64,000 nucleotides of DNA from an archaeon (GTDB taxonomy: Archaea > Nanobdellota > Nanobdellia > SCGC-AAA011-G17 > GW2011-AR17). This document shows positions 1 to 64,000 of the stretch, one piece after another (the stretch's first letter is position 1; every line of letters begins with the position of its first letter). Position numbers and translations under genes: made by a program. The notes under the pieces were generated by a model that was given only the letters and a program-made list of their open reading frames with translations, did not search any database and had not been told where the DNA came from. The DNA is taken from contig JABHYY010000018.1 of assembly GCA_018653605.1 (NCBI GenBank), positions 29,324 through 93,323 on the forward strand. Reading direction: 5' to 3'.

Positions 1-252
1 AAAAAAAGGATATTGAATTTGATCCATTAAAACATCAACAAGTTTGTAAATGTCACTTAAAACAGATTCCCTATCAAAAGTTCTTTGACCTAAATGAAGT
101 GATTGATTTAATCTTACCTGATCTGGCCTGAGAGTTTCGCCACTTTTTGTATATTTTGGATTACCAACTTCAGTATCAACAACCCCAGAGTTTAGAATAT
201 GCCAAAGTCCATCTCTTTCAAATCTTATTTGTTTGTGAACTTTTTTCACCAT
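1..252 (-). CDS. hypothetical protein (5' part of gene; start codon at 252, runs off window)
   Basis: Open frame on minus strand starting ATG (cat 250-252): MVKKVHKQIRFERDGLWHILNSGVVDTEVGNPKY...; no recognisable family. Confidence 0.4.
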   Translation of the reverse strand, partial: MVKKVHKQIRFERDGLWHILNSGVVDTEVGNPKYTKSGETLRPDQVRLNQSLHLGQRTFDRESVLSDIYKLVDVLMDQIQYPFF

Positions 253-331
253 AAAGAGAAACAAACCTCCCAAACTTATAAAGATTTATACAAAAAACTA
301 TATAAACTTCAACACCAAAATAAAACATACA

Positions 332-1609
332 ATGGATATACAAAAAGCACTAGATAAAGGCAAAGGAAAAGTCTCAATCAAAGGATGGGTTTACAGAAAA
401 AGAAAACAATCCAATCAAGTATTTTTAATAATTAGAGATGCCAATAATGTAATTCAGTGTGTAATTGAAAAAGAATCAAAAGCATTTGAAGATGCAACCA
501 AAGTTTTCATAGAATCTTCAATAGAGATTGAAGGGGATATTCAAAAAGAACCAAGAGCACCAAGTGGTTATGAAATAAAAGTAAAAAGTTTAAACATTGT
601 ACATTTAGGAGAACCTTACAAAATAGCAAAAGATTTCTCAGTAGAATTTTTAGCAGACAACAGACATTTGTGGCTAAGATCAAGAAAAATGACTTCAATC
701 ATGAAAATTAGACACACAATTCTAAGTGCTTTCAGAGAACACTACACAAACAAAGGTTATTACGAATTTACAGCACCAGTATTACAACCAACACAATGTG
801 AAGGAGGATCAACCCTATTTGAAGTAAAATATTACAAAGATCAAATGTTCCTTTCACAATCAGCACAGTTATACTCAGAAGCATTCATCATGGGTTTAGA
901 AAAAATGTTTGTTATAGGACCAACATTCAGAGCAGAAAAATCCAAAACATCAAGACACTTGTGTGAATTTTGGATGGCTGAAATGGAAGCAGCATGGATG
1001 GACCTTGATCAAATGCAAGATGACATTGAAGAATTATTAAAACATATAGTAAAGAAAGTATTACAAGATAATAAAGCAGAATTAGAAATTCTAAAAAGAG
1101 ATATTAGCAAACTAGAACCTATTGTAAAAAAGAAATTCAAAAGAATGACTTACACAGAAGTTTTAGATTTCTTAAAAAAGAAAGAAAATATGGAAGTACC
1201 TTGGGGAAAAGATCTTAGAACAGTTGAAGAAGACAACCTAAGTAAAAACTTTGATGTTCCAGTAATAGTTACAAAGTATCCAAAAGAGATCATGGCATTC
1301 TATAAACCAGAAGATCCAAAAGAAAAAAAAGTTGCATTATGCTTGGATGTAATTGCACCTGAAGGCTATGGTGAAATCATTGGAGGATCACAAAGAGACC
1401 TAGATGTTAAAGCAATGACAAAATTTCTAAAAGCAGAAGGTGAAGATCCAAAAAACTATGAATGGTACTTTGATTCAAGAAAATATGGTTCAGTTCCACA
1501 CTCAGGACATGGTATGGGTGTAGAAAGAGTTATTTCATGGATCTGTGGTCTTGATAACATTAAGGATGCAATTCCATTCCCAAGAACAATGGAAAGGTTT
1601 AAACCTTAA
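332..1609 (+). CDS. asnS: asparaginyl-tRNA synthetase (class II aaRS)
   Basis: 425 aa; N-terminal OB anticodon-binding fold, motif 2 FRAEKSKTSRHLCEFWMAEMEAAW (AsnRS-type RHLxEFWM), motif 3 GHGMGVERV. Confidence 0.85.
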   Translation: MDIQKALDKGKGKVSIKGWVYRKRKQSNQVFLIIRDANNVIQCVIEKESKAFEDATKVFIESSIEIEGDIQKEPRAPSGYEIKVKSLNIVHLGEPYKIAKDFSVEFLADNRHLWLRSRKMTSIMKIRHTILSAFREHYTNKGYYEFTAPVLQPTQCEGGSTLFEVKYYKDQMFLSQSAQLYSEAFIMGLEKMFVIGPTFRAEKSKTSRHLCEFWMAEMEAAWMDLDQMQDDIEELLKHIVKKVLQDNKAELEILKRDISKLEPIVKKKFKRMTYTEVLDFLKKKENMEVPWGKDLRTVEEDNLSKNFDVPVIVTKYPKEIMAFYKPEDPKEKKVALCLDVIAPEGYGEIIGGSQRDLDVKAMTKFLKAEGEDPKNYEWYFDSRKYGSVPHSGHGMGVERVISWICGLDNIKDAIPFPRTMERFKP

Positions 1610-1629
1610 TTTTCTTACTTTTTAAAAAA

Positions 1630-2046
1630 TTAAATTGATTCGCCTTTTAACTTTTTCATCATAAAGATGTTTTCAGACTGAAGCTTCTTAATTACCATAG
1701 TATACTTATGCAAATTAGCAAGCATATCATTTAAACCTTCACCAAAAAGTGCAGAATCAACTTCAAAACCAGCAGGGTCAATAATTTCAATTGAAGAAGG
1801 CATATAATCAAAACAAATATCCATCAACTTCTTAGAATTTTCAATATCAAAACTAACATCAGCAAAAGTACTCCACATTTTATTATCTTGTTCTTCACAA
1901 TCAAAAACTTTCAAATCAGTAATAACAGAACCTTTTTCTTCTTTGAATTTAGCTAAAATCTTTCTAAGAGTTTCTTCAACATGCTCTTTAGGAGCACCTA
2001 AAACTTCCAGAGTCATACGAACATTAATTTTTTTCATACCTATCAA
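1630..2046 (-). CDS. hypothetical protein
   Basis: 138 aa clean ORF, no recognisable motif. Confidence 0.45.
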   Translation of the reverse strand: MIGMKKINVRMTLEVLGAPKEHVEETLRKILAKFKEEKGSVITDLKVFDCEEQDNKMWSTFADVSFDIENSKKLMDICFDYMPSSIEIIDPAGFEVDSALFGEGLNDMLANLHKYTMVIKKLQSENIFMMKKLKGESI

Positions 2047-2076
2047 AACTCAAAAGCACTATTTAAGCTTTACTAT

Positions 2077-2304
2077 CTACTTATGCTTTGCTTTAGCAAT
2101 AGCTCTGGTATGCCAACCTAGCATAATGAACACCAATCCAATTGCATAATGAAACAAACCACTATACAGAACACCAGTGCCTAATTGTAAAACTACACCT
2201 TGCACTAAAAAAGCCAAACCAAAGGTCTTCAAAGCTAATATTAAAATACCCCACCAAAACAATCCACAATTCTTACAACCAGCTTTATTTTTTTTCTTAA
2301 CCAA
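2077..2304 (-). CDS. small membrane protein
   Basis: 75 aa, two hydrophobic helices, Lys-rich termini. Confidence 0.35.
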   Translation of the reverse strand: MVKKKNKAGCKNCGLFWWGILILALKTFGLAFLVQGVVLQLGTGVLYSGLFHYAIGLVFIMLGWHTRAIAKAKHK

Positions 2305-2325
2305 AATTAACCACCTCTAAATATA

Positions 2326-2859
2326 TTAGACTTTACTCCTTTTTAAATGTAACCCTAAAACAAAAAACAACAAACCAAAAGCTAAAACATACAAAATAAC
2401 TTGAAAAAATGCATGGACAAAAAAATCCAAAGGAAAAATAGTAATCAATTTAGAATTTGCAGGCAACAACCAGAAATCATTGAAAAACAACACTTCATGA
2501 AATGTTGTAAACAACCAATCAAAACTAAAATATCCAAAAACAGCAATCAAAACAACCAAACCAATGGCACCCAAGCTATAACCAACCAAATCAGAGCTTA
2601 AAATCTCTCTATAGAAACAAAGTAACAAAAGAGACAAAAATACATTCAATAACAACAAATTTCTAACATCCTCCATGTGAATCAATTCAATATCACTATA
2701 CCCTTCATTCAACTCACCAAAAAAGAAAAAAGAAATAACATTCTTAGCCTCAACCCCATCAACACCTTCAGAAACATAAAATCCAGGATCAAAAGCAACA
2801 AAGCTAACACTCACACTCAAAAGAAAAACAAACAATATCAAAGTATACAACCATTTCAT
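2326..2859 (-). CDS. integral membrane protein, unknown function
   Basis: 177 aa, 4-5 predicted TM helices. Confidence 0.5.
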   Translation of the reverse strand: MKWLYTLILFVFLLSVSVSFVAFDPGFYVSEGVDGVEAKNVISFFFFGELNEGYSDIELIHMEDVRNLLLLNVFLSLLLLCFYREILSSDLVGYSLGAIGLVVLIAVFGYFSFDWLFTTFHEVLFFNDFWLLPANSKLITIFPLDFFVHAFFQVILYVLAFGLLFFVLGLHLKRSKV

Positions 2860-2938
2860 AAACTAAAATTAAAATATCATACATTAATACTTTTCTAACC
2901 TAGAAAAACATTTATAGAGTAATACAATCAAAACAAAA

Positions 2939-3292
2939 ATGGAAAAATTAAATCTAAAACAATATCAAGAATTGTGTAAAGGCACAGCACAAAACTTTGA
3001 CTGCCCACATAAAGAGATTATGAGCTGGGGTTTAGGCATCTCAGGTGAAGCAGGTGATGTAGCAGGTTGTATTAAAAAAACAGTTACACACAAAAATGAC
3101 CAAACAAAAGGAATCAGAGAAAACATTGGAGACACTTTATGGTATGCTGCAATGATTTGCAATTTCTATGGTTGGGACTTTGATGAGGTTTTAGCTGAAA
3201 ATATTGCAAAGTTAAAAGCTAGATACAATAGTGGTGGTTTTACACACAAAGAAGCACAAAGAGAAAACACCAGAGTAGACTGGAACGAATAG
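2939..3292 (+). CDS. MazG-like nucleotide pyrophosphohydrolase
   Basis: 117 aa; SWGLGISGEAGDVAG ... DTLWY motif arrangement typical of MazG/dCTPase all-alpha NTP-PPase fold. Confidence 0.65.
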   Translation: MEKLNLKQYQELCKGTAQNFDCPHKEIMSWGLGISGEAGDVAGCIKKTVTHKNDQTKGIRENIGDTLWYAAMICNFYGWDFDEVLAENIAKLKARYNSGGFTHKEAQRENTRVDWNE

Positions 3293-3296
3293 ATTT

Positions 3297-3332
3297 CTGA
3301 AAGATTTCCGGAAAACCTGAAAGATTTCCGGA
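3297..3332. repeat. tandem direct repeat 2 x 16 bp (ctgaaagatttccgga) containing palindrome TTTCCGGAAA
   Basis: Read directly: ctgaaagatttccgga-aaac-ctgaaagatttccgga. Confidence 0.8.
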
Positions 3333-3411
3333 TTTTTCTACATTGTTATTATAAAAAATGCTACCAAATTAGTATTTAGGTCATAGACCTACAAAAAAAG
3401 AGGTGATAAAA

Positions 3412-3582
3412 GTGGAAGAAACAGTAGAAATATCTGAAAGAAAAGCAAAAGATTTGGAAAGACAACCAGTCATTGAAAACTCTTGGTTTCAGAGTACAGA
3501 CAAGAAGTGGTTGGTTCACAAAACTACCATTACAGACATTAAACCAATGGCGTACATGGAGAAAGTATTAGGGGGCAATTAA
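3412..3582 (+). CDS. possible small protein (56 aa, GTG start)
   Basis: aggtga 7 nt upstream of GTG; uninterrupted frame VEETVEISERKAKDLERQPV...; not in supplied ORF track. Confidence 0.25.
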   Translation: MEETVEISERKAKDLERQPVIENSWFQSTDKKWLVHKTTITDIKPMAYMEKVLGGN

Positions 3583-3615
3583 TGCTCCTTATTTTATAAT
3601 AAAAAATAAAAAAAA

Positions 3616-3936
3616 TTAAAATCCTGAATTACTAGGACTTTGAGAAGCACATCCACAACCTGATTCTGCAGGTTTCTGTTCACTTGATTCACAAGATGCT
3701 GAATGTTCTGAGCAACAACCACTCTGTTCTTCAGGTTCTTCATCATCATCTTCTTCTAAATCAGTCAACAATTTCTCAACTGCATTATCATACTCTTCTT
3801 CATTAATGATGCCTTTTTTAACAAGTAAATCAATTAAAGCATCAACTTTTGCATGTGCCTCATACATCAAGTCACCTTCAGCTTCTTGATGATCTTCTTC
3901 GATATTATTTTGAATTTCTTCCATAAGCCGTATCAA
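3616..3936 (-). CDS. acidic protein with C-terminal Cys cluster
   Basis: 106 aa; DEE-rich; C-terminal GCCSEHSASCESS...GCGCAS. Confidence 0.45.
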   Translation of the reverse strand: MIRLMEEIQNNIEEDHQEAEGDLMYEAHAKVDALIDLLVKKGIINEEEYDNAVEKLLTDLEEDDDEEPEEQSGCCSEHSASCESSEQKPAESGCGCASQSPSNSGF

Positions 3937-4038
3937 AAACTTAGCTCTTTAAATAGTTAACTAAAAAAGAGTATAACAAAACAACATTTTTAGATTATAA
4001 TTAAGTATTTAAAGCGAACAGACTAATCTTATCTTAAT

Positions 4039-4764
4039 ATGGAAGAACAACTAGACCCACAAATCAGAGAGAGAGTCTCAGAATTAGTAAATGAATATTC
4101 TAATGAACATGATGACACAGCCAAAAGAATGGTACCAATCCTACTTAAAAAGGGTTTAGATAGTGTTAGTCTTAATATGTTCCCTGAACACATGCAATCT
4201 TCGCTTTTGAATGCAGTTGCTGAAGAACTTGTAAAAAAAGGTAGAACTCAAGAAGCTATTGAAGCATTCCTAAGGGCAAAAAACAAACCAAAACTAATTG
4301 AAATTGGTGATAATTACAAAAACATGAACATGTTCTCACAAGCAATTGAATGCTACAAAGAAGCAGAAGCAAAGAGCAAACTATTAGCAGTAGGTGAAAC
4401 CTGCCTAAGAGATGGTCAAATGACAGATGCAATCAAAGCATTCCAATTAGTTGAAGACACTCAAAAATTACTTTTAGTTGGAGATGAATGTTTAAAAAGG
4501 GAAAAGTTCGAATCTGCAATTGAAGTTTTCAAATTCTTAAGAAATAATGAAAAGTTAAGTCTAGTTGGTAGCTTGTGTGTTAAACATGACCAATTAATTC
4601 TTGCAGCAAAAGCATTTGAGTTAGCAGGCTCTTTAGAAAATTTAAACAAAGTTGGAGACATTTTCTTACAAAAAGAACAATTAAACAATGCTTACGAAGT
4701 TTACAAGATTGCTGGAAACCAAATCATGATACAGTTTTTGAGAGAAAACTTTCAAATGATTTAA
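4039..4764 (+). CDS. helical repeat protein (five ~30-aa repeats, TPR/HEAT-like)
   Basis: Repeats of pattern KLLxVGdxCLkxxxxxxAIxAFxL seen directly in translation. Confidence 0.55.
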   Translation: MEEQLDPQIRERVSELVNEYSNEHDDTAKRMVPILLKKGLDSVSLNMFPEHMQSSLLNAVAEELVKKGRTQEAIEAFLRAKNKPKLIEIGDNYKNMNMFSQAIECYKEAEAKSKLLAVGETCLRDGQMTDAIKAFQLVEDTQKLLLVGDECLKREKFESAIEVFKFLRNNEKLSLVGSLCVKHDQLILAAKAFELAGSLENLNKVGDIFLQKEQLNNAYEVYKIAGNQIMIQFLRENFQMI

Positions 4765-4774
4765 TTTTCTTTTT

Positions 4775-5137
4775 TTAACTTAAACCAACCATTATAACAC
4801 CAAGTAGAATTATTCCTATGCTAGCCCATCTTTGTACACTAATGTGCTCTTTGAAAACAAACTTTGACATCAAAGCCACAAAAAAGTAATTCAAAGCAAC
4901 AAAAGGATAAGCAAAACTAAGTTCTAAATTATTCAAGATTACAATCCAAAGCAAAGTTGTTGCACCATAAGCTAAAAACCCAAAGATCACAAACCAATTA
5001 AGATATATTTTTTTCAAATTGTTAAAAAAATCTTTAAACAAGTTTTCTACTCCAGCCCTAACCATACCTTCTTTCAATGACAGCTGAGCTAACACACCCA
5101 AAATTACAGAAACCAATAATAGTATGATGTATATCAT
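4775..5137 (-). CDS. small 4-TM DMT/SMR-like transporter subunit (ArnE/ArnF-like)
   Basis: 120 aa, 4 TM, overlaps partner by 4 bp (atga); paired small EamA-like subunits. Confidence 0.55.
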   Translation of the reverse strand: MIYIILLLVSVILGVLAQLSLKEGMVRAGVENLFKDFFNNLKKIYLNWFVIFGFLAYGATTLLWIVILNNLELSFAYPFVALNYFFVALMSKFVFKEHISVQRWASIGIILLGVIMVGLS

Positions 5138-5574
5138 GTTCTCGACATAAAATAAACCCCCATAAATATTACACCCAACCCAACCAATCTAAGAGCTGAA
5201 AGGCTTTCATTAAAGAAAAACCAAGACAAAATACTAACAATAACATACCCCAAACTCAAACAAGGATAAGCAAAACTCAAGTTCGATTTGGACAAAACTA
5301 TCAACCAAACAAAAGAACTCAAGAAAAATAAAACCAATCCAGAAAGAACAAAAGGATTAGTAAAAGCTAAGATAAAACTACCCAACAGATTTCCAGCAAA
5401 ATCTAAAGCACCCAAATCTAACAAACCTTTTTTTAGTAAAAGCTGGCCACTATCGACAATAAATACTGATAAAACAATCAAAAGTAAGCTTTTCTTCTTA
5501 TCCATCACCAAATAAGAAGACAAAATGTTTAAAAACTTTACTAACCAGGAATATAATAATGGATTTAAACACAA
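5134..5574 (-). CDS. small 4-TM DMT/SMR-like transporter subunit (ArnE/ArnF-like)
   Basis: 146 aa, 4 TM, translationally coupled to 4775..5137. Confidence 0.55.
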   Translation of the reverse strand: MCLNPLLYSWLVKFLNILSSYLVMDKKKSLLLIVLSVFIVDSGQLLLKKGLLDLGALDFAGNLLGSFILAFTNPFVLSGLVLFFLSSFVWLIVLSKSNLSFAYPCLSLGYVIVSILSWFFFNESLSALRLVGLGVIFMGVYFMSRT

Positions 5575-6410
5575 CCTGTAGGAAGATCAAACAATTGAAA
5601 ATTCAAGGTGCAGAAAATATTGCTACTGCAGCAATTGAAGCACTTCTACAAGTTGCAAACAAGTCAAAAGCAAAAGACAAACTTTCTTTCATTTTAGAGC
5701 TAGAAAAAGCAAAAGCAAAGTTATTTTCAACAAGACCAACAGAACCAGCAATGAGGAATTATTTAGACTATATCACAAACAAAGCAAAAAAAGCAAAACA
5801 TCCACAAACTGAAACAAAAAGATTGATCAAACAAGTTTTAAGAGAAAAAAAACAAGCAAAAAAGGACTTAATTAAATATGGAACAAAACTAGTAAAGAAA
5901 AAACACACAGTTTTCACACACTGCCATTCAAGCACAGTTATAGACATTTTAAAAAAAGTAAAACCAAAAGTGCACAACACAGAAACAAGACCTTTATTCC
6001 AAGGTAGACAAACTGCAAAAGATTTAGCAAAAGCAAGAATCAAAGTTGAACACTACACAGATGCACAAGCAAGACTAGCACTAAAAGAAGCAGACATAAT
6101 GCTTATTGGCGCAGATGCAATCACTTACAACAAAGTTTACAACAAAGTAGGCTCAGAAATGTTAGCAATAATTGCAAAAACAAGAAAAGTGCCAGTTTAT
6201 GTTGCATGCTCTTTATGGAAATTCGACCCACACAAAGAAATTGTTGAAGAAAGGTCGCCAACAGAGGTTTGGAAAGCACCCAAAGGCGTCACTGTGAAAA
6301 ATTATGCTTTCGAAAAAGTAAATTTTAAACTAATTAAAGGAATAATTTGTGAAAAAGGAATTCTAAGACCTAAGAAATTTGTAAAAGTTGCTAGGAAAAT
6401 GATTAACTAA
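5559..6410 (+). CDS. ribose-1,5-bisphosphate isomerase (eIF2B alpha/beta/delta-like, e2b2 family)
   Basis: 283 aa; N-term IQGAENIATAAIEALL and C-terminal Rossmann-like IGADAI...VYVACSLWKFD typical of eIF2B/MtnA/R15Pi family; AMPpase and RuBisCO III in same window. Confidence 0.75.
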   Translation: MDLNTTCRKIKQLKIQGAENIATAAIEALLQVANKSKAKDKLSFILELEKAKAKLFSTRPTEPAMRNYLDYITNKAKKAKHPQTETKRLIKQVLREKKQAKKDLIKYGTKLVKKKHTVFTHCHSSTVIDILKKVKPKVHNTETRPLFQGRQTAKDLAKARIKVEHYTDAQARLALKEADIMLIGADAITYNKVYNKVGSEMLAIIAKTRKVPVYVACSLWKFDPHKEIVEERSPTEVWKAPKGVTVKNYAFEKVNFKLIKGIICEKGILRPKKFVKVARKMIN

Positions 6411-6738
6411 GACCTTCAATATACTTAGGCAAACCAGAATTAGCATAACCTTCAGGAATATTTCCAGGAGTAAAAACCATAATTTTTTTTGCACCAGGAA
6501 CAAACAACCTATCCAAAGTAATATCAACAAAAACACCTGGATCCTTGTGATAAGTTAAATAATGCATTGTAACAGTTCCCTGTTCATCAGCAATATCAAT
6601 TTGAACCTGTACTCCACCAATCTCTTCAAGTAACCTATTATTTGCTGTAATAGGACGATCATAAACAAATTCATTACTTTCCTTATCCAATTCAGCCCTT
6701 ACTCTTCTCGCACCTTGCATTAATTCAGTAACATCCAT
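6403..6738 (-). CDS. hypothetical protein
   Basis: 111 aa, convergent 8-bp overlap with R15Pi stop. Confidence 0.4.
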   Translation of the reverse strand: MDVTELMQGARRVRAELDKESNEFVYDRPITANNRLLEEIGGVQVQIDIADEQGTVTMHYLTYHKDPGVFVDITLDRLFVPGAKKIMVFTPGNIPEGYANSGLPKYIEGLS

Positions 6739-6774
6739 AAAAGAGAATTTTAATTTGTTATTTATAAAACTTCC

Positions 6775-7230
6775 CTAAAACTCTTTCAAAACCTTAATAC
6801 CATACTTACTCAAATAGTTCTCCAAAGGAACAGTAAACAAGTGATGCTTATCCTTAGTATATACATCAGACTCAGTCTTCACAGCAACAGCCAAAAGAAC
6901 AGCATCAGAAGCATCAGCAATCAATTTCAACAATTCATTGTCAACAGACCGAACAAAATCTTTCTCAGACTCAAAATTACCAATATGAACATCAACATCT
7001 ACAACAACAAAATCACCTTTCTTAACAAACTCTCGCAACTTATGTTTAAGCTTATGCAACCTATGCCCAACCTTCAACAACTCTTCAACATTAAAAGAAG
7101 TAATTCCATATTTACCCTCAGGCAACTTTTTATTCCTAGACAACATATCAAAAACAAAGCAAGTATCTAATAACTTCAAACCTCTTACATCCATTCCAAC
7201 ATGTTTCAAAGAATCAAACAGCTCTTTCAT
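6775..7230 (-). CDS. PIN-domain protein (VapC/NOB1-like nuclease fold)
   Basis: 151 aa; KLLDTCFVFD (first Asp), FNVEEL, and LLAVAVKTESDVYTKD acidic positions spaced as in PIN domains. Confidence 0.5.
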   Translation of the reverse strand: MKELFDSLKHVGMDVRGLKLLDTCFVFDMLSRNKKLPEGKYGITSFNVEELLKVGHRLHKLKHKLREFVKKGDFVVVDVDVHIGNFESEKDFVRSVDNELLKLIADASDAVLLAVAVKTESDVYTKDKHHLFTVPLENYLSKYGIKVLKEF

Positions 7231-7303
7231 AACTCTCTAAAACATTCCAAACTTTAAATACATTTCCCAAAATTATATAAACACAAAACACTAGAATTAT
7301 CAT

Positions 7304-7945
7304 ATGGAAATACTTTGCTTTGACATGGATAACACTTTGATCTATGGAACAAGAATGCATTTAGAAGCATTCAAACTTTCTTTTAAAAAAAATAAATTAC
7401 CACAAAAAACAAGAAAAGAAATGCTAAAGTATTTCAGCCTTAATGGTAAAGAATACATTCACAAACTATTCCCAGAACTAACAAAAAAACAAGTAATAAA
7501 AGTTGTTGCAGACCATGACCACTATGTTTTCAAAAAAACTGCAAAATTAGTAAAACCAATTCCAGGTGCAAAAGCAACTCTAAAAAAGCTAAAACCACAC
7601 TACAAAATTGCAATTTTATCAAACTGCAAACATGATATAATCCTTTCAAGCTTAAAACATGCAAAATTTGACAAAAAAATGTTTGATTTAATCATAGGCT
7701 ATGATGAAGTTAAACATGGAAAACCTGCACCAGATGAATTATTCAAAGCAGAAAGATTACTAAAAATAAAAAAAGGCTACATGGTTGGTGACTCTATTTA
7801 CGACATCCAAGCTGCAAACAAAGCAGGACTTAAAGGTATTGCAGTACTCACTGGCCACAATTCAAGAGCTGAAATGAAAAAACAAAAACCTCACAAAATA
7901 TTAAATTCTGTAAAAGATTTACCTAAGTTTCTATCCAAAAAGTAA
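7304..7945 (+). CDS. HAD-superfamily hydrolase (phosphatase)
   Basis: 213 aa; motif I FDMDNTL (DxDxT), motif IV GDSIYDIQAANKAG. Confidence 0.75.
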   Translation: MEILCFDMDNTLIYGTRMHLEAFKLSFKKNKLPQKTRKEMLKYFSLNGKEYIHKLFPELTKKQVIKVVADHDHYVFKKTAKLVKPIPGAKATLKKLKPHYKIAILSNCKHDIILSSLKHAKFDKKMFDLIIGYDEVKHGKPAPDELFKAERLLKIKKGYMVGDSIYDIQAANKAGLKGIAVLTGHNSRAEMKKQKPHKILNSVKDLPKFLSKK

Positions 7946-7963
7946 AATAATTATAAATTTTGC

Positions 7964-8497
7964 CTAAAGCTTTGCTGCAGGTTTATCCCAATCTTCAGGG
8001 TGAGGCCTAACTCTTGCACTTATAAAAAAACTCATCAAGGCCCTATTACCTGAAAAGTCATTATTTGGTTCAAAACCTAATTTCTGATAAAATCTTATAG
8101 CATCAGTATTTTCTTTTGCTATAGCAACGACAACAACATCTACATTCCTTTCAGCTTCCCTAGCAGTTTCTATACAATAATTCATTAAATTAGTACCTGC
8201 ACCATTTCCAGGCTTTCTTGCCATGATCCAAGGGATAGTAGTAGTATTAACAATCGGTGTAACCTTACCTGGAACATCAGCATAACCTTGTACTAAAATT
8301 CCTTCTAAAACATCACCATCAAAACAACCAGAAATCCTACCTTCAGCCATCAAACCTTCAACATGCTCAGCAGTATAAGTCTCTCTAGCACTAGCAATAG
8401 TATCACCAGTATAAATTGGATCAAGACCATCTAAACCAGCTCTAAAAATACTTAAAAAATCATTAACATAATCAGGAGTCAAAGCTTTACAAACCAT
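7964..8497 (-). CDS. GNAT family N-acetyltransferase
   Basis: 177 aa; acetyl-CoA binding region VVVAIA...RFYQKLGFE. Confidence 0.7.
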   Translation of the reverse strand: MVCKALTPDYVNDFLSIFRAGLDGLDPIYTGDTIASARETYTAEHVEGLMAEGRISGCFDGDVLEGILVQGYADVPGKVTPIVNTTTIPWIMARKPGNGAGTNLMNYCIETAREAERNVDVVVVAIAKENTDAIRFYQKLGFEPNNDFSGNRALMSFFISARVRPHPEDWDKPAAKL

Positions 8498-8500
8498 TTT

Positions 8501-8725
8501 CTATCCAAAAAGTAAACCTTTTGGATTCCTTTCTTTCCACTCTGTAAACTTCTCTTTAACATGAGTGATTTCGTTCTGATCAAGGCCTAAACCTTCTTTT
8601 TTCTTAATATTTGTAAAGAATTTACCTTTTCCCATATCTTTTAGAAAAACTCTATGTAGATACAAGTATTCTTCTGGTTTGAATAAAAATGGATTTCTTC
8701 GTGGCATTATATTACTTCCTACCAC
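8501..8725 (-). CDS. hypothetical small protein
   Basis: 74 aa ORF immediately downstream of GNAT gene. Confidence 0.3.
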   Translation of the reverse strand: MVGSNIMPRRNPFLFKPEEYLYLHRVFLKDMGKGKFFTNIKKKEGLGLDQNEITHVKEKFTEWKERNPKGLLFG

Positions 8726-8782
8726 CTCTTTACTATTCTTTAGTAGTTAATCTTATATAAAGGTTTCGGTGCTAGAAAATAA

Positions 8783-9232
8783 TTAATGAAGTTGCTCCCA
8801 AATTCGATCAGACCAAGCAGTATCAGCAATAACTTCTATACCCCTTTTCCCCAAATATTTATGAGGACTTCTACTATTACTCCTACAATTTCTATCAGGT
8901 AAACCATAAACAACAGTAACAATCTCCCTTTCAATAAGCAATTCTGAACAAGAACAAAGTACTTGATTTCTTCCCATCTTAAGGCAAGGTTCTAAAGTTG
9001 TAACCAAAGTTCCACCAATAGTATCCTCTCCAGCATTATCTAAAGCAACTCTTTCAGCATGAATAATCATTGAAGTACCAGGAATAAATTTCTTATACCC
9101 CACCCCAACAATGTTCCCATCAGGAGAAAGAACAAGAGCACCAACTAAAGGTTTTCTAACCCCTTTAGCTTGTTTAGCAAGACCAATACAATGAGCCATA
9201 TATTGTCCTATTTCTTCAGCAGTATAATTCAT
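8783..9232 (-). CDS. CMP/dCMP-type zinc deaminase
   Basis: 149 aa; HAERVAL (H[AC]E) and EPCLKMGRNQVLCS (PCxxC) zinc-binding motifs. Confidence 0.75.
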   Translation of the reverse strand: MNYTAEEIGQYMAHCIGLAKQAKGVRKPLVGALVLSPDGNIVGVGYKKFIPGTSMIIHAERVALDNAGEDTIGGTLVTTLEPCLKMGRNQVLCSCSELLIEREIVTVVYGLPDRNCRSNSRSPHKYLGKRGIEVIADTAWSDRIWEQLH

Positions 9233-9306
9233 AATCCAAGAAATTCCACCCCTTTTTATAAACTTTACTGAAAAATTTATAAACTAAAACACCCTCTACA
9301 TAACAC

Positions 9307-10566
9307 ATGTTAGATTACATAGACCTAAAATACAAACCTTCTAAAAAAGATCTTGTTGCTGAATACTATGTAGAACCTAACAGATTAAGTCTAAAAACAG
9401 TATCAAACCACCTAGCAGCAGAAAGTTCTATAGGAACATGGGATGATGTAGTAACACTTTCACCAAAAGTTGCAAAGAGACTAAAACCTTCAGTATACTC
9501 AATAAATCAGAAAAAGAAAATAATAAAGATAGCTTACCATGAAGAACTGTTTGAAAACGGAAACATGCCACAAATGCTATCTAGTATTGCAGGAAACATT
9601 TATGGAATGAAAGCAGTAAAAAATCTTAAACTTCTAGATATCCATTTCACAAAATCACAAGTAAAATCCTTCAAAGGCCCAAGGTTTGGAATCAAAGGAA
9701 TAAGAAGAATAACCAAAGTAAAAAAAAGACCTTTAGTTGGAACAATTGTAAAACCAAAAGTTGGCTTAACAGCAAAACAACATGCAAAAGTTGCATTCAA
9801 TGCATGGGTTGGTGGCCTTGACGCAGTTAAATTCGATGAAAACCTAACCAGTATGAAATTTAACAAGTTTGAAAAAAATATCAAACTTACAGAAAAGCTT
9901 AGAAGAAAAGCAGAAAAGATTACAGGTGAAAAAAAGTTATACTTAGCAAACATTACAGCAGAAACAGATGAAATGTTAAGAAGAGCAAAGTTTGTGCAAG
10001 ATCAGGGTGGCAATTACCTAATGGTTGATATTTTAACAATGGGTTTTGCAGCATTACAAACAGTAAGAAAACATGTTAAACTTCCACTGCATGGACACAG
10101 AGCAATGCATGCAGCACTAACAAAAGGAAACAATGGAATGTCAATGTTAGTAATTGCAAAGATTTCAAGACTTTTAGGTATTGACACTTTACACATTGGA
10201 ACTGCATACCTTGGAAAAATGTCAGAATCAAAACAATCAACTTTAGACATTCAAAAAGAAATTGAAAATCCTAATATGAAAGCACATGGTGAACTTCTAA
10301 AACAAAAATGGTATGGTATGAAACCTTGTTTAGCAGTAGCATCAGGAGGTTTACACCCAGGACACATACCAAAGTTAGTAAAAATAATGGGCAATGATGT
10401 TGTAATACAAGCAGGTGGAGGTTGTCATGCTCATCCATCAGGAACAATAGCTGGAGCAAAAGCAATGCGACAAGCTTTAGAAGCATCAATGCAAAAAGTA
10501 CCTTTACGAAGATATGCAAAGACCCACCCAGAACTTTCTGCAGCAATCAAAAGATGGGGTTGCTAA
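9307..10566 (+). CDS. rbcL: RuBisCO large subunit, form III (archaeal AMP-pathway type)
   Basis: 419 aa; GGLDAVKFDENL (carbamylated Lys region), GIDTLHIGTA, GGGCHAHPSG C-terminal loop motifs. Confidence 0.9.
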   Translation: MLDYIDLKYKPSKKDLVAEYYVEPNRLSLKTVSNHLAAESSIGTWDDVVTLSPKVAKRLKPSVYSINQKKKIIKIAYHEELFENGNMPQMLSSIAGNIYGMKAVKNLKLLDIHFTKSQVKSFKGPRFGIKGIRRITKVKKRPLVGTIVKPKVGLTAKQHAKVAFNAWVGGLDAVKFDENLTSMKFNKFEKNIKLTEKLRRKAEKITGEKKLYLANITAETDEMLRRAKFVQDQGGNYLMVDILTMGFAALQTVRKHVKLPLHGHRAMHAALTKGNNGMSMLVIAKISRLLGIDTLHIGTAYLGKMSESKQSTLDIQKEIENPNMKAHGELLKQKWYGMKPCLAVASGGLHPGHIPKLVKIMGNDVVIQAGGGCHAHPSGTIAGAKAMRQALEASMQKVPLRRYAKTHPELSAAIKRWGC

Positions 10567-10574
10567 ACAAAACC

Positions 10575-10611
10575 AAAAGCTTTTTTAAATAAAACTTAAT
10601 TCTCAAATATT
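10575..10611 (+). promoter_or_regulatory. BRE/TATA promoter (aaagcttttttaaata) ~25 nt upstream of leaderless ATG; duplicated at 10983..11019
   Basis: 52-bp near-identical sequence repeated before both HTH-repeat genes. Confidence 0.55.
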
Positions 10612-10965
10612 ATGACTTTAAGCAGAAAAGAAGTAGAAAGAGTAATTGAAGCATATGATACATATAATGGCATAGTTAATGCTGCAGCACAAGATTTACC
10701 CTTTTCAGCAATAACAATAAAAAAGTATTGGGGAAGAGCAAAATTAGAAACAGCTTATGAAAAAGACAAATCAATAAATCGTTTACCAGATGAACGAATA
10801 GAAAAGATCTTTGAGGCACATACAACATACAAAGGAGATACTTCCAAAGCTTGTAAACATTTAGGAGTAACACGTGCAACAATTATAAAACATTGGAAAA
10901 GAGAAAATTTGCCAATTGATCCACCCAATGACAATACAGCTTCGCTAGAAGAAAGAGTTATTTAA
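10612..10965 (+). CDS. tandem HTH-repeat DNA-binding protein (2 resolvase/Hin-like HTH units)
   Basis: 117 aa; two ~40-aa units I[EK]A[YH]xTYxG...xxTIxK[YH]W; second unit ACKHLGVTRATIIKHW resembles resolvase HTH. Confidence 0.55.
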   Translation: MTLSRKEVERVIEAYDTYNGIVNAAAQDLPFSAITIKKYWGRAKLETAYEKDKSINRLPDERIEKIFEAHTTYKGDTSKACKHLGVTRATIIKHWKRENLPIDPPNDNTASLEERVI

Positions 10966-10982
10966 CCACACTAAACAAAACC

Positions 10983-11019
10983 AAAAGCTTTTTTAAATAG
11001 ATGAAAATTCTCAAATATT
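10983..11019 (+). promoter_or_regulatory. duplicated BRE/TATA promoter copy
   Basis: aaaccaaaagcttttttaaata...attctcaaatattatgactttaa identical to 10567..10617. Confidence 0.55.
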
Positions 11020-11751
11020 ATGACTTTAAACAGAGAAGAAGTAACAAGATTAGTTGGAGCATATGATACATATAAAGGAATAGTAGCAAAAGCTGCAGAA
11101 GTATTACCTTTTTCAGGACCAACAATAGCAAAGTATTGGAGAGCAGAAGGACTAGAAATTAAAAGAAAAGAGAGGAAATTAAGAGCAGATGGAAGAGCTG
11201 TTCATGCCATTAGTAAAATAAATATATCTAAAATCATAAAGGCACATGAAACATACAAAGGAGATTTAGTAGATGCTACTAAAAACTTACCCTTTGCAAA
11301 ACCAACAATAGCAAAATATTGGGCTGAAAAAGAATTAGAAAGAGTTTATAGACTAAGAGGATATCCCAGACCAGTAATACGTTTTACAGATGAAAAAATA
11401 GAAGAAATAATTGAAGCACATAGAACATACAATGGAATGGTTGCAGCAGCAGCAAGAGAATTAAATGTTTCAAAATCATCAGTACTAAAGTATTGGGAAC
11501 AAGAAGATTTAGAAAGGAAAACATATAAAAAAAATCCTCATGCAAACTATAACCCAGTTGAAAAAGAAGAACATGCAAGGATAATTGCAGCATATGAAAC
11601 TTTTCAAGGAAATGCTTCAAAAGCAGGTAAACAATTAGGAAGATCACATACAACAATTACAAAATATTGGAGAAAAGCAAATTTAACAGTTCATCCACAA
11701 GGTAGAAAAAAAGTTTCATTAGAAACACTAGTTGACCAAAACTCTACTTAA
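11020..11751 (+). CDS. tandem HTH-repeat DNA-binding protein (4 HTH units), paralogue of 10612..10965
   Basis: 243 aa; four units each ending ...TIAKYW / VLKYW / ITKYW. Confidence 0.55.
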   Translation: MTLNREEVTRLVGAYDTYKGIVAKAAEVLPFSGPTIAKYWRAEGLEIKRKERKLRADGRAVHAISKINISKIIKAHETYKGDLVDATKNLPFAKPTIAKYWAEKELERVYRLRGYPRPVIRFTDEKIEEIIEAHRTYNGMVAAAARELNVSKSSVLKYWEQEDLERKTYKKNPHANYNPVEKEEHARIIAAYETFQGNASKAGKQLGRSHTTITKYWRKANLTVHPQGRKKVSLETLVDQNST

Positions 11752-12349
11752 ATTTCTCATAAACTAAATACCCAAAAGTACCAACAATCAATCCAAGCAT
11801 AACATCTAAAACAAAATGTTGCTTAGTAAATAAAGTTGACAGAGCAATCAAAACAAACACTGCATAATACCATTTCTTATTATACACCAAAGCAGAAAAC
11901 ATCACCAAAGAAACATGCGTACTAGGAAAAAGATTATGAGGAAAGTCTGCAGTATAAAGAACATTCATTAACCAAGTAAAAAATCCAGTCACAACAAACT
12001 CAGGCCTAACAATTTCACTAGGAAAAAACAAGAAAAAGGGCAAAGTGAATGCAATAACTGAAACAAAACCATAAACATAGGCTTTCATATCCTTCAATTC
12101 AAAAATGGGGAACCAAATTACAAAATACATTAAGATGTAAACCAAAGAGAAAAATGGAATAAATGGGAACCAAGAATCCAAAACAGTTTCATACGAATAA
12201 AACGCAGAATCATGTACAAACACATTAACTAAACAATACAAGATAGTCCAAGCCAACCATAGAGTGATTGCAATATACCATTTCTTTTCCATAAAAAACA
12301 GTTTTAAGCTAGTGTTTAAAAGATTTGCTAAATATAAAATTGGTACCAA
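11744..12349 (-). CDS. PAP2-superfamily lipid phosphatase/phosphotransferase (membrane)
   Basis: 201 aa multi-TM; PSTHVS (PSGH-like) and TKQHFVLDVMLG (SRxxxxxHxxxD-like) motifs. Confidence 0.6.
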   Translation of the reverse strand: MVPILYLANLLNTSLKLFFMEKKWYIAITLWLAWTILYCLVNVFVHDSAFYSYETVLDSWFPFIPFFSLVYILMYFVIWFPIFELKDMKAYVYGFVSVIAFTLPFFLFFPSEIVRPEFVVTGFFTWLMNVLYTADFPHNLFPSTHVSLVMFSALVYNKKWYYAVFVLIALSTLFTKQHFVLDVMLGLIVGTFGYLVYEKFK

Positions 12350-12372
12350 TTAAAAAAAAATAAAAAAAGGGA

Positions 12373-12519
12373 TCACCTCCCAACTTTTTTCTCAATAAAA
12401 TTCAATAATTTATTTGTTCGGTCCATCCGATGCAAAACAACACAACCATCAGGTTTTGTGCTATCATATGCTTTACATTGATCTGTACACTCTCTATCCA
12501 CATAAGGACATTTTGCCAT
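12373..12519 (-). CDS. small Cys-rich (zinc-ribbon-like) protein, 48 aa
   Basis: MAKCPYVDRECTDQCKAYDSTKPDGCVVLHRMDRTNKLLNFIEKKVGR; 4 Cys; 5 bp downstream of RimK gene; not in ORF track (<60 aa). Confidence 0.35.
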   Translation of the reverse strand: MAKCPYVDRECTDQCKAYDSTKPDGCVVLHRMDRTNKLLNFIEKKVGR

Positions 12520-12524
12520 TTCCT

Positions 12525-13607
12525 CTACCTCCCAGCTTTGTTCTTTTTGATAGCAATTTCTTGCTTATCAATAAAAAGACTAACCTCTTCCCCATCCCTG
12601 AAATTTGTAATTCTTGTTACAACTTCAGGCAACCTAATCCTACCCATTTTTATATCTAAGTTAGCCAATATTTCTTTTGAATCAACTTTTTGGACATTCA
12701 AATCATCCATAATGTTTTGAACATTATCTCTTTTTTCTTCCTTTCTAAACTCAACAGTTCTTTCATATAAGTACCTTGCAACAATATCAGGAACATCTTT
12801 CCCAGTTGCAGCACTTATCCCTTCAACACCAGGTGTTGCATTAATTTCTAAAACAACAGGCCTCACACCTTGTAAAATATCAACACCACAAACATCAGCT
12901 TTGATTGCTTTTGCAGCCTTTATAGCTAACTGTTCAGTATCATAATCCAACTCAAAAGCAAGACCTTTTCCACCTTGATGAATATTAGCTCTCACTTCTT
13001 CCTTCCCAGCCTTTCTTTGCATACTTGCAACAACTTTGTTTCCAACAACATAAGCCCTAATATCAGTTCCACCAGTATCAATATACTCTTGAATTATAAA
13101 AGCTTGACCAAAAGTTTCCAAAGCATCTAAAAGAGTTTTTGCAGACTCAACAGAATCAGCAACCATAACGCCCTTACCTTGGGTTCCAGCAGGAGTCTTC
13201 AGAATAATAGGATACTTAACCATCTGTAAAACATTTCTTGCTTCTTCAGCATTAGAACAAAAATAAGTTTCAGGTACAGCAACACCTTCCCTTTGCAACC
13301 TAAGCAAAGTTAACAATTTATTATGACAAGTTGGAAAAACAGAAGCATGCAAAGGCAAATAAACAGTTCCAGCCAAAAGATGACTTGCAGTGTACTGCAA
13401 CAACTCATACCTAAAAGATCCTTTAAAATATAAACAATCAAACCCTTTCAAAGGCTTACCTTCATACAAAACTTCTTTTCCAGAATCTACCTTTGTTGAT
13501 AATTTTTTAATATTAACTAACTCAACCTCATCAAAATACTTCTTAGCCCTTTCAAGGATCAATAAAGCTCCCGGACCTCCAACACTAACAACACCTAATT
13601 TCATCAT
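12525..13607 (-). CDS. rimK: RimK-family ATP-grasp alpha-L-glutamate ligase with ~70-aa C-terminal extension
   Basis: 360 aa; ATP-grasp motifs (KPLKGFDCLYFKG, IILKTPAGTQGKGV, EYIDTGGTDIRAYVVG, EINATPG). Confidence 0.8.
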   Translation of the reverse strand: MMKLGVVSVGGPGALLILERAKKYFDEVELVNIKKLSTKVDSGKEVLYEGKPLKGFDCLYFKGSFRYELLQYTASHLLAGTVYLPLHASVFPTCHNKLLTLLRLQREGVAVPETYFCSNAEEARNVLQMVKYPIILKTPAGTQGKGVMVADSVESAKTLLDALETFGQAFIIQEYIDTGGTDIRAYVVGNKVVASMQRKAGKEEVRANIHQGGKGLAFELDYDTEQLAIKAAKAIKADVCGVDILQGVRPVVLEINATPGVEGISAATGKDVPDIVARYLYERTVEFRKEEKRDNVQNIMDDLNVQKVDSKEILANLDIKMGRIRLPEVVTRITNFRDGEEVSLFIDKQEIAIKKNKAGR

Positions 13608-13939
13608 AAAGAAGGGTCAATCAAAAAACCCTGTTTTAACACCTCCACCCCAATCAAAATCTGATACTGCAAATGACTTCTATCAGCCACATTAAAATGT
13701 GTATCTAACTTTTTCCCTTTCAAAACAATCTCAGCTCCAACCAAAGGCCTGACCTGCTGCCCTGAAGCAGACTTAACTAAAATTGTTTTACCCAAACCCT
13801 CTAAACCAAGCTCTTCAGCTAAAGACTTAGATATTGAATTCCCTCTTGCTCCAGTGTCAATCTTAGCTTTGATAACTTTTCCCCCAACTTCAACATCTTC
13901 AACCAAACCAATACAAACCTTATCCATAATAAGATTCAA
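13604..13939 (-). CDS. retropepsin-like aspartic protease (RimB / PF05618 Zn_protease-like), RimK-associated
   Basis: 111 aa; KIDTGARGNS (D-T-G catalytic motif); 4-bp overlap (atga) with rimK start. Confidence 0.6.
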   Translation of the reverse strand: MNLIMDKVCIGLVEDVEVGGKVIKAKIDTGARGNSISKSLAEELGLEGLGKTILVKSASGQQVRPLVGAEIVLKGKKLDTHFNVADRSHLQYQILIGVEVLKQGFLIDPSL

Positions 13940-14024
13940 GCAAAGTAGCTTTAAAAGAATTTCTATAGATCAAAACATACTATTTACCAAAAATCTTAAT
14001 AAAGATAAAAACCATACAAAACAC

Positions 14025-15014
14025 ATGCATTTAAACAAATATACTTCATATTTTTATATAGCATTCGCAGTTGTTATCCTTTACTTCACTTTAAAGATAA
14101 TTAACCCTTACATCAATGCCTTACTTTCAAGCATAGTTTTATCATTTATTTTCTATCCAGTATATAGATGGTTACACAAATACATAAAAAATAAAACCAT
14201 TTGTTCATTAATTGTTACAATAGCATTAATCTTAATTTTGCTAGTACCATCAGCCTACATTCTTAACACAATTATCACAGAAGCAGCAAGCCTTTACAAC
14301 ACAGATTTCCAAACTGCAAAAGATCTCTTAATAGATAAATTAAATATTAACTTAAGTCCAGAAGTAGAAGAAAGTTTAAATGACTTAATAAGAAATGCAG
14401 TACTTTCAATTATAGATTTAACTTCGGAGTTCTTGCTCTCATTACCACAAATGTTTATTAATTTCTTCATAATGGTCTTTGTATTCTTCTTTTCCTTCAA
14501 AGATGGAGAAAAAATAGTAAAGTATTTCAGAGAAAGTTTACCAATTGATGAAGGACACAAAAAAGCAGTAATCAAAAAAATTCAAACAACAATAAGTTCT
14601 TTAGTTTATGGAGAGATTGCAATTTCACTTATAGAAGGTGTGGTTGCAGCAATTGGATTTTATTTAATTGGAGTAAATTCACCAATATTCTTTGGTTTAA
14701 TCGTCGCAATATTTGCCTTGTTACCATTAATAGGACCAACAATTGTATATGTACCATTAGCAATTTACCAATTCATGCAAGGTGAAATCCTAACAGGAAT
14801 TATTTTGCTAGCCTTTGGTTTCTTTGTATTAACATTATTACTAGATTTAATAGTAAAACCAAAATTGCTTGGAATGAAAGGACACATCCATCCCATTATA
14901 ATCTTGCTAGGTGTACTAGGTGGTTTAAGTGTATTCGGTCTACCAGGATTAATCATAGGACCGGTTATCTTAGTATTATTTATTTTAATAATAGAAATCT
15001 TCTTTGAAAAATAG
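14025..15014 (+). CDS. AI-2E family (PerM/UPF0118) membrane transporter
   Basis: ~330 aa, 7-8 TM; start moved to ATG 14025 (upstream part of the supplied ORF overlaps the divergent gene). Confidence 0.65.
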   Translation: MHLNKYTSYFYIAFAVVILYFTLKIINPYINALLSSIVLSFIFYPVYRWLHKYIKNKTICSLIVTIALILILLVPSAYILNTIITEAASLYNTDFQTAKDLLIDKLNINLSPEVEESLNDLIRNAVLSIIDLTSEFLLSLPQMFINFFIMVFVFFFSFKDGEKIVKYFRESLPIDEGHKKAVIKKIQTTISSLVYGEIAISLIEGVVAAIGFYLIGVNSPIFFGLIVAIFALLPLIGPTIVYVPLAIYQFMQGEILTGIILLAFGFFVLTLLLDLIVKPKLLGMKGHIHPIIILLGVLGGLSVFGLPGLIIGPVILVLFILIIEIFFEK

Positions 15015-15053
15015 TAGAAACTTATTTAAGCTAAAATACACATGAAATAATTA

Positions 15054-16523
15054 ATGAAATTAAAAGTAAAAGAGGTTAAGTTAAGTACAGGTGGTCCCTT
15101 AATAGCAATTCTTACACAAAAAGATGCAAGATTGTTAGATCTTTCTCCAGGAGATAGAGTTCTAATCAAAAGACCCAAAGTAAAAAAAGAAATAACTTGT
15201 GTTGTAGACATTTCAAGCATGGGAATAAAAAATGGAGAGATAGGATTTTTTGAAGAAGCATTCAAAGCACTAAAAGCTAAATCAAAACAACAAGTAGAAG
15301 TTAATTTAGCAGAAAAACCAAAATCAATTTATTATATCAAGAAAAAATTAGAAGGAATTGAATTAAGTGGAAAAGAAATTAATGAAATTGTCAAGGACAT
15401 CATTGCAAACAAACTTTCTGAAGTTGAAACAACATACTTTATTGCAGCATGTTACACAAAAGGAATGAAACTAAGAGAAGCTGCAAAACTAACACAATCA
15501 ATTGTTGACAATGGTGAAACTTTAAAATTCAAAAGTAAAGTTCTTGTTGACAAACATTGCATAGGAGGTGTTCCAGGAAACAGAACAACAATGTTAGTTG
15601 TACCAATCATGGCAGCACTAGGATACAAAATGCCAAAAACTTCCTCAAGAAGCATTACTTCACCAGCAGGAACTTCAGACACAATGGAAGTTCTAGCACC
15701 AGTTTCCCTTTCAACTAAAAAAATAAAAAAAGTAGTAAACAAAACAGGAGGTTGCATGGCTTGGGGTGGAGCAGTAAACTTAGCAGCAGCAGATGACAAA
15801 CTAATCAAACTAAGGCACGATCTTTCAATTGATCCTTTAGGCATGATGCTTGCAAGTATCATGGCAAAGAAAAAGTCAGTTGGCTCAACACATGTTTTAA
15901 TTGACATTCCATGGGGCAAAGGTTCAAAAGTTGCAAATAAAAAAGATGCAATAAAATTAAAAAAACTTTTCATAAAAATAGGTAAACTTCTTGGAATGAA
16001 AGTAAAAGTTGTTATGACAGATGGAACACAACCAGTTGGTTCAGGAATAGGGCCAGCACTAGAATGTTCAGATGTAATTGCAGTACTAAAGGGCGATGGA
16101 CCAAATGATCTAAGAGAAAAAGGAGTTTTCTTAGCAACAGAAATGTTAAAATTATTAAAAGTAAGAAGACCAAAGAAAAAAGTTTTAGATATTCTAGACT
16201 CAGGCAAAGCTTACAAAAAGTTTAGAGAAATTATTATAGCACAAGGTGGACTAAAAAGACCAAACATTCCTTCAGCAGATTTATTTTATGAATACAAAGC
16301 AACCAAAGCAGGAAAAGTAAAAGAGATCAATAATAAACAAATTTCAAAATTAGCTAGAATCGCAGGTGCACCTGATGACAAAGTAGCTGGAATGTACCTT
16401 AGAGTCAGAGTTCATAACAAAGTGAAAAAAGGACATATATTATTTACACTTTATGCAAAGAGTCAGACTAAACTAGACAATGCTAAGAAGTATTTGAAAA
16501 GTATAAAACCAATAATTTACTAA
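15054..16523 (+). CDS. AMP phosphorylase (thymidine-phosphorylase family with N-terminal extension)
   Basis: 489 aa; CIGGVPGNRTTMLVVPIMAALG...TSSRSITSPAGTSDTME nucleoside-phosphorylase motifs plus ~80-aa N-terminal domain typical of archaeal AMPpase. Confidence 0.85.
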   Translation: MKLKVKEVKLSTGGPLIAILTQKDARLLDLSPGDRVLIKRPKVKKEITCVVDISSMGIKNGEIGFFEEAFKALKAKSKQQVEVNLAEKPKSIYYIKKKLEGIELSGKEINEIVKDIIANKLSEVETTYFIAACYTKGMKLREAAKLTQSIVDNGETLKFKSKVLVDKHCIGGVPGNRTTMLVVPIMAALGYKMPKTSSRSITSPAGTSDTMEVLAPVSLSTKKIKKVVNKTGGCMAWGGAVNLAAADDKLIKLRHDLSIDPLGMMLASIMAKKKSVGSTHVLIDIPWGKGSKVANKKDAIKLKKLFIKIGKLLGMKVKVVMTDGTQPVGSGIGPALECSDVIAVLKGDGPNDLREKGVFLATEMLKLLKVRRPKKKVLDILDSGKAYKKFREIIIAQGGLKRPNIPSADLFYEYKATKAGKVKEINNKQISKLARIAGAPDDKVAGMYLRVRVHNKVKKGHILFTLYAKSQTKLDNAKKYLKSIKPIIY

Positions 16524-16560
16524 ACAAATCTTTAAATAATTCTAAACAAAAATCAATATT

Positions 16561-17085
16561 ATGGAAGAAATCAAAAGAAAAATAAGAACAATCCCTAACT
16601 TTCCAAAAGAAGGAATAATGTTCAGAGACATCACTACTTTACTGGCTGACCCTGAAGGACTAAAGAAAACACTAGAATACTTTCTAATCAGGTACAAAGG
16701 AAGAAAAATTGACAAAGTTGTAGGTATTGAAAGCAGAGGTTTCATTTTAGGAGGAGCACTAGCTTACTTGCTAAACAAAGGTTTTGTTCCAGTTAGAAAA
16801 AAAGGGAAATTACCTGGCGAAACAATTGGAATAACTTATGATCTAGAATATGGAACAGACACTTTAGAAATGCACACAGATTCAATTAAACCAGGAGAAA
16901 ATGTTTTACTTGTAGACGATCTAATTGCCACAGGAGGTTCCTGTAGAGCTGCAGCAGACCTTATTGAAAGACAAGGTGGAAAAATAGTAGAATGCGCATT
17001 TATAGTAGATCTGCCAGATCTAAAAGGTAAAGAAAAAATTAAAAATTATGATATATTTACTTTAGTTGAATTCGAAGGAGATTAA
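16561..17085 (+). CDS. apt: adenine phosphoribosyltransferase
   Basis: 174 aa; PRPP-binding VLLVDDLIATGGS; VVGIESRGFILG. Confidence 0.85.
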   Translation: MEEIKRKIRTIPNFPKEGIMFRDITTLLADPEGLKKTLEYFLIRYKGRKIDKVVGIESRGFILGGALAYLLNKGFVPVRKKGKLPGETIGITYDLEYGTDTLEMHTDSIKPGENVLLVDDLIATGGSCRAAADLIERQGGKIVECAFIVDLPDLKGKEKIKNYDIFTLVEFEGD

Positions 17086-17295
17086 TTACCTTCTCTTTTT
17101 TCTTTTAACAACTTTTTTCTTAACTGTTTTTTTCCTAAAAAGCCTTTTTTTTGCAGGTTTCTTACCTAGGATTACAGATTCTAACCTTACAATCTTCCTT
17201 TCTAGCAAAAATATCCTTCTCAAACCATAAATCATTGCAATAACACCAGCAAGAGTTATGTAAGATATAAATAATATTTGATTTTCAATAGCCAT
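17086..17295 (-). CDS. small membrane protein with Lys/Arg-rich tail
   Basis: 69 aa, one TM then KKRLFRKKTVKKKVVKRKKRR. Confidence 0.3.
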   Translation of the reverse strand: MAIENQILFISYITLAGVIAMIYGLRRIFLLERKIVRLESVILGKKPAKKRLFRKKTVKKKVVKRKKRR

Positions 17296-17386
17296 AAAGT
17301 ATCACCTCTGTTACTATATACACCATTCTAATATAAATACTTTACTACAAAGGTTTAAATATGATTTCTTCACCCAAAAATAGGAT

Positions 17387-18613
17387 ATGAGCGCACTAAA
17401 TGACATATTTTACAGGCTTGAGCAAGCATGGACCAAATACAACCACCTTTCACCTAGAGAGATCTGTCTAAGAACACCAGCTATTGATAGAGATAGTGAA
17501 ATTGTAGGAGTTAGAAAAGATCTAGCACAAACTCAAGTTGATGCAGAAATATTACTAAGAGCAATCACAGATTATACATTAGGAGAATACTTAGGAGCTA
17601 CTGGAAACATTCCAACAACAAGCCAATATTTACAAGAAGTTGGTTTTTATTGCGATAAACCTGGACACAAAGGATCACCAATTGTAGCAACAGGAGTTTT
17701 TCCACAAACAAGATTAGACAGATTGGTATTAAGCCCAAGAAATTTAACACACATTCATCACAATAAACAACATGGTCAATCTGAACTAAGAAGGATCTAC
17801 AGAAGAAATAGGATCTTTTGTCCTAGCTGTAAAAGTCCAACAACTAGAGTAAAGACAGCAGAAGTGATTTCAGTTTATGATGCAGAAAAAGAAGAAGAGT
17901 TACAAAGAAGCATCAAATCATTAAGATCAGTTGATAGAAGAAGAGTACAGGAACTAATGCATCCAGATTTAAGATTTCAAACTTATATCAATGTAGCAGG
18001 AGGAATAACACCCATTTCAACTTTGCTTAATCAAGATCCAAAAAAAAGAGTAAGAGCATACCCACAAGTTAAACAATTAGTTAGAGAATTTGGAGCACCA
18101 TTGATAACAGCAAAATCAAGAATGAAATTTAGAAGATTGGTAAAAAAATATCTATTAACACAAAATATTGAAACAGATAGAAGATTTTTAGACATTTTAG
18201 GAATAAGATTTATAACAGAAAGTTCAAGTCAATGTTATGAACTATTTTATAGAACTTTTCAAAACTTGCCCTTTTTAAACATAGGTGAATTTCATAACGC
18301 ATTAGAAGATTACATAGCAGAGCCAAAAGAAGATACAGGATATCAAACTCTACAAGGATTATTCTCAATAAGCCCACTTATTCCATTAGATGAATCAAAC
18401 CTCCCAGAAGGAGAATTAAATAGATTCTTGTCTTGGATATGTCTTGAAGCACAAACTAGAACTTTTGAAATGGAAATTGCAGCAAACAAGGATGGTTATC
18501 ATGATAAAGGGACAAGAAAAAAGCTAAAACAAAGAGGATTAGAACCAAAATTAGTTTTCATGGAAAAAGTTGCAGACCCAAGAAAAATAGCACCACACAA
18601 AATACATCACTAA
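17387..18613 (+). CDS. RelA/SpoT-like nucleotidyltransferase (alarmone-synthetase / toxSAS-like) with novel N-terminal domain
   Basis: 408 aa; C-terminal half carries the RSH synthetase motifs SRMKFRRLVKKY...DILGIRFI, GYQTLQGLF (cf. GYRSLH), LEAQTRTFEMEIAAN (cf. E[IV]QIRTxxMxxWAE), HDKGTRKK; TATA tttaaata 27 bp upstream. Confidence 0.55.
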   Translation: MSALNDIFYRLEQAWTKYNHLSPREICLRTPAIDRDSEIVGVRKDLAQTQVDAEILLRAITDYTLGEYLGATGNIPTTSQYLQEVGFYCDKPGHKGSPIVATGVFPQTRLDRLVLSPRNLTHIHHNKQHGQSELRRIYRRNRIFCPSCKSPTTRVKTAEVISVYDAEKEEELQRSIKSLRSVDRRRVQELMHPDLRFQTYINVAGGITPISTLLNQDPKKRVRAYPQVKQLVREFGAPLITAKSRMKFRRLVKKYLLTQNIETDRRFLDILGIRFITESSSQCYELFYRTFQNLPFLNIGEFHNALEDYIAEPKEDTGYQTLQGLFSISPLIPLDESNLPEGELNRFLSWICLEAQTRTFEMEIAANKDGYHDKGTRKKLKQRGLEPKLVFMEKVADPRKIAPHKIHH

Positions 18614-20343
18614 TCTTTTTTCTCATATAACTTTTCAATCACTGCAGCAAATGCAGGCCGAGTCAAAAACACACCCATAGTAACTCCAACAATTGTAGTA
18701 ACTGCAAAACCTCTAATCAAACCAGCACCAGCATTCCATAAAGGGATCATAGCAGCAACAGTAGTTGCATACGCAACAAAGATAATAAAGAAAGCTCTTT
18801 TAATTTTTTCTTTCCAATTTGTAAACCTTTCATCTGCACCCCTAATAGCTTCATCAATAATAACAATTTGATGATCAACACCAGTTCCAATTGCAGCTAA
18901 GATACCAGCAATTGAAGCAACATCTAAGTTCCATCCAACCATTGCAGCAAATCCTAAAATCAAAAGCACTTCAGATAAAACTGTAGTCAACATTGGAATA
19001 ACAACTTTGAAAGCTCTATACCTAATAAAAATAACAACTCCAACTGCAATCAAAGCAAACAATCCAACCCACAAAATATTTTTCAAAAAGCTTTCACCAA
19101 GAACAGGAGAAACACTATCTAACTGTGCAATCTCAAGATCAAATGGCATTGAACCAGTTATCAAAATAGTTTGCAACTGATCCATGTTAACTGAAGCATC
19201 TTCAACAGCTTCCATTTTATTAGATCCATAACCAGGACCAGAAATAGAAATTTGTGTAGTTGACTTACCTTTCAAATCTTCACCAATATTCAAACTATCC
19301 ACCAACTCACCATCCAAATTAAAATCAATAGTTTCATTCAAATAACTTGACCCACTATCACCATAAACAACATCAAGATCTTTTGTAGCATCAGCCATTA
19401 TATCAGCAGCTTCTTGTGCCAATGTAACAGAAAACTCAAACTGACAATACCACTGAGTTCCAGAAATTTGGTTACAACTCCTTATCCCAGAACAAGACCC
19501 ATCATTTCTACAAACATACAACACATCTTCCTCACCACCCTCGAAAACCAAAGTCTCTCCAACATAAGCTTCAAACTTACCTTGTTGAGAAATCAAATCC
19601 CTAACTTCATCCTGTGTAACACCAGCAATCTCAACTAATATATACTGATTACCTTGCCAATCATTTGCAGTTCTAATAACAATATCACTCAAACCATAAA
19701 CATTCAACCTATTACTCAAAACTTTAATCAAATCAGTAATATCTGCATCACTAACTTGAGTTTCAGAAATAGGCTCTAACAAAACCCTAGTTCCACCTTG
19801 TAAATCTAAACCAAGAACTAAGTTAGACTTTTCAGCTTCACCAACAGTAATATCCAACATTTCACTAGACAAATATACAATCTCCCCTGAATCAGTTGTA
19901 ATTGAAATTCTATTTTTAGGAACCAACTCACCCAAATAATCTTCAAGATCTTCATTAGTTTCAAACTCAAGACCATTCAAACCAATAAGTGTAGCATCAC
20001 TTTCCAAATACTCTGAATTTAAAATAGTTAAATTTTCATCAACAACAAACCCAACATCATTTGTAATTGAATAAGCAGTAGTTTCAAGAGAAGTTTCAAC
20101 AACTAAAACCTGTTCCTCATACACCATTGCTTCAGTAGCATCATAAAAATCTTCTAAAGTATTAATTTCATGATCATTAATAGAATACAAAATATCCCCA
20201 ACCTCCAAACCAAACTCATCAGCATCAGAACCAGAAGTAATAGACTGTACTTCAATACCTTCAGCCCAAGGGTTAGGACTTATTGCAATAACAGCCAAAA
20301 TCAAGGCAGCCACTAATATCCAAGCTCTAAAAGGAACCTTCAT
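18610..20343 (-). CDS. secD: protein-export membrane protein SecD
   Basis: 577 aa; N-terminal TM, large extracellular domain, C-terminal 5 TM bundle; adjacent and coupled to secF. Confidence 0.8.
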   Translation of the reverse strand: MKVPFRAWILVAALILAVIAISPNPWAEGIEVQSITSGSDADEFGLEVGDILYSINDHEINTLEDFYDATEAMVYEEQVLVVETSLETTAYSITNDVGFVVDENLTILNSEYLESDATLIGLNGLEFETNEDLEDYLGELVPKNRISITTDSGEIVYLSSEMLDITVGEAEKSNLVLGLDLQGGTRVLLEPISETQVSDADITDLIKVLSNRLNVYGLSDIVIRTANDWQGNQYILVEIAGVTQDEVRDLISQQGKFEAYVGETLVFEGGEEDVLYVCRNDGSCSGIRSCNQISGTQWYCQFEFSVTLAQEAADIMADATKDLDVVYGDSGSSYLNETIDFNLDGELVDSLNIGEDLKGKSTTQISISGPGYGSNKMEAVEDASVNMDQLQTILITGSMPFDLEIAQLDSVSPVLGESFLKNILWVGLFALIAVGVVIFIRYRAFKVVIPMLTTVLSEVLLILGFAAMVGWNLDVASIAGILAAIGTGVDHQIVIIDEAIRGADERFTNWKEKIKRAFFIIFVAYATTVAAMIPLWNAGAGLIRGFAVTTIVGVTMGVFLTRPAFAAVIEKLYEKKD

Positions 20344-21218
20344 TCTTTTCCTCCCTTTTTCTTAGCATACCAAACCAACACACCCGCATTCATTGCATAA
20401 GTAATAATAACATCAACTAAAAGCCCAATCACAATAACCATAAACATTTGCTTTAGAACCAAAGAAGTTGCAACAAGGAAAGCAACACTCAAAGCAGCAA
20501 GTGTAGTACCAGTCATAGTAAGACCAGTTTTCATAGCACCAATCATCCGATCCACAGCCTTACCCTCTTTTCTTTTCAAAACTTTAGTAGTTAACAAAAT
20601 ATCAGTATCAATAGAATAACCAATCAACAATAATAGTGCAGCAATTCCAGAAGTAGATAAATTAACTCCCATCAAAGAAAGTATAGCTAAAGTAATAACC
20701 ATATCAGAGAACGCAGCAAACACAACAGCAAAAGAAGGAATAAAACTTCTAAAAGTAATCAAAACAACAATAGCCATAAACAAGAAAGCCAAACCAATAG
20801 CAACCAACATTTGCTGATAAAAACTCTCACCTAAAGCAGAACCAACAATTTCCAAAGAATAATTATCAGAGTTCAACTCAAACCCAATATAATCCTCAAT
20901 TGCTAATAACAAAGCCTCTTCATCAGCCTCACTAGTTTCAACAACAAACCCTATCTGCACATCAGAAGCAAACTCAGAAAGTTCCCTCACATTCAAATCA
21001 ACACCCAAAGTATCAATCAAATGTTGCTCTAACCCATCAAAATTCTCAGTAGAATAAACAGTAACAGTAATTCCACCCTTCAAAGAAACATCTTTATCTA
21101 TAATATCACCAGTCTGAACATAGTTCATAACTAACACACCTAAAGCCAAAATAACTAGTATAATAGGTATGATAAATAGCTTCTTATAATGCTCTGTGTA
21201 AAACCCTCTCAAATCCAT
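20340..21218 (-). CDS. secF: protein-export membrane protein SecF
   Basis: 292 aa; TM1, periplasmic domain, 5 TM; 4-bp overlap with secD. Confidence 0.8.
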   Translation of the reverse strand: MDLRGFYTEHYKKLFIIPIILVILALGVLVMNYVQTGDIIDKDVSLKGGITVTVYSTENFDGLEQHLIDTLGVDLNVRELSEFASDVQIGFVVETSEADEEALLLAIEDYIGFELNSDNYSLEIVGSALGESFYQQMLVAIGLAFLFMAIVVLITFRSFIPSFAVVFAAFSDMVITLAILSLMGVNLSTSGIAALLLLIGYSIDTDILLTTKVLKRKEGKAVDRMIGAMKTGLTMTGTTLAALSVAFLVATSLVLKQMFMVIVIGLLVDVIITYAMNAGVLVWYAKKKGGKE

Positions 21219-21286
21219 ATCATTCTAAAAATTTCTTCCACTTATAAAGTTTTTTATGTAGGGAACTGTATAGTATTGACTCCACT

Positions 21287-21592
21287 TCAAAGAGATTGAT
21301 CAGAATTTCTATCCCAATCTATACTTCTACTCAGATGCCTATCATATTCAGCAAAATTAGTCCTACTTATTGTATAAAGTCCTGCCCCAATAGTTAAAAG
21401 TGAACCCATCATCAATAATAAGAGATCATCATCATTATCACAATGATCTTCATTCAAACAAGAACATTCTTCATAACTGCTTACTGTTTTATCAAGACTT
21501 CTTTCTTGAGATAAAGGATAAACACTAAGTAACCCAACACCACCCAAAATAACAATTCCTGCCCCTATCATAGGCCTTACATACCACTTCAT
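21287..21592 (-). CDS. small membrane protein (TM - Cys-rich acidic loop - TM), paralogue of next gene
   Basis: 101 aa; N-term IGAGIVILGGVG shared with 21589..22047. Confidence 0.4.
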   Translation of the reverse strand: MKWYVRPMIGAGIVILGGVGLLSVYPLSQERSLDKTVSSYEECSCLNEDHCDNDDDLLLLMMGSLLTIGAGLYTISRTNFAEYDRHLSRSIDWDRNSDQSL

Positions 21593-22047
21593 GTTTCTCT
21601 TCTTCTCCTATAAGCACCAACTAAAATCCCTAAACCGCCTATTATTGAACAAAATGAAACAGCACCTACAATAGATCCAAATAAATAAGGATAGCCTCTT
21701 CTAAATTCATCACATTCTGTCACTTGAGCATCTGAAATGTTATTTTCTCTTAAGTATTCTTCATATTCTTCATCAATTTTAGTAATACCTTCTAGTGCCC
21801 GATTAATACATTCTTCATACACCTGAGTAAAAGTTTCAGGACTATCCATAATACTAAGATCATCTATACAATAACTGCTTGATTTAAGCCTCCTGTATTG
21901 TCTTTCTTTTAGACGCGTTGCATTAAATATTAAGGGAGTACATAGAGAATTAAATTGACTACTATAATCTCCTAGAAAATAATTTCCTCCAACAAATCCT
22001 AAAATTAAAGCTCCTGCTCCAATTAATGCTTGTTTATTTTTCTTCAT
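21589..22047 (-). CDS. small membrane protein (TM - Cys loop - TM)
   Basis: 152 aa; N-term IGAGALILGFVG; C-term TM + RRRRET. Confidence 0.4.
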   Translation of the reverse strand: MKKNKQALIGAGALILGFVGGNYFLGDYSSQFNSLCTPLIFNATRLKERQYRRLKSSSYCIDDLSIMDSPETFTQVYEECINRALEGITKIDEEYEEYLRENNISDAQVTECDEFRRGYPYLFGSIVGAVSFCSIIGGLGILVGAYRRRRET

Positions 22048-22111
22048 TTTTTACCTCAAAAAACCAACAAAACAACTAATAATATTAAACTAAGTAGTTG
22101 AGATTAATTTA

Positions 22112-22510
22112 TTACTCATTGGAATTTCTAATTGATGCCATTACTGTATCATATCTATTTTGATTCTGCTCTAATTGTCTCTCTGATAAACTCTCAGATT
22201 GTATAATTAAATATGGCATTCTTGGGTATCCCAATGTTCCTACTGCATCAACTGTTCCATCACTTTCATAATCCCAAATACCCCCATGTGCCATCCCTTT
22301 AATAAATGGAGGATAAAGAACTGTTGAATCTCCTTTCTGATAAGCACAATAACTTGTCATTCCATCCATTAACCTCTCTGGTCTATGACAACCAATTTTC
22401 TGAGATTCACCAATAGCAACAACAGATGCAAAGCTTGCTACTAATCCTGTTAAAATAATTTTGCCTGCATGTTTTTGTGCCAATTGTCTAATTTTATTTG
22501 TTAATTTCAT
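22112..22510 (-). CDS. hypothetical secreted/membrane-anchored protein
   Basis: 132 aa; N-terminal signal-anchor. Confidence 0.4.
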   Translation of the reverse strand: MKLTNKIRQLAQKHAGKIILTGLVASFASVVAIGESQKIGCHRPERLMDGMTSYCAYQKGDSTVLYPPFIKGMAHGGIWDYESDGTVDAVGTLGYPRMPYLIIQSESLSERQLEQNQNRYDTVMASIRNSNE

Positions 22511-22620
22511 TTTTTCTAATTACCTTACAAAAGTAGTGACGGCACCAGTATATAAAACTAAGTGGTGCATTATGAACCACTATAGAAAGCCTTAAATATT
22601 TCAAAATCCCTAAAAAAAGC

Positions 22621-23331
22621 ATGCAATACCAGCTACTTAAAAAATTAGGAATTAATGAAAATGAAATTAAGATTTACCTATTCTTATTAAAAACAGGCGA
22701 ATCAACTGCACCAGCAATATCAAAAAACACTAACATAGACAAAGCAACTATTTACAGAGCACTTGACAACTTAATCAAACTGGGTTTTGTTAGTGAAATA
22801 AAGATAGACAAAATAAAAAGATTCACAGCTTCACCACCACATAAATTAATTGATAAAACAGAAGAGCTAAAAGAAGAGTTAGAAAAAATTGTTCCAGAAT
22901 TACAAAAGTTAAGTACATTACAAAGAACAACATCCCAAGTAGAGTTATACCAAGGGAAGGAAGGAATAAAAACAGTATTAAGAGATATTTTAGAATCAAA
23001 ACAACCTTATGTTATGATGGGACATGCTCAAACTTTCTTTGAAGAGATTCCAGTTTATTGTGATATATGGTTAAGTAGAATTGTAAAGAAAAAAGTAAGA
23101 GGAAAAATATTATATCCAAAAGGTGAGTTTATTAAAATTGCAAAAAATGAAGAATTTAGATATATGCCAAAAGAATTAACTTCTTTAATTTCAACTTGGG
23201 TTTATGGTAACAAAACAGCACAATTTATTATGACAACACCAGCTTATGTTTTACTAATTAAGAATAAAGAAGTTGCAGAGAGTAATAAGAAAATATTTGA
23301 ATACCTTTGGAAAAAAGCAAAGAAACAATAA
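22621..23331 (+). CDS. TrmB-family transcriptional regulator (paralogue 1 of 3)
   Basis: 236 aa; N-terminal winged HTH ...IKIYLFLLKTGESTAPAISKNTNIDKATIYRALDNLIKLGFV; TrmB-like C-terminal domain. Confidence 0.7.
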   Translation: MQYQLLKKLGINENEIKIYLFLLKTGESTAPAISKNTNIDKATIYRALDNLIKLGFVSEIKIDKIKRFTASPPHKLIDKTEELKEELEKIVPELQKLSTLQRTTSQVELYQGKEGIKTVLRDILESKQPYVMMGHAQTFFEEIPVYCDIWLSRIVKKKVRGKILYPKGEFIKIAKNEEFRYMPKELTSLISTWVYGNKTAQFIMTTPAYVLLIKNKEVAESNKKIFEYLWKKAKKQ

Positions 23332-23382
23332 CCAAACCTTTTTATATAAATAAACCTAATAAACTAATTAAAAAGAGGTAAT

Positions 23383-25722
23383 ATGGAAAGAGCCCTATTT
23401 ATAACTATAATAATACTTGTATTCTGTTTAACTATTTTTTCTCCAGGAATAATAAACCAAGAAATCACAGGCTTGACAACTTTAGACACAAACACAACAA
23501 ATGAAACAGAGGAAGCAACAACAACAGATGAAAACATAACAACAGAAACTCAAGACATAATCACACTAACCCTAAACTCAGACAAGTTCGCACAAAACAC
23601 AGAACCAGAAGGAACAATCTCTTTATACCTAACAAACAACATTCAAACAACACAAACTATCAAAGTTACAGTAGACTCTGTTTACGAAAAAACATTCACA
23701 GATGCACTAACACAAATGTCACACACTTACACAGAACTTTTAGGTGACACAACAGGTTCAAACCCACAAACATCAAAAAAGATTTCTTCATCCTCAGACC
23801 TAGCATTCCAAATTCCAAGATTTTCTGACATAGACTCAGTAACCTTAAACATTGAAGCTGAAAAAGCAGAATTGCCAACAATAGACTTTGGTGGCGAAGG
23901 TTTAACAGATTGGTCCTACACAGGAATTTTCACAAATTACACAACAGTGTACACAATAGCAAAAGACTTTGACTCAAGCACAGAAGGCACAGGCTACATT
24001 CAAAGTGACAACTATTACTGTGAATTTGTAACATTGCCAAAAGCAAGACATTACACAATCTCAGCAAACTACACACAACTTTCAACAAATGGTGACATTA
24101 AAGCAGTAATCCTTTCAGCACCAACAGGCCAACCAACAAGTGGCTGGCAAGGTGGATCAGACAATTGCGACTTACCAGAAACTCAAGGTTCATGTGAAAT
24201 AGAATTAGCATACGCAATTGAAGGTGACTACTTAGTTTGTATCTACTCAGCTGACACTGAAGACGAAGAAGAACAATTATACGAAATTCCAACTGACACT
24301 TCAAATGAAACAACAACAGCATTCACCTGTCCAAAAACAGAAGACAGCCTTTGCTCAAAAACATACAATGTAAACTTTCCAATATTTATCCAATCAGCAA
24401 ACTATGACACAAAAGCAAATAGCACTTTAGATATTGACGCATGGGAAACATCACCAACCTCAATACTAACTGCAGTAAAATACTATGTTGGAACTGACCC
24501 ATACGCAGGAGTTTGTAAAACAAGCACATGTTATGTTCCAATCTCAGTTGAATTCACAAGTGGAACCTTAAACTTCTCAGGCTTAGATGTAGTTTACGAA
24601 TACAATGGCATCCAACAATCAACAACAACATACTATGACTTAGTCACAGAAACATCAGAAATAAACACAATCAATTCAAAAAGTCTAGATGGAGAAACAA
24701 TAGAATTTGACCTAGACATATTCAACATCAGCTTACCAACAGTTAAAGATTACACAATCACTGTAGAGTTCCAAGGCAATTCAACAAGCACAACATTCTC
24801 AGTACTAGATGCTTCAGAAATATTAGATGCAACAACTTTAATTGAAAATTCACTAGCTGACTTTGAAACCTTTTTGAACCAAGCAAATCAGGAATACTAT
24901 GTGACTTACATGCTAGACTTAACACAAAGCATGCAAACAAAAGAAAATCAATTAGAATCTTACCAAAACCAAATTGGTTTCTTAGATGAAGATACATTGT
25001 TAGCACAAGTTGAATCAACTTTAAGTTCAATGCCAGAAAGTATAACATTCACTGATGAAACAACAGAATTTCAAGTAATAAGCTCACTACCAACTTCCTT
25101 AGACACAGATGAAATTTTAGAAATGCAAGATGATGTAACAGTTGAAGGTTTTTACAAAACAGTAACAATAGAATACTACAATGGTGAAACTGAAACTTAC
25201 AACTTAATAAGAAAAGAAATAATTCCACAAAAAAGTTTAGAAGAAGCTAAATTGTATGAAGTCACATCAGCTGAAGTTTTAAGTTCACAAAGAGGTAGCA
25301 CAGAATCATTTGGTTTATCTTATTCTATAGGAACTTTTGACGAGCAAAAAGATTATTATTATATGACAACTGAAGATGTTGGTTTAGGTGATTTTACAAC
25401 AGTTGTAACTTATGTTGAAAATGATGAAGAAGAAATTGTAATAGATTATATCTGTGGTGATGGTTACTGTGATCCATTTGGTGAATCAGCAGCATCTTGT
25501 CCTGAAGATTGTGTACAAGAAGGAAGCAGTAACATGCTTGTACCTATAATAATAGGAGTTATTGTATTAATTGCAATTATTGTTGTAGTTGTATTAAACT
25601 TGCCAAAGAAGAAATCTAAGCCAGTTCTAACAAGACCTGTAAGGAAACCTGCAGCTAAAGTTGTTAAGAAGCCTGTTAAGAAACCTTCTAGCTCAGGTCC
25701 AAAGCCACTTTTCAAAAAGTAA
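23383..25722 (+). CDS. large Thr-rich cell-surface protein with C-terminal TM anchor and Lys/Pro-rich tail
   Basis: 779 aa; signal peptide, many N-x-T/S sequons, C-terminal CGDGYCDPFGESAASCPEDC, TM (LVPIIIGVIVLIAIIVVVVL) and KKPVKKP tail. Confidence 0.65.
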   Translation: MERALFITIIILVFCLTIFSPGIINQEITGLTTLDTNTTNETEEATTTDENITTETQDIITLTLNSDKFAQNTEPEGTISLYLTNNIQTTQTIKVTVDSVYEKTFTDALTQMSHTYTELLGDTTGSNPQTSKKISSSSDLAFQIPRFSDIDSVTLNIEAEKAELPTIDFGGEGLTDWSYTGIFTNYTTVYTIAKDFDSSTEGTGYIQSDNYYCEFVTLPKARHYTISANYTQLSTNGDIKAVILSAPTGQPTSGWQGGSDNCDLPETQGSCEIELAYAIEGDYLVCIYSADTEDEEEQLYEIPTDTSNETTTAFTCPKTEDSLCSKTYNVNFPIFIQSANYDTKANSTLDIDAWETSPTSILTAVKYYVGTDPYAGVCKTSTCYVPISVEFTSGTLNFSGLDVVYEYNGIQQSTTTYYDLVTETSEINTINSKSLDGETIEFDLDIFNISLPTVKDYTITVEFQGNSTSTTFSVLDASEILDATTLIENSLADFETFLNQANQEYYVTYMLDLTQSMQTKENQLESYQNQIGFLDEDTLLAQVESTLSSMPESITFTDETTEFQVISSLPTSLDTDEILEMQDDVTVEGFYKTVTIEYYNGETETYNLIRKEIIPQKSLEEAKLYEVTSAEVLSSQRGSTESFGLSYSIGTFDEQKDYYYMTTEDVGLGDFTTVVTYVENDEEEIVIDYICGDGYCDPFGESAASCPEDCVQEGSSNMLVPIIIGVIVLIAIIVVVVLNLPKKKSKPVLTRPVRKPAAKVVKKPVKKPSSSGPKPLFKK

Positions 25723-25757
25723 ATCTTTTAAAGGTTGAATAATTCTAACAAAGCTAT

Positions 25758-25829
25758 GCGTGGATAGTTCAACGGCTAGAATTCTGGCCTTCCAAGCCAG
25801 CGATCCGGGTTCGAATCCCGGTCCGCGCA
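25758..25829 (+). tRNA. tRNA-Gly (anticodon UCC)
   Basis: Cloverleaf by hand: acceptor GCGTGGA/TCCGCGC, D arm GTTC..GAAT, anticodon stem CTGGC/GCCAG with loop CTTCCAA, T arm CCGGG-TTCGAAT-CCCGG. Confidence 0.85.
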
Positions 25830-25833
25830 GATT

Positions 25834-26505
25834 TTATCTTTCTATTTTTGATTCAGCAATTACTGCAGAATAATATTCTATTAGTTTTTGAGTTAATTCT
25901 ATAACTTCCACTGAAAGAGCAGGTTGACTTAGATTAATCTCTTTTGGAGCATAGTGTTCAAAAGACTCAACACATAACTTCCATAAATCTTCACCAAACC
26001 TAAGCCCCTCTCTCAAAAATTTTGAATCCTCTAAATCAACAGTAAGATCTTCATGTGCTTCAACTCGATTCATAAGCTGAAAAGCATATTTATATTTGGG
26101 CCTCTCCAATACTGGACCACCCCAATCAAAGAATTTATTACGATAATCTGGAGAAAAAAGGATAGTTTTACTTTCCGCAGGTATATGAGGATAATATGCT
26201 TGAGCAGTCACATATACACCATTTTGTTCTAAAACTCTCACAGGAATTTCAGATATATTACCGTGAAAAAGTCCAAACTGATATTTTGCACAAAATTGAT
26301 CAATTGGAAAATCACCTCTCACAACTTCATCATGTGCCATTTTCATAATACGAGCATGTAAAACAGCATCAGTACCATATTCTACAAAACCCACAAAAGT
26401 CATCAATGAACGATACCTTTGTGACTGTTCTTCATCATTTCTATCTACAAAAGCTAATTGGTCTAATTTCCTTCTAATTCCATTATCAAGATGAGCCTCT
26501 ACCAT
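25834..26505 (-). CDS. kinase-like (APH/choline-kinase fold C-lobe) protein, short
   Basis: 223 aa; GLFHGNISEIPV (HGDxxxxN-like catalytic loop) and FFDWGGP (IDWE/DFG-equivalent); N-lobe apparently absent; starts 5 bp after tRNA-Gly. Confidence 0.35.
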   Translation of the reverse strand: MVEAHLDNGIRRKLDQLAFVDRNDEEQSQRYRSLMTFVGFVEYGTDAVLHARIMKMAHDEVVRGDFPIDQFCAKYQFGLFHGNISEIPVRVLEQNGVYVTAQAYYPHIPAESKTILFSPDYRNKFFDWGGPVLERPKYKYAFQLMNRVEAHEDLTVDLEDSKFLREGLRFGEDLWKLCVESFEHYAPKEINLSQPALSVEVIELTQKLIEYYSAVIAESKIER

Positions 26506-26603
26506 TAAATTTTACTGAAAAAAGATGATTTATAAGTTTTCTGGTTTGTACTTACTAATAGATAATAAATATCTAAGCAAAGTAAAAAAATTCAATTAAA
26601 CAA

Positions 26604-26624
26604 AGCAGTCAACACAAAAAACAG
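26604..26624. repeat. copy 1 of conserved motif AGCAGTCAACAC[A/T]AA[A/T]AAACA
   Basis: Same ~21-25 bp motif also at 30274..30298 and 31946..31970. Confidence 0.7.
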
Positions 26625-26730
26625 AATTACCCCAAAACAAGTATTTTCCTCTATAATAGATTATCAATCTTGAATAAACCTACAATCTAAAAACAAAAAG
26701 TTTAAATAATTAAGTAATTTAATATTAATA

Positions 26731-27483
26731 ATGGTTAAAGAAGATTTTGTCGATTTAAAAGCAAGAGCTAAAAAAGAAGAAGAAACAAAAAGAAAGGATA
26801 AAGAATTCTGGGATCACTACCATGCCATTAAAAATAGTTTTCTATTAGAGCTTTCTGCTAAAACAAGTAAAGAATATGTATTTGGTGAAGGAGGAGATAT
26901 TTTTGAGAAAACAAGCTTTCACAAACCCAACAAAAAAGTGGGAAATATTTACATAAGTTCTGGTAAAAGATACATAAATGAAATTAAACTTAATCTTTAT
27001 GATGAAAGTATAGAAAAAGAATTCAGTTCACAAATTAAAAAGTTTGAAAAAAATTTACAACAAGATCCAATTATTAGGTATGGAAATAAAATTGAATATC
27101 TAAAGTTAACTCCAAAAGTAGTAGAAGAACGTGCTAAAGAAAAAACAAGAGAAGAAGACAAAATTAAAAGTTTTTGGGCTCAATTCAGATCTATTGAAAG
27201 TAATTTTTTGGCTAGGCTTTCTACTAAAACTGGTAAAAAATATAAATTGGGAGAACATGGAAGTATCGTAGAGAAAAAGAGTTGGTTCAGATCTAAAGAA
27301 ATAGGAAGCATTTACATGGACATCAGTTATGAAAGCGCTATGATATATAAAATTGAAATTGCTCTTTTTGATCAAAGTATAGAAAAAGAATTTGGTTTGC
27401 AGGTTGTAGAGTTTGAAAAAGAATTAAAGGAAGATCCAACTATTAATTTTAGACACCACATTGCATATAGAAAAGTATGGTAA
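26731..27483 (+). CDS. protein made of two tandem ~115-aa homologous domains (unknown function)
   Basis: 250 aa; halves align: KEFWDHYHAIKNSFLLELSAKTSKEYVFGEGG... vs KSFWAQFRSIESNFLARLSTKTGKKYKLGEHG... Confidence 0.5.
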   Translation: MVKEDFVDLKARAKKEEETKRKDKEFWDHYHAIKNSFLLELSAKTSKEYVFGEGGDIFEKTSFHKPNKKVGNIYISSGKRYINEIKLNLYDESIEKEFSSQIKKFEKNLQQDPIIRYGNKIEYLKLTPKVVEERAKEKTREEDKIKSFWAQFRSIESNFLARLSTKTGKKYKLGEHGSIVEKKSWFRSKEIGSIYMDISYESAMIYKIEIALFDQSIEKEFGLQVVEFEKELKEDPTINFRHHIAYRKVW

Positions 27484-27522
27484 ATTTACTCAGATTACAA
27501 AAAATAAACACAAACCAAAGAA

Positions 27523-29016
27523 TTACCCAAAAACCAATCTTTTCTGCCTTTTCTTCTCAGCATAACTATGAGGAACATAAATTCCCTTCTTAGTCTTAGG
27601 ATCCATTGAAGTGTAATACATGCAAGTTGACACAGTCATTGGAGTAGGAGTGAACACTTGCACTTTCTCAGCATTCCTTAACCTCTTAACAACCCGAGCC
27701 AACTCTTCAGCCTCATCCATTGTAGAACCAGGATGCGCAGTCATAAAATAAAAAGACAATTTACGACCAGTCCGAGCAAAATACTTAACAAACTCCTTAA
27801 GATTACCCCTATTCTTATTCATCAACTTCAAAACATTTTCATTAACATGCTCAGGGGCAATTTTCAAATCATTAAAAACATGATACTTAGCAATTTCATC
27901 AACCAATGCAGGAGAAGCTAAGTCATACCTAATCCCAGAACGAATACTCAACTTCTTAACACCAACAACCCCTCTAATTCTTTTCAACAAACCCAACAAC
28001 CTTTTATTACTAACATCCAACTGATCACAATCAATACAATCCCTTCCACACTTGTTACAATCCATTCCATACATGTTCGCAGAAGGACCAGACAAATCAT
28101 CAATATTTCCTTTGAAATGTCTAAGCTTAGTTATCTTCTTAACCTCTCTCAGAATAGACTCTTCAGAACGAGAAATAATCCTATCACCTTGCAACAACCG
28201 AACAGAACAAAAATTACAATTACCAACACAACCCCTATGAGTCACAACACTAAATTCAAAACCCTTTAACTCTTTAGGAGCTTTCCTAGTAAATCCTAAT
28301 TCATAATACTCATCCAAATCTTTAGAAGTATACTTAGGAAATTTATACTGAATAACATACCTATTGTCAATCTTTTGAATAAGATCAGCTTTGTTAGTAA
28401 ACATGTTTTGCATATCACAAAACTTTTCCTTAGAATTCATAACATCATCATAAGAAGGCAACTCTTTCCCAGACAACTCTTTTGTAATAATACAAGTACC
28501 TTCAATCCCAAATAAGTCTTTACCTTTCTTAATCCTGGAGGCTATTTCCAAAACCTGTTTCTCTGCACTACCATAAGCCATAATATCAGCTCTAGTATCA
28601 AACAGTATAGGTTTTCTTAACCTATTTTGCCAATAATCATAATGAACAAACCTTCTAAGTGAAGCTTCAGTTCCACCCAAAACAATAATTGACCCTTTGA
28701 ACATGTGCTTTATCCAATTACTATAAACACTAACAGCACGATCAGGAACCTTTTCAGCATAATCAACATGATCATCATCCTCTCTCAACCTTTTCAAAGG
28801 AGTGTAATTTCTAACCATAGAATCAATAGTTCCAGAAGTAACACCAAAAAACAACTTAGGCTTTCCTAACTTTGTAATCTCTTCCTCTTTCACAGGTTTT
28901 TCAATGATTCCAACAGTAAAACCATGCTTTTCTAACCACCTTTTCAGTATAGCAACACCACACAAAGGATGATCAAAGTAAAGCTCTCCTGTAACAAAGA
29001 TTATATCATATTCCAT
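27523..29016 (-). CDS. YgiQ-family (UPF0313) radical SAM protein
   Basis: 497 aa; N-term FVTGELYFDHPLCGVAIL (YgiQ N-domain), CVGNCNFCS CX3CX2C cluster. Confidence 0.8.
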   Translation of the reverse strand: MEYDIIFVTGELYFDHPLCGVAILKRWLEKHGFTVGIIEKPVKEEEITKLGKPKLFFGVTSGTIDSMVRNYTPLKRLREDDDHVDYAEKVPDRAVSVYSNWIKHMFKGSIIVLGGTEASLRRFVHYDYWQNRLRKPILFDTRADIMAYGSAEKQVLEIASRIKKGKDLFGIEGTCIITKELSGKELPSYDDVMNSKEKFCDMQNMFTNKADLIQKIDNRYVIQYKFPKYTSKDLDEYYELGFTRKAPKELKGFEFSVVTHRGCVGNCNFCSVRLLQGDRIISRSEESILREVKKITKLRHFKGNIDDLSGPSANMYGMDCNKCGRDCIDCDQLDVSNKRLLGLLKRIRGVVGVKKLSIRSGIRYDLASPALVDEIAKYHVFNDLKIAPEHVNENVLKLMNKNRGNLKEFVKYFARTGRKLSFYFMTAHPGSTMDEAEELARVVKRLRNAEKVQVFTPTPMTVSTCMYYTSMDPKTKKGIYVPHSYAEKKRQKRLVFG

Positions 29017-29087
29017 TTATAAAAGAAAATTTAGTTGCTTTTTAAAGGTATGCTATGAAAAGAATATGTCCTAATGATAATACTAGT

Positions 29088-29444
29088 CTAAGGTTCATAC
29101 CAATCAACTTGATTTCTAATTCTTTCCGTTTCAACAATCCTATCAGACTTATTATCAAAGTTTCGATTCAAATATTGATTCAGTGAAGATTCATAAGACC
29201 CATTACCATCAGAGTCAATCCTAATTGCATCTCTTCCAATTCTTTCTACCCTTACAGCATTTGGACTCCCTTCATACTCAGTTACATTTAAAGTATTGAA
29301 ATTTGGCGCTACAACTAACAATGCACCCATACATAAATATGTTACCAAGCCTCCTTTAATGAAAGACCTCATACGAGCAAATTGTTCTTTCTCTTTGTCA
29401 GTAAATTCATTTAGCGATTGTTGTTCATCTTGTTTTTTATCCAT
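29088..29444 (-). CDS. membrane-anchored hypothetical protein
   Basis: 118 aa; one TM (LVTYLCMGALLVVAP). Confidence 0.4.
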   Translation of the reverse strand: MDKKQDEQQSLNEFTDKEKEQFARMRSFIKGGLVTYLCMGALLVVAPNFNTLNVTEYEGSPNAVRVERIGRDAIRIDSDGNGSYESSLNQYLNRNFDNKSDRIVETERIRNQVDWYEP

Positions 29445-29532
29445 TTTTATTTCCTCCTTATTTGTTATTCAATAGTAATAACAAAGAATCCAAACATATT
29501 TAAATATTACCTCCCCCCAAGTGGAGTGTAAT

Positions 29533-30291
29533 ATGAAAGAAATATTAGAAGAAGCAGGCTTAACAAAGAATGAAACTTTAGTCTATCTAAACTTATTAAA
29601 ATTAGGAAAAGCTAAAGCAAGTAAAATCATTAGAGAAGCAAAAGTTTCAAGTGGGAAAATATATGAAACTCTAGACAAATTAATTGAAAAAGGATTAGTA
29701 AAAATAGTAACAGAAAATGGAGTAAAAACATTCATTGCAGCAAATCCAACAACATTACTTACTTACATAAAGGAAAAAGAGAAAAAACTAAGAGAACAAG
29801 AAAAAAAATTAGAAAACATAATCCCTGATTTACATAATTTAATGAAAACTGCCAAAGTAAAAGAAACAGTATCATTGATAAAAGGGTTTAGAGGAATCTC
29901 AACTTTAGTTTATGAAGAATTAGAAAAAGGCAAAGACATTAAAATTATGGGAGTAAGATCTTCAAAATCAGTTAAGTTCAATAATTTTTGGAAAAAATGG
30001 CACAGAAAAAGAATCACTCTAAAAAAAGAGTGTAAAATGCTATTTTCAGACTACAAATCTGAGTACTGGAAATTTTTTAAAAAATTAAAATATACAAAAG
30101 TAAAGGAATCACTCTCTGTAAGCCCTTCAGCAATTTTAATAATAGACAATAACACTTTTATTTTTTCATACAAGGAAGAATTCACTTGCATCCATATTAA
30201 TTCTAAAGACATTGCAGATTCATTTAAATCAATGTTTAATAGTTTGTGGGAAGTAAAAAATCTCATTAAACTCAGCAGTCAACACAAATAA
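29533..30291 (+). CDS. TrmB-family transcriptional regulator (paralogue 2)
   Basis: HTH TLVYLNLLKLGKAKASKIIREAKVSSGKIYETLDKLIEKGLV; ATG 29533 preferred over GTG 29521; TATA tatttaaata ~25 bp upstream. Confidence 0.65.
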   Translation: MKEILEEAGLTKNETLVYLNLLKLGKAKASKIIREAKVSSGKIYETLDKLIEKGLVKIVTENGVKTFIAANPTTLLTYIKEKEKKLREQEKKLENIIPDLHNLMKTAKVKETVSLIKGFRGISTLVYEELEKGKDIKIMGVRSSKSVKFNNFWKKWHRKRITLKKECKMLFSDYKSEYWKFFKKLKYTKVKESLSVSPSAILIIDNNTFIFSYKEEFTCIHINSKDIADSFKSMFNSLWEVKNLIKLSSQHK

Positions 30292-30298
30292 ACACCCT
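30274..30298. repeat. copy 2 of AGCAGTCAACAC..AAACACCCT motif (overlaps TrmB-2 stop)
   Basis: agcagtcaacacaaataaacaccct. Confidence 0.7.
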
Positions 30299-30346
30299 AT
30301 AACCACCATACAAGTCCAATAATACTTTTAAAGTAATTCAAAATTA

Positions 30347-31105
30347 TTAAAAACCTGAAGAAAAAATAGTATGTTTGCTTTCATAATTTAAAATAGATCC
30401 ATCATACACTTCCCTCATTAATTCATTCAAAGACATACTCCTATAGCATTTACCACGATCATAACCATGAGGTGATACTGGTACAAATAGGTGCTTTTTT
30501 TTATCTACAACTTCTTTTGCTTTTTCTTCAGATCCTCCCAAAATCCAAAATTCTGCAGATCTTAATGTTTTTCCTTCTCTTTCTAAAAAAACTGCTCTAT
30601 CTCTATACAATTGATAAGCTTCATCTAACGAATCAAGTTCAATTAGACATTTAGCTGTATCAACTACCAACCAATCAGACAAACTATCTCCATCTTTATA
30701 ACTTAAATTTAATGCTTTTCTATAATTTGTTAAAGATGAAGCAAAATCTCCTTTCTCTCCATTCATCATCGCTGCTTTTTTTAACAAGAAAATTCTTGTC
30801 CGCAATGTATAGTCCTCACACTCAGAATTCTGCTCATATAATTCCAACTCTTGGTCTTTCATTCCATTTTCCTTGTAAATCCTACCAGCAATAAAGGGTT
30901 GTCCAATTTGTATTAAAACATTTACTGCATCATTAATCATTCCAGCCTCCAAGTAGAGGCCTGCTGCAGTATAATATTCTTCTCTATCAATATATGATAA
31001 TGCTATTTTAGAATATAAAGACTCCTTAGTAGTATCAACAATTTTTTCTTGAATTAATATTTCAAGTGTTCCTTTTATTTTATCTACATTTAACTTTTCT
31101 TCCAT
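30347..31105 (-). CDS. TPR-like helical protein, unknown function
   Basis: 252 aa; amphipathic helical repeats. Confidence 0.45.
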   Translation of the reverse strand: MEEKLNVDKIKGTLEILIQEKIVDTTKESLYSKIALSYIDREEYYTAAGLYLEAGMINDAVNVLIQIGQPFIAGRIYKENGMKDQELELYEQNSECEDYTLRTRIFLLKKAAMMNGEKGDFASSLTNYRKALNLSYKDGDSLSDWLVVDTAKCLIELDSLDEAYQLYRDRAVFLEREGKTLRSAEFWILGGSEEKAKEVVDKKKHLFVPVSPHGYDRGKCYRSMSLNELMREVYDGSILNYESKHTIFSSGF

Positions 31106-31195
31106 TTTTTAATTCCTCCTAACACTTTTGTAAGTGTTACTACTTATGAGTAATTAGACATATTTAAATACTTCCTACTACCCTTATGTAGTAGA

Positions 31196-31945
31196 ATGGA
31201 AGAATTTACAAAGAAACTACAAAGCATAGGACTAACAGAAAGAGAATCAAGAGTTTACATCTTTCTTTTACAACATCAAGAAGCAAAAACAGGAATAATT
31301 TGTTCAAAATTAAACATACCTAATTCACATATTTACAAGATATTAGAAAAATTGCTTAACAAAGGAATAGTTAGTTTTAAAATTATAAACAATGTAAAGA
31401 TATTTAGGCCAGTTAATCCAGAAAGCTTATACTCTTTATTCAAAGAAAAAGAAAGAGAACTTGAACAACAAAAAAAGGACCTAAAACAATTTATTTCTAA
31501 ATTAAAAAAGATAGAAATTAAAGATAAAAAAGAAAATGATTTCAAATATTTTGAAGGTATCAATGGAGTAAGATCTATGTTCACTGAATTCATAGAAAAT
31601 TTTACTCCTGACTCCAGCTTGCATATTGCTTCTGCACCAATAGCATATGAAAAATGGAATGCATTTCTTTTAGATTTATTTCATCCACCAAGAATTAAGA
31701 AAAATATAAACTTACAATTAATAGTTCCAGCTAAATTAAAAAAACATGCACAAGAAAGAAAAAAATTAAAACCTATTGAGATAAAATTTAGTGATGTTGA
31801 AATGGAAGCAGAGTTTGGAGTTACAGACAAGTATGTTTACTTTTTAAGTTTTGGAGAAAAACCTTATGCATTGTTAATAAAAGATAAAAATTTAGCCGAA
31901 ACACAAAAAAAAGTTTTTAATGCACTTTGGAAACAAGCAAAATAA
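31196..31945 (+). CDS. TrmB-family transcriptional regulator (paralogue 3)
   Basis: 249 aa; HTH ESRVYIFLLQHQEAKTGIICSKLNIPNSHIYKILEKLLNKGIV; TATA tatttaaata 26 bp upstream, leaderless. Confidence 0.65.
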   Translation: MEEFTKKLQSIGLTERESRVYIFLLQHQEAKTGIICSKLNIPNSHIYKILEKLLNKGIVSFKIINNVKIFRPVNPESLYSLFKEKERELEQQKKDLKQFISKLKKIEIKDKKENDFKYFEGINGVRSMFTEFIENFTPDSSLHIASAPIAYEKWNAFLLDLFHPPRIKKNINLQLIVPAKLKKHAQERKKLKPIEIKFSDVEMEAEFGVTDKYVYFLSFGEKPYALLIKDKNLAETQKKVFNALWKQAK

Positions 31946-31970
31946 AGCAGTCAACACTAAAAAACACCCT
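31946..31970. repeat. copy 3 of AGCAGTCAACAC..AAACACCCT motif (1 nt after TrmB-3 stop)
   Basis: agcagtcaacactaaaaaacaccct. Confidence 0.7.
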
Positions 31971-31986
31971 TCAAAAAGATTAAGAA

Positions 31987-32856
31987 TTACTGCCTTTTCT
32001 TATATTGTTTAAAAGCATTTAATAAATCACTAATGTCTTTAGTGTCAAACACTAAAAGATAAAATAAATCCTTCCCTTGGAAAAACACATTAGTACCAAT
32101 ACTTGAAGGACCAAAAGTATAAACACTAGGCCTATCAATTTCACCTCTCATATATTTATACAGATCTTTTGTTTTTCTTATAGTTAAATCTACATCAGGC
32201 CCTATTTTGTATGTTAAAAAAGTTTTAACTTCAATAAAACTCAATTCCTTAATTTCATCAATCTCAGAAAACTTGAAATTAACAACATATTTTTTTGAAG
32301 GATTAAGAATATCTTTAAAATTCAAATCAACACTAAAACCATCTCTATTCAAAGTATATGTTTGTAAAGCCTTACCAAAAAATCTTCTAAGAGGTTTAGC
32401 AATTATCCTCAAAACATAAAGAACAGGAATCCTTAAGAATAACCAACCTAACAAAATGCCAACAAAAATATAAAATGATTGAGAAAGACTTAAAGGATTA
32501 TTTATCAAATTATAAACGCCAAACCCAATTACAGCAAGTAACAGAACAACAACAACAAAACCCATTATTATACTTTTAAAAAGGTCAAAATATTGGAAAC
32601 CTTCTGCAATCTGTGTCCAAACATTTTTTTTCTCATAAACCAATTTTTTAACATCAATATTGCTACTCATTTTTAACCAATAATAGACACCTTCTAACAA
32701 AATTATATGAAAAACTGCAACAAAAAGAAGAATTTTAAGATCAAACTCAGCATTGGAATTTAAAGTTAACATCAAAAAAGACAGCATAAAAAAGATACCA
32801 AATGCAAAAAGTAGCCACCCAATAAAGACTTGATTAGTTTTTGGAAGATTTTTCAT
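31987..32856 (-). CDS. membrane protein (N-terminal TM hairpins + C-terminal soluble domain)
   Basis: 289 aa. Confidence 0.45.
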   Translation of the reverse strand: MKNLPKTNQVFIGWLLFAFGIFFMLSFLMLTLNSNAEFDLKILLFVAVFHIILLEGVYYWLKMSSNIDVKKLVYEKKNVWTQIAEGFQYFDLFKSIIMGFVVVVLLLAVIGFGVYNLINNPLSLSQSFYIFVGILLGWLFLRIPVLYVLRIIAKPLRRFFGKALQTYTLNRDGFSVDLNFKDILNPSKKYVVNFKFSEIDEIKELSFIEVKTFLTYKIGPDVDLTIRKTKDLYKYMRGEIDRPSVYTFGPSSIGTNVFFQGKDLFYLLVFDTKDISDLLNAFKQYKKRQ

Positions 32857-32906
32857 AATTATTTAATAATTTAACAGTATATATAATTTTCTCAAAAAAA
32901 AAAAAA

Positions 32907-34544
32907 TTAAGAAAAAAGTAAAAGAACTTTTACAAAGCCCAATTTAACTTTTGATTTCAAGCCAGAAGCTTTCACAACAACACTCTTATCTTTCAACCCA
33001 GCTCTAACATCACCTTTCACATCAGTTGACTTTGACAAGTCATCAACAAAACTCTGATCCAAGTAAACATTATAATTAGCACCTTCTAACTCTTCACTAC
33101 CAATTACAACACCCCCTGCCTTAGAAACAGCCAAAGTTATCACCCACTGAGAACCATCTTCTTGCATAATAAACAAGTTAGCTTCTTCATCGGGAAGATA
33201 ATCAGTTATTTCATCAACTCGCAAAAATTCATAAATTGCATCATTGTGATCATCACTTCCTAAGAAATCTTCTAAAACTTCATCAATTCCATCACAGAAC
33301 TCATAAGTTCCATCACAGTAAGCATGATTAAAAGGATACTCTTCTAAACACTCTCTGTACTCTTCTTGACAAGTTAAAGGTTCAACTGCAACAAACACTG
33401 TATTCTCTTGACACAAATAACCAGTAATACAACCATTTGAATCAGTCAGCTCAATTGGAGTGTAACCAACTTCACAATCTTCTTCTTCAACTTCAGGACA
33501 AACTTCAACATCAATACATTCATATTCAGTCAAACATCCAGTAACTTCATCAAACACTTCATCCCAAAACATTTCACAATCATTTTCAACATCAGGACAA
33601 ACCAAAGGCTCTTCTCTATAATTCAAAATCATACCATCATCACCAACAGCCCATCCAACATCTTCAACAAACTGAACATCTCTCATCATGTTAACAGGAA
33701 TACTACTTGATGTTGCTCCACCAACTACAGCTCTTTGCTGTGTCCAATCTTCACCATCATAATACCTAATACAATTCTGTCCAGCTAACCAAGCTTCATC
33801 TTCACTTGCATAATGAATACCCCAAAATCCAGACAACAATGTACCAGCTTCTTCTTGGCTCCAACTTTCACGAGCACCAGAGTAAACATAATTTCCAACA
33901 CCAGTTGCCCAACAACTATCCATATCTAAACAATAAACATCTTTCAACCCAACACTAACATCACTTCTTGAAATATTAGCAACTCTTTCAAAAGAAGATC
34001 CATCATTTGTCATTAAAATCACACCACCATCACCAACAGCATATCCATTATCTTCATCTACCATATAAACACCTTGCAAAACATAACCTTCAGCCAAAGG
34101 AATATGCCCTTCACCTACAAACTTAATAATAGACTTCTCTCCATCACCAACAGCATAAGCTTCATCACCAACACAATGCACATCCCAGAAACCCATTGAG
34201 TAAGGAACTTCAAATGGTAACCATTCTTCTCCACCATCTCTTGTATAATAAACTAAACTTGATCCACCTACAATCCAACCATTGTTCCTATCATCAAAAC
34301 AAACACCATAAAGTGCATCAGTTGTAGTAAATTGTTCTTCCCAAGTTTCACCACCATCTTCAGTGATCAAAACTACACCACTATCAAATGCTTCACCACC
34401 AACAGCATACCCAAGTCTTTGATCAACCATATGAACTTCATACAAATCAAGATCAGTATCTGTTTCTTGTTGCTGCCAATCTGTAGCAGAAACAACACTT
34501 ACGCCTAGTAAAAATATTATTAGAAATATTATGCCTCTTTTCAT
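32907..34544 (-). CDS. secreted BNR/Asp-box (Ycf48/sortilin-like beta-propeller) protein with acidic Cys-rich C-terminal region
   Basis: Start moved to MKRGIIFLIIFLLGVSVVSA signal peptide; Asp-boxes TEDGGETWEE, TRDGGEEWLP, TNDGSSF; C-terminal multiple CxxC-like acidic repeats. Confidence 0.6.
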   Translation of the reverse strand: MKRGIIFLIIFLLGVSVVSATDWQQQETDTDLDLYEVHMVDQRLGYAVGGEAFDSGVVLITEDGGETWEEQFTTTDALYGVCFDDRNNGWIVGGSSLVYYTRDGGEEWLPFEVPYSMGFWDVHCVGDEAYAVGDGEKSIIKFVGEGHIPLAEGYVLQGVYMVDEDNGYAVGDGGVILMTNDGSSFERVANISRSDVSVGLKDVYCLDMDSCWATGVGNYVYSGARESWSQEEAGTLLSGFWGIHYASEDEAWLAGQNCIRYYDGEDWTQQRAVVGGATSSSIPVNMMRDVQFVEDVGWAVGDDGMILNYREEPLVCPDVENDCEMFWDEVFDEVTGCLTEYECIDVEVCPEVEEEDCEVGYTPIELTDSNGCITGYLCQENTVFVAVEPLTCQEEYRECLEEYPFNHAYCDGTYEFCDGIDEVLEDFLGSDDHNDAIYEFLRVDEITDYLPDEEANLFIMQEDGSQWVITLAVSKAGGVVIGSEELEGANYNVYLDQSFVDDLSKSTDVKGDVRAGLKDKSVVVKASGLKSKVKLGFVKVLLLFS

Positions 34545-34678
34545 ATCTCTAACATATGTTATAAAATATATAAAGGTTTTGTAGGGGGAGGTAAAGCAAT
34601 GACTCCTGAAATTACAAAAAACATATAAACTTCCAAGATTAAGAAAATCTAATGCAATTTTTAAGGGAGGAATTATAA

Positions 34679-35380
34679 ATGGCAATAAGAAGAAGATTAC
34701 CCAACATTTTAATGGTAATACAATTAGTCCTAATAGTTGTAATGATATTTCAATTAAATGTTATTAGCGACAGAATAGGCACACTAACAGGTGATGTAGT
34801 GGCAGATGGAGGTTCAGCAGATGTTGTAGTAGATCTTGGAGCAGGAACAGCAGATCCAGGAGAGTATGAAAACACATTTGATATAGAAGGAGCACCAGTG
34901 TTAGGAGACTTAGACAAAGCAAAAGTAACAATTATAGCATTCTCAGATTTCCAATGCTCATACTGTGCAACTGGTGAAGCTACAATGAATGCTTTAGCAG
35001 CAAAATATGGTGATGATGTAGCAATTGTGTTCAAACATTTCCCATTAAGCTTCCATCAGTACGCTCAGATGGCATCAGAAGCTTCAATGTGTGCAGATAA
35101 CCAAGACATGTTCTGGGAATACCACGATGGGTTATTTGAAAACCAAGCAAGTATTAATCCAGGCTACTTAACACAGTTAGCAGGAGAACTTGGATTAGAC
35201 ACAGCAGAGTTTGACACATGTCTAGAAACTGGACAATACACAGCATATGTAAATGCAGACTTTACTTACGGTACACAAGTAGGTATCACTGGAACACCTG
35301 GATTCTTTGTAAATGGTGAACTTGTAAAAGGTGCGCAACCACAGAGTGTATTTGAAGGAATGATAGATCCTTGGCTATAA
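34679..35380 (+). CDS. membrane-anchored DsbA-like thiol:disulfide oxidoreductase
   Basis: 233 aa; N-term TM, CSYC active site (FSDFQCSYCA), GTPGFFVNG cis-Pro loop; strong SD agggagg. Confidence 0.7.
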   Translation: MAIRRRLPNILMVIQLVLIVVMIFQLNVISDRIGTLTGDVVADGGSADVVVDLGAGTADPGEYENTFDIEGAPVLGDLDKAKVTIIAFSDFQCSYCATGEATMNALAAKYGDDVAIVFKHFPLSFHQYAQMASEASMCADNQDMFWEYHDGLFENQASINPGYLTQLAGELGLDTAEFDTCLETGQYTAYVNADFTYGTQVGITGTPGFFVNGELVKGAQPQSVFEGMIDPWL

Positions 35381-35475
35381 AGCCTTTTTTTCTTTTTTTA
35401 ATTTAAAACAAAGCATTCTAGGTTAAAATTAGCAAGCCACAAATTATATAAACCAAAATACCTCTTATAGAAGAT

Positions 35476-36108
35476 ATGCCAAACATACTAATATTTTGCG
35501 CGCACTCAGATGACGAAGCGATTGGAATGTCAGGAACAATAGCAAAATATGTAGAACAAAAAAAGAAAGTGATCAAAGTAGTTCTATCACATGGTGAAAT
35601 GTCACATCCACATTTTCAAGAAAAGCATGTTAAAAAAGCCAGAAAAAAAGAAACAAAAAAAGCTTCTGAAATGATTGGAATCAAAGAAACAATGTACTTA
35701 GGTCTAAAAGATGCAAGCCTAAAAAGAGAAATAAACAAACCAAAAGTTGAAAGACAAATAAAAGGAATAATCAAAAGATTCAATCCAGAAAAAATATACT
35801 GTACTTCAGCAAAAGATCCACATCCAGACCACAGAGCAGTAAACAAAATAGTCTTACAAATTGTAGACACTTTCAGAAAAAAGTACCCAGTATATGGTTA
35901 CGAAGTTTGGAACATTCAAGATGAAACTCATCCAAGAGTTTATGTTGACATCTCAGGTTACATGGACCAAAAATTGGAATATATCAAAATGTTTAAAAGC
36001 CAGTGGGTCTTTATGTTTTCATTATACTTACCTGCACTATTCAGAGCAAAGAAATTTGGTGCAAAAAACCATTGCAAATATGCAGAGAGGTTTTACAAAT
36101 TAAGATGA
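35476..36108 (+). CDS. PIG-L/LmbE-family N-acetylglucosaminyl deacetylase
   Basis: 210 aa; AHSDDEAIG and HPDH zinc-binding motifs. Confidence 0.75.
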   Translation: MPNILIFCAHSDDEAIGMSGTIAKYVEQKKKVIKVVLSHGEMSHPHFQEKHVKKARKKETKKASEMIGIKETMYLGLKDASLKREINKPKVERQIKGIIKRFNPEKIYCTSAKDPHPDHRAVNKIVLQIVDTFRKKYPVYGYEVWNIQDETHPRVYVDISGYMDQKLEYIKMFKSQWVFMFSLYLPALFRAKKFGAKNHCKYAERFYKLR

Positions 36109-37193
36109 AATTATTGTTTGTAACAACAGGGATAGGGTATGGTGATCCAACTAGGATACACGAAATAATTTTAGAGATAAAAAAGAAATATCCTAAAACC
36201 AAAATTTTGATTGCATGTTATGATAATTCATATAACTATTTTAGAGACAAATTTCCTACAGTAAGAATCAAAGGCTATAATCTGCCTGGAAAATCATTAA
36301 AACTTAATTTCCCTTTAATGGTTATAAAAAATATATTTTTGCCAGCAACATGGATAACTAACATATTGAAAATAAGATTAATCAATAGAAAATTTATTCC
36401 AGACATAGTAATTTCAGATATTGAACCACTAGGCCCTTCAATTGCAAGAGTGTTGAAGAAAAAATGCCTGCTTTTCTTTGGTTATGACCCAGACATGTAT
36501 AAAGAATACAAAAAACACCACAAAATCAATTACAGAATAAAAGTTTGGACACACTATTTCAAAAGACTTTACAATCAAGCAGACTTAGCAATAATTCCAG
36601 TACTTCACAAAAGAAAAAAAGCAAGATTAAGATTAAGTTACATAAATCCGATTATAAGATTACTTCCAGAAGAATTACATGATAAAAAAATATTAATGAA
36701 AGAGTTAAAACTAAAAAGAAAACCAATCGTCGTCATGCTTGGAGGATCAAAAGTTGGTTGTGAACTTGCAGAAGAAGTAAACAAAGTTGCTAAATATTTC
36801 AAAGAAGATTTCATAATCTTCGGCAGTCACTTAGAAGACATTGAATTTGCTAAAAATGTTACATATCACAGATATAATCCAGAATTCTTAAAATATTTAA
36901 AGGTTTCAAAAGGTTTAATCACTCTAGCTGGCCAAAACACACTAGCAGAAGGAATGATCTACAAGAAAGCAGTTTTATGTTTTCCAATTAAAGACCATAT
37001 TGAACAGATACTAAATGCTTACACATTACAAGATTATATAATGGTTTCAAAAAGCACTAAAGGCATGAGAAGAACTTTGAATAAATTTATCAAAGAGATA
37101 CCTAAATTGCAAAAGAAAACTTCACAGTACAAATTAAAGCCAAATGGAGCAAAACAGTTTTTAAAATTATTAGAAATTGCACTTCAAGAATAA
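36105..37193 (+). CDS. GT-B glycosyltransferase (MurG/GT28/GT1-like)
   Basis: Start at ATG 36105 (atga overlap with PIG-L stop); N-term KLLFVTTGIGYGDPTR, C-terminal GT28-type domain PIVVMLGGSKVG...LAGQNTLAEGM. Confidence 0.65.
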   Translation: MKLLFVTTGIGYGDPTRIHEIILEIKKKYPKTKILIACYDNSYNYFRDKFPTVRIKGYNLPGKSLKLNFPLMVIKNIFLPATWITNILKIRLINRKFIPDIVISDIEPLGPSIARVLKKKCLLFFGYDPDMYKEYKKHHKINYRIKVWTHYFKRLYNQADLAIIPVLHKRKKARLRLSYINPIIRLLPEELHDKKILMKELKLKRKPIVVMLGGSKVGCELAEEVNKVAKYFKEDFIIFGSHLEDIEFAKNVTYHRYNPEFLKYLKVSKGLITLAGQNTLAEGMIYKKAVLCFPIKDHIEQILNAYTLQDYIMVSKSTKGMRRTLNKFIKEIPKLQKKTSQYKLKPNGAKQFLKLLEIALQE

Positions 37194-37954
37194 TCTTTTA
37201 TCACTTGTAACCATTCTTTTCCTCTTCTAGTAACTGCAGATAATTCAAAGATGAAACATTTCTTAACTTTGTTCTTATCTAAAAAATTCAAATCAGTCTT
37301 AAACTCAGAAAGGCTTTTGTAAATAGGTTCATCACCAAAGATTCCAACTCCAATCAAACCAATAGCAATATTTGCACCCTTATTCATTTTAATAAAAAAT
37401 CTAAACAAAAACCTATACAACCATCTTATCCAAAGAGGAGCAAAACTAGGATAAAACATAAAATTATTTTCTTTAGCCTCTTCCCAACCAAACCTTCTCA
37501 ACATAAACTTAGGCATAGGGAAAGATGAAGCTATAATTTTAGTTTCCTTATCTAATTTTTTTATTTTCTCTCTAAGATATTCACTATTCTTAGATTTTTT
37601 AAACAAACCACCCAAAACCCACTTACTTCCACTAAAAAAAGTATAACTTTCATCAGGTAAAGGAGGTTCAACATCAATTTTTATTTTCAAATCTTTAAAA
37701 TCATCTAACAAATCAATATTTTCTTTAGAAACAAATCCTGAAAACCAATAACCATCTTTTTTATCCAAAACAGGCCAAGGATTAGCTTCAATTCTTTCAC
37801 TAAAATGACTAATCTTTTTCTTTAGTTTGTTAAAATCCTTTCTTGACCTAACAGCAGTATAAATTTCAATATCTAAATCTAATTCATTCAACCATTTTGC
37901 TAACTTCTCCCAATCAACATCATCAGGGAATTCACACCAAAATCTAAATTTCAT
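37184..37954 (-). CDS. hypothetical protein
   Basis: 256 aa; coupled (4-bp overlap) to dus. Confidence 0.4.
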   Translation of the reverse strand: MKFRFWCEFPDDVDWEKLAKWLNELDLDIEIYTAVRSRKDFNKLKKKISHFSERIEANPWPVLDKKDGYWFSGFVSKENIDLLDDFKDLKIKIDVEPPLPDESYTFFSGSKWVLGGLFKKSKNSEYLREKIKKLDKETKIIASSFPMPKFMLRRFGWEEAKENNFMFYPSFAPLWIRWLYRFLFRFFIKMNKGANIAIGLIGVGIFGDEPIYKSLSEFKTDLNFLDKNKVKKCFIFELSAVTRRGKEWLQVIKDYS

Positions 37955-38874
37955 CTCAAACTCTCCATATACTTTATCATAAAATCGACATCCTTAATCT
38001 TGTTCAACTCTTTTCGAATAATCCTAGAATCTCTAAGATTCTTTGTAAACTCTTGAGCTCTCTGTTTCAAAGTATGCAAGTTAACCAAATCATATTTCAA
38101 AGCCAATTTATAATAATCCAAAAACCAGCCAACTTTCTCAGACAACCCAGGCATTTTCTCAACAGAACCATTTTCCAAATACTTCAAAATTCGAGAAAAA
38201 ACCATAGGATCACCAATTGCAGCACGACCAATCATTGCACCATCACAAATCTCTAACATTTTCTTAGCCTTACGACCATCAGTAACATCACCATTCCCAA
38301 TAACAGGAATACCCAAGTCTAACTCTTTCAAAGCACTCCAGTTAGCCTTCCCAGAAAACCCTTGTTTGTAAGTACGAGCATGCACAGCAACAGCTGAAGC
38401 ACCAGCATCTTCAATAATCTTACAAAGTTTAACAACATTATTTTTATCATAACCCAACCTTATCTTAGCAGTCACAGGTTTTGAAGTACAACCAACAATA
38501 GTAGAAATAATTTTACCAACCTTCTCAGGCCTTTTCAAAAGAGCAGCACCAGAACCAACACCAACAACCTGATGAGCAGGACAACCAAAATTAAAATCAA
38601 TTATATCAGCCTTAGATTCAATCATAGAAACAGCTTTCTTAATTGGCTCAGTTCGCAAACCAAACAACTGAAAAGAAACAGGCTTCTCTTCTTTGCAAGT
38701 CAAACACAATTTCTCAGTAGCCTTATTCCCACGAGACAAAGCATTAAGATTAATCATCTCAGAATACCTTAATCCAGCATCTTTACATAACAGTCTGTAA
38801 GGCAAGTTAGTAACACTAGCCATGGGTGCCAAAATTAAATTATTCTTTAGTTTAACATTACCTATTTTCATCAT
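37951..38874 (-). CDS. dus: tRNA-dihydrouridine synthase
   Basis: 307 aa; LILAPMASVTNLPYR, DFNFGCP FMN-binding TIM barrel motifs. Confidence 0.8.
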   Translation of the reverse strand: MMKIGNVKLKNNLILAPMASVTNLPYRLLCKDAGLRYSEMINLNALSRGNKATEKLCLTCKEEKPVSFQLFGLRTEPIKKAVSMIESKADIIDFNFGCPAHQVVGVGSGAALLKRPEKVGKIISTIVGCTSKPVTAKIRLGYDKNNVVKLCKIIEDAGASAVAVHARTYKQGFSGKANWSALKELDLGIPVIGNGDVTDGRKAKKMLEICDGAMIGRAAIGDPMVFSRILKYLENGSVEKMPGLSEKVGWFLDYYKLALKYDLVNLHTLKQRAQEFTKNLRDSRIIRKELNKIKDVDFMIKYMESLR

Positions 38875-39584
38875 AATTTGAAAACCTCCACAAAAGTTCC
38901 TATATCCTGATCAAAAGAATTATCTTTCGGCCAAATTTTAAGTTCATCTATTTTTCTAAATCCATTATCTATTAACAATTTATTTGTAAAACTTTTTGAA
39001 ACTTTAAATTCAAAATCAGTACTATTTGCAGTTTGTTTTAAGAAATCTTCCAAACCCTCTATCTTTACATCATCAGGGATCTCATTTAACAATTTTTCAT
39101 AATATTTTAAGCATAATTCTTTTGTTGGGAGATAAATTTCTGTTAAAATAAGAACTCCTCCATCCTTAAGAGAATCTTTTATTTTATTAATAAAAATTTG
39201 TTTCTTATCATTAGGCATATGATGATAAGCAAAAATAGAAAAAACAATATCTGATTCCTTTCTAAAACTTACTTCTAAAACATCTTTATTAATTATCTCT
39301 ATTTGTTCTGCTTTAATTTGGGATGATTTTGCAAGATTTAAAAATCCTTTATTTATATCAATTAAAATAGCTTTTGTTATGTTCATTAATTCAGCATATT
39401 TTTTTGTGTTGCTCCCAGCCCCACAACAAAAGTCAGAAATTGTAATTGAATCCTTATTCTCAGTATATTTCTTAGCTAATTTAAGAGAAGCTAAAATAGC
39501 TTTCATATAATCAGGTCTAAGAGATTGAAATTCTTCATATTTTTCTACTTTATTATATGCTTCAATTTTACCTATTTTCATCAT
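38871..39584 (-). CDS. class I SAM-dependent methyltransferase
   Basis: 237 aa; motif I DFCCGAGSNT, motif post-II LKDGGVLIL. Confidence 0.7.
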   Translation of the reverse strand: MMKIGKIEAYNKVEKYEEFQSLRPDYMKAILASLKLAKKYTENKDSITISDFCCGAGSNTKKYAELMNITKAILIDINKGFLNLAKSSQIKAEQIEIINKDVLEVSFRKESDIVFSIFAYHHMPNDKKQIFINKIKDSLKDGGVLILTEIYLPTKELCLKYYEKLLNEIPDDVKIEGLEDFLKQTANSTDFEFKVSKSFTNKLLIDNGFRKIDELKIWPKDNSFDQDIGTFVEVFKL

Positions 39585-39588
39585 AAAA

Positions 39589-39691
39589 CGGACCTGGCAG
39601 GATTTGAACCTGCGACCCCTTGCTTAGGAGGCAAGTGCTCTTTTTAGCCCTGTCAATTCTTAACAAAGTATCCAAACTGAGCTACAGGTCC
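39589..39691 (-). tRNA. tRNA-Arg (anticodon CCU) interrupted by ~28-nt non-canonical intron at D-loop/D-stem junction (39641..39668)
   Basis: Minus strand: GGACCUG-UA-GCUC-AGUUUGGAUA-[CUUUGUUAAGAAUUGACAGGGCUAAAAA]-GAGC-A-CUUGC-CUCCUAA-GCAAG-GGGUC-GCAGG-UUCAAAU-CCUGC-CAGGUCC-G; all stems pair once insert is removed. Confidence 0.6.
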
Positions 39692-39724
39692 CTATACAAA
39701 AAAAGAAAATATAAATATTTAAAG

Positions 39725-41512
39725 CTATCCCCTAATAACTATCTTCTCACCATCATCTAATAAGTCAACAATCCTCTTTCCAATCTCAGATCTTTTATTC
39801 AACTTAATTTCACCTTTCTTACCAGATGTAGAAGTTAAAAGATAATCATCACCATTAAAGAAGTCAACTTCCCTACCTTTCTTATCAATAGTAAACAAAA
39901 GAGTGTTACCTCTTTCCTTAAGTTGATAACTTAACTTTCTCTTCCTAACTCTTTCAACCCTTTTCTCAACAACATCAATACTTATACCCAATGATTTCTC
40001 AATCCGATCAATAGTCACACCTTTAGGTCCAATCAACTTACCTTTTGAACCAGGAGGAACATACACCCTAACTTTATGACCACCAACAACCTCAACCTCA
40101 AAATTTGAACAATACTTCTTCAACTCTCTCCTCAAATGTTTCTCAGCCAAACCTTCAACTCCAGTTTTCTGTTGATCACCAATAGGAATCACAACAGTAA
40201 CTTCACCATATGAATAAATTTCAAACACTAAAGTGTTAGTCTGCAAATCCTTAACCTCAATCACAGGTCGAGCCAAATCAGCCTCAGTCATACCAGAAGG
40301 AACTTTCACTTTCATACCCAAAGTCAAAACCTTAGCAATCTCTCCCTTATCAACAAAAATTATTGTATCAAGAACAGAAGGAATCATTCCAACCTCAATC
40401 CTAGAAATAAACCTCTGCACAGCATCAATCGGAGAAGCTGAATGCAAAACACCCATCATACTACTTCCACCAAGACGAAGATCAACAAACAACTTAAAAT
40501 CAGGTGTATCCCTCATCTCATCAAAAATAATATTATCAGGTCTAGATAAGAATAATATATCATGAATCTCTTCACCTGATGCAAAATTCTTAGAGTACTG
40601 AGTAATTCCTTCACTTAAAATTAAATCCCTAGGGCTCTCTACAGTCTTGACAACTCTTCCATTCGCAGCATAATACTCTGCTAGCGACTGACAAAAAGTA
40701 GATTTACCAGATCCAACCTCACCAGCAACTAAAACTCCAGAAGCACTCTCTTTCAACCTATCAAACACAGTAGCAGGCAAATCATACTGATCTAAATCTA
40801 ACTGCACCAAAGGCTTAACCGCAGTAATCTCCCATCCATCAGCAACAGGTGGCCTAACAATAACAATCCTAAACTGTCCATACTGAACAATGGTTGACCC
40901 TCTCCTAGAAATTTCAACAAAAGCACCATTTCTTTTCCTTGCTCTCTCAACAATTTCTTTTGCCCATTTTTGAATATCTTCTTGTGTTAACTTTTTCTTT
41001 TGTAACTGTACCAACTCCCAAGCACCAGGCTGCCCTTTTTTACCTAAAGGAGAAACACCCTCTCTCAAATGTACACTCATAGTTTTTTCATCAAAAAACT
41101 TTTCAATCTCTAATATTTGTTTTATCTTTTGTTCAATATACATTACTTTAAGACCCAAAGCTTTAGCACTCTCAGCCTGCACCATATCAGCAGTAACCAA
41201 AGTAGCCTTTTCAGCAAAAGCAACATCAATAATCATAGAATCAATCTCTCCACCCCTCTTAGCACCTTTAATCTGATTCAAATTTGGCCTTTCACCATAA
41301 AAAGTCAATTTAACTTTTTCTTTTTGCAAATTTTGCAACTCTTCTAAACCTAAAAACCCAGTTTCTCGACCAGTGTTAGCTTGATTTTCCAACTCAGCAA
41401 CAACAGCCCTAGGCACAACAATTTCACCTTTTAATTTTTTTTTCTTAACATAATCTGTAACCAACCTTTCAATCAGAACAGATGTATCTACTACATATTT
41501 CATGGTCCCCAC
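39725..41512 (-). CDS. PIN-domain + PilT/PhoH-like ATPase + KH-domain protein (archaeal COG1855)
   Basis: 595 aa; N-term PIN (YVVDTSVLIE), Walker A GEVGSGKST, C-terminal KH (IGPKGVTIDRIEKSLGISIDV). Confidence 0.8.
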   Translation of the reverse strand: MGTMKYVVDTSVLIERLVTDYVKKKKLKGEIVVPRAVVAELENQANTGRETGFLGLEELQNLQKEKVKLTFYGERPNLNQIKGAKRGGEIDSMIIDVAFAEKATLVTADMVQAESAKALGLKVMYIEQKIKQILEIEKFFDEKTMSVHLREGVSPLGKKGQPGAWELVQLQKKKLTQEDIQKWAKEIVERARKRNGAFVEISRRGSTIVQYGQFRIVIVRPPVADGWEITAVKPLVQLDLDQYDLPATVFDRLKESASGVLVAGEVGSGKSTFCQSLAEYYAANGRVVKTVESPRDLILSEGITQYSKNFASGEEIHDILFLSRPDNIIFDEMRDTPDFKLFVDLRLGGSSMMGVLHSASPIDAVQRFISRIEVGMIPSVLDTIIFVDKGEIAKVLTLGMKVKVPSGMTEADLARPVIEVKDLQTNTLVFEIYSYGEVTVVIPIGDQQKTGVEGLAEKHLRRELKKYCSNFEVEVVGGHKVRVYVPPGSKGKLIGPKGVTIDRIEKSLGISIDVVEKRVERVRKRKLSYQLKERGNTLLFTIDKKGREVDFFNGDDYLLTSTSGKKGEIKLNKRSEIGKRIVDLLDDGEKIVIRG

Positions 41513-41895
41513 CTCACATTTATTTCATTTACATTATAACTTACTCCATGCCAAATCTCTAAAACCTTCAGCACACCAAGCTCTTCACCAGGAGCTTCTA
41601 AAACAACACTAATTTCTAAAGATTCACCAGGCTCAATTACAAAATCACTTCCAGGATCAACTTCACCACCTTCCATTTGTACATAATCTATAAAAGCTGA
41701 TTCTCCACCTTGATTATAGAGAAAAAAGTTAAACTCAATATCTTTGTCAACATCATACTCATGCTGATCATCCAAATTCTCAACAACCAACCAAGCAGCT
41801 TCTTCACCAACAAAATACCCATAATAAACACCTAACCCAGTTGATAACAAAGTTAACAAAGCAATACCCAACGCAATATACTTAAACAATCCCAT
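41500..41895 (-). CDS. membrane-anchored hypothetical protein
   Basis: 131 aa; N-terminal TM; 13-bp overlap with downstream ATPase gene. Confidence 0.4.
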   Translation of the reverse strand: MGLFKYIALGIALLTLLSTGLGVYYGYFVGEEAAWLVVENLDDQHEYDVDKDIEFNFFLYNQGGESAFIDYVQMEGGEVDPGSDFVIEPGESLEISVVLEAPGEELGVLKVLEIWHGVSYNVNEINVRWGP

Positions 41896-41985
41896 AACAT
41901 TACTTAATTAAATAATCTATATAAACTTTGTGTTAAAGAGTTTAGCTACAGAAGTTTTTTAAAAGTAAATTTTTAGAGAGGTTTT

Positions 41986-42270
41986 ATGCAAGCAACAGAT
42001 AAAGAGGTAGTTTCTAAACTTGAATATATTGCTAATGTTGAAATTAAAAGAAGACAAGCACTAATAGATGCAGGAAACGAAGTATGGGGCTTTGAACTAA
42101 GAAATTTTATTCTAATCTTAACACCAGGATATCATCATTTTATAGAAAGAGCACAATCATTACAGGACACCTTTTCTGACAAAGCAAAAAGAGGTTATGA
42201 ACTTTTATGTAAAGGCAAAGCAAGAGTTTCATACTTTTCTCAAGAAAACCAAGAAAGCAGTATGCCCTAA
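41986..42270 (+). CDS. hypothetical protein
   Basis: 94 aa; 3' end overlaps convergent trmI. Confidence 0.3.
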   Translation: MQATDKEVVSKLEYIANVEIKRRQALIDAGNEVWGFELRNFILILTPGYHHFIERAQSLQDTFSDKAKRGYELLCKGKARVSYFSQENQESSMP

Positions 42271-42930
42271 CATTTGATTCAAAGGCCTAACCTTTTTACC
42301 TTCAACAACCCAATCTCTTTGCAAAACTTCACAAACTCTTTCAACAATAAACTCTTCATTAAAGGATCTGATCAAATCACCAAGTTGTGTTGTGGTTGGA
42401 AGATAACAAACCAAATAAGCACCACTTTTCAAAGATTTGTAAGCAACATCTAAAAAGTCCCAAGGATTTTGCAAATCTAAAACCATCAAATCAATATCAG
42501 TTTCTTTTGCTTCTGAAACACTCTGATTTTTCAGTTCAACATTATCAACTTTAAAGGTTTCTAAGTTTTTGTTAACAATTTTAAAACCATCAGCATTTTT
42601 TTCATAAGAATAAACTTTTTTACAAACATTTGAAAGACACAAAGTTAACATTCCAGAACCAGCACCAGCTTCTAAACAAACTGAATCTTTTCCAACCCCA
42701 GTGTAACCAAGTATAGTTCCAATATCTTTCAGGTGCATAGTTGCAGCACCTCTTTTAATTTTTTTCAAACTGTCTACAAACTTTGCATCAAAAACAATAA
42801 ACTCTTTTCCAGTGTTACTAACAGCTCTATTCCCAGTTAGATCACCCTCTTTAATAACACCATACTGAGTGTGAACATCTCCCTGTGTATGGTAAAATGT
42901 TTTACCTAGCCTTTTCAAAATCTTTTTCAT
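42229..42930 (-). CDS. trmI: tRNA (adenine-N1)-methyltransferase TrmI/GCD14-like
   Basis: 233 aa; SAM motif VCLEAGAGSGMLT, LVCYLPT. Confidence 0.75.
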   Translation of the reverse strand: MKKILKRLGKTFYHTQGDVHTQYGVIKEGDLTGNRAVSNTGKEFIVFDAKFVDSLKKIKRGAATMHLKDIGTILGYTGVGKDSVCLEAGAGSGMLTLCLSNVCKKVYSYEKNADGFKIVNKNLETFKVDNVELKNQSVSEAKETDIDLMVLDLQNPWDFLDVAYKSLKSGAYLVCYLPTTTQLGDLIRSFNEEFIVERVCEVLQRDWVVEGKKVRPLNQMLGHTAFLVFLRKV

Positions 42931-42997
42931 ATGTTAAAGAAACTAAGAACTGATTATAAAGGTTACTATCTGCATTCTAAACAAAAAAAAGCAAGCA

Positions 42998-43849
42998 CTA
43001 AAACATCAGAGGTGTAATATAAACTTCAACCAACCCTGCAAAGATAATAACCAAAATAGCAATAATCAAAAGATTAACAGAATCCTTCATTAAAATCTTA
43101 AACTTCTTATTACCCATTTTATAATGTAACACCCCAAGAGAAATCAAACCACCAGCCATACCACCAATAAAATAAGCAACTATCTCTAAAACTCCATGCG
43201 TCATATACCTTAACAAACCAAAAGAAACAGCACCAAAATAACCAGCAACTTTTGCAAACCCAACAGCACCAGCATAACTACTCAACCTATCTCTAATAAA
43301 CCCACCAATAGCTGCACTAATAACAGAAGCATTCCAAGTTAAAATGAAAATTGCACCAGCACCATAGAAAAATGAAAAGAACACACAGAAAAATAAAACT
43401 TTCAAATTATTCCCAATAATTGCAGACAAAAATGTCCATGAAGTAGCATTACCAGAAGTTAAATTACCATTAATAGCTTGTATTGTAGCAACTTGTGTAG
43501 CAAACAAATCAGCAACAAGATCAGCTGGCAAACAAAGATACCAAACAACTAAAGCACCAACATAACCAAAGAAAAGAAAAACAAAAACTCTCAAACCATA
43601 CAAATGTCCTTTCAAAATTTTAGATTCTTTTTTCTCTTTAAGATCTCTCTGTGCTTCATATCTAAGAGTTGCATAAACAAGTGGAATAGAAGCCATCACA
43701 GTAAGAAAAACTACAATCATACTTGCTTCAGATCTAAAAATCCATAATCCTAAGAAAACAGCAACAGTTGCATACAAGAATCCTAACAGAAAAACATGGA
43801 AAGGTTTTCTTTCAGCAAACTTCACCCCAATCAAAGATTCAAGAACCAT
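42998..43849 (-). CDS. SpoIIM/DUF95-like polytopic membrane protein
   Basis: 283 aa; ~6 TM. Confidence 0.45.
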   Translation of the reverse strand: MVLESLIGVKFAERKPFHVFLLGFLYATVAVFLGLWIFRSEASMIVVFLTVMASIPLVYATLRYEAQRDLKEKKESKILKGHLYGLRVFVFLFFGYVGALVVWYLCLPADLVADLFATQVATIQAINGNLTSGNATSWTFLSAIIGNNLKVLFFCVFFSFFYGAGAIFILTWNASVISAAIGGFIRDRLSSYAGAVGFAKVAGYFGAVSFGLLRYMTHGVLEIVAYFIGGMAGGLISLGVLHYKMGNKKFKILMKDSVNLLIIAILVIIFAGLVEVYITPLMF

Positions 43850-43983
43850 AAACTATTTCAAAACAAAGGAGTATATAAATTTTTCTTTAATTAATCCAAT
43901 GTAACTACAACTAAGAAGTAACTATTAGAGCACAATAAACTTTAAAAAAGGATTTCAATATTCTCAGTTTAATTAATAATAAA

Positions 43984-44817
43984 ATGGCTAAAAGACACAC
44001 AAAAGGAACTGATTTACCTGATCCAGATGCATTTGAAGCTTCATTAAAAGAACAAAGGAAAGATGGAGCAAATTTTGTTAGTGAAGGTGGAGTTATAGAA
44101 ACAGTTTATCCTTTAGCCGATGAAAACGTTGAGTCCCTACCAGAAAGAGACCCAACAGGAGAAAATAAAATGACAGAAGATAATGATAATACATTTGGAC
44201 AAGGTCCAAGAGAAATAGCACCAGAAGCACTTGGTGGAAAAGAAGAAGAAATCCCAGGATTAGTAAGAGATGGTTCAGATATGCAACAACATGCAGAAGA
44301 TTTTGTTGCTGATGGAGCAGCAGATCCTATTTTAGATGCACCAATAACATACAGAGCAATTGTTGTTGAAGATGGCAATAATGCTAGAGGAGAAATTGTA
44401 GCTGCACTTGATGAACATGAAAGAGTTGATAGTGTTTATGAAGTTACAAGAACACAAGACTTAAATGACCTTCCTTTCGCTAGAACAGATTACCTTTTCC
44501 TAGATTGGGATTTAAGAGGGACCCAAGATGGTGAAGATAATTTATACACTTCAGGAAATGGCCCACAAAGTGGAAAAGAAGTTTTAGAACTTGTAAACAG
44601 AAGAATTAGACAAGGACAAGATATTGGAGCAATTGTTGTTTTAAGTAGTTTTGGAGATATGGTAGCAGAAAATATAAGATCTTATGGATTAACACATTTA
44701 GAAAGAGTTTATATTAAAAAGAAACCAACCAGTATTCAAGAACTTGGAGACATGGCATTAACATCATTAGATGAAATGATTACAGAAAATTACGCAGACG
44801 ATACAACACAAGTTTAA
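43984..44817 (+). CDS. response-regulator receiver (REC) domain protein with ~120-aa acidic disordered N-terminus
   Basis: 277 aa; YRAIVVEDGNNARGEIV...YLFLDWDLRG...GKEVLELVNRR matches CheY-like fold (acidic pocket, phospho-Asp in LDWDL). Confidence 0.55.
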   Translation: MAKRHTKGTDLPDPDAFEASLKEQRKDGANFVSEGGVIETVYPLADENVESLPERDPTGENKMTEDNDNTFGQGPREIAPEALGGKEEEIPGLVRDGSDMQQHAEDFVADGAADPILDAPITYRAIVVEDGNNARGEIVAALDEHERVDSVYEVTRTQDLNDLPFARTDYLFLDWDLRGTQDGEDNLYTSGNGPQSGKEVLELVNRRIRQGQDIGAIVVLSSFGDMVAENIRSYGLTHLERVYIKKKPTSIQELGDMALTSLDEMITENYADDTTQV

Positions 44818-44837
44818 TTTTTTTATTTAATTTTTTA

Positions 44838-46670
44838 TTATTTTTCTAAAGGAAGAGTCAATTCCAATTCTAACCCACCTTTAGGAAGGCCCTTATATTC
44901 AACACCACCACCATGCCCCATTTTAACAACTTCTCTTATAATTTGTGTACCAACCCCAGTACCACCTTTTGTTGTTGTAACATGTTTTCCAGTATTCAAA
45001 GAATCAAGAACATATTCTGGAACAACAGGACCAGGGTTAGAAACCAAAGTAACTAAGTTAGAACCATCAACATAAGCATTTACAGCCACATAACCATTTT
45101 CAATTTTTGAAATAGCATCAGCACCATTTTTTAATGCGTTATAAAATGCCATTTCAAGAGATCTTTCTCTTCCAACCAATTGAACATCAGGAACTTCATA
45201 ACTATAATCTACTCTTGGAAATGAAGCTGTAAAGTTATTAGATAAAATATCCCATAGACCTTTATATGAAAAAGAAGCATGTTCTTCCGGTTTAAAATCC
45301 TCATTTTTCAAAAGCTCTTCTAAAATAGATCCTGCAGATTGACCTTGTTGAAAAACAAGATTCAAATTTTCAGCAATATTTTTATAAAGCAAAGCATCAA
45401 AATCCTCAAAACTTGATACATCAAGATTATCAAACAAAGTATCAACTCTTGTTGCCCTCATACGAGGCTTTATAGTTAAACCCAAACCATATCGAATATT
45501 CCATGCTTCTAAAAGAGATTTTTTTATAATTGCAAAACCACCTGTAGATTCAATAATCAAACCTTTAGCATCATGAGAAACCTTCCGGACAAGGTCTAAT
45601 TTTTGTCCTTCTCTAAGTAACTCTTGATTTCTAGAGTCATACATTGTCAATATCTTTTCTCTTTGGGCCTCAACAGCAATTCTTTCAGCTTTCTCTTCTG
45701 CAGCATCAGCCCTTGCATCAGCAGTAGCAAGATCTGCCACAGCCGTTGCCAACCGAGAATCCTCAGCATCAGCCAGAACATCATCAAAATGTTGAAGTGC
45801 CAAAGATTGTTGTAACTGAATTGCACCTCTTCTAGTTCTATTTCCGGATTCATATAAACTATTTAAGAAAACAACAAGTGGTTCACATTTACTTTTAATC
45901 CAACCCATATTAGGTCTTTTCCATTGCAACCTATAAACATGAACACCATCATCAGACAAATATTGACAATCCTTAGGAACTACATATCTAACAATATCTC
46001 GACCACTCAAAAGATCAGCCTTTTCAGCCTCCCTTTCAGGAGAAAAAGGTGAAACTAAAGGAGAAATAAGAAAATCCTCCAAACCAATATAAAAATCTTC
46101 AATACCAGCAGTCAACACACCCAATGTAAATAAATCTCCTAACTCATGCACCTCCTTAGGATTATTATACTTAATCTGTGCATCAACAAAACCATTACCA
46201 CCACCAACAACAGTTGAAACCAAAAACCTATTAAATTTTCTACCTGCTGTTTCCATACCAATACTAAGTGCCCTATAAGGAGTCAGAGCCATTTTAAAAC
46301 CACCCCTAATTTTATCAAACTCAGGCTCATTTTTCACATATCTACCCATATCAAAAAGAAAGGCTTGGTCACCAGTTGCTTCAAAAAGATTCCAAATAAA
46401 CTTCCTTTGTTCTTCTAAATCACACCACCCTTCAGGATTTCCAACAAAATGACTATAAGCTCTTTCTGCAAGATCATCAAGAGCCAAAGCAACATCTTTT
46501 CTTATTGGAACATCAGGAACTTCTTCAGGAATTTCCATACCCAAAAAAGCATAATTTAGAAGTTTAGCATCAAGATGAGTTAGAAGATGAATCCCAGCAG
46601 TCATAGTTCTATGACTAACAGTAGGGCCTTGACTAATTATAGTATCTTCAGCTTGGGAGGGTAATGCCAT
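44838..46670 (-). CDS. soluble sensor histidine kinase-like protein (large novel N-terminal domain + coiled coil + HATPase_c)
   Basis: 610 aa; putative H-box RKVSHDAKGLI after coiled coil; C-terminal GHKL ATPase (N box LKNGADAI, G boxes GGTGVGT / GHGGG). Confidence 0.6.
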   Translation of the reverse strand: MALPSQAEDTIISQGPTVSHRTMTAGIHLLTHLDAKLLNYAFLGMEIPEEVPDVPIRKDVALALDDLAERAYSHFVGNPEGWCDLEEQRKFIWNLFEATGDQAFLFDMGRYVKNEPEFDKIRGGFKMALTPYRALSIGMETAGRKFNRFLVSTVVGGGNGFVDAQIKYNNPKEVHELGDLFTLGVLTAGIEDFYIGLEDFLISPLVSPFSPEREAEKADLLSGRDIVRYVVPKDCQYLSDDGVHVYRLQWKRPNMGWIKSKCEPLVVFLNSLYESGNRTRRGAIQLQQSLALQHFDDVLADAEDSRLATAVADLATADARADAAEEKAERIAVEAQREKILTMYDSRNQELLREGQKLDLVRKVSHDAKGLIIESTGGFAIIKKSLLEAWNIRYGLGLTIKPRMRATRVDTLFDNLDVSSFEDFDALLYKNIAENLNLVFQQGQSAGSILEELLKNEDFKPEEHASFSYKGLWDILSNNFTASFPRVDYSYEVPDVQLVGRERSLEMAFYNALKNGADAISKIENGYVAVNAYVDGSNLVTLVSNPGPVVPEYVLDSLNTGKHVTTTKGGTGVGTQIIREVVKMGHGGGVEYKGLPKGGLELELTLPLEK

Positions 46671-46778
46671 TTTTCCTTTATAAAAGACTGAAATAATCCC
46701 TTTATAAGAATTTATATCTTTTACTATCTATGAATGGTAAAGAAATCTTATAAAGCGAAACCACCCTAAATAACAAAC

Positions 46779-47144
46779 ATGAGAACAATGCTCCATTCAA
46801 AGATTCACAGAGCTACAGTGACCGAATCAAAATTAGAATACATAGGAAGCATCACAATCGACAAAGCCCTTCTAAAAAAAGTAGATATCTGGCCAGGAGA
46901 AAAAGTTTTAGTTGTAAGTAAAACAAATGGTGCAAGACTAGAAACCTATGTGATTGAAGGAAAAACAAACTCAGGTGTAATCTGCGTCAATGGTGCAGCA
47001 TCGCATTTAATAAAAAAAGGACATGAAGTTATTATAATGACTTTCAAGCTAACAAACAAAAGAATCAAACCAAAATGTATTTTAGTTGACAAAAAAAACA
47101 AATTTGTTAAATTCCTTGTACATGATGAAAAGAGCTTGCTTTGA
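46779..47144 (+). CDS. panD: aspartate 1-decarboxylase, pyruvoyl-dependent (bacterial type)
   Basis: 121 aa; MRTMLHSKIHRATVT...YIGSITID (Gly24-Ser25 self-cleavage site), VNGAASH. Confidence 0.85.
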   Translation: MRTMLHSKIHRATVTESKLEYIGSITIDKALLKKVDIWPGEKVLVVSKTNGARLETYVIEGKTNSGVICVNGAASHLIKKGHEVIIMTFKLTNKRIKPKCILVDKKNKFVKFLVHDEKSLL

Positions 47145-47179
47145 AAAAACTTAAAAACTTCTTAGACATAGAAAACAAC

Positions 47180-48682
47180 ATGAAACTCTTAATTAAATAT
47201 TTACCAGCATCTTTAGTTCACAGTATTACAACAAGAAAAGCAAAAAATTATGAAAAATTTAAAAAATACTTTCTAAACTTAGATCCAGAAACAATTGAAA
47301 CATTAAGAGAGAAATATTTACTATACACATTTCACAAAAATGCAAAAACAATACCTGGATACAAGAAATTTTTGAAAAAGAAGAAAGTTAATTTGAAAAA
47401 AATAAAAACAATAAAAGACTTTCAAGACAAAATACCAGAAACAAACAAACACAATTATGTTTTCAAAGCAAAAAAAGACATTACAGACCTTTGTATAGAT
47501 GGCAATTATAAGAAAATTAACATGCTTGTAAAGAGTTCAGGACACTCAGGAAAACAATGTTACTGGGCAAGATCACACAAAGAAAACTCTTTTGGCCAAA
47601 CTTCACTAAGTATTGGTTTAGATGAAAACTTTAATATCTCAAGTAAAAAAACATTAATCATAAATGGTTTTGTATTAGGAAGCTGGGTTACAGGAATCAC
47701 TTTCAATGAATTCGCTTCAGCACACAGTCCAGTAATTAACACAGGTCCAAACAAAGAAGAGATTCTAGAAACAATAAAAGAAATTGGTAACCAGTTCGAA
47801 CAAATCATGGTAACAGGTTACCCACCTTTCATAAAAGATCTTGTTGACTATGGAAACAGTGTAAGGTTCCCTTGGAAAAAATACAAAATTAACTTTGGTG
47901 CAGGTGGAGAAGCATTCCCAGAAGCATGGAGAGATTATATTGCAGAAAAATCAGGAGCAAAAAAAATCAGATCTGGTTTCGGTGCATCTGACATAGGAAT
48001 TCTTGGTGGCCTTGAAACAAATGACACTGTTTTTATTAGAAGACTAACAGAAAAAAATAAAACATTAAAAAAAGAATTGTTTGGAGATTTACAAGATACA
48101 CCAATGTTGTTTCAGTACCCATTAAACCTTTACATCCATACTAACAAAAAAAAGGAACTTATATTCACAACAATTTTACCTGAAGCAGTACAACCTGCAA
48201 TAAAATATAATCTACAAGATATTGGTGGAACTGTTTCATACAAAGACATGCAAAAGATTCTAAAAAAACATAACATAGAAAGAGACTTCACATTACCTTT
48301 ACCTTTCCTATACATTGCAGGTAGAGCGGATGGCCCAGTTAAATTCCAAGCATTCATGATTTACCCAGAAAACATTGAAGAGTGTATTTACCAAAACAAA
48401 GAAATTGCAAACTCAACAACAGGAAATTTTAGATTAAAAACAAAATTAACAAAAAAATATGATGCTGTTTTACAAATAGAATTCCAACTAAAGAAAAAAT
48501 TAATGCCATCAAAAAGATTAGAACTACAATACAAAAAATTGTGCACACAAACTTTAAAGAAAGTTAATGGTGGTTACAACATCACACAAAAAAGAGTAAA
48601 GAAAAAAGCAGAACCAAAAATAATTCTATACGAACACAGCAAATACCCTTACAAATCTAAAATTAAAAATGTATATTCATAA
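47180..48682 (+). CDS. adenylate-forming enzyme, PaaK / coenzyme F390 synthetase-like ligase
   Basis: ATG 47180 preferred (supplied ORF begins at TTG 47141 overlapping panD stop); P-loop-like KSSGHSGKQ, C-terminal GRADGPVKFQAFMIYPENIEECI resembles PaaK GRxDDmlixrGvNvfPsqiE. Confidence 0.5.
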   Translation: MKLLIKYLPASLVHSITTRKAKNYEKFKKYFLNLDPETIETLREKYLLYTFHKNAKTIPGYKKFLKKKKVNLKKIKTIKDFQDKIPETNKHNYVFKAKKDITDLCIDGNYKKINMLVKSSGHSGKQCYWARSHKENSFGQTSLSIGLDENFNISSKKTLIINGFVLGSWVTGITFNEFASAHSPVINTGPNKEEILETIKEIGNQFEQIMVTGYPPFIKDLVDYGNSVRFPWKKYKINFGAGGEAFPEAWRDYIAEKSGAKKIRSGFGASDIGILGGLETNDTVFIRRLTEKNKTLKKELFGDLQDTPMLFQYPLNLYIHTNKKKELIFTTILPEAVQPAIKYNLQDIGGTVSYKDMQKILKKHNIERDFTLPLPFLYIAGRADGPVKFQAFMIYPENIEECIYQNKEIANSTTGNFRLKTKLTKKYDAVLQIEFQLKKKLMPSKRLELQYKKLCTQTLKKVNGGYNITQKRVKKKAEPKIILYEHSKYPYKSKIKNVYS

Positions 48683-49390
48683 AAAGAAATCTCTATGCAT
48701 TTCAGCATAAGTTTCAACATCATGACCAAACCCATGATTAGCTCCTTCTAAAAGTCTAAATTCTTTTTTATCAGTTCCAGCACGTGAAACTAATTCAGCA
48801 ACATCAGCAGCTGCAACCACAGGATCATCTTCATGATGCACAACAAGCAATTCACCTTCATAACCAGCAATTACCTCTAAAAACTTTTCTCTGTCAGGAA
48901 AACCACCAAAACAAGGCAAACCATCACGATCAGGAGCATAAATTTGTGGAGAAGTTAAAAGCACCTTAGTAATCCTTCCAGCATAGCTTTCATCTAACAA
49001 TAAAGTTGCAAGCCCACCACCAAAAGAAAAACCACTCAGATAAATATTAGAAGGATTTTCATCCAAAGCAAAATCCATAGCAACCTTAAGATCTCTAAAC
49101 TCATCTTGATGAGTTTTGTTAATTCTTTTATCTCCAACACCTTCTTTAGTATAAGACATCATCATACCATAAGGATTACGATCAGCTTTAGCTTCTTCAA
49201 AAGCTTCAAGATCTCTACGAGAGGTATATCTAAAAGTTGAAGCAATACTATCATCTAAGATAGCTTTATGTGCAGCAACAATCTCTCTAGAATTTGCATG
49301 TCCAGGAATCCCAGGAACAAAAACTAAAACATTACGATTAATTAAACTAACTTCAATATCACAATCATCAACAGTAGTTTTAAAATCCAT
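48677..49390 (-). CDS. alpha/beta hydrolase (dienelactone-hydrolase-like)
   Basis: 237 aa; nucleophile elbow GFSFGG, C-terminal GANHGF. Confidence 0.65.
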   Translation of the reverse strand: MDFKTTVDDCDIEVSLINRNVLVFVPGIPGHANSREIVAAHKAILDDSIASTFRYTSRRDLEAFEEAKADRNPYGMMMSYTKEGVGDKRINKTHQDEFRDLKVAMDFALDENPSNIYLSGFSFGGGLATLLLDESYAGRITKVLLTSPQIYAPDRDGLPCFGGFPDREKFLEVIAGYEGELLVVHHEDDPVVAAADVAELVSRAGTDKKEFRLLEGANHGFGHDVETYAEMHRDFFL

Positions 49391-49422
49391 AAAAATAAGT
49401 TCAAACCCAGTCTTTATATAAT

Positions 49423-50244
49423 TTATGATATAAACTTAAGAATTGTTCGAGACAACCTTCGAGCCCTAATCAAAGGCAACTTATGCCCTACACCTTTAAA
49501 CAAAATAAATTTAGAACCTTTAATCAAATTATGAATCTCTTTAGACAAACTAACATCAAGAATAGAATCAGTATCCCCAGCAACAACAAGCAAAGGCAAA
49601 TCCACTTTCTGTAAATCTTTAACAATCTGCTTTCTATACCTTTTCGAATACAACTGAGCTTCATGCAAAGTATAAAAAATAGTTCGCATAGGCAAGTGAT
49701 ACAACTTATCTTTATACCAACCCAACTTTGTAACATCACTGAAATCAATTTCACAAGGATAAGAATTAAACCACCCCCGCCCAACTAAAAACTTCAAAAG
49801 CTTTACAACTAAAGGATTCAAATTCAACTCATGATTTCTAGGATAAGGATATTTGTAAGTTGCTTCAACTAACACAGCATTAACAGGTAACCTATCCTTA
49901 TGAGTTATCAAATAATCCAAAAGAACAGAACCACCAAAACTATGTCCAACAAAAGTAAAATTATCAATTCCTTCAACATCCAAAACTTTCTTAACATCTT
50001 TAACAAAATTTCTCAAGTGATAAGCCTTCTCATCAAGAGGTATATCAGATAACCCATGCCCTCTAAAATCAATAGCAAGAGTAGAATAACCTTTTTTATT
50101 AAAAAACTTAACCTCTTTATTCCAAACAGTCAAATTAACACCAACACCATGAAGAAAAACCATCACAGGAAAATTAGGATTCTTCTCTCTATAATCATAA
50201 TTAATCATCACCCCATCAAAAGACTTTATTTTTTTCATATTCAA
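49423..50244 (-). CDS. alpha/beta hydrolase
   Basis: 273 aa; VMVFLHGVGVN, GHSFGG, GVGHK. Confidence 0.7.
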   Translation of the reverse strand: MNMKKIKSFDGVMINYDYREKNPNFPVMVFLHGVGVNLTVWNKEVKFFNKKGYSTLAIDFRGHGLSDIPLDEKAYHLRNFVKDVKKVLDVEGIDNFTFVGHSFGGSVLLDYLITHKDRLPVNAVLVEATYKYPYPRNHELNLNPLVVKLLKFLVGRGWFNSYPCEIDFSDVTKLGWYKDKLYHLPMRTIFYTLHEAQLYSKRYRKQIVKDLQKVDLPLLVVAGDTDSILDVSLSKEIHNLIKGSKFILFKGVGHKLPLIRARRLSRTILKFIS

Positions 50245-51671
50245 TAGCTCTTAGCAATATAAGCCAGATGTTTACCATCTTTACCACAATAAACACATTT
50301 ACCAAATTTCTTAGGTTGATTTAAAGGCATGTTTAAAATTTTTGCTCCACCAGTTTGATCTTTCATCATCTCTTCACAACCTTGATCACCACACCAGAAA
50401 GCTTTAGCTAACTTCTTATCCTTAATAGCTTTTTTCAATTCTTTAGTATCTTTAACATCAACCATATTATCCAAAGCCATTTTCTTAGATCTTTTATACA
50501 GATTATTTTGAATATCAAGTAACAACTCTTCAATCTTCTTAACCATCTCACTCTCTTTAACAAAAAGTTTTTCACCAGTATCCCTTCGAACCAAAACAAC
50601 CTGCTTTTTTTCAACATCCTTAGGTCCGACTTCAATCCTAACAGGAACACCTTTCATTTCCCATTGATTAAATTTCCAACCAGCACTATAATCTGAATCA
50701 TCAAAAATACAATCAAACTTTTTCAAATTCCTATTTAAGTCTTTACACTTTTTCAAAACATTTTTTTCTTTACCTTTAATTAAAATTGGAACCAACACAC
50801 ATTTGTTAGGAGCCACCTTTGGAGGCAAAACCAACCCTTTATCATCACCATGAGAATAAATTAAAACACCCAACATTCTAGAAGAAATTGCCCAAGTATT
50901 TTGCCAAGCATATTCTTTCTTTTCATTTTTGTTCAAAAAAGTTACATCATAAGCTTTTGCAAATTTTTGTCCATCATGATGGAATATAGGCCCTTGTATA
51001 GCTTTACCATTAGGCATAAAATGCTCCAGTGAAACAGAAAAAACAGCGCCTGCAAACTTCTCTTTTTCAGTTTTCCTTCCAATCATAGAATATATCCCCA
51101 AATAATCTTCACAAATATACCTATACATCTCTATAACCCAATCTTGTTCTTTCAAAGATTCTTTTTCAGTTGCAAATACAGTATGACCTTCATTAAACAA
51201 AAACTCTCTAGTTCTCAAAAAGGGAACAGGATGTTTAAATTCCCACCTTACCACATTACTCCACTGATTAATTTTAAGTGGCAAATCTCTCCAACTTCTA
51301 ATCCACTTTGAAAAAGAATCATACATAATAGCTTCAGAAGTAGGCCTAATAGCTAATTTTTCATTTAATTTTGTTTTACCTGCATGTGTAACCCAAGCAA
51401 CCTCTGGAGCAAAACCCTCAACATGCTCCTCTTCTTTAATCAATAAAGATTCAGGAATAAAAAGTGGAAAATAAGCATTTTTAACACTATACTTTTTTAT
51501 TCTTGCATTAACAAGATCCATTATTTTTTCCCATACAGCATAATAATAAGGCCTAAAAACAATACAACCAGAAACACCAGTATAATCTGCAAGTTCAGCT
51601 TTTTGTATAACTTGTGTATACCACTCAGAAAAATTCTCATTCTTTTTTACAGTAATACCCTTTTCAGCCAT
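50241..51671 (-). CDS. proS: prolyl-tRNA synthetase, archaeal/eukaryotic type
   Basis: 476 aa; class II motifs, C-terminal Zn-binding CVYCGK...; 4-bp overlap with upstream hydrolase. Confidence 0.85.
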   Translation of the reverse strand: MAEKGITVKKNENFSEWYTQVIQKAELADYTGVSGCIVFRPYYYAVWEKIMDLVNARIKKYSVKNAYFPLFIPESLLIKEEEHVEGFAPEVAWVTHAGKTKLNEKLAIRPTSEAIMYDSFSKWIRSWRDLPLKINQWSNVVRWEFKHPVPFLRTREFLFNEGHTVFATEKESLKEQDWVIEMYRYICEDYLGIYSMIGRKTEKEKFAGAVFSVSLEHFMPNGKAIQGPIFHHDGQKFAKAYDVTFLNKNEKKEYAWQNTWAISSRMLGVLIYSHGDDKGLVLPPKVAPNKCVLVPILIKGKEKNVLKKCKDLNRNLKKFDCIFDDSDYSAGWKFNQWEMKGVPVRIEVGPKDVEKKQVVLVRRDTGEKLFVKESEMVKKIEELLLDIQNNLYKRSKKMALDNMVDVKDTKELKKAIKDKKLAKAFWCGDQGCEEMMKDQTGGAKILNMPLNQPKKFGKCVYCGKDGKHLAYIAKSY

Positions 51672-51707
51672 AAAAACAATAATGCCTCACTTACTTTTAA
51701 ATCTTTT

Positions 51708-52358
51708 CTATGCAACCATAATATCATCTTCAAACAACAAAGTTATCCAGTTCTGATTCAAAGCTCTATCAAACCTTACTAATTCAGATCTAAATTCAAT
51801 AGCAGCCATTCCCTTTCTTTCATAAACAGATAAAACTTGAATAAGATAAGTCCACCTTTCAATTTCATTTTTAATCACTATTCTAACATCCTTAGGAATT
51901 CCTTCCCAATGATTTAATAGTAAAGCTAAAGAATTGATACTATTCAAAAAAATATTTCTATATCTTTCACCATAACCTCTTTTATAAGATATATGCACAA
52001 CATCTTTATCTCGAACTACCCCAAATTCCCTCTTTAACATTGAAAATGCACCATACAAAATAGAATAAATATTTTGTAATTGTTTTTCAATAAGAAGAAG
52101 ATGTTTAATTGAACTTTCTCCTTGTTCAGCATCAGTAATATCAAAATTAAGTTTTAATTCAATAGCCTTTGCAATAGCAAGAATTTCTCTCTCACTTAAA
52201 ACAGAATGTCTTTTTTCTGAAATTTTATCAGCAACAATCTTAACTTTCTCCCCAAACAGATCCAATTGAACACCTTTAATTTTTTGAGAATATCTACCTG
52301 CTACATAAGCCTTAATCTCATTACTTCCAATAGCCCTAGCTTCAACAGTTTTTTTCAT
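51708..52358 (-). CDS. hypothetical protein
   Basis: 216 aa; translationally coupled to 52355..52774. Confidence 0.4.
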   Translation of the reverse strand: MKKTVEARAIGSNEIKAYVAGRYSQKIKGVQLDLFGEKVKIVADKISEKRHSVLSEREILAIAKAIELKLNFDITDAEQGESSIKHLLLIEKQLQNIYSILYGAFSMLKREFGVVRDKDVVHISYKRGYGERYRNIFLNSINSLALLLNHWEGIPKDVRIVIKNEIERWTYLIQVLSVYERKGMAAIEFRSELVRFDRALNQNWITLLFEDDIMVA

Positions 52359-52774
52359 TTTTTCTTAAACCTTTTCAAAACCTTTGCTTGCTCAGGAAAC
52401 TTTTCATCCAACTCCTCATGCACTAATTCCTCAGAAAACAAAGCACCTGATCTTGAATTAACAGGCATATGATTATAAACATGAAACAATTCATGCAAAG
52501 TAATCCCTTCAATAAATTTAATCCTAGTTTCCTTTCTCAAACCTTTAACTAAACCATTAATAATATCTTCACAATAATAAATAACATCACCACCCTTCAT
52601 TTCAGCCACAAAACAAGGTGTTTTATTCAAGTGTTTAACTAAATTCATTCCATTCAAATACTTAGAAAACTCTTTTTTTTTCATAAATAAAATAATTGGA
52701 TTTTTTATTTTGTAAGGGAACTTTTTCATTGCTTTGACAGCAATACTTTCAATCTCTTTTTCTTCCATAGACAT
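52355..52774 (-). CDS. small HExxH-motif protein (putative Zn-metallopeptidase-like)
   Basis: 139 aa; ITLHELFHV. Confidence 0.4.
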   Translation of the reverse strand: MSMEEKEIESIAVKAMKKFPYKIKNPIILFMKKKEFSKYLNGMNLVKHLNKTPCFVAEMKGGDVIYYCEDIINGLVKGLRKETRIKFIEGITLHELFHVYNHMPVNSRSGALFSEELVHEELDEKFPEQAKVLKRFKKK

Positions 52775-52816
52775 TTCAAAGCAAAGAATCTTTAAAAATA
52801 TTTGCTAACTTGAATA

Positions 52817-53014
52817 TTAATCCTTAACTTTATCAGATAACTCTTCTTCATTTTTAGGCAAAGGAGACTCTTTAGGAAGGATATAAACATAATTTGGATC
52901 TGGTCCTTGTGTAAAATAAGGTGGTCTTAAACCAAGCGCATCCTCTACAAAAAGACCTGTTCCATAATCTTCAGGAAATGCTCTATCAGGTTTAGTAATT
53001 ACTAATCTTGCCAT
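52817..53014 (-). CDS. hypothetical small protein
   Basis: 65 aa. Confidence 0.3.
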   Translation of the reverse strand: MARLVITKPDRAFPEDYGTGLFVEDALGLRPPYFTQGPDPNYVYILPKESPLPKNEEELSDKVKD

Positions 53015-53072
53015 TATAAATATTAAAATCTCAATCTTTAAAAATCTTGTCTTGATATCACTTAAGAGTAAT

Positions 53073-53098
53073 TACAAAACAAAACTTTTATAAATAGT
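53073..53098 (+). promoter_or_regulatory. BRE/TATA promoter ttacaaaacaaaacttttataaatag; near-identical copy at 55133..55159
   Basis: ~26-bp element 2 mismatches from second copy; TATA ~25 bp upstream of GH3 ATG. Confidence 0.55.
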
Positions 53099-53115
53099 TA
53101 AATCAGTAAAAAAAT

Positions 53116-54447
53116 ATGAGAAAAAGATATTTTGCAGCAACTGCAGTAGGAGTAGCTTTAACTACATTAATGGGACCATACATTCTTTTAAACAAGGTTC
53201 CAGAATTACAATCTTTAAAAAAAACTTGGTTCCCTTCTTTCAGCCTACAAGAACAATATAAATCTCCAATTGCAGCTGAAGAAAGAAATATAGATCCAAT
53301 TCAAAAAGCAGAATTACCAAACAAAAGAACTGAATTAGAACAAATAATTGCAGAACTTTTTATTACAAGATCAAACAATACTGGAGAATATACACCTGGT
53401 GGAGTTTTATTAAGAAAAGGAGAAACTAGAAAAGGACATCTCTTTGGAGAGTTTAGTTCATATGATCCAAGAAGAACACAAAGATCTGTAGAAAAAATTC
53501 TTTCAAGAGCAGAAAAAGAAGAACAAAGAGTTTTGATTTATGATGAAGGAGAAGGAGGATATGTTCTAAGAACAGGTGTAATGCCTCCAGCCCAAGAAAT
53601 TGGAGATTATTTAACAGAAGGAATTGTAGGTCCAAATATAGGACAAATAATCACTCCAAATGAATCTAAAAAAGAAAGAGCTAACCAAATAGGAACATTG
53701 TTTAATAGTTATGCAAAAGAATTAAGTGACAGAGGAATAGATTCTGTTTTTGGTCCAGTTTTAGATGTTGCATCAAAAGATTCTGAAGGAAATTTAATTA
53801 ATGAAATGCAAAGAAATTTTAGTGATAGACATTTAGTAACAAGAGAAATTGCAAAAACTTATATTACCGCAATGCACAATCATGGAATTCGTGTTGTTGG
53901 AAAACATTTTTTAACAGCAGGTTTAACAGAAGAAGGAGACATTCATGATGAAACTGTTGCTAACACAGATACAATTAGACCAAAATTATGGGCAGGACAA
54001 ACTTATAGATTATTAAGAGAAGATTTAGATGCAATCATGGTAACCCATGTAGGTAATCCTTGTGGTGAAGATAAGGGCAGGCCTTATTCTATATCTCCAA
54101 GAGCAATAGAATATTTAACTCGAGAAAGATATAATAATAACCAATTTAGAGGAATAAATTTCCAAGGCTTGGTTATAGTTGATGACATTTCAATGCAAGG
54201 TTTAATATCATATGTTCAAGAAGGAAAACTTACTGAAAAAGAGTTAAATTTAATAAGTGATACAGAAAATCTAGAAGCAAAGGCAGCAATTTTAGCACTA
54301 AACGCAGGAGCACATGTATTAATCGCAAATGAAGCTGATACAGATGAAGTTATCGAAGCTGTTGCTGATGTTGCAAGACGAGATAATAATTTCCTACAAA
54401 AAGTCATTAACGCAGAAAGAAAATATGAGGCATACATAGAACAATGA
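53116..54447 (+). CDS. glycoside hydrolase family 3 (NagZ-like beta-N-acetylhexosaminidase), membrane-anchored
   Basis: 443 aa; N-terminal TM; GH3 N-domain FGPVLDVASKDS...GIRVVGKHFLTAG...IMVTHV (cf. PVLDV...KHFPGHG...mtaH). Confidence 0.7.
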   Translation: MRKRYFAATAVGVALTTLMGPYILLNKVPELQSLKKTWFPSFSLQEQYKSPIAAEERNIDPIQKAELPNKRTELEQIIAELFITRSNNTGEYTPGGVLLRKGETRKGHLFGEFSSYDPRRTQRSVEKILSRAEKEEQRVLIYDEGEGGYVLRTGVMPPAQEIGDYLTEGIVGPNIGQIITPNESKKERANQIGTLFNSYAKELSDRGIDSVFGPVLDVASKDSEGNLINEMQRNFSDRHLVTREIAKTYITAMHNHGIRVVGKHFLTAGLTEEGDIHDETVANTDTIRPKLWAGQTYRLLREDLDAIMVTHVGNPCGEDKGRPYSISPRAIEYLTRERYNNNQFRGINFQGLVIVDDISMQGLISYVQEGKLTEKELNLISDTENLEAKAAILALNAGAHVLIANEADTDEVIEAVADVARRDNNFLQKVINAERKYEAYIEQ

Positions 54448-55112
54448 GCAAAATAAGAAAAGCTGGGAAAGGATTAGCAGGATTAGTTTCACTAGCTACT
54501 GTTGCAACAGGACTATATTTAGGTGCAACATATCTAACTATGAGAGATTATTTACATGCAGATATAGATTCTGAAATAACAAGAGTTGCAAGTTCTGGAA
54601 AACCAAAAGGTGGTTTAGTTACTATAGAAGAACATGTTAAAACAGCAAGAGATTTACTTTTATTTGGTAAAAATAGACTTCAAAGAGACGATAATCCAGG
54701 ATATGATTTAACTGTAGACAAAACAACAAACACAATGTATGTTTTTAATGGTGGAACTTTAATAAGAACAATTGATGTAGGCACTGGAGAAGAACTTATA
54801 GAAGATAAAGACAGATTTGGTCAATATGTTACACCAAATGGAGAGTATTTAGTAATAAAAGAATTTGATCAAGAAGCTTTAAGAAATAAGTTTGGTCAAG
54901 CACATGCAGATAAATACTATGCAGTTGGAATGTTACAATTATCAGGACCATGGGCACCACATATTGCAATTCATGGAACACCAGATCCAGACAAAATTGG
55001 AAAAAATAAATCTCATGGTTGTATCAATGTAGGTCTTGATGACATGGCTTGGATTATGGACAATGTTGGTATTGGCTCAACACTTAGTGTGTATATGTCT
55101 GCAACCAAATAA
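54444..55112 (+). CDS. L,D-transpeptidase (YkuD) catalytic-domain protein, membrane-anchored
   Basis: 222 aa; N-term TM; MYVFNGGTLIRTIDVGTG...TPNGEY...IAIHGTPDP...KSHGCINVGLDDMAWIMD (His/Cys catalytic motif SHGC). Confidence 0.75.
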   Translation: MSKIRKAGKGLAGLVSLATVATGLYLGATYLTMRDYLHADIDSEITRVASSGKPKGGLVTIEEHVKTARDLLLFGKNRLQRDDNPGYDLTVDKTTNTMYVFNGGTLIRTIDVGTGEELIEDKDRFGQYVTPNGEYLVIKEFDQEALRNKFGQAHADKYYAVGMLQLSGPWAPHIAIHGTPDPDKIGKNKSHGCINVGLDDMAWIMDNVGIGSTLSVYMSATK

Positions 55113-55132
55113 TTTATACTATTTCAAAGTAG

Positions 55133-55159
55133 TTACAAAACACAACTTTTATAAATCAG
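55133..55159 (+). promoter_or_regulatory. second copy of BRE/TATA promoter ttacaaaacacaacttttataaatcag
   Basis: See 53073..53098. Confidence 0.55.
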
Positions 55160-55177
55160 AAAAATGACAAATATAGT

Positions 55178-56068
55178 ATGAAAACCTTAGAATTTTCACA
55201 CAATAGAGGTAGATCACCAAGAGGGTTGATAACAGAGAGGTATAACCCACAGGACCAAGTTAGTGAGACACCAATAGTAATCCTTACTGGTTTTGGGACT
55301 ACACCTCCCCCAAAAGGAGATAGAGCTGAACTATCAGATCAGGAGCTTAGAAGAACAAGTTATTTAGGCTTGTTTCCTGGTCTGACAGCTCAATTAACAG
55401 GTCATCCAGTCCACATTACATACCATCCTGCAGTTTCGAGATTAATCACAAGAGCAGGTCTTTACAGTGCAGATGCAGCACAAATGCAATTTGAAGATTC
55501 ACCAGAAGGACATTACTTTCTACACAGCATGGCAGCATGTATAGGATATGATATACTAACAAGAGATAGAAGATATGCAGGTAAAACAGAGAAAGCAAAA
55601 AGTATCACACTTGCAGCACCCTGGACAACTGCAAGAGATGCACTAAGCCATAAAGGAAAAGTTAGAAAATTATTAGGAGTTGATTTAGAAACAGCATTCA
55701 AACTATTACAACATCTTCCAATACCATGTTGGTATCCAAATACAAACCAAACATGGCATGATGGAGATGGAGAAACAGAAAAAAGCAAACATTGGGGAGC
55801 AGCATTAATTCCAAGAGCAACTTCAGCAAGATATGCACTAACACTAGATGCAAAAAAAAAGTTAGCAGATGTAAAAGTAAGTCAAACTCCATTAGTAATT
55901 GATACAAAACAAGACAGAGTATTTAGTGAAGATAGAACAGAAATAGCAGAAATGCTTAAAGCAAGAATTACAAAGATTGAAGCAGGACACAGATTTTTCA
56001 CAGCAGAAAGAGAAAAGTTAGTACCAGTAATAGAAAGATTTCATGAACATATAGAGGCAAGCGAATGA
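55178..56068 (+). CDS. alpha/beta-hydrolase-fold protein (putative esterase/peptidase), ~40% GC
   Basis: 296 aa; IVILTGFG, LHSMAAC (variant nucleophile elbow), C-terminal D...AGHRFF (Asp/His of triad). Confidence 0.4.
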   Translation: MKTLEFSHNRGRSPRGLITERYNPQDQVSETPIVILTGFGTTPPPKGDRAELSDQELRRTSYLGLFPGLTAQLTGHPVHITYHPAVSRLITRAGLYSADAAQMQFEDSPEGHYFLHSMAACIGYDILTRDRRYAGKTEKAKSITLAAPWTTARDALSHKGKVRKLLGVDLETAFKLLQHLPIPCWYPNTNQTWHDGDGETEKSKHWGAALIPRATSARYALTLDAKKKLADVKVSQTPLVIDTKQDRVFSEDRTEIAEMLKARITKIEAGHRFFTAEREKLVPVIERFHEHIEASE

Positions 56069-57117
56069 ATAGAAGAGATTTTCTAAAAAATTTAGGATTA
56101 GGAACAGCAGCTTTATACTTAGGAGGCTGTTCAGAACAACCTGCAGACAATGATTCTACAATTCAAGAAGAACCTATTCAAGAAACAACCCAAACATTAG
56201 AAGATCTTTTAACACAAGATATTGAATTCACAGCAGATGACCTTTACAAACATTATGATGTTAATATAACACCAGAAGAATTAGTTTATCTAACAAGAGC
56301 TATTTACCACGAAGGTTCAGATGAAAAAGCTTTAGTTCAAGTAGGAACAAGATGGATCACAAACAAAGAAGGTAAAAAAGAAGAAGTTCCAGTAAAAGCT
56401 TTTGACTTAGATCAATTACAAGAATCATACAGAAGAATTGCCCATGTTATCAATAACAGATACCAATTTGACAACTGTACAGAAGAGTTTGAAAACCTTA
56501 CAGGAAAACTACAATTCAGTAAAAATGGTACTTTTGAAAGTATCCTAAGAGAATGTAAATCAATTGATGAAGAAGGTAGACCAAGAGATTGTCAATTTAG
56601 TTGTACACATTTTCATTACAAAGATTTCCAAACAGCAGAAAAAGAAGGAGAATACAGTTTGGCTACAGGAGATATCAATTCAGATAGAGCTCTATTAGCA
56701 TACAGAGCACTCTTAGAAGTTCTGACAGGAGAACATCAAGATCCAACAGGCAGAGCACTATGGTATAAAAATAAAAAATTAGCAGAAAAACAAAAAGGAA
56801 AACCCATTAAATGGAATGGAGAAGAAGCATTTGCAACAGAAACAATAGAATGTTCTGAGATTGAAAAGATACCAAGTACATCAATTGCAAAAAGGATTGA
56901 ACAAAGAGATCCAAAAATTACATGTAGAGCTGACCAGTCATTTAGGATGAAATCTACAAATAAATTTCTAAGCCATGATTACTACACTGTTGAAGCAGAA
57001 GAAAGAAAAGAAATGCTTTATGACAGTGGAAATGACACAGGCCATACTTACAAAAATGGTAAATGGTTACCAAGGCAAAGTTTTAGTAAAAAAGTACCAG
57101 CACACCTTCGTAAGTAA
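56065..57117 (+). CDS. Tat-signal lipoprotein with SleB/CwlJ-like cell-wall hydrolase domain
   Basis: 350 aa; MNRRDFLKNLGLGTAALYLGGCSE (twin-Arg + lipobox); LTRAIYHEGSDE...VINNRYQ...QFS...DPTGRALWYKN resemble Hydrolase_2 (SleB) conserved positions. Confidence 0.5.
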   Translation: MNRRDFLKNLGLGTAALYLGGCSEQPADNDSTIQEEPIQETTQTLEDLLTQDIEFTADDLYKHYDVNITPEELVYLTRAIYHEGSDEKALVQVGTRWITNKEGKKEEVPVKAFDLDQLQESYRRIAHVINNRYQFDNCTEEFENLTGKLQFSKNGTFESILRECKSIDEEGRPRDCQFSCTHFHYKDFQTAEKEGEYSLATGDINSDRALLAYRALLEVLTGEHQDPTGRALWYKNKKLAEKQKGKPIKWNGEEAFATETIECSEIEKIPSTSIAKRIEQRDPKITCRADQSFRMKSTNKFLSHDYYTVEAEERKEMLYDSGNDTGHTYKNGKWLPRQSFSKKVPAHLRK

Positions 57118-57351
57118 ATTTTATTAACTTCTACATCTAAATATTCTCCATGGAATGTAAAAAAGAACAAAACCTAAAGCATTGCAACTGCACCTATTCC
57201 TGCTCAAAAAAAGGGATCTGTTGTGAGTGCATAGCCTACCACAGAGCAAGGAGAGAGCTCCCTGCATGCTATTTTAGCAAAGAAAAGGAAGCAACCTATA
57301 ACAGAGGTATGGATAACCTTTAATAACATCAAAATCCATCAAAAACACCAT

Positions 57352-57440
57352 GGGCCTATGATGTAATCTGGATAGCATATCTGGCTTCGGATTGAAAAAG
57401 GAGATACCAGAATATGGGGGTTCAAATCCTCCTAGGCCCA
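57352..57440 (+). tRNA. tRNA-Arg (anticodon UCG) with ~15-nt canonical (37/38) intron at ~57391..57405
   Basis: GGGCCUA-UG-AUGU-AAUCUGGAUA-GCAU-A-UCUGG-CUUCGG[AUUGAAAAAGGAGAU]A-CCAGA-AUAU-GGGGG-UUCAAAU-CCUCC-UAGGCCC-A. Confidence 0.65.
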
Positions 57441-57891
57441 TTATTATATTCAGGTGGTTGTAAACCACCTCTCATTTGATCAAACTTTGAAAAAGTTTGG
57501 TTTGAATCAGTCCTAGGCCCATATTTTCACCAAAAATCAGCTCAGACCCAACATGGCAGTCAAAACCAAGAATTTCCCTACAAAAGACCTTTCAAAACCA
57601 TTAAATTCTATCAATACAAGCCCTGTACCCCAAAACCACAAATTATATAAATAAGCACTAGTTTTATAAAAGTAAGCCCGGCATGAGAATACTCAATGGA
57701 GTACGGCAACGGCCAACACAATGAGCTTGGGAGTTAGTGTTACGGGCAATATCATAATACAAACACGAGTAAAAGATAATCATATTTACTAACATTCATT
57801 TCGGTTTCGAGAGTTAGAGTGTAAAACGGTTGGGAGAGGGAGAATCGTTTTACCTAATAGGAATTTCTTTACTTGTAGGAGGAAAATAAAA

Positions 57892-59157
57892 ATGGGAAAA
57901 ATAAGTCCGGTATCTTCAAAATATATCGTTCACGCATCAATCCAAATTGAAGGTGTGGTTGACAGACCAGACATCATTGGAGCTGTATTTGGTCAAACAG
58001 AAGGTTTACTAGGTTCAGATTTAGAACTAAGAGAACTTCAAAGATCAGGTAGAGTTGGCAGGATTGAAGTAAATACAGACACAAAATCAGGCAAAACAGA
58101 AGGAGTAATAACAATACCTTCAAGTCTAGATAAAGCAGAAACAGCAATAGTTGCAGCTTCATTAGAAACAATTCAAAGAATTGGTCCTTGTAATGCAAAA
58201 GTTAAAATTGGAAAAATTGAAGATGTTAGAATTTCAAAAAGAACTTTCTTAATCAGTAGAGCAAAAGAATTATTAAAAAATCTTACAGAAGATGTTTTAC
58301 CAGATTCTCAAGAAATTACAGAAGAAGTAAACAAATCAGTAAGAATGATGAACATCACTGAATATGGAAGAGAAAGATTACCAGCAGGTCCAGCAGTTGA
58401 AGATGGAGAAGAAATAATCATTGTAGAAGGAAGAGCAGATGTTCTGAACTTACTAAAATGCGGATTCAAAAATGCAGTTGCTTTGAATGGTACATCAATG
58501 CCAACCTCAATCATAGAATTAACAAAACAAAAAACAGTAACTTTGTTTGTTGATGGTGACAGAGGTGGAGACTTGATTATCAAAGAAGTAACAGCTAGAG
58601 CAGAAATTGATTTTGTTGTAAAAGCACCAGATGGCAAAGAAGTTGAAGAGATAACTAAGAAAGAAATCCATAAAGCTCTAAGAGGAAAGGTTGCAGTAGA
58701 GCAAGCAAAAATGGAAATCAAAGATGCGCCAAGATCAAGACCAGCATTTCAGAAAAAGCCAGCTTACCAAAGAAGCGCCCCTGCAAGAGGTCCAGCCTCA
58801 AGAGGTCCTGCTTCAAGAGGTCCAGCACCAAGAGCACCGGTTAAAAAAGTAGTTTTAAAATTAAGCGAAAAACACCTTGCTAAATTTAAAGAATTATTGG
58901 ATGACTTGGTTGGTACAAGAGGAGCATTTATCTTAGATGCAAAAATGGAAATTTTAGGAAAGGTTCCAGCAACAGAATTACCAAGCACAGTAAGAAGTTT
59001 GAAAGACATCAATGCAGTTGTTTTTGATGGCACAATTACAAAAGACTTCCTATCACTTGCAGAGAGATCAGGTGTAAAGTGTGTTGTTGCAATGGATTCT
59101 AAAGTAAATCCAAAAGATGCAAACATAAGAATTTTAACTTCTTCTTATTTTAAGTAG
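57892..59157 (+). CDS. dnaG: archaeal DnaG-type primase (TOPRIM)
   Basis: 421 aa; N-term MGKISPVSSKYIVHASIQIEG, TOPRIM IIVEGRADVLNLLKCG...LFVDGDRGG; strong SD aggagg; contains 3x SRGPA low-complexity insert. Confidence 0.85.
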   Translation: MGKISPVSSKYIVHASIQIEGVVDRPDIIGAVFGQTEGLLGSDLELRELQRSGRVGRIEVNTDTKSGKTEGVITIPSSLDKAETAIVAASLETIQRIGPCNAKVKIGKIEDVRISKRTFLISRAKELLKNLTEDVLPDSQEITEEVNKSVRMMNITEYGRERLPAGPAVEDGEEIIIVEGRADVLNLLKCGFKNAVALNGTSMPTSIIELTKQKTVTLFVDGDRGGDLIIKEVTARAEIDFVVKAPDGKEVEEITKKEIHKALRGKVAVEQAKMEIKDAPRSRPAFQKKPAYQRSAPARGPASRGPASRGPAPRAPVKKVVLKLSEKHLAKFKELLDDLVGTRGAFILDAKMEILGKVPATELPSTVRSLKDINAVVFDGTITKDFLSLAERSGVKCVVAMDSKVNPKDANIRILTSSYFK

Positions 59158-59192
59158 AGCTTGCTCTGCTAACTTTTTTTATTTTTTTAATT

Positions 59193-59753
59193 TTAGAAAA
59201 CTTTTAGATAAGGTCCAAAAAGTTTAGTATAATTGTCTTTTTTAGGACTTTTAGAATATTTTTTTAACAAATGTAATAATTTTTTCTTTCCAAGTTTGTC
59301 TAACAATAGCTTAACAGCCAAATAGCTATGTTCATAGCTTTTCTTATGCCAGCCTTTTTCTGTGTATAACAAAAAGTCAGGATTTATTTTTTTAATCTTA
59401 ATATTCATTTCCTTTTGAATATTCGTAGCCAAACCCTCAGAAAGCCATAAAGGTTTGTAAGTTCCAACAAATTTTTGGTAGAAAAGATGATTCATCTCAT
59501 GAGTAACAGTATCTTGATAACTTTCTAATTTATGACAACCTAATTTCTCATAAACAGAAGGAGCAAAAATAATAAGTTTTTTATTCCAAGCAAAAGCAAC
59601 CATCCATTTCTGAGTTTTCCCTTCCCATTCTTTGTCCATATCCTTTCTAGTTAAAACAGACCTTACATTAAATTTAATATCAAAGTTCCAAAAAGCCTTA
59701 TTAATTTTATAGGCTTTTTTTACACATTTTTCTAAGAATTTATTATCATCCAT
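59193..59753 (-). CDS. putative zinc metallopeptidase (HExxH: THEMNHLFY)
   Basis: 186 aa. Confidence 0.4.
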   Translation of the reverse strand: MDDNKFLEKCVKKAYKINKAFWNFDIKFNVRSVLTRKDMDKEWEGKTQKWMVAFAWNKKLIIFAPSVYEKLGCHKLESYQDTVTHEMNHLFYQKFVGTYKPLWLSEGLATNIQKEMNIKIKKINPDFLLYTEKGWHKKSYEHSYLAVKLLLDKLGKKKLLHLLKKYSKSPKKDNYTKLFGPYLKVF

Positions 59754-59806
59754 AAAAATAAATTGTTTTCAGATTTAATAAAGATTATGTTAAAACTAAT
59801 ACTTAA

Positions 59807-60115
59807 CTAACATAAAGATTCCAAATCAAATCCTCTTTCATCAAGATATCTTATAATTTTATGATGAGTTCCAAAAGACCCAATACCAGCATAAAGAATT
59901 ACAGCATTTTCAGTATCAGAAAAGTTAGCAGCAGTATGTCTGTCTCCATCAAGTTCATACGAAAGTTGAGCAAAATCTCCAAGACGAGCATTAACTTTAA
60001 GTCTCAATTCATACTCTGCACTTTCTTCATGAATTTCTGCTAACCTAAGAACTTCAACTGCTTCATCCAAAGTAATATCAACAAGTTTTCTTTCACCCAT
60101 AAAAGAAGAAACCAC
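59807..60115 (-). CDS. hypothetical protein
   Basis: 102 aa. Confidence 0.35.
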   Translation of the reverse strand: MVSSFMGERKLVDITLDEAVEVLRLAEIHEESAEYELRLKVNARLGDFAQLSYELDGDRHTAANFSDTENAVILYAGIGSFGTHHKIIRYLDERGFDLESLC

Positions 60116-60139
60116 ATTTACATTTATAAAAATTTATAT

Positions 60140-60412
60140 TATAGCAGGCATGTCAAGGATGAGTACCAAGCCAAGTAACCAGTTAACCCCAGAACTTCCT
60201 CAGCTCTGCGAACCCACAAGCGCCAGTGAAAGTGTTTAGGGCTGCTACATTCCTGTCCTGACCCGATTCACAAAACCACCAACCCAGTAGGACAAAGCTT
60301 CAACGTCCATTCTGAGACCAGCACCTAACAAGATACCGCTCCAAGACTTCAGTCCCTCATAAGTCGATTTAGGGTAACAGGTGACGACTAACCACCCACC
60401 TAGCCTGCCACT
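60140..60412 (-). ncRNA. signal recognition particle RNA (7S/SRP RNA), archaeal type
   Basis: GC-rich (~50%) non-coding stretch; minus strand carries helix-8-like GUCAGGACAGGAAUGUAGCAGCC (cf. GUCAGGxCCGGAAGGAAGCAGCC); 5' GCAGGC pairs with 3' GCCUGC. Confidence 0.5.
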
Positions 60413-60470
60413 AAAAAAGAGAAATCTCACACTTTTAAAGCTTTCTAAGCCCATAATAGCAAGCTAAAAA

Positions 60471-60782
60471 CTACTTTTTCTTCTTCTTATGCAGTTCTAA
60501 AGTGTAATACAAAGAAAGACAACTCAAAAACAGAACAATACTCTTCATAATAATATATACAGTATTTTTAATTTGTATAGAATAAATCAACATTAAAATA
60601 GAACCAATAATAAAAAATGTTGCAAATTTAACATCCAACCTACCTTTTTTATTCTTAATCAGATCAACAGCCTCAACAAGCCAAGCAATAATTAAAAAAA
60701 ACAATGCAGCATAACCAATCCATTCCATATAATAACTCAAGTATAGAAACTTAATAAATGTTACTAAACCCTTATTTCCCAA
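60471..60782 (-). CDS. small membrane protein
   Basis: 103 aa, 3 TM, KKKKK C-term. Confidence 0.4.
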   Translation of the reverse strand: MGNKGLVTFIKFLYLSYYMEWIGYAALFFLIIAWLVEAVDLIKNKKGRLDVKFATFFIIGSILMLIYSIQIKNTVYIIMKSIVLFLSCLSLYYTLELHKKKKK

Positions 60783-61675
60783 CCAGAATCAGAACTTACA
60801 AGAACAGAACCAATTCCTTGGCCAATGTAAAAAGAAGAATAAGCCATATAACCTTTTAATTTATCAAACAAAGTATCCTCTTCATTATACTCAGAAACAC
60901 CACCATTAGTAATTCCAGAAACCTCTTTAGCATAAGCAATTGCATAATCACTATCACCAAGCTCATCAATCAAACCTAACTCTTTAGCTTCTAAACCCAA
61001 GTAAAACAAACCAGTACTCAAATCAGAAACCTCTTCAAAAGTCATGTTTCGACCATTTGCAACTTCAGCAATAAAAAAACTATGAATAGTATCCAACCTC
61101 TCTTGAATAAGTGCTTCCTCTTCATCACTCATCTCTTTGTAAGGTGAACTAATATCTTTATGCTGTCCTGAAACCAACCTTTGATAACTAACATTATAAT
61201 CATCCAACAAACCAGAAAATTCAAGATAACTTCCTAAAACACCAATGCTACCAACAATACTAAGTTCATCAGCAATAATATAATCAGCTTGCGAAGCAAT
61301 CCAATAAGCACCAGAAGTTCCAGACTCAGTAATCACTGCAACAACAGGCTTTTCAACACTTCCAATTTTATCAGCAACTCTTTTTGAACCCATCACAGTA
61401 CCTCCAGGAGAATTAATTTCTAAAACAATTCCTTTGATTGAACTATCAGACTCAGCTTGTTCAATATTATTAACAATCTCTTCACCAGAAGTAGCACTCA
61501 TAAACAAACTTCCACCACCATTCAAAGTAATCATACCATTAACAGGAATCACAGCAACTTTATCACCAGCACCGATACTACCACTCACATCCACACCCAA
61601 AGCAAAGTTTGCAATAAAATAACTCAAACCCCACAAAAATGCTAAAAACAATAAAACTTTGAAAACTTTACTCAA
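60764..61675 (-). CDS. sppA: signal peptide peptidase SppA (S49 family)
   Basis: 303 aa; N-term TM, INSPGGTVMGS and IVGSIGVLG S49 motifs. Confidence 0.75.
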   Translation of the reverse strand: MSKVFKVLLFLAFLWGLSYFIANFALGVDVSGSIGAGDKVAVIPVNGMITLNGGGSLFMSATSGEEIVNNIEQAESDSSIKGIVLEINSPGGTVMGSKRVADKIGSVEKPVVAVITESGTSGAYWIASQADYIIADELSIVGSIGVLGSYLEFSGLLDDYNVSYQRLVSGQHKDISSPYKEMSDEEEALIQERLDTIHSFFIAEVANGRNMTFEEVSDLSTGLFYLGLEAKELGLIDELGDSDYAIAYAKEVSGITNGGVSEYNEEDTLFDKLKGYMAYSSFYIGQGIGSVLVSSDSGWEIRV

Positions 61676-62112
61676 AACAATCCCCTCCTTTTCTTTGGCT
61701 CATTAATAACCTCAGTCCTAGACAACTTTTCAAAATACCTTTGATGCTTTTTTGTGTAAAACATATACAAAACATCCAAAATCAAAACCAAAGTTGACAA
61801 CTTAGTAACATTCCTAGTAATAGCTTGCCACAATGTAATATTACCTTTAACTCTGATCCTCAACAAAATCTTACCAACAGTCTGCTGAAACCTCCACTCT
61901 AAGAAAGACCAATAAAGTAAAGTCAAAATAGCAATCACAACACCAATAAAAATAACCTCAGATGAAAAATTTAATGTAAACAAATCTGCAAAACTCTCAA
62001 CATCAGCATCAAGAAATCCAGAAAATGGAGTAACCACAAGAAATGATACAACAAATATATCAATTATATACGCAACAGCCCTTTTCCATAAAGGAGCAAA
62101 CCTCTTTTTCAT
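61672..62112 (-). CDS. RDD-family membrane protein
   Basis: 146 aa; KRAVAYIIDIFVV...R...D pattern, 3 TM. Confidence 0.6.
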   Translation of the reverse strand: MKKRFAPLWKRAVAYIIDIFVVSFLVVTPFSGFLDADVESFADLFTLNFSSEVIFIGVVIAILTLLYWSFLEWRFQQTVGKILLRIRVKGNITLWQAITRNVTKLSTLVLILDVLYMFYTKKHQRYFEKLSRTEVINEPKKRRGLF

Positions 62113-62164
62113 ACTACCTTAGCAATCAACAACATATATAAACTTTTCTTTATTAATTAATTTC

Positions 62165-63808
62165 ATGTATAAAGAGTTAATAAAAAAGATAATAGAAGAT
62201 AAGTTAGAAACACAAGAACAAGTACTAAAACTTACAAGAGAGCTTGCAAGAAAGTACAGACCAAAAGTGTTTCCATCATTAATACAGATTCTTTCACATG
62301 CAAATAATACAGAGTTTCAAAAGTTAAAACACTTAGTAACAAAACCAACAAGAACAATCTCTGGTGTCACACCAGTTGCGATCATGACATCACCTGAACA
62401 ATGTCCACATGGAAAATGTATTACATGCCCAGGAGGACCAAAATCACACTTTGGTGATATTCCACAATCCTACACAGGTCACGAACCAGCAACAATGCGA
62501 GGAGTTAGAAACAACTATGACCCTTATTTACAAGTTTTCAACAGATTAGAACAATTCATACTACTAAACCAATCAGTAGAAAAAGTTGAACTAATCATAA
62601 TGGGAGGAACCTTTCCAGCAAGAAAAGAATCTTACCAAAATGAATTCATAATGTACGCATTCAAAGCAATGAATGACTTTTCAAAATATTTTTTTAGAAA
62701 AGGTAAACTAGACTTCAAAAAATTCAAAATATTTTTCGAACTTCCAACAGAAAGTTTAAACCCAGAAAGAACAAAAAAAATTCAAAAGAAAATCCTAAAA
62801 TTAAAAACCAAATCAACTCTAAAGAAAGAACAAAAAACAAATGAAACAACAAAAGTAAGGTGCATAGGTCTAACAATAGAAACAAGACCAGACTATGCAC
62901 AACTTGAACATGCAAACCTAATGCTTGAACAAGGTTGTACCAGAGTTGAGCTAGGAATACAAAGTACACAAGAATCAGTGCTAAAACAAATGAACAGAGG
63001 TCACACAATAAAGCAAACAATCAAATCAATGCAAACACTAAAAGACCTTGGTTTCAAAATAAATGCACACTTTATGTTAGGCTTACCAAAACAAAGTGAT
63101 AAAGACATTTACAAACTATTCACAAAACAAGAATTCAGGCCAGACATGTTAAAGATATACCCATGCATGGTAATGCCAGGAACAGAATTAGAAAAGTTAT
63201 ACAAAAAAGGTAAATACAAACCACTAACAACAAACAAAGTAATAAACATTCTAAAAGATTTCAAACCAAAAGTTCCAAACTATGTTAGAATCATGCGAAC
63301 ACAAAGAGACATTCCAACAAAAGTTTCAATTGCAGGTGTTGACAAAACAAACCTAAGACAACTACTCCATAACAAATTGAAAAAACCTTGCAACTGTATT
63401 AGGTGCAATGAAATAAAATCAGAAATAACAAACCCAGAACTTAAAATTAAAAAATACAAAGCATCAAACAGCACAGAGTACTTTATATATATACACCAAA
63501 AAAAAGAAATAATTGGTTTCTGCAGGCTTCGATTCCCAAAAGGCAAGCTTAGAAAAGAAATAACAAAAGATTCAGCAATAATAAGAGAGTTACATGTTTA
63601 TGGCAAAGCAACAGGAATAAAGAAAAAAGGAAAAGTTCAACACAAAGGTTTTGGTAAACAATTAATGGAAAAAGCAGAACAGATTTGCAAAAAAAATAAC
63701 AAAACTAAACTCTTAGTAATCTCAGGTATAGGTGTAAGAGAATATTACATTAAAAAATTAGGTTATAAAAAAGATGGGCCTTATGTTTCTAAAACCCTGA
63801 AGCACTAG
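62165..63808 (+). CDS. elp3: Elp3-family radical SAM/GNAT protein (tRNA wobble-U carboxymethylation)
   Basis: 547 aa; CPHGKCITCPGG cluster, radical SAM core, C-terminal GNAT (HKGFGKQLMEKAEQI). Confidence 0.85.
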   Translation: MYKELIKKIIEDKLETQEQVLKLTRELARKYRPKVFPSLIQILSHANNTEFQKLKHLVTKPTRTISGVTPVAIMTSPEQCPHGKCITCPGGPKSHFGDIPQSYTGHEPATMRGVRNNYDPYLQVFNRLEQFILLNQSVEKVELIIMGGTFPARKESYQNEFIMYAFKAMNDFSKYFFRKGKLDFKKFKIFFELPTESLNPERTKKIQKKILKLKTKSTLKKEQKTNETTKVRCIGLTIETRPDYAQLEHANLMLEQGCTRVELGIQSTQESVLKQMNRGHTIKQTIKSMQTLKDLGFKINAHFMLGLPKQSDKDIYKLFTKQEFRPDMLKIYPCMVMPGTELEKLYKKGKYKPLTTNKVINILKDFKPKVPNYVRIMRTQRDIPTKVSIAGVDKTNLRQLLHNKLKKPCNCIRCNEIKSEITNPELKIKKYKASNSTEYFIYIHQKKEIIGFCRLRFPKGKLRKEITKDSAIIRELHVYGKATGIKKKGKVQHKGFGKQLMEKAEQICKKNNKTKLLVISGIGVREYYIKKLGYKKDGPYVSKTLKH

Positions 63809-64000
63809 GATAAACATCTAAATCGCTTACAACCATAGCTAAACTCAAATATTCCAAATAAACTTCTTTATCTGATTCACCTTTTAATCCATCCACAATA
63901 CTAGAACTCCTTCCAAGTAATTCCCTAAAGTGATCATACCTATCATTAAAATCTTCATTCCCTTCTAAATGTTTTCTTAATCTAGCATTTTCAATAGTAA
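63789..64000 (-). CDS. hypothetical protein (3' end only; gene continues beyond window)
   Basis: Open frame on minus strand ending at stop 63789..63791, overlapping elp3 stop. Confidence 0.3.
   Translation of the reverse strand, partial: TIENARLRKHLEGNEDFNDRYDHFRELLGRSSSIVDGLKGESDKEVYLEYLSLAMVVSDLDVYPSASGF

Follow-up and report, generated by a model that had tools for sequence, protein, structure and literature searches.

A divergent RSH synthetase domain joined to a predicted zinc-binding domain in a rare protein family of DPANN archaea

The gene described here lies within a 64-kb window (the whole stretch of archaeal DNA that was analysed) and encodes a two-module, 408-amino acid protein of the RSH family, which is identical to NCBI entry MBT4174636.1, 'hypothetical protein [archaeon]'. 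The open reading frame is complete and sits between apt and a convergent secD-secF pair (Table 1), with secD overlapping its 3′ end, including the stop codon, by 3–4 nt. A 69-amino acid reverse ORF that was absent from the earlier account of the locus separates apt from the RSH gene. We rejected this ORF as a candidate antitoxin: its orientation is opposite to that of the RSH gene, Pfam finds nothing in it, and its conserved companion is apt, not the RSH gene, since in the orthologous locus L008 a glucokinase gene intervenes between the homologue of the ORF and the RSH gene.

A purine-rich stretch, 'caaagg', precedes the TATA-like box TTTAAATA upstream of the RSH gene. The spacing of 25 bases from the last base of the box to the A of the ATG points to a leaderless or very short-leader monocistronic transcript. 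A TTTA(T)AAATA box is found at an equal distance upstream in four orthologous loci (L005, L008, L019, L023), in agreement with the original prediction that the gene has a promoter of its own.

Table 1 Features of the RSH locus and of the protein it encodes (positions in the window; aa, amino acids of the 408-residue protein).
Feature	Position	Strand	Remarks
apt, adenine phosphoribosyltransferase	16561..17085	+	Pfam Pribosyltran; upstream flank, conserved in clade A
69-aa ORF	17086..17295	-	One hydrophobic helix and a Lys/Arg-rich tail; conserved beside apt
TATA-like box	17354..17361	+	
RSH gene	17387..18613	+	ATG start; 408 aa
N-terminal helical sub-domain	17387..17611	+	aa 1-75; helices 5-18, 23-34 and long 37-72; AF2 pLDDT 78-94
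Beta-rich domain with putative Cys-His-Cys-Cys zinc site	17612..17926	+	aa 76-180; strands from model
Putative zinc ligands	C89 17651-17653; H94 17666-17668; C145 17819-17821; C148 17828-17830	+	From conservation
L-x-[Y/H/F]-x-x-[Y/F/H] motif, here L-T-H-I-H-H	17744..17761	+	aa 120-125, in zinc domain
Helices before the catalytic sheet	17927..18100	+	aa 181-238; model helices 184-235; counterpart of the helices at the N terminus of small alarmone synthetases
RSH SYNTH catalytic core	18101..18496	+	aa 239-370
Donor-site basic motif R245-x-K247...K254	18116-18151	+	Within SYNTH core
D269-x-x-G-x-R274	18191-18214	+	Within SYNTH core
G-loop P313-K314...G318-Y319	18338-18364	+	Within SYNTH core
E354-x-Q356-x-R358-T359	18443-18487	+	Within SYNTH core
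C-terminal helices	18497..18610	+	aa 371-408; from model
secD	18610..20343	-	Convergent with RSH gene; conserved downstream flank, clade A
secF	20340..21218	-	Conserved downstream flank with secD, clade A

Stringent control in bacteria is defined by RSH enzymes, among which more and more toxins and anti-phage effectors are also being counted; the RSH enzymes of archaea are regarded as rare, horizontally acquired and functionally unproven. The C-terminal half of the protein is an RSH synthetase (SYNTH) domain, a genuine, though highly divergent, relative of the ppGpp synthetases of bacteria. The Pfam RelA_SpoT profile (PF04607) matches the 408-residue sequence significantly (E = 4.2e-5), although the score of 24.2 bits is under the gathering score of 27 bits, and matches 13 of 13 members of the family defined below, the best of them with E = 1.7e-15. 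A profile built from this family finds, among PDB sequences, RelP (2.2e-17), S. aureus RelP (3e-15) and RelA/Rel (1e-9 to 3e-11), and its alignments to Rel and RelP begin at about residues 188–250. Each motif string quoted in the original prediction is present: SRMKFRRLVKKY at residues 244–255, DILGIRFI at 269–276, GYQTLQGLF at 318–326, LEAQTRTFEMEIAAN at 353–367 and HDKG at 372–375, as well as the two Cys pairs CDKPGH (89–94) and CPSCKS (145–150). The assignment to the RSH-type synthetases with intact catalytic motifs is thus one on which Pfam, the family profile and the structural model described below all agree. Pfam, profile and hhalign searches gave no HD, TGS, ZFD or ACT signal, so that the protein consists of a SYNTH domain with no hydrolase domain and an N-terminal module of about 180 residues. 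No RSH-type hydrolase is encoded elsewhere in the window, which covers one part of the genome.

The roles of individual residues were transferred from S. aureus RelP through a HMMER alignment to the family profile. ATP, Mg and the acceptor are bound in that enzyme by R78, K80, K88, D107, R112, Y151 and E174 (PMC5794853), and it is onto these that the putative catalytic residues of the family map in the alignment. K247, K254, D269, R274 and Q356 are invariant in the 13-member family, Y319, E354, R358 and T359 are each kept in 12 members, K314 in 11 and R245 in 10. Two positions on the acceptor side depart from the classical motifs in clade A, the branch of the family that includes the protein of the window: GYRSLH reads GYQTLQ, with Gln in place of His, and the HxxYK motif reads D369-G-Y-H372-D-K (DGYHDK). 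On account of these changes, the acceptor may be other than GDP or GTP. The G-loop retains P-K-x-x-G-Y and in this resembles nucleotide-acceptor enzymes. The substrate itself cannot be predicted from sequence, and no signature that separates nucleotide-using from tRNA-using RSH enzymes is known (bioRxiv 10.1101/2021.04.30.441581).

The altered His and HxxYK positions, the Pfam score short of the gathering cut-off and the lengthened loop that leads from the G-loop strand to the ExQ strand (residues 329–350, about 20–25 residues longer than in RelP) would fit a pseudo-enzyme, or a protein that has turned the retained RSH fold to other chemistry, for example that of a generic nucleotidyltransferase. 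We find this very improbable, as members of the family share only about 18% identity and yet all the residues that are needed to bind ATP-Mg2+ and to transfer pyrophosphate are fully or almost fully conserved, and as purifying selection acts on both the N-terminal and the C-terminal half of the protein (see below).

An AlphaFold2 (AF2) model computed from an alignment of 13 sequences, which replaced an earlier model from four sequences (pLDDT 58.6), has a pLDDT of 86.4 and a pTM of 0.87 and contains the SYNTH alpha/beta fold. In a Foldseek comparison with the PDB, all 12 matches at E ≤ 0.001 are RSH synthetases, with RelP first, as are nearly all of the weaker ones. The probability is 1.00 for RelP, RelQ and Rel, and the model is nearer to RelP and RelQ than to CapRel (E of 4e-5 for RelP vs about 1e-3 for CapRel). 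The pTM value implies that the relative arrangement of the domains is fixed, with the N-terminal domain predicted to pack on the catalytic domain in one orientation.

RelP and RelQ (SAS2 and SAS1 of Firmicutes; PDB 6FGK, 6EWZ, 6FGX, 5DEC) are thus the best matches by both profile and structure. They have in common with the archaeal protein the SYNTH fold, the ATP-donor residues, the Mg2+-binding Asp and Glu, the G-loop Tyr and the ExQxRT motif, and none of these proteins has a hydrolase domain. The archaeal protein differs from them in its host and in its sequence (about 22–24% identity over about 170 residues), in the longer loop between the G-loop and ExQ, in the Gln that replaces the His of GYRSLH and the altered HxxYK of its clade, and in the addition of the N-terminal helical and zinc domain of about 180 residues. 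Small alarmone synthetases fused to an unrelated N-terminal domain have precedents in actRel, with its DUF429, and in the RNase HII-SAS of M. smegmatis (Atkinson 2011, PMC3153485; PMC7591505). Both of these are bacterial, however, and the archaeal protein matches neither DUF429 nor RNase H.

The N-terminal 180 residues or so, which had been described as matching nothing recognisable, correspond to no Pfam family, PDB fold or long-RSH domain in our searches. The model depicts this part of the protein as a helical hairpin followed by a beta domain, which is predicted to bind zinc and is of a previously undescribed kind. The strands of the latter are placed at residues 77–89, 99–106, 120–123, 142–144 and 151–165. 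C89 and C145 are invariant in all 13 members and C148 is kept in 12, while most members have a His 3–5 residues past C89; the Cys-His-Cys-Cys site so formed probably binds zinc. A PDB search with the single sequence returned one marginal match, the zinc ribbon of Spt4 at CPSCKS, a hint that this string may be a zinc knuckle. Two candidate relationships to long RSHs were rejected: a general one between the N-terminal domain and the long-RSH domains, with a hhalign probability of 0.08, and a likeness of residues 126–184 to the ACT region, for which the second hmmsearch domain scored −2.6 bits. Within the protein, variation is greatest in the beta/zinc domain, with 26–29% identity in clade A vs 39–48% for the SYNTH core.

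The protein belongs to a very rare family, with about 12 clusters among 1.84 billion representative proteins, which is apparently confined to DPANN archaea. A scan of GTDB species representatives gave generic RSHs and no member of the family among the matches listed, a metagenome scan added two short loci, and a search of viral contigs yielded no relatives. Two deeply diverged clades each have a conserved neighbourhood. In clade A the order apt, small ORF, RSH gene and convergent secD-secF is kept in orthologues with 68%, 37% and 33% identity. In clade B a DUF371 gene is found upstream and a Nip7-like PUA gene is convergent downstream. None of the examined loci has a mobile element, prophage or defence gene as a neighbour, and the gene in the window has a GC content of 0.330 vs 0.324 for the window and a GC3 like that of its neighbours. 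Considering (i) the synteny kept in deep orthologues, (ii) the native base composition and (iii) the lack of a mobile context at these loci, the gene is an old chromosomal one that has been stably and vertically inherited, not a recently inserted toxin. The original prediction was accordingly right to place it between apt and secDF, but 'inserted' is not supported for a gene whose surroundings are kept down to 33% identity, whose GC and GC3 are native and which has no relatives on the viral contigs searched.

Comparison with the 68%-identical orthologue gives a dN/dS of 0.35 overall, 0.40 for the N-terminal half and 0.31 for the C-terminal half, and both halves are under purifying selection. 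The neighbouring genes have values of 0.08–0.17, so that the RSH gene evolves 3–4 times faster than they do, and its orthologue is 33% identical in a pair of genomes whose ProRS is 70% identical. Such fast evolution, combined with great rarity, is unusual for a housekeeping regulator.

The clade B genes lie amid genes for KsgA/Dim1, a PUA protein, a DRG-type GTPase with a TGS domain and ribosomal proteins. This setting of ribosome biogenesis and translation, the frequent binding of nucleic acids by zinc ribbons and the basic nature of the whole protein (pI 9.36) would fit a zinc domain that docks on the ribosome or on RNA, with a function like that of the long-RSH ZFD/TGS region, and so links alarmone synthesis to translational status. 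We consider such an association quite improbable. The clade A neighbours apt and secDF are unrelated to translation, the N-terminal domain has no homology to the TGS, AH, ZFD or ACT domains of long RSHs by the hhalign and hmmsearch scores given above, and small archaeal genomes tend to keep the order of the genes around ribosomal ones, so that the link may be incidental. The clade A setting raises a different thought, a functional tie between the RSH gene and the adjacent purine-salvage genes (apt, AMP phosphorylase, RuBisCO III), which we keep as speculation because clade B does not have these neighbours.

A different role for the zinc domain is suggested by the motif at residues 120–125, which resembles, as far as its sequence goes, the YXXY plug of the pZFD antitoxins of CapRel and FaRel2. 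That plug stacks on the two Arg residues that sandwich the adenine (PMC11782079). Position 122 is Y in 10 of the 13 members, H in two and F in one, and the homologues read YTVY, YSHY, YSDY or FVVF at the residues aligned with 122–125. The protein could then be a toxic RSH autoinhibited in cis, that is, a single-gene growth-arrest or abortive-infection switch of the toxSAS or CapRel type. Its N-terminal zinc finger would plug the ATP donor site, possibly by means of residues 122–125 on R245 and R274, until a protein from a virus or the host, or some other trigger, freed the site for pyrophosphorylation of the tRNA CCA end or synthesis of (pp)pApp. The fusion of a zinc-finger-type beta/alpha domain to SYNTH in one gene with confident fixed packing, the conserved aromatic-x-x-aromatic motif, the fast evolution, the variability of the zinc domain, the rarity of the family and the basic catalytic half (pI 9.45) all speak for such a switch, as do the presence of CapRel among the Foldseek matches and the PADLOC result, whose sole match is the candidate family PDC-S33, weak (E = 7e-4) and confined to the synthetase region.

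We nonetheless hold this alternative to be possible but doubtful. The locus is syntenic and housekeeping in character in two deeply diverged clades and lies in no variable island, its composition is native, and neither mobile, prophage or defence neighbours nor relatives on viral contigs were found. No conserved co-directional partner that might serve as an antitoxin occurs in seven genomic contexts, where the gene is flanked by housekeeping genes in divergent or convergent orientation. The motif in the window protein itself is H-I-H-H rather than YXXY, the sequence is nearer to the non-toxic RelP and RelQ, and dN/dS is nearly equal in the two halves, with no hypervariable sensor. The toxSAS or defence role raised in the original prediction therefore finds no support in the genomic context, given the missing partner gene, the weak PADLOC match and the closer relationship to RelP/RelQ than to CapRel.

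The bipartite toxSAS enzymes (FaRel, FaRel2, PhRel, PhRel2; Jimmy et al. 2020, PMC7229694) are likewise SYNTH proteins without a hydrolase, of patchy and rare distribution and fast evolution, but the archaeal gene, instead of lying beside a conserved antitoxin gene or in a bicistronic operon, has a promoter of its own and neighbours that are convergent with it. CapRel (CapRelSJ46; PDB 7ZTB, 9ERV), a fused toxin-antitoxin tRNA pyrophosphokinase, also combines an RSH synthetase with a zinc-finger-type beta/alpha domain in one polypeptide and has YXXY in its accessory domain where the archaeal family has aromatic-x-x-aromatic. In CapRel, however, toxSYNTH is N-terminal and the antitoxin domain C-terminal, the reverse of the order found here, and its accessory domain is a pseudo-zinc finger, whereas the archaeal one keeps its Cys/His ligands. 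There is no detected sequence similarity between the two accessory domains or between the archaeal one and any other known antitoxin, CapRel is missing from the sequence-profile matches, and the archaeal locus is a stable, housekeeping one as opposed to a prophage or defence island. A further reading of the protein is that of a domain-swapped archaeal analogue of CapRel: a genuine zinc finger would gate the RSH in cis through residues 122–125 at the ATP site, and a trigger such as virus or host contact would release tRNA pyrophosphorylation or a flood of (pp)pApp or (p)ppGpp, making the gene a core-genome growth-arrest switch of the DPANN lineage. Although rather unlikely in our view, such an analogue would, if true, be the first functional archaea-specific RSH signalling or toxin system, whichever the substrate. 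Should the zinc domain gate the active site as the pseudo-zinc-finger antitoxins do, the regulation of housekeeping and of toxic RSHs would be linked across two prokaryotic domains.

Combining these observations, we favour, with a probability of roughly 0.5, a competent pyrophosphokinase of the small alarmone synthetase type that belongs to a rare, vertically inherited DPANN family and is regulated in cis by its zinc domain. The host would be a marine Woesearchaeota-like archaeon that has inherited the gene at a fixed chromosomal site. The SYNTH domain would bind ATP-Mg2+ via R245, K247, K254, D269, R274 and E354 and move the beta-gamma pyrophosphate to the 3′-OH of an acceptor stacked on Tyr319 of the G-loop. 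The acceptor would most likely be a purine nucleotide and the product an alarmone like (p)ppGpp or (pp)pApp. The N-terminal helical and Cys-His-Cys-Cys domain, packed on the catalytic domain, would regulate or target the enzyme in cis and so time its activity, and the zinc domain would then be a regulatory module not seen before on an RSH catalytic core.

The family has an architecture of its own, seems to occur in DPANN archaea alone and has preserved both its chromosomal positions and its catalytic residues over deep divergence. With 408 residues, the protein is a small and tractable candidate with which to ask whether 3′-pyrophosphorylated nucleotides or tRNA pyrophosphorylation take part in the growth control of ultra-small symbiotic archaea. 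In archaea as a whole, (p)ppGpp has never been detected (PMC8646023). The premise that archaea with reduced genomes lack RSH genes is nevertheless outdated: in several DPANN phyla, 19–69% of genomes are reported to have RelA/SpoT-annotated genes (Li et al. 2021, PMC8407392), and one archaeal MAG (L013) encodes a classic long RSH. The HD, TGS, AH, ZFD and ACT/RRM domains of long RSHs (Rel/RelA/SpoT, including those of DPANN archaea and of this MAG) are all missing from the window protein, and its N-terminal domain is unrelated, at a detectable level, to any of them. What aligns is the SYNTH region, which is homologous in the two groups, and both occur in DPANN-type archaea.

The predicted ORF was found as a gene with an ATG start that encodes 408 amino acids, and all peptide strings quoted in the original prediction lie at the expected residues (see the table). 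As a single sequence, the RSH protein matches the Pfam RelA_SpoT profile with E = 4.2e-5 and 24.2 bits, just below the 27-bit gathering score, and TIGR00691 weakly. When 1.84 billion representative proteins were searched exhaustively with HMMER, 54 matched, about a dozen of them full-length relatives and the remainder ordinary RSH proteins; metagenomes yielded two further short loci of the family. RelA_SpoT is matched by all 13 aligned family members (best E = 1.7e-15), and among proteins of known structure the family profile retrieves RelP/SAS2 (E = 2.2e-17 and 3e-15) as well as RelA, Rel and RelQ. AlphaFold2, run on the alignment of these 13 sequences, gave a confident model (pLDDT 86.4, pTM 0.87), for which Foldseek returned 12 significant PDB matches, every one an RSH synthetase domain, with RelP at the top and CapRel lower; in the BFVD viral library, the model found weak RSH matches only. 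Profile, fold and the active-site residues described below agree, which supports the assignment of the C-terminal half as a RelA/SpoT-like synthetase domain, as had been predicted.

Positions of the features discussed, in the window unless another locus or the RSH protein is named
Feature	Location	Position	Strand	Remark
Form-III-like RuBisCO large subunit	window	9307-10566	+	
RimK-type ATP-grasp ligase gene	window	12525-13607	-	
RimB-like aspartic protease domain protein	window	~13604-13930	-	upstream of RimK-type gene
AMP-phosphorylase-like Glycos_transf_3 protein	window	15054-16523	+	
apt	window	16561-17085	+	upstream of RSH gene
69-aa ORF	window	17086-17295	-	between apt and RSH gene
TATA-like box TTTAAATA	window	17354-17361		25 bases before RSH ATG
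RSH gene	window	17387-18613	+	
RSH/secD stop-codon overlap	window	18610-18613		
779-aa ORF	window	23383-25722	+	
tRNA-like element	window	39597-39649	-	
595-aa protein	window	39725-41512	-	PIN, T2SSE-type ATPase and KH domains
tRNA-Arg(TCG)	window	57351-57441	+	91 nt
CDKPGH	RSH protein	89-94		
CPSCKS	RSH protein	145-150		
SRMKFRRLVKKY	RSH protein	244-255		quoted in original prediction
DILGIRFI	RSH protein	269-276		
GYQTLQGLF	RSH protein	318-326		
LEAQTRTFEMEIAAN	RSH protein	353-367		quoted in original prediction
HDKG	RSH protein	372-375		
Long RSH	L013	6400-7692	+	
Clade B locus	L016	5253-8623		DUF371 upstream, same strand
Clade B locus	L020	4061-7308		DUF371 upstream, same strand
Clade B locus	L023	4507-6989		DUF371 upstream, same strand

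Residue roles were transferred from Staphylococcus aureus RelP by HMMER alignment. In RelP, R78 stacks on the ATP adenine, K80 and K88 serve the ATP phosphates, D107 and E174 the Mg2+ ion, R112 contributes to adenine stacking, and Y151 of the G-loop stacks on the acceptor (PMC5794853). The corresponding residues of the RSH protein (R245, K247, K254, D269, E354, R274 and Y319, respectively) are invariant or nearly so in a family whose members are only about 18-20% identical overall, and Q356, which follows E354, is retained too. The protein thus belongs to the enzymes of RSH fold, and its active site is intact; a pseudo-enzyme is less likely. Compared to classical synthetases, the His of GYRSLH is replaced by Gln, the H-x-x-Y-K motif reads D-G-Y-H-D-K in the clade of the window protein, and about 20-25 additional residues extend the loop that connects the G-loop strand to the ExQ strand.

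The N-terminal half of the model comprises helices (residues 5-72), one of them long, followed by a β domain with strands at 77-89, 99-106, 120-123, 142-144 and 151-165 and a helix at 166-177. All 13 members have C89 and C145, 12 have C148, and most carry a His three to five residues past C89, which is the pattern of a predicted Cys-His-Cys-Cys zinc site; CPSCKS is weakly similar to the Spt4 zinc knuckle. This region had been described as unrecognised and remains so: it matches no family in Pfam, NCBIfam or PADLOC, no non-RSH structure is significant among the PDB and BFVD matches, and it has no similarity to the HD, TGS, AH, ZFD or ACT domains of long RSHs. The literature searched holds no description of this architecture, an RSH synthetase with a putative zinc-binding N-terminal module, which appears to be new.

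The best-supported reading of sequence and model is that the RSH protein is an active pyrophosphokinase with ATP as the donor, whose activity would be controlled or targeted by the N-terminal zinc module, which, as the pTM suggests, packs against the catalytic domain. A purine nucleotide, whose use would result in alarmone synthesis, is the acceptor we infer, as the G-loop reads P-K-x-x-G-Y with a conserved Lys, and RelP/RelQ are nearer in sequence and structure than tRNA-modifying enzymes are. On the acceptor side, two positions are changed, and according to Kurata et al. (bioRxiv 10.1101/2021.04.30.441581) RSH enzymes that use tRNA share no sequence signature that sets them apart from those that use nucleotides.

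The main rival, drawn by analogy, is a toxic RSH enzyme autoinhibited in cis in the manner of CapRel. The pseudo-zinc-finger antitoxin domains of toxSAS systems place a YXXY motif in the donor site, between the two arginines that stack on the adenine (PMC11782079). Both arginines are present here (R245 and R274), the zinc-finger-type domain is predicted to be real rather than pseudo, and residues 120-125 form a conserved L-x-[Y/H/F]-x-x-[Y/F/H] motif, with Tyr at position 122 in 10 of the 13 members and forms such as YTVY, YSHY and YSDY. In the window protein, however, this aromatic-x-x-aromatic motif is HIHH, the domain order is reversed relative to CapRel, and homology to known antitoxin domains is undetectable. 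The rarity of the family and the fast evolution of the gene fit a toxin: dN/dS against the L005 orthologue is 0.35, three to four times that of its neighbours (apt 0.08, AMP phosphorylase 0.09, secD 0.17, small ORF 0.12). Yet the ratio is nearly uniform along the gene, and its values in the N-terminal (0.40) and C-terminal half (0.31) place both modules under purifying selection. The protein varies most in its zinc domain.

Stable housekeeping synteny in two clades also argues against a toxin. In clade A, to which the window belongs, apt is followed by the small reverse ORF, the RSH gene and convergent secD-secF, an arrangement shared by three further genomes, represented by loci L005, L008 (where a glucokinase is added) and L019, whose orthologues are 68%, 37% and 33% identical, respectively; several of them also have AMP phosphorylase and RuBisCO close by. 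ProRS identity to that of the window is 79% for the L005 genome and 70% for L019, and these would be separate lineages in which the locus was inherited. A second and very distant clade, clade B, about 19% identical and alike in its two-module architecture, has its own neighbourhood conserved in three genomes, with DUF371 upstream, a convergent Nip7-like PUA gene downstream and ribosome-biogenesis genes around; docking of the zinc domain on the ribosome or RNA is a less likely alternative. DUF371, the PUA gene and RSH may be functionally associated; in L023, DUF371 is fused to a HAD hydrolase. Neither clade has a conserved co-directional partner gene in any context, no relatives were found on viral contigs, and the G+C and GC3 of the gene are those of its neighbours. 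The context thus does not support the earlier view of an inserted toxSAS or defence gene, although in mechanism the enzyme may be a toxin. The family is rare, apparently DPANN-restricted and vertically inherited.

The TATA box proposed for the gene was found, and four orthologous or related loci carry a similar box at an equal distance, so transcription very probably starts from a promoter of the gene's own and yields an mRNA with no leader or almost none. The overlap of the RSH and secD stop codons, present in every clade A locus (equivalents in L001-L005, L008 and L019), leaves no room for separate terminators. The 69-aa ORF, absent from the original prediction, encodes a protein with a single hydrophobic helix and a C-terminal tail extremely rich in Lys and Arg, has no Pfam match, invariably adjoins apt and is conserved under purifying selection.

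Archaeal RSHs were described as sporadic and attributed to transfer from bacteria (Atkinson et al. 2011, PMC3153485). For several DPANN phyla, RelA/SpoT-annotated genes were later reported in 19-69% of the genomes, again with a bacterial origin (Li et al. 2021, PMC8407392). In no archaeon has (p)ppGpp itself been detected (PMC8646023). Consistent with the DPANN survey, a classic long RSH, composed of an HD-like region, SYNTH and TGS and cut off by the contig end, is found in L013, part of the 'archaeon ARS1334' MAG, which shows that bacterial-type long RSHs coexist with the zinc-domain family in DPANN-like archaea. RSH genes as such were therefore already known in these archaea, contrary to the expectation that reduced archaea generally lack (p)ppGpp genes; the zinc-domain family offers a tractable entry point to RSH-type signalling or toxicity in archaea.

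The host belongs to the DPANN archaea, in the Woesearchaeota/Nanoarchaeota group: the window (32% G+C) encodes archaeal SRP RNA, archaeal-type ProRS, AspRS, Elp3 and a form-III-like RuBisCO, and its ProRS is 60-65% identical to the closest named relatives ('Candidatus Woesearchaeota' and 'Nanoarchaeota archaeon' proteins). An identical RSH protein is present in samples including marine metagenomes such as TARA relatives. RuBisCO, the AMP-phosphorylase-like gene and apt, components of the archaeal AMP/nucleotide-salvage pathway, lie within 8 kb directly upstream of the RSH gene, a cluster conserved in L001 and L005 and partly in L019. The RimK-type/RimB-like pair is conserved in L005. The 779-aa ORF, which has no Pfam match, has counterparts of 774 aa in L005 and 782 aa in L019 at the equivalent position and thus encodes a large lineage-specific protein. 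The tRNA-like element matches Rfam tRNA model positions 9-63 only (37 bits, no ARAGORN call) and may be an atypical, split or fragmentary tRNA, and the length of tRNA-Arg(TCG) suggests an intron or long insertion.

Follow-up and report, generated by a model that had tools for sequence, protein, structure and literature searches.

Two Short Operons for Predicted Surface-Anchored, Murein-Type Enzymes in a Marine DPANN-Type Archaeon

Introduction

Peptidoglycan degradation by archaea of the Woesearchaeota and related groups is an already published hypothesis. Pacearchaeota and Woesearchaeota have been proposed to degrade bacterial murein by means of GH23 transglycosylases and a muramoyl-tetrapeptide carboxypeptidase (PMC8204110, PMC9723730, PMC10936187, PMC11537232), and archaeal peptidoglycan hydrolases, which are prominent in Nanoarchaeota, have been shown to kill bacteria (PMC12352652). 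Here, we describe a locus that fits the published view of such archaea as organisms that attach to bacteria or feed on them. The locus lies within a 64-kb stretch of DNA that was analyzed in its entirety (the window), and it is best read as a pair of short operons in a marine DPANN-type (Woesearchaeota/Nanoarchaeota-like) archaeon; in each, a leaderless first cistron is followed by a tightly coupled second one. We propose, with a probability of about 0.6, that these two leaderless archaeal operons encode surface-anchored enzymes that process bacterial peptidoglycan, derived either from the wall of a host or from detritus.

Gene layout and promoters

The locus comprises four co-directional open reading frames (ORFs) (Table 1), and ATGA overlaps of 4 bp occur at both the GH3/YkuD and the gene 3/gene 4 junctions, as a preliminary description of this DNA had reported. 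At 7 nt upstream of the gene 4 start is a GAGG motif that resembles a Shine-Dalgarno sequence. A tRNA-Arg gene is located about 230 bp downstream of the locus.

Table 1. Features of the locus, in window coordinates
Feature	Position	Strand	Support
Promoter P1	53057..53095	+	Core conserved in L009, L022, L006
GH3 glycosidase, NagZ type, 443 aa	53116..54447	+	Pfam GH3, motifs, PDB matches
YkuD (L,D-transpeptidase fold) enzyme, 222 aa	54444..55112	+	Pfam YkuD, motif
Promoter P2, second element copy	55118..55156	+	24-nt core repeat
Gene 3, putative alpha/beta-hydrolase-fold protein, 296 aa	55178..56068	+	Structure model, invariant triad
Gene 4, Tat-signal lipoprotein with putative Hydrolase_2 domain, 350 aa	56065..57117	+	Profile searches

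Each operon is preceded by a near-identical copy of an archaeal promoter, a duplication that had been noted earlier and that is borne out here. The two copies share a 24-nt repeat, TTACAAAACA[A/C]AACTTTTATAAAT, at 53072 to 53095 (P1; its start had been placed at 53073) and at 55133 to 55156 (P2, as first described). These are the sole matches in the window even when three mismatches are allowed, and shuffled sequence yielded 0 matches. P1 is made up of an imperfect dyad (ATCACTTAAGAGT) together with the palindrome GTAATTAC, an A-rich stretch that resembles a BRE, and the TATA box TTTTATAAAT, which begins 29 nt 5' of the GH3 ATG, implying a leaderless transcript. The P2 TATA box begins 30 nt 5' of the gene 3 ATG. 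Both promoters share the normal geometry of this genome, in which the TATA box lies at about -30 from the ATG. Moreover, P1 and P2 are each conserved as distinct orthologous copies in three lineages (L009, L022, and L006 for the core).

Predicted enzymes

The three murein-type assignments at this locus draw on low-identity homology to bacterial families. First, the GH3 protein scores 86.1 bits on Pfam Glyco_hydro_3 (gathering score, 27), and it contains the motifs K263-H264...D275-x-H277 and D356-D357. All of its PDB sequence matches (8/8) are NagZ-type beta-N-acetylhexosaminidases, and the NagZ equivalog model gives 63.8 bits against a cut-off of 207. As a prediction from sequence, membership in GH3 with NagZ-type (beta-N-acetylglucosaminidase) motifs is a solid assignment, in agreement with the preliminary description. 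Hydropathy identifies an N-terminal signal-anchor helix at residues 7 to 25, and the catalytic domain is therefore predicted to lie outside the cell.

Second, the product of the adjacent gene, previously called an L,D-transpeptidase/YkuD protein, reaches 68.1 bits on Pfam YkuD (gathering score, 23.4) and retains an intact catalytic motif, H173-X16-S190-H191-G192-C193-I194-N195 (HX16SHGCIN). Residues H173, H177, G192, and C193 are invariant among seven DPANN orthologues. The top PDB match is the L,D-transpeptidase 4XVO, and the top NCBIfam match of the domain is ElsL (26 bits; cut-off, 270). The predicted YkuD domain is likewise a solid assignment. The protein carries an N-terminal hydrophobic anchor (residues 10 to 28) and no peptidoglycan-binding domain.

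Third, gene 4 encodes an N-terminal RRDFLK motif and an LGGC lipobox (Cys22), followed by an acidic linker, a putative divergent Hydrolase_2 domain, and a C-terminal extension of about 100 aa. The protein scores 19.2 bits on the TIGR01409 Tat-signal model (cut-off, 16.7), so the earlier reading of a Tat signal with a lipobox stands. The SleB/CwlJ-like domain proposed with it falls below the gathering score when the protein is searched singly (21.1 bits on Hydrolase_2; gathering score, 27) and emerges from profile searches. The profile search recovered 56 homologues; among the 55 aligned family sequences, which include the window protein, 44 match Hydrolase_2, and E83 and R132 are invariant in all 55. 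The family profile matches the SleB structures 4F55 (E = 3e-4) and 4FET (E = 7e-4), with alignment of the catalytic-Glu, NR, and DPTxxALxY motifs. Gene 4 is thus confirmed only indirectly, by profile searches alone, as a probable divergent SleB/CwlJ (Hydrolase_2) relative; its structure model has a pLDDT of 36. The Tat-lipobox combination had been considered unusual, but Tat export is not unusual in archaeal peptidoglycan hydrolases, being used by 35% of the examples that bear signal peptides (PMC12352652). The anchors on GH3 and YkuD, like the Tat signal and lipobox on gene 4, are conserved among homologues.

The remaining protein, encoded by gene 3, has no match in Pfam or NCBIfam, although a 39%-identical homologue has a weak match to PF06821 (Ser_hydrolase). 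Its earlier designation as an alpha/beta-hydrolase finds support instead in an AF2 model of moderate confidence (pLDDT, 58; pTM, 0.65), with which the top 50 structures listed in a Foldseek search of the PDB are all alpha/beta hydrolases (E of about 3.5e-7 to 1e-5). In this model, the putative catalytic residues Ser117 (HSMA), Asp246, and His271, all three of which are invariant, follow strands 111-116, 239-243, and 263-267. Fold and invariant Ser-Asp-His triad together provide indirect confirmation that gene 3 probably encodes an alpha/beta-hydrolase. A signal peptide is absent, and the protein is therefore predicted to be cytoplasmic.

Origin and distribution

An archaeal signal recognition particle (SRP) RNA and an intron-bearing tRNA-Arg are present in the window, which is therefore archaeal. 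The locus had been described as a compositionally distinct island of acquired genes (about 40% GC against 30 to 33% in the flanks), and one may ask whether it was recently acquired from bacteria as an island or whether the assembly is a chimera, with a bacterial fragment attached to an archaeal contig. All three enzyme families occur mainly in bacteria, a true Bacteroidota contig (n = 1) carries a 35%-identical GH3 protein of the same subfamily, and the proximity of the tRNA-Arg gene would also be compatible with an island. However, the four-gene region has a GC content of 33.3%, compared with 30.9% in the left flank, 34.0% in the right flank, and 32.4% in the window, and about 22.5% of stretches of equal length match or exceed it. 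GC3 of the four genes (0.11 to 0.17) does not exceed the genome mean of 0.216, and their codon-usage scores are within the range of other genes. The region is therefore not compositionally distinct. Only gene 3 is somewhat GC rich (37.5%; z = 1.75), owing to codon positions 1 and 2, i.e., to its amino acid content. Both junctions of the locus recur in more than 20 independent contigs (JGI, ENA, Logan, and NCBI), synteny is kept in four lineages, and the promoters are archaeal and of the normal type for this genome. Also, among the relatives found or named, the nearest for GH3, YkuD, and Hydrolase_2 come from other DPANN-type archaea; there is no integrase at the locus, and no viral relatives were found. 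Native composition, junction-spanning contigs, and synteny effectively refute a bacterial island or chimera, which we regard as very improbable. The locus is native to the archaeal genome, with no sign of recent acquisition; that it is not contamination, as was first argued, is upheld.

The four genes do not form one unit, since the GH3-YkuD pair is separable and widespread in DPANN archaea, while genes 3 and 4 occur only within a narrow clade. Complete with its two junctions, the locus is found in three related lineages, and it occupies the same genomic place in L009 and L022/L023. A fourth lineage, L006, has syntenic flanks and lacks exactly a stretch corresponding to window positions 52803 to 55123, in which a 65-aa ORF, P1, and GH3-YkuD lie; it keeps a single hybrid promoter that is P1-like upstream of the core and P2-like downstream. 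Because L006 lacks exactly this stretch and keeps one hybrid promoter, the GH3-YkuD pair is an indel bounded by the promoter repeat. Elsewhere, the two genes lie side by side at five more archaeal loci, which occupy different genomic sites, and the adjacent pair extends to distant Woesearchaeota-type archaea. GH3 and YkuD rank with the best-conserved genes in this region (92 to 94% identity versus 79% for ProRS). Purifying selection acts on all four genes, as dN/dS is 0.20 to 0.46, with the GH3 gene at 0.20.

Proposed function

According to the reading that we favor, operon 1 would supply two membrane-anchored enzymes, a NagZ-type GH3 beta-N-acetylglucosaminidase and an L,D-peptidase or transpeptidase of the YkuD fold. 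Operon 2 would supply an alpha/beta-hydrolase that stays in the cytoplasm and a SleB/CwlJ-like glycan-strand hydrolase that is exported by Tat and anchored by a lipid. At the surface of the archaeal cell, the three exposed enzymes would act on peptidoglycan of bacterial origin: the SleB-like enzyme may open glycan strands, GH3 may remove terminal GlcNAc, and the YkuD enzyme may trim or cleave stem peptides at L,D bonds. As substrate, they would use either the wall of a partner bacterium or muropeptides from detritus, and the gain for an organism of reduced metabolism would be amino sugars and amino acids, host access, or both. A shared promoter/operator of about 40 nt would co-regulate both operons and would also serve as the recombination site for gain or loss of the GH3-YkuD module. 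The genomic context is that of a DPANN scavenger (form III RuBisCO, AMP phosphorylase, and ribose-1,5-bisphosphate isomerase), and attack on or scavenging from bacterial walls, as suggested at the outset, has the best support as the role of these murein-type families in a DPANN-like archaeon. Several points count against it, beginning with the low-identity homology and the subthreshold scores of the NagZ model and of gene 4 given above. None of the locus proteins has a recognizable peptidoglycan-binding domain, and the high conservation of GH3 and YkuD would be expected of a housekeeping function more than of an arms-race weapon. In addition, the 64-kb window showed no genes for Tat machinery, for amino-sugar catabolism, or for a muropeptide transporter.

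Wide conservation and strong constraint of the GH3-YkuD pair in DPANN genomes would also suit enzymes that act on the archaeon's own envelope in growth, division, or turnover, rather than on bacterial murein. Candidate substrates include a GlcNAc-containing glycan, S-layer N-glycans, or an undescribed peptide-cross-linked polymer. Tethering of the three exposed enzymes to the producer's membrane instead of free secretion, their want of a murein-binding module, and the presence of a PIG-L deacetylase and glycosyltransferases elsewhere in the window all agree with such a role. Nevertheless, no murein- or pseudomurein-type synthesis genes occur in the window or in the related loci analyzed, and in L006 the GH3-YkuD pair was either lost from this site or never present at it, so that there it is dispensable or located elsewhere. 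Furthermore, L,D-peptide bonds and MurNAc, on which YkuD- and SleB-type enzymes act, are not known from the envelopes of DPANN archaea. We consider action on the archaeon's own envelope quite unlikely.

The enzymes might instead be contact-dependent antibacterial weapons that kill competing bacteria rather than provide nutrients or host attachment. In favor of this idea, bacteria are killed by archaeal peptidoglycan hydrolases that carry Sec or Tat signals (PMC12352652), Woesearchaeota with a predatory, "vampiristic" lifestyle have been suggested (PMC9723730), and evolution is faster in genes 3 and 4 (dN/dS, 0.36 to 0.46) than in GH3-YkuD. However, an exo-acting, NagZ-type glycosidase and a small YkuD protein are of trimming or recycling types, not lytic ones; the enzymes are anchored, not released; and toxin, immunity, and secretion-system genes are absent nearby. 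We therefore regard weaponry as unlikely, while noting that it overlaps with the processing of bacterial peptidoglycan that we favor and that sequence alone cannot separate the two.

Comparison with known systems

In Bacillus subtilis, an extracellular NagZ(YbbD)/AmiE pathway serves muropeptide rescue. The pairing of a GlcNAc-removing enzyme with a stem-peptide trimmer in operon 1 would resemble bacterial recycling, in which NagZ works with the L,D-carboxypeptidase LdcA or the YkuD-fold ElsL (NF040925), and the GH3 protein shares with bacterial NagZ the KHF...D-x-H and DDxSM motifs. Unlike bacterial NagZ and ElsL, both locus enzymes are N-terminally membrane anchored and predicted to be extracytoplasmic, they score far below the equivalog cut-offs (63.8 versus 207 and 26 versus 270), and they come from an archaeon, in which no murein that could be recycled is known.

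Gene 4 aligns with the SleB/CwlJ spore-cortex lytic enzymes at the catalytic-Glu (xYxE), NR, and DPTGxALxYxN motifs. It differs from them in its in-domain insertions, six conserved cysteines, and long C-terminal extension; a Tat signal and lipobox replace the peptidoglycan-binding domain of SleB, and the spore context is absent.

Like the hydrolases surveyed previously (PMC12352652), the locus proteins are archaeal, have Sec or Tat export predicted, belong to a setting in which Nanoarchaeota are prominent, and probably target bacterial murein, but their catalytic families are different. That survey required a catalytic and a cell-wall-binding domain, and the locus proteins would not be counted in it because they have no binding domain. 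Finally, the locus resembles the GH23 proteins of archaea in organism group, in a predicted extracytoplasmic, peptidoglycan-cleaving type of enzyme, and in a proposed role in binding or degrading bacterial walls. In contrast to the giant multidomain GH23 proteins, the locus proteins are small, single-domain, and membrane or lipid anchored; they represent the GH3, YkuD, and (probably) Hydrolase_2 families, and they are arranged as two promoter-sharing operons.

A native locus of ordinary base composition

The four-gene locus is real, native, and conserved. All four ORFs are co-directional on the plus strand, as the preliminary description had them (see the table), and both internal junctions carry a 4-bp overlap, each consisting of the sequence ATGA. 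That description also presented the locus as a compositionally distinct island of foreign type with about 40% GC, and this part did not survive computation. The interval in question has a GC content of 33.3% versus 32.4% for the whole window, with 30.9% in the left flank and 34.0% in the right, and 22.5% of all 4,050-bp windows are as GC rich as the interval or more so. By gene, the values are 32.1% for the GH3 gene, 33.2% for the YkuD gene, 37.5% for gene 3, and 33.0% for gene 4. Gene 3 is thus the sole, mild outlier (z = 1.75), the source being codon positions 1 and 2, and only inside this gene does a 400-bp window reach 41% GC. Codon usage is not distinct either: GC3 for the four genes (0.11 to 0.17) does not exceed the genome mean of 0.216, and their codon-usage log-scores (-0.74 to -0.85) fall within the spread shown by the remaining 56 genes. 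No integrase or transposase was found around the locus.

Features of the locus and of the regions compared with it (window coordinates)
Feature	Position	Strand	Length or content
Gene divergent from 31196-31945	30347-31105	-	
Palindrome	31139-31154		
Gene with TrmB-type HTH	31196-31945	+	
Gene with weak PlyCB match	47141-48682		513 aa
ProRS	50241-51671		
Gene next to 65-aa ORF	52355-52774		
Variable hotspot	52803-53056		directly left of P1
65-aa ORF	52817-53014	-	65 aa
Segment absent from L006	52803-55123		
P1, promoter before GH3	53057-53095		24-nt repeat at 53072-53095
Interval described as an island	53068-57117		
GH3	53116-54447	+	443 aa
YkuD	54444-55112	+	222 aa
P2, promoter before gene 3	55118-55156		24-nt repeat at 55133-55156
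Gene 3 (alpha/beta-hydrolase)	55178-56068	+	296 aa
Gene 4 (Tat lipoprotein, SleB/CwlJ-like)	56065-57117	+	350 aa
Cysteine-rich ORF	57150-57323	+	57 aa
tRNA-Arg, intron-containing	57351-57441		
Non-coding region upstream of dnaG	57600-57891		two TATA-like boxes
Archaeal SRP RNA	60142-60410		

The surroundings are archaeal. In addition to the archaeal SRP RNA and the intron-containing tRNA-Arg, the window encodes a primase of the archaeal DnaG type, a form III RuBisCO, an AMP phosphorylase, and an IF-2B-type isomerase, of which the last three make up the kind of nucleotide-salvage set that Pacearchaeota and Woesearchaeota typically have. Assemblies from JGI, ENA, Logan, and NCBI contain 23 contigs that encode exactly the gene 4 protein, and identical or near-identical proteins are present in Tara mesopelagic 0.1- to 0.22-μm fractions. 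At the places examined among these contigs, the neighbors on both sides of the locus are identical in arrangement. Because the same neighbors recur in independent assemblies from several sources, a chimeric contig is ruled out. Integration at the tRNA-Arg gene was rejected too, since four lineages share the whole arrangement in synteny and no integrase accompanies it. A virus-borne cassette was likewise considered and rejected; IMG/VR scans with alignments of gene 4 and of GH3 returned no relatives.

Several features of the neighborhood deserve description in their own right. Across the whole window (1-64000), third codon positions swap A and T with gene orientation (A3 of ~0.5 in plus-strand genes and T3 of ~0.55 in minus-strand genes), and the plus strand is A-rich regardless of gene direction (AT skew of +0.1 to +0.35). 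This strong, strand-wide mutational asymmetry suggests that a single replichore includes the entire window. The 57-aa cysteine-rich ORF matches Pfam DUF6485 (29.5 bits versus a gathering score of 24) and is uncalled in the public annotations examined. The non-coding region upstream of dnaG is ~88% identical to its counterparts in the related loci L006 and L009, on par with coding sequence; a non-coding RNA there was rejected, because Rfam gave no match and the folding energy was not in excess (z = -0.33). Finally, the 513-aa protein encoded at 47141-48682 has a weak PlyCB match (E = 0.0013) that fails the cutoff. The match was judged spurious because the sequence by eye resembles an adenylate-forming enzyme, and a cell-wall-binding role was dismissed.

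Murein-type enzymes and their predicted anchoring

The GH3 domain originally proposed for the first protein, an N-terminal (beta/alpha)8 domain, is well supported (PF00933, 86.1 bits versus a Pfam gathering score of 27). All PDB sequence matches of this protein are NagZ-type beta-N-acetylhexosaminidases, and it carries NagZ-type motifs, namely, K263-H264...D275-I-H277, with the acid/base Asp-His dyad, and D356-D357-I-S-M, with the nucleophile Asp. In the PDB alignments, KHFLTAGLTEEGDIH falls on the NagZ motif KHFPGHG...DSH and DDISM on DDLSM, so that the motifs line up with those in NagZ structures from Salmonella and mycobacteria. All 16 homologues keep H277 and D356, and D275 is replaced by Asn in 2 of them. 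Orthology with NagZ itself is another matter: the NCBIfam equivalog NF003740 gives only 63.8 bits versus a cutoff of 207, and the protein is therefore NagZ-like without being an orthologue of NagZ. At the N-terminus, a basic segment leads into a hydrophobic stretch (residues 7 to 25, by hydropathy), and the two are predicted to form a signal anchor.

L,D-Transpeptidases share the active-site motif H-X(14-17)-[S/T]-H-G-C-h-N. The YkuD protein, whose domain assignment also holds (PF03734, 68.1 bits versus a gathering score of 23.4), contains this motif in complete form (H173-X16-S190-H191-G192-C193-I194-N195), and seven DPANN orthologues with 32 to 94% identity all retain H173, H177, G192, and C193. 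NCBIfam matches are weak and partial (ElsL, 26 bits versus 270; Ldt models, 14 to 18 bits). The N-terminus is a hydrophobic anchor, and no peptidoglycan-binding domain was found in the protein.

For gene 4, the SleB/CwlJ-like assignment fails on the protein's own Pfam score and stands through its family profile. Alone, the protein scores 21.1 bits on PF07486 (Hydrolase_2) versus a gathering score of 27, covering profile positions 35 to 81 of 100. When 1.8 billion representatives were searched with a profile, 56 homologues were recovered, and 54 of these were aligned with the window protein to give a family alignment of 55 sequences, 44 of which match PF07486 (best E value, 1.4e-11); no competing catalytic family appears among the 55. 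The family profile also finds SleB structures (4F55, E = 3e-4; 4FET, E = 7e-4). Glu83, Asn131-Arg132, and DPTGRALWYKN line up with the catalytic Glu, NR, and DPTGNALYYFNP motifs of SleB, with E83 (IYHEGSD) aligned with the Glu of the SleB segment vYGEsrgep, and Glu83 and Arg132 are the sole invariant columns of the family alignment. An AF2 model built from a four-sequence alignment was unusable (mean pLDDT, 35.8), and a PDB sequence search with a shallow gene 4 profile returned nothing meaningful. The closest named relatives of the protein belong to "[archaeon]" and Candidatus Woesearchaeota.

The Tat signal and lipobox described for the gene 4 protein are borne out by RRDFLK, an h-region, L-G-G-C22, and a TIGR01409 score of 19.2 bits versus 16.7; the score on the Pfam TAT_signal model is 12.9 bits versus 22.7. 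Four close homologues all retain R3, R4, and C22. Neither TatA/TatC nor lipoprotein-maturation genes were seen in the 64-kb window or the fetched related loci. Between residues 138 and 287, six cysteines (C138, C164, C176, C180, C263, and C287) are invariant among close homologues, and they include the CQFSCTHFH cluster, which sits within the hydrolase domain. These cysteines could form disulfides or bind metal, which might be a reason for use of the Tat pathway.

Gene 3 was called an alpha/beta-hydrolase, and here fold and residue placement favor the assignment, whereas sequence profiles do not. No Pfam or NCBIfam family matches the protein, a PDB sequence search with a shallow profile gave nothing meaningful, and a 39%-identical homologue has a weak PF06821 match. 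The AlphaFold (AF2) model is moderate (pLDDT, 58; pTM, 0.65), and the top 50 PDB matches listed by Foldseek are alpha/beta hydrolases only (E of about 3.5e-7 to 1e-5; TM of 0.39 to 0.51). S117, D246, and H271 are invariant and are placed after modeled strands 111-116, 239-243, and 263-267, as expected of a putative Ser/Asp/His triad. The protein has no signal sequence and is predicted to be cytoplasmic. Because gene 3 is translationally coupled to gene 4, its function is suggested to be linked to that of gene 4, for example, in the processing of imported fragments.

A duplicated promoter and its operator-like core

The promoter duplication noted previously was confirmed as a 24-nt repeat whose two copies, in P1 and P2, differ by one base. 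With up to three mismatches allowed, no further copy turned up in the 64 kb, and 100 shuffles gave no match. At many genes of the window, a TTTAWAWA box starts ~30 nt before the ATG, so leaderless transcription is the normal arrangement of the genome, and P1 (-29) and P2 (-30) follow this pattern. GAGG precedes the second cistron of each operon (GH3-YkuD and genes 3-4), in contrast to the first.

The repeat is more interesting than first stated. When seven promoter copies from four lineages are aligned, ~40 nt are conserved, comprising an imperfect dyad (ACT...AGT), a GTRRYTAC palindrome, an A-rich BRE region, and the TATA box, while the 20 nt from the TATA box to the ATG have diverged. Orthologous copies are more alike than paralogous ones, and the duplication is therefore old, with both copies selectively held, as would be consistent with a shared operator. 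A wider regulon was rejected, as shorter versions of the motif show no enrichment in the window beyond P1 and P2.

Two further sites are of note. The palindrome ACTACTTATGAGTAAT, at 31139-31154 between two divergent genes, is by eye identical at 14 of 18 positions to the dyad plus palindrome upstream of P1 (53057-53074); motifs of its type are not more numerous in the window than expected by chance, and the match to P1 is not statistically compelling. One of the two adjoining genes (31196-31945) has a TrmB-type HTH. The palindrome is thus far only a lead, a possible operator for a regulator that responds to sugars. In the variable hotspot, the 65-aa ORF, missing from L006, L009, and L022, has a promoter (atttttaaagatt) that duplicates that of the next gene; here, for a second time, a gained gene is accompanied by a promoter duplication. 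The same spot in L009 holds an unrelated insert of ~2 kb with genes for 513-aa and 137-aa proteins, the former unrelated to the 513-aa protein encoded at 47141-48682.

Two modules with different distributions

The four genes do not behave as one island; they form two modules, GH3-YkuD and genes 3-4. All four are found at the same genomic position in L009-L011 (Tara, ENA) and L022/L023 (JGI). L006 (GCA_974502265.1) has the same flanks with genes 3 and 4 only; by BLASTN it lacks 52803-55123 (the 65-aa ORF together with P1 and GH3-YkuD, present in three lineages). The right-hand boundary of this segment is the promoter repeat, and the single promoter of L006 is P1-like upstream of the shared core and P2-like downstream, the signature expected from recombination across a direct repeat. 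The difference could reflect a deletion or the reverse event, in which a circle bearing the core was inserted by a single crossover. A deletion is the more parsimonious of the two because the pair is present in three of the four lineages and L006 lies near L009 by ProRS (93% identity). The repeat appears to be a tidy example of an archaeal promoter/operator where the recombination boundary of a cassette of genes also falls.

The adjacent GH3-YkuD pair also occurs in the Woesearchaeota-type loci L015, L017, and L018 and in L024, always in a different neighborhood, and a Nanoarchaeota contig (L016) has only the GH3 gene. A more extended conserved operon was considered and discarded: the gene downstream of YkuD in L015 and a 304-aa gene upstream of GH3 in L024 are both unrelated to genes 3 and 4. 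A genuine Bacteroidota contig, which also carries a TonB-dependent receptor, encodes a GH3 of this subfamily with 35% identity; this makes it plausible that a transfer between domains took place long ago. Genes 3-4 are limited to a narrow clade, except for one 39%-identical solo gene 3 homologue in another archaeon.

Between the window and L009, dS is 0.20 for GH3 and 0.12 for YkuD versus 0.35 to 0.70 for nine neighboring genes, which suggests that the GH3-YkuD cassette was shared more recently, though very low GC3 could also depress dS. The pair is 92 to 94% identical where ProRS is 79% identical. All four genes are under purifying selection (dN/dS, 0.20 to 0.46). Relationships in the region are mosaic, since the ProRS of L022 (1595-3031) is 42% identical to that of the window where adjacent genes are 70 to 83% identical and L009 and L006 share ProRS at 93%; this implies frequent recombination or gene replacement.

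Proposed function and relation to known systems

Three of the four proteins are predicted to be anchored outside the cytoplasm, and we propose that these exposed enzymes would process bacterial peptidoglycan at the surface of the archaeal cell. Of the three, the SleB-like gene 4 protein would cut glycan strands, the GH3 protein is predicted to take off terminal GlcNAc, and the YkuD protein is predicted to work on the L,D bonds of stem peptides. A metabolically reduced cell might then gain from the products or from access to a host.

Alternatively, membrane-anchored GH3-YkuD might be a core DPANN envelope module, an idea that we consider very improbable. The pair could build or remodel an undescribed polymer with GlcNAc and peptide in the archaeon's own wall, or YkuD transpeptidation could, by analogy with the E. 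coli Ldts that attach Braun's lipoprotein, covalently tie the archaeal surface to the stem peptides of a bacterial host, which would amount to a covalent inter-domain attachment mechanism. The 92 to 94% identity, the invariant catalytic residues, and the adjacency kept across distant lineages are compatible with both versions.

Action on bacterial peptidoglycan bears on the question of whether the abundant, uncultured DPANN of the Woesearchaeota/Pacearchaeota type depend on bacteria rather than archaea. Peptidoglycan degradation by these lineages has already been proposed from GH23 transglycosylases and a muramoyl-tetrapeptide carboxypeptidase (PMC8204110, PMC9723730, PMC10936187, PMC11537232), and the genomic argument for bacterial dependence has so far rested mainly on the GH23 domains. 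The locus adds three more murein-type enzyme families. Neither the GH3-YkuD pair nor a SleB-like lipoprotein in DPANN archaea was described in the literature searched, the coverage of which was incomplete. The proteins, being small, anchored, and easily expressed, provide a toolkit for direct tests on sacculi and muropeptides, and the conserved GH3-YkuD pair, recurring in distant lineages, is a possible survey marker for the trait.

Archaeal peptidoglycan hydrolases have been found to kill bacteria, many are found in Nanoarchaeota, and a third of those bearing signals use Tat (PMC12352652). That survey demanded a wall-binding domain, a feature that the proteins of this locus lack. The striking claim of an island is false, and the locus leaves current thinking standing: its biology fits the existing peptidoglycan-degradation hypothesis.
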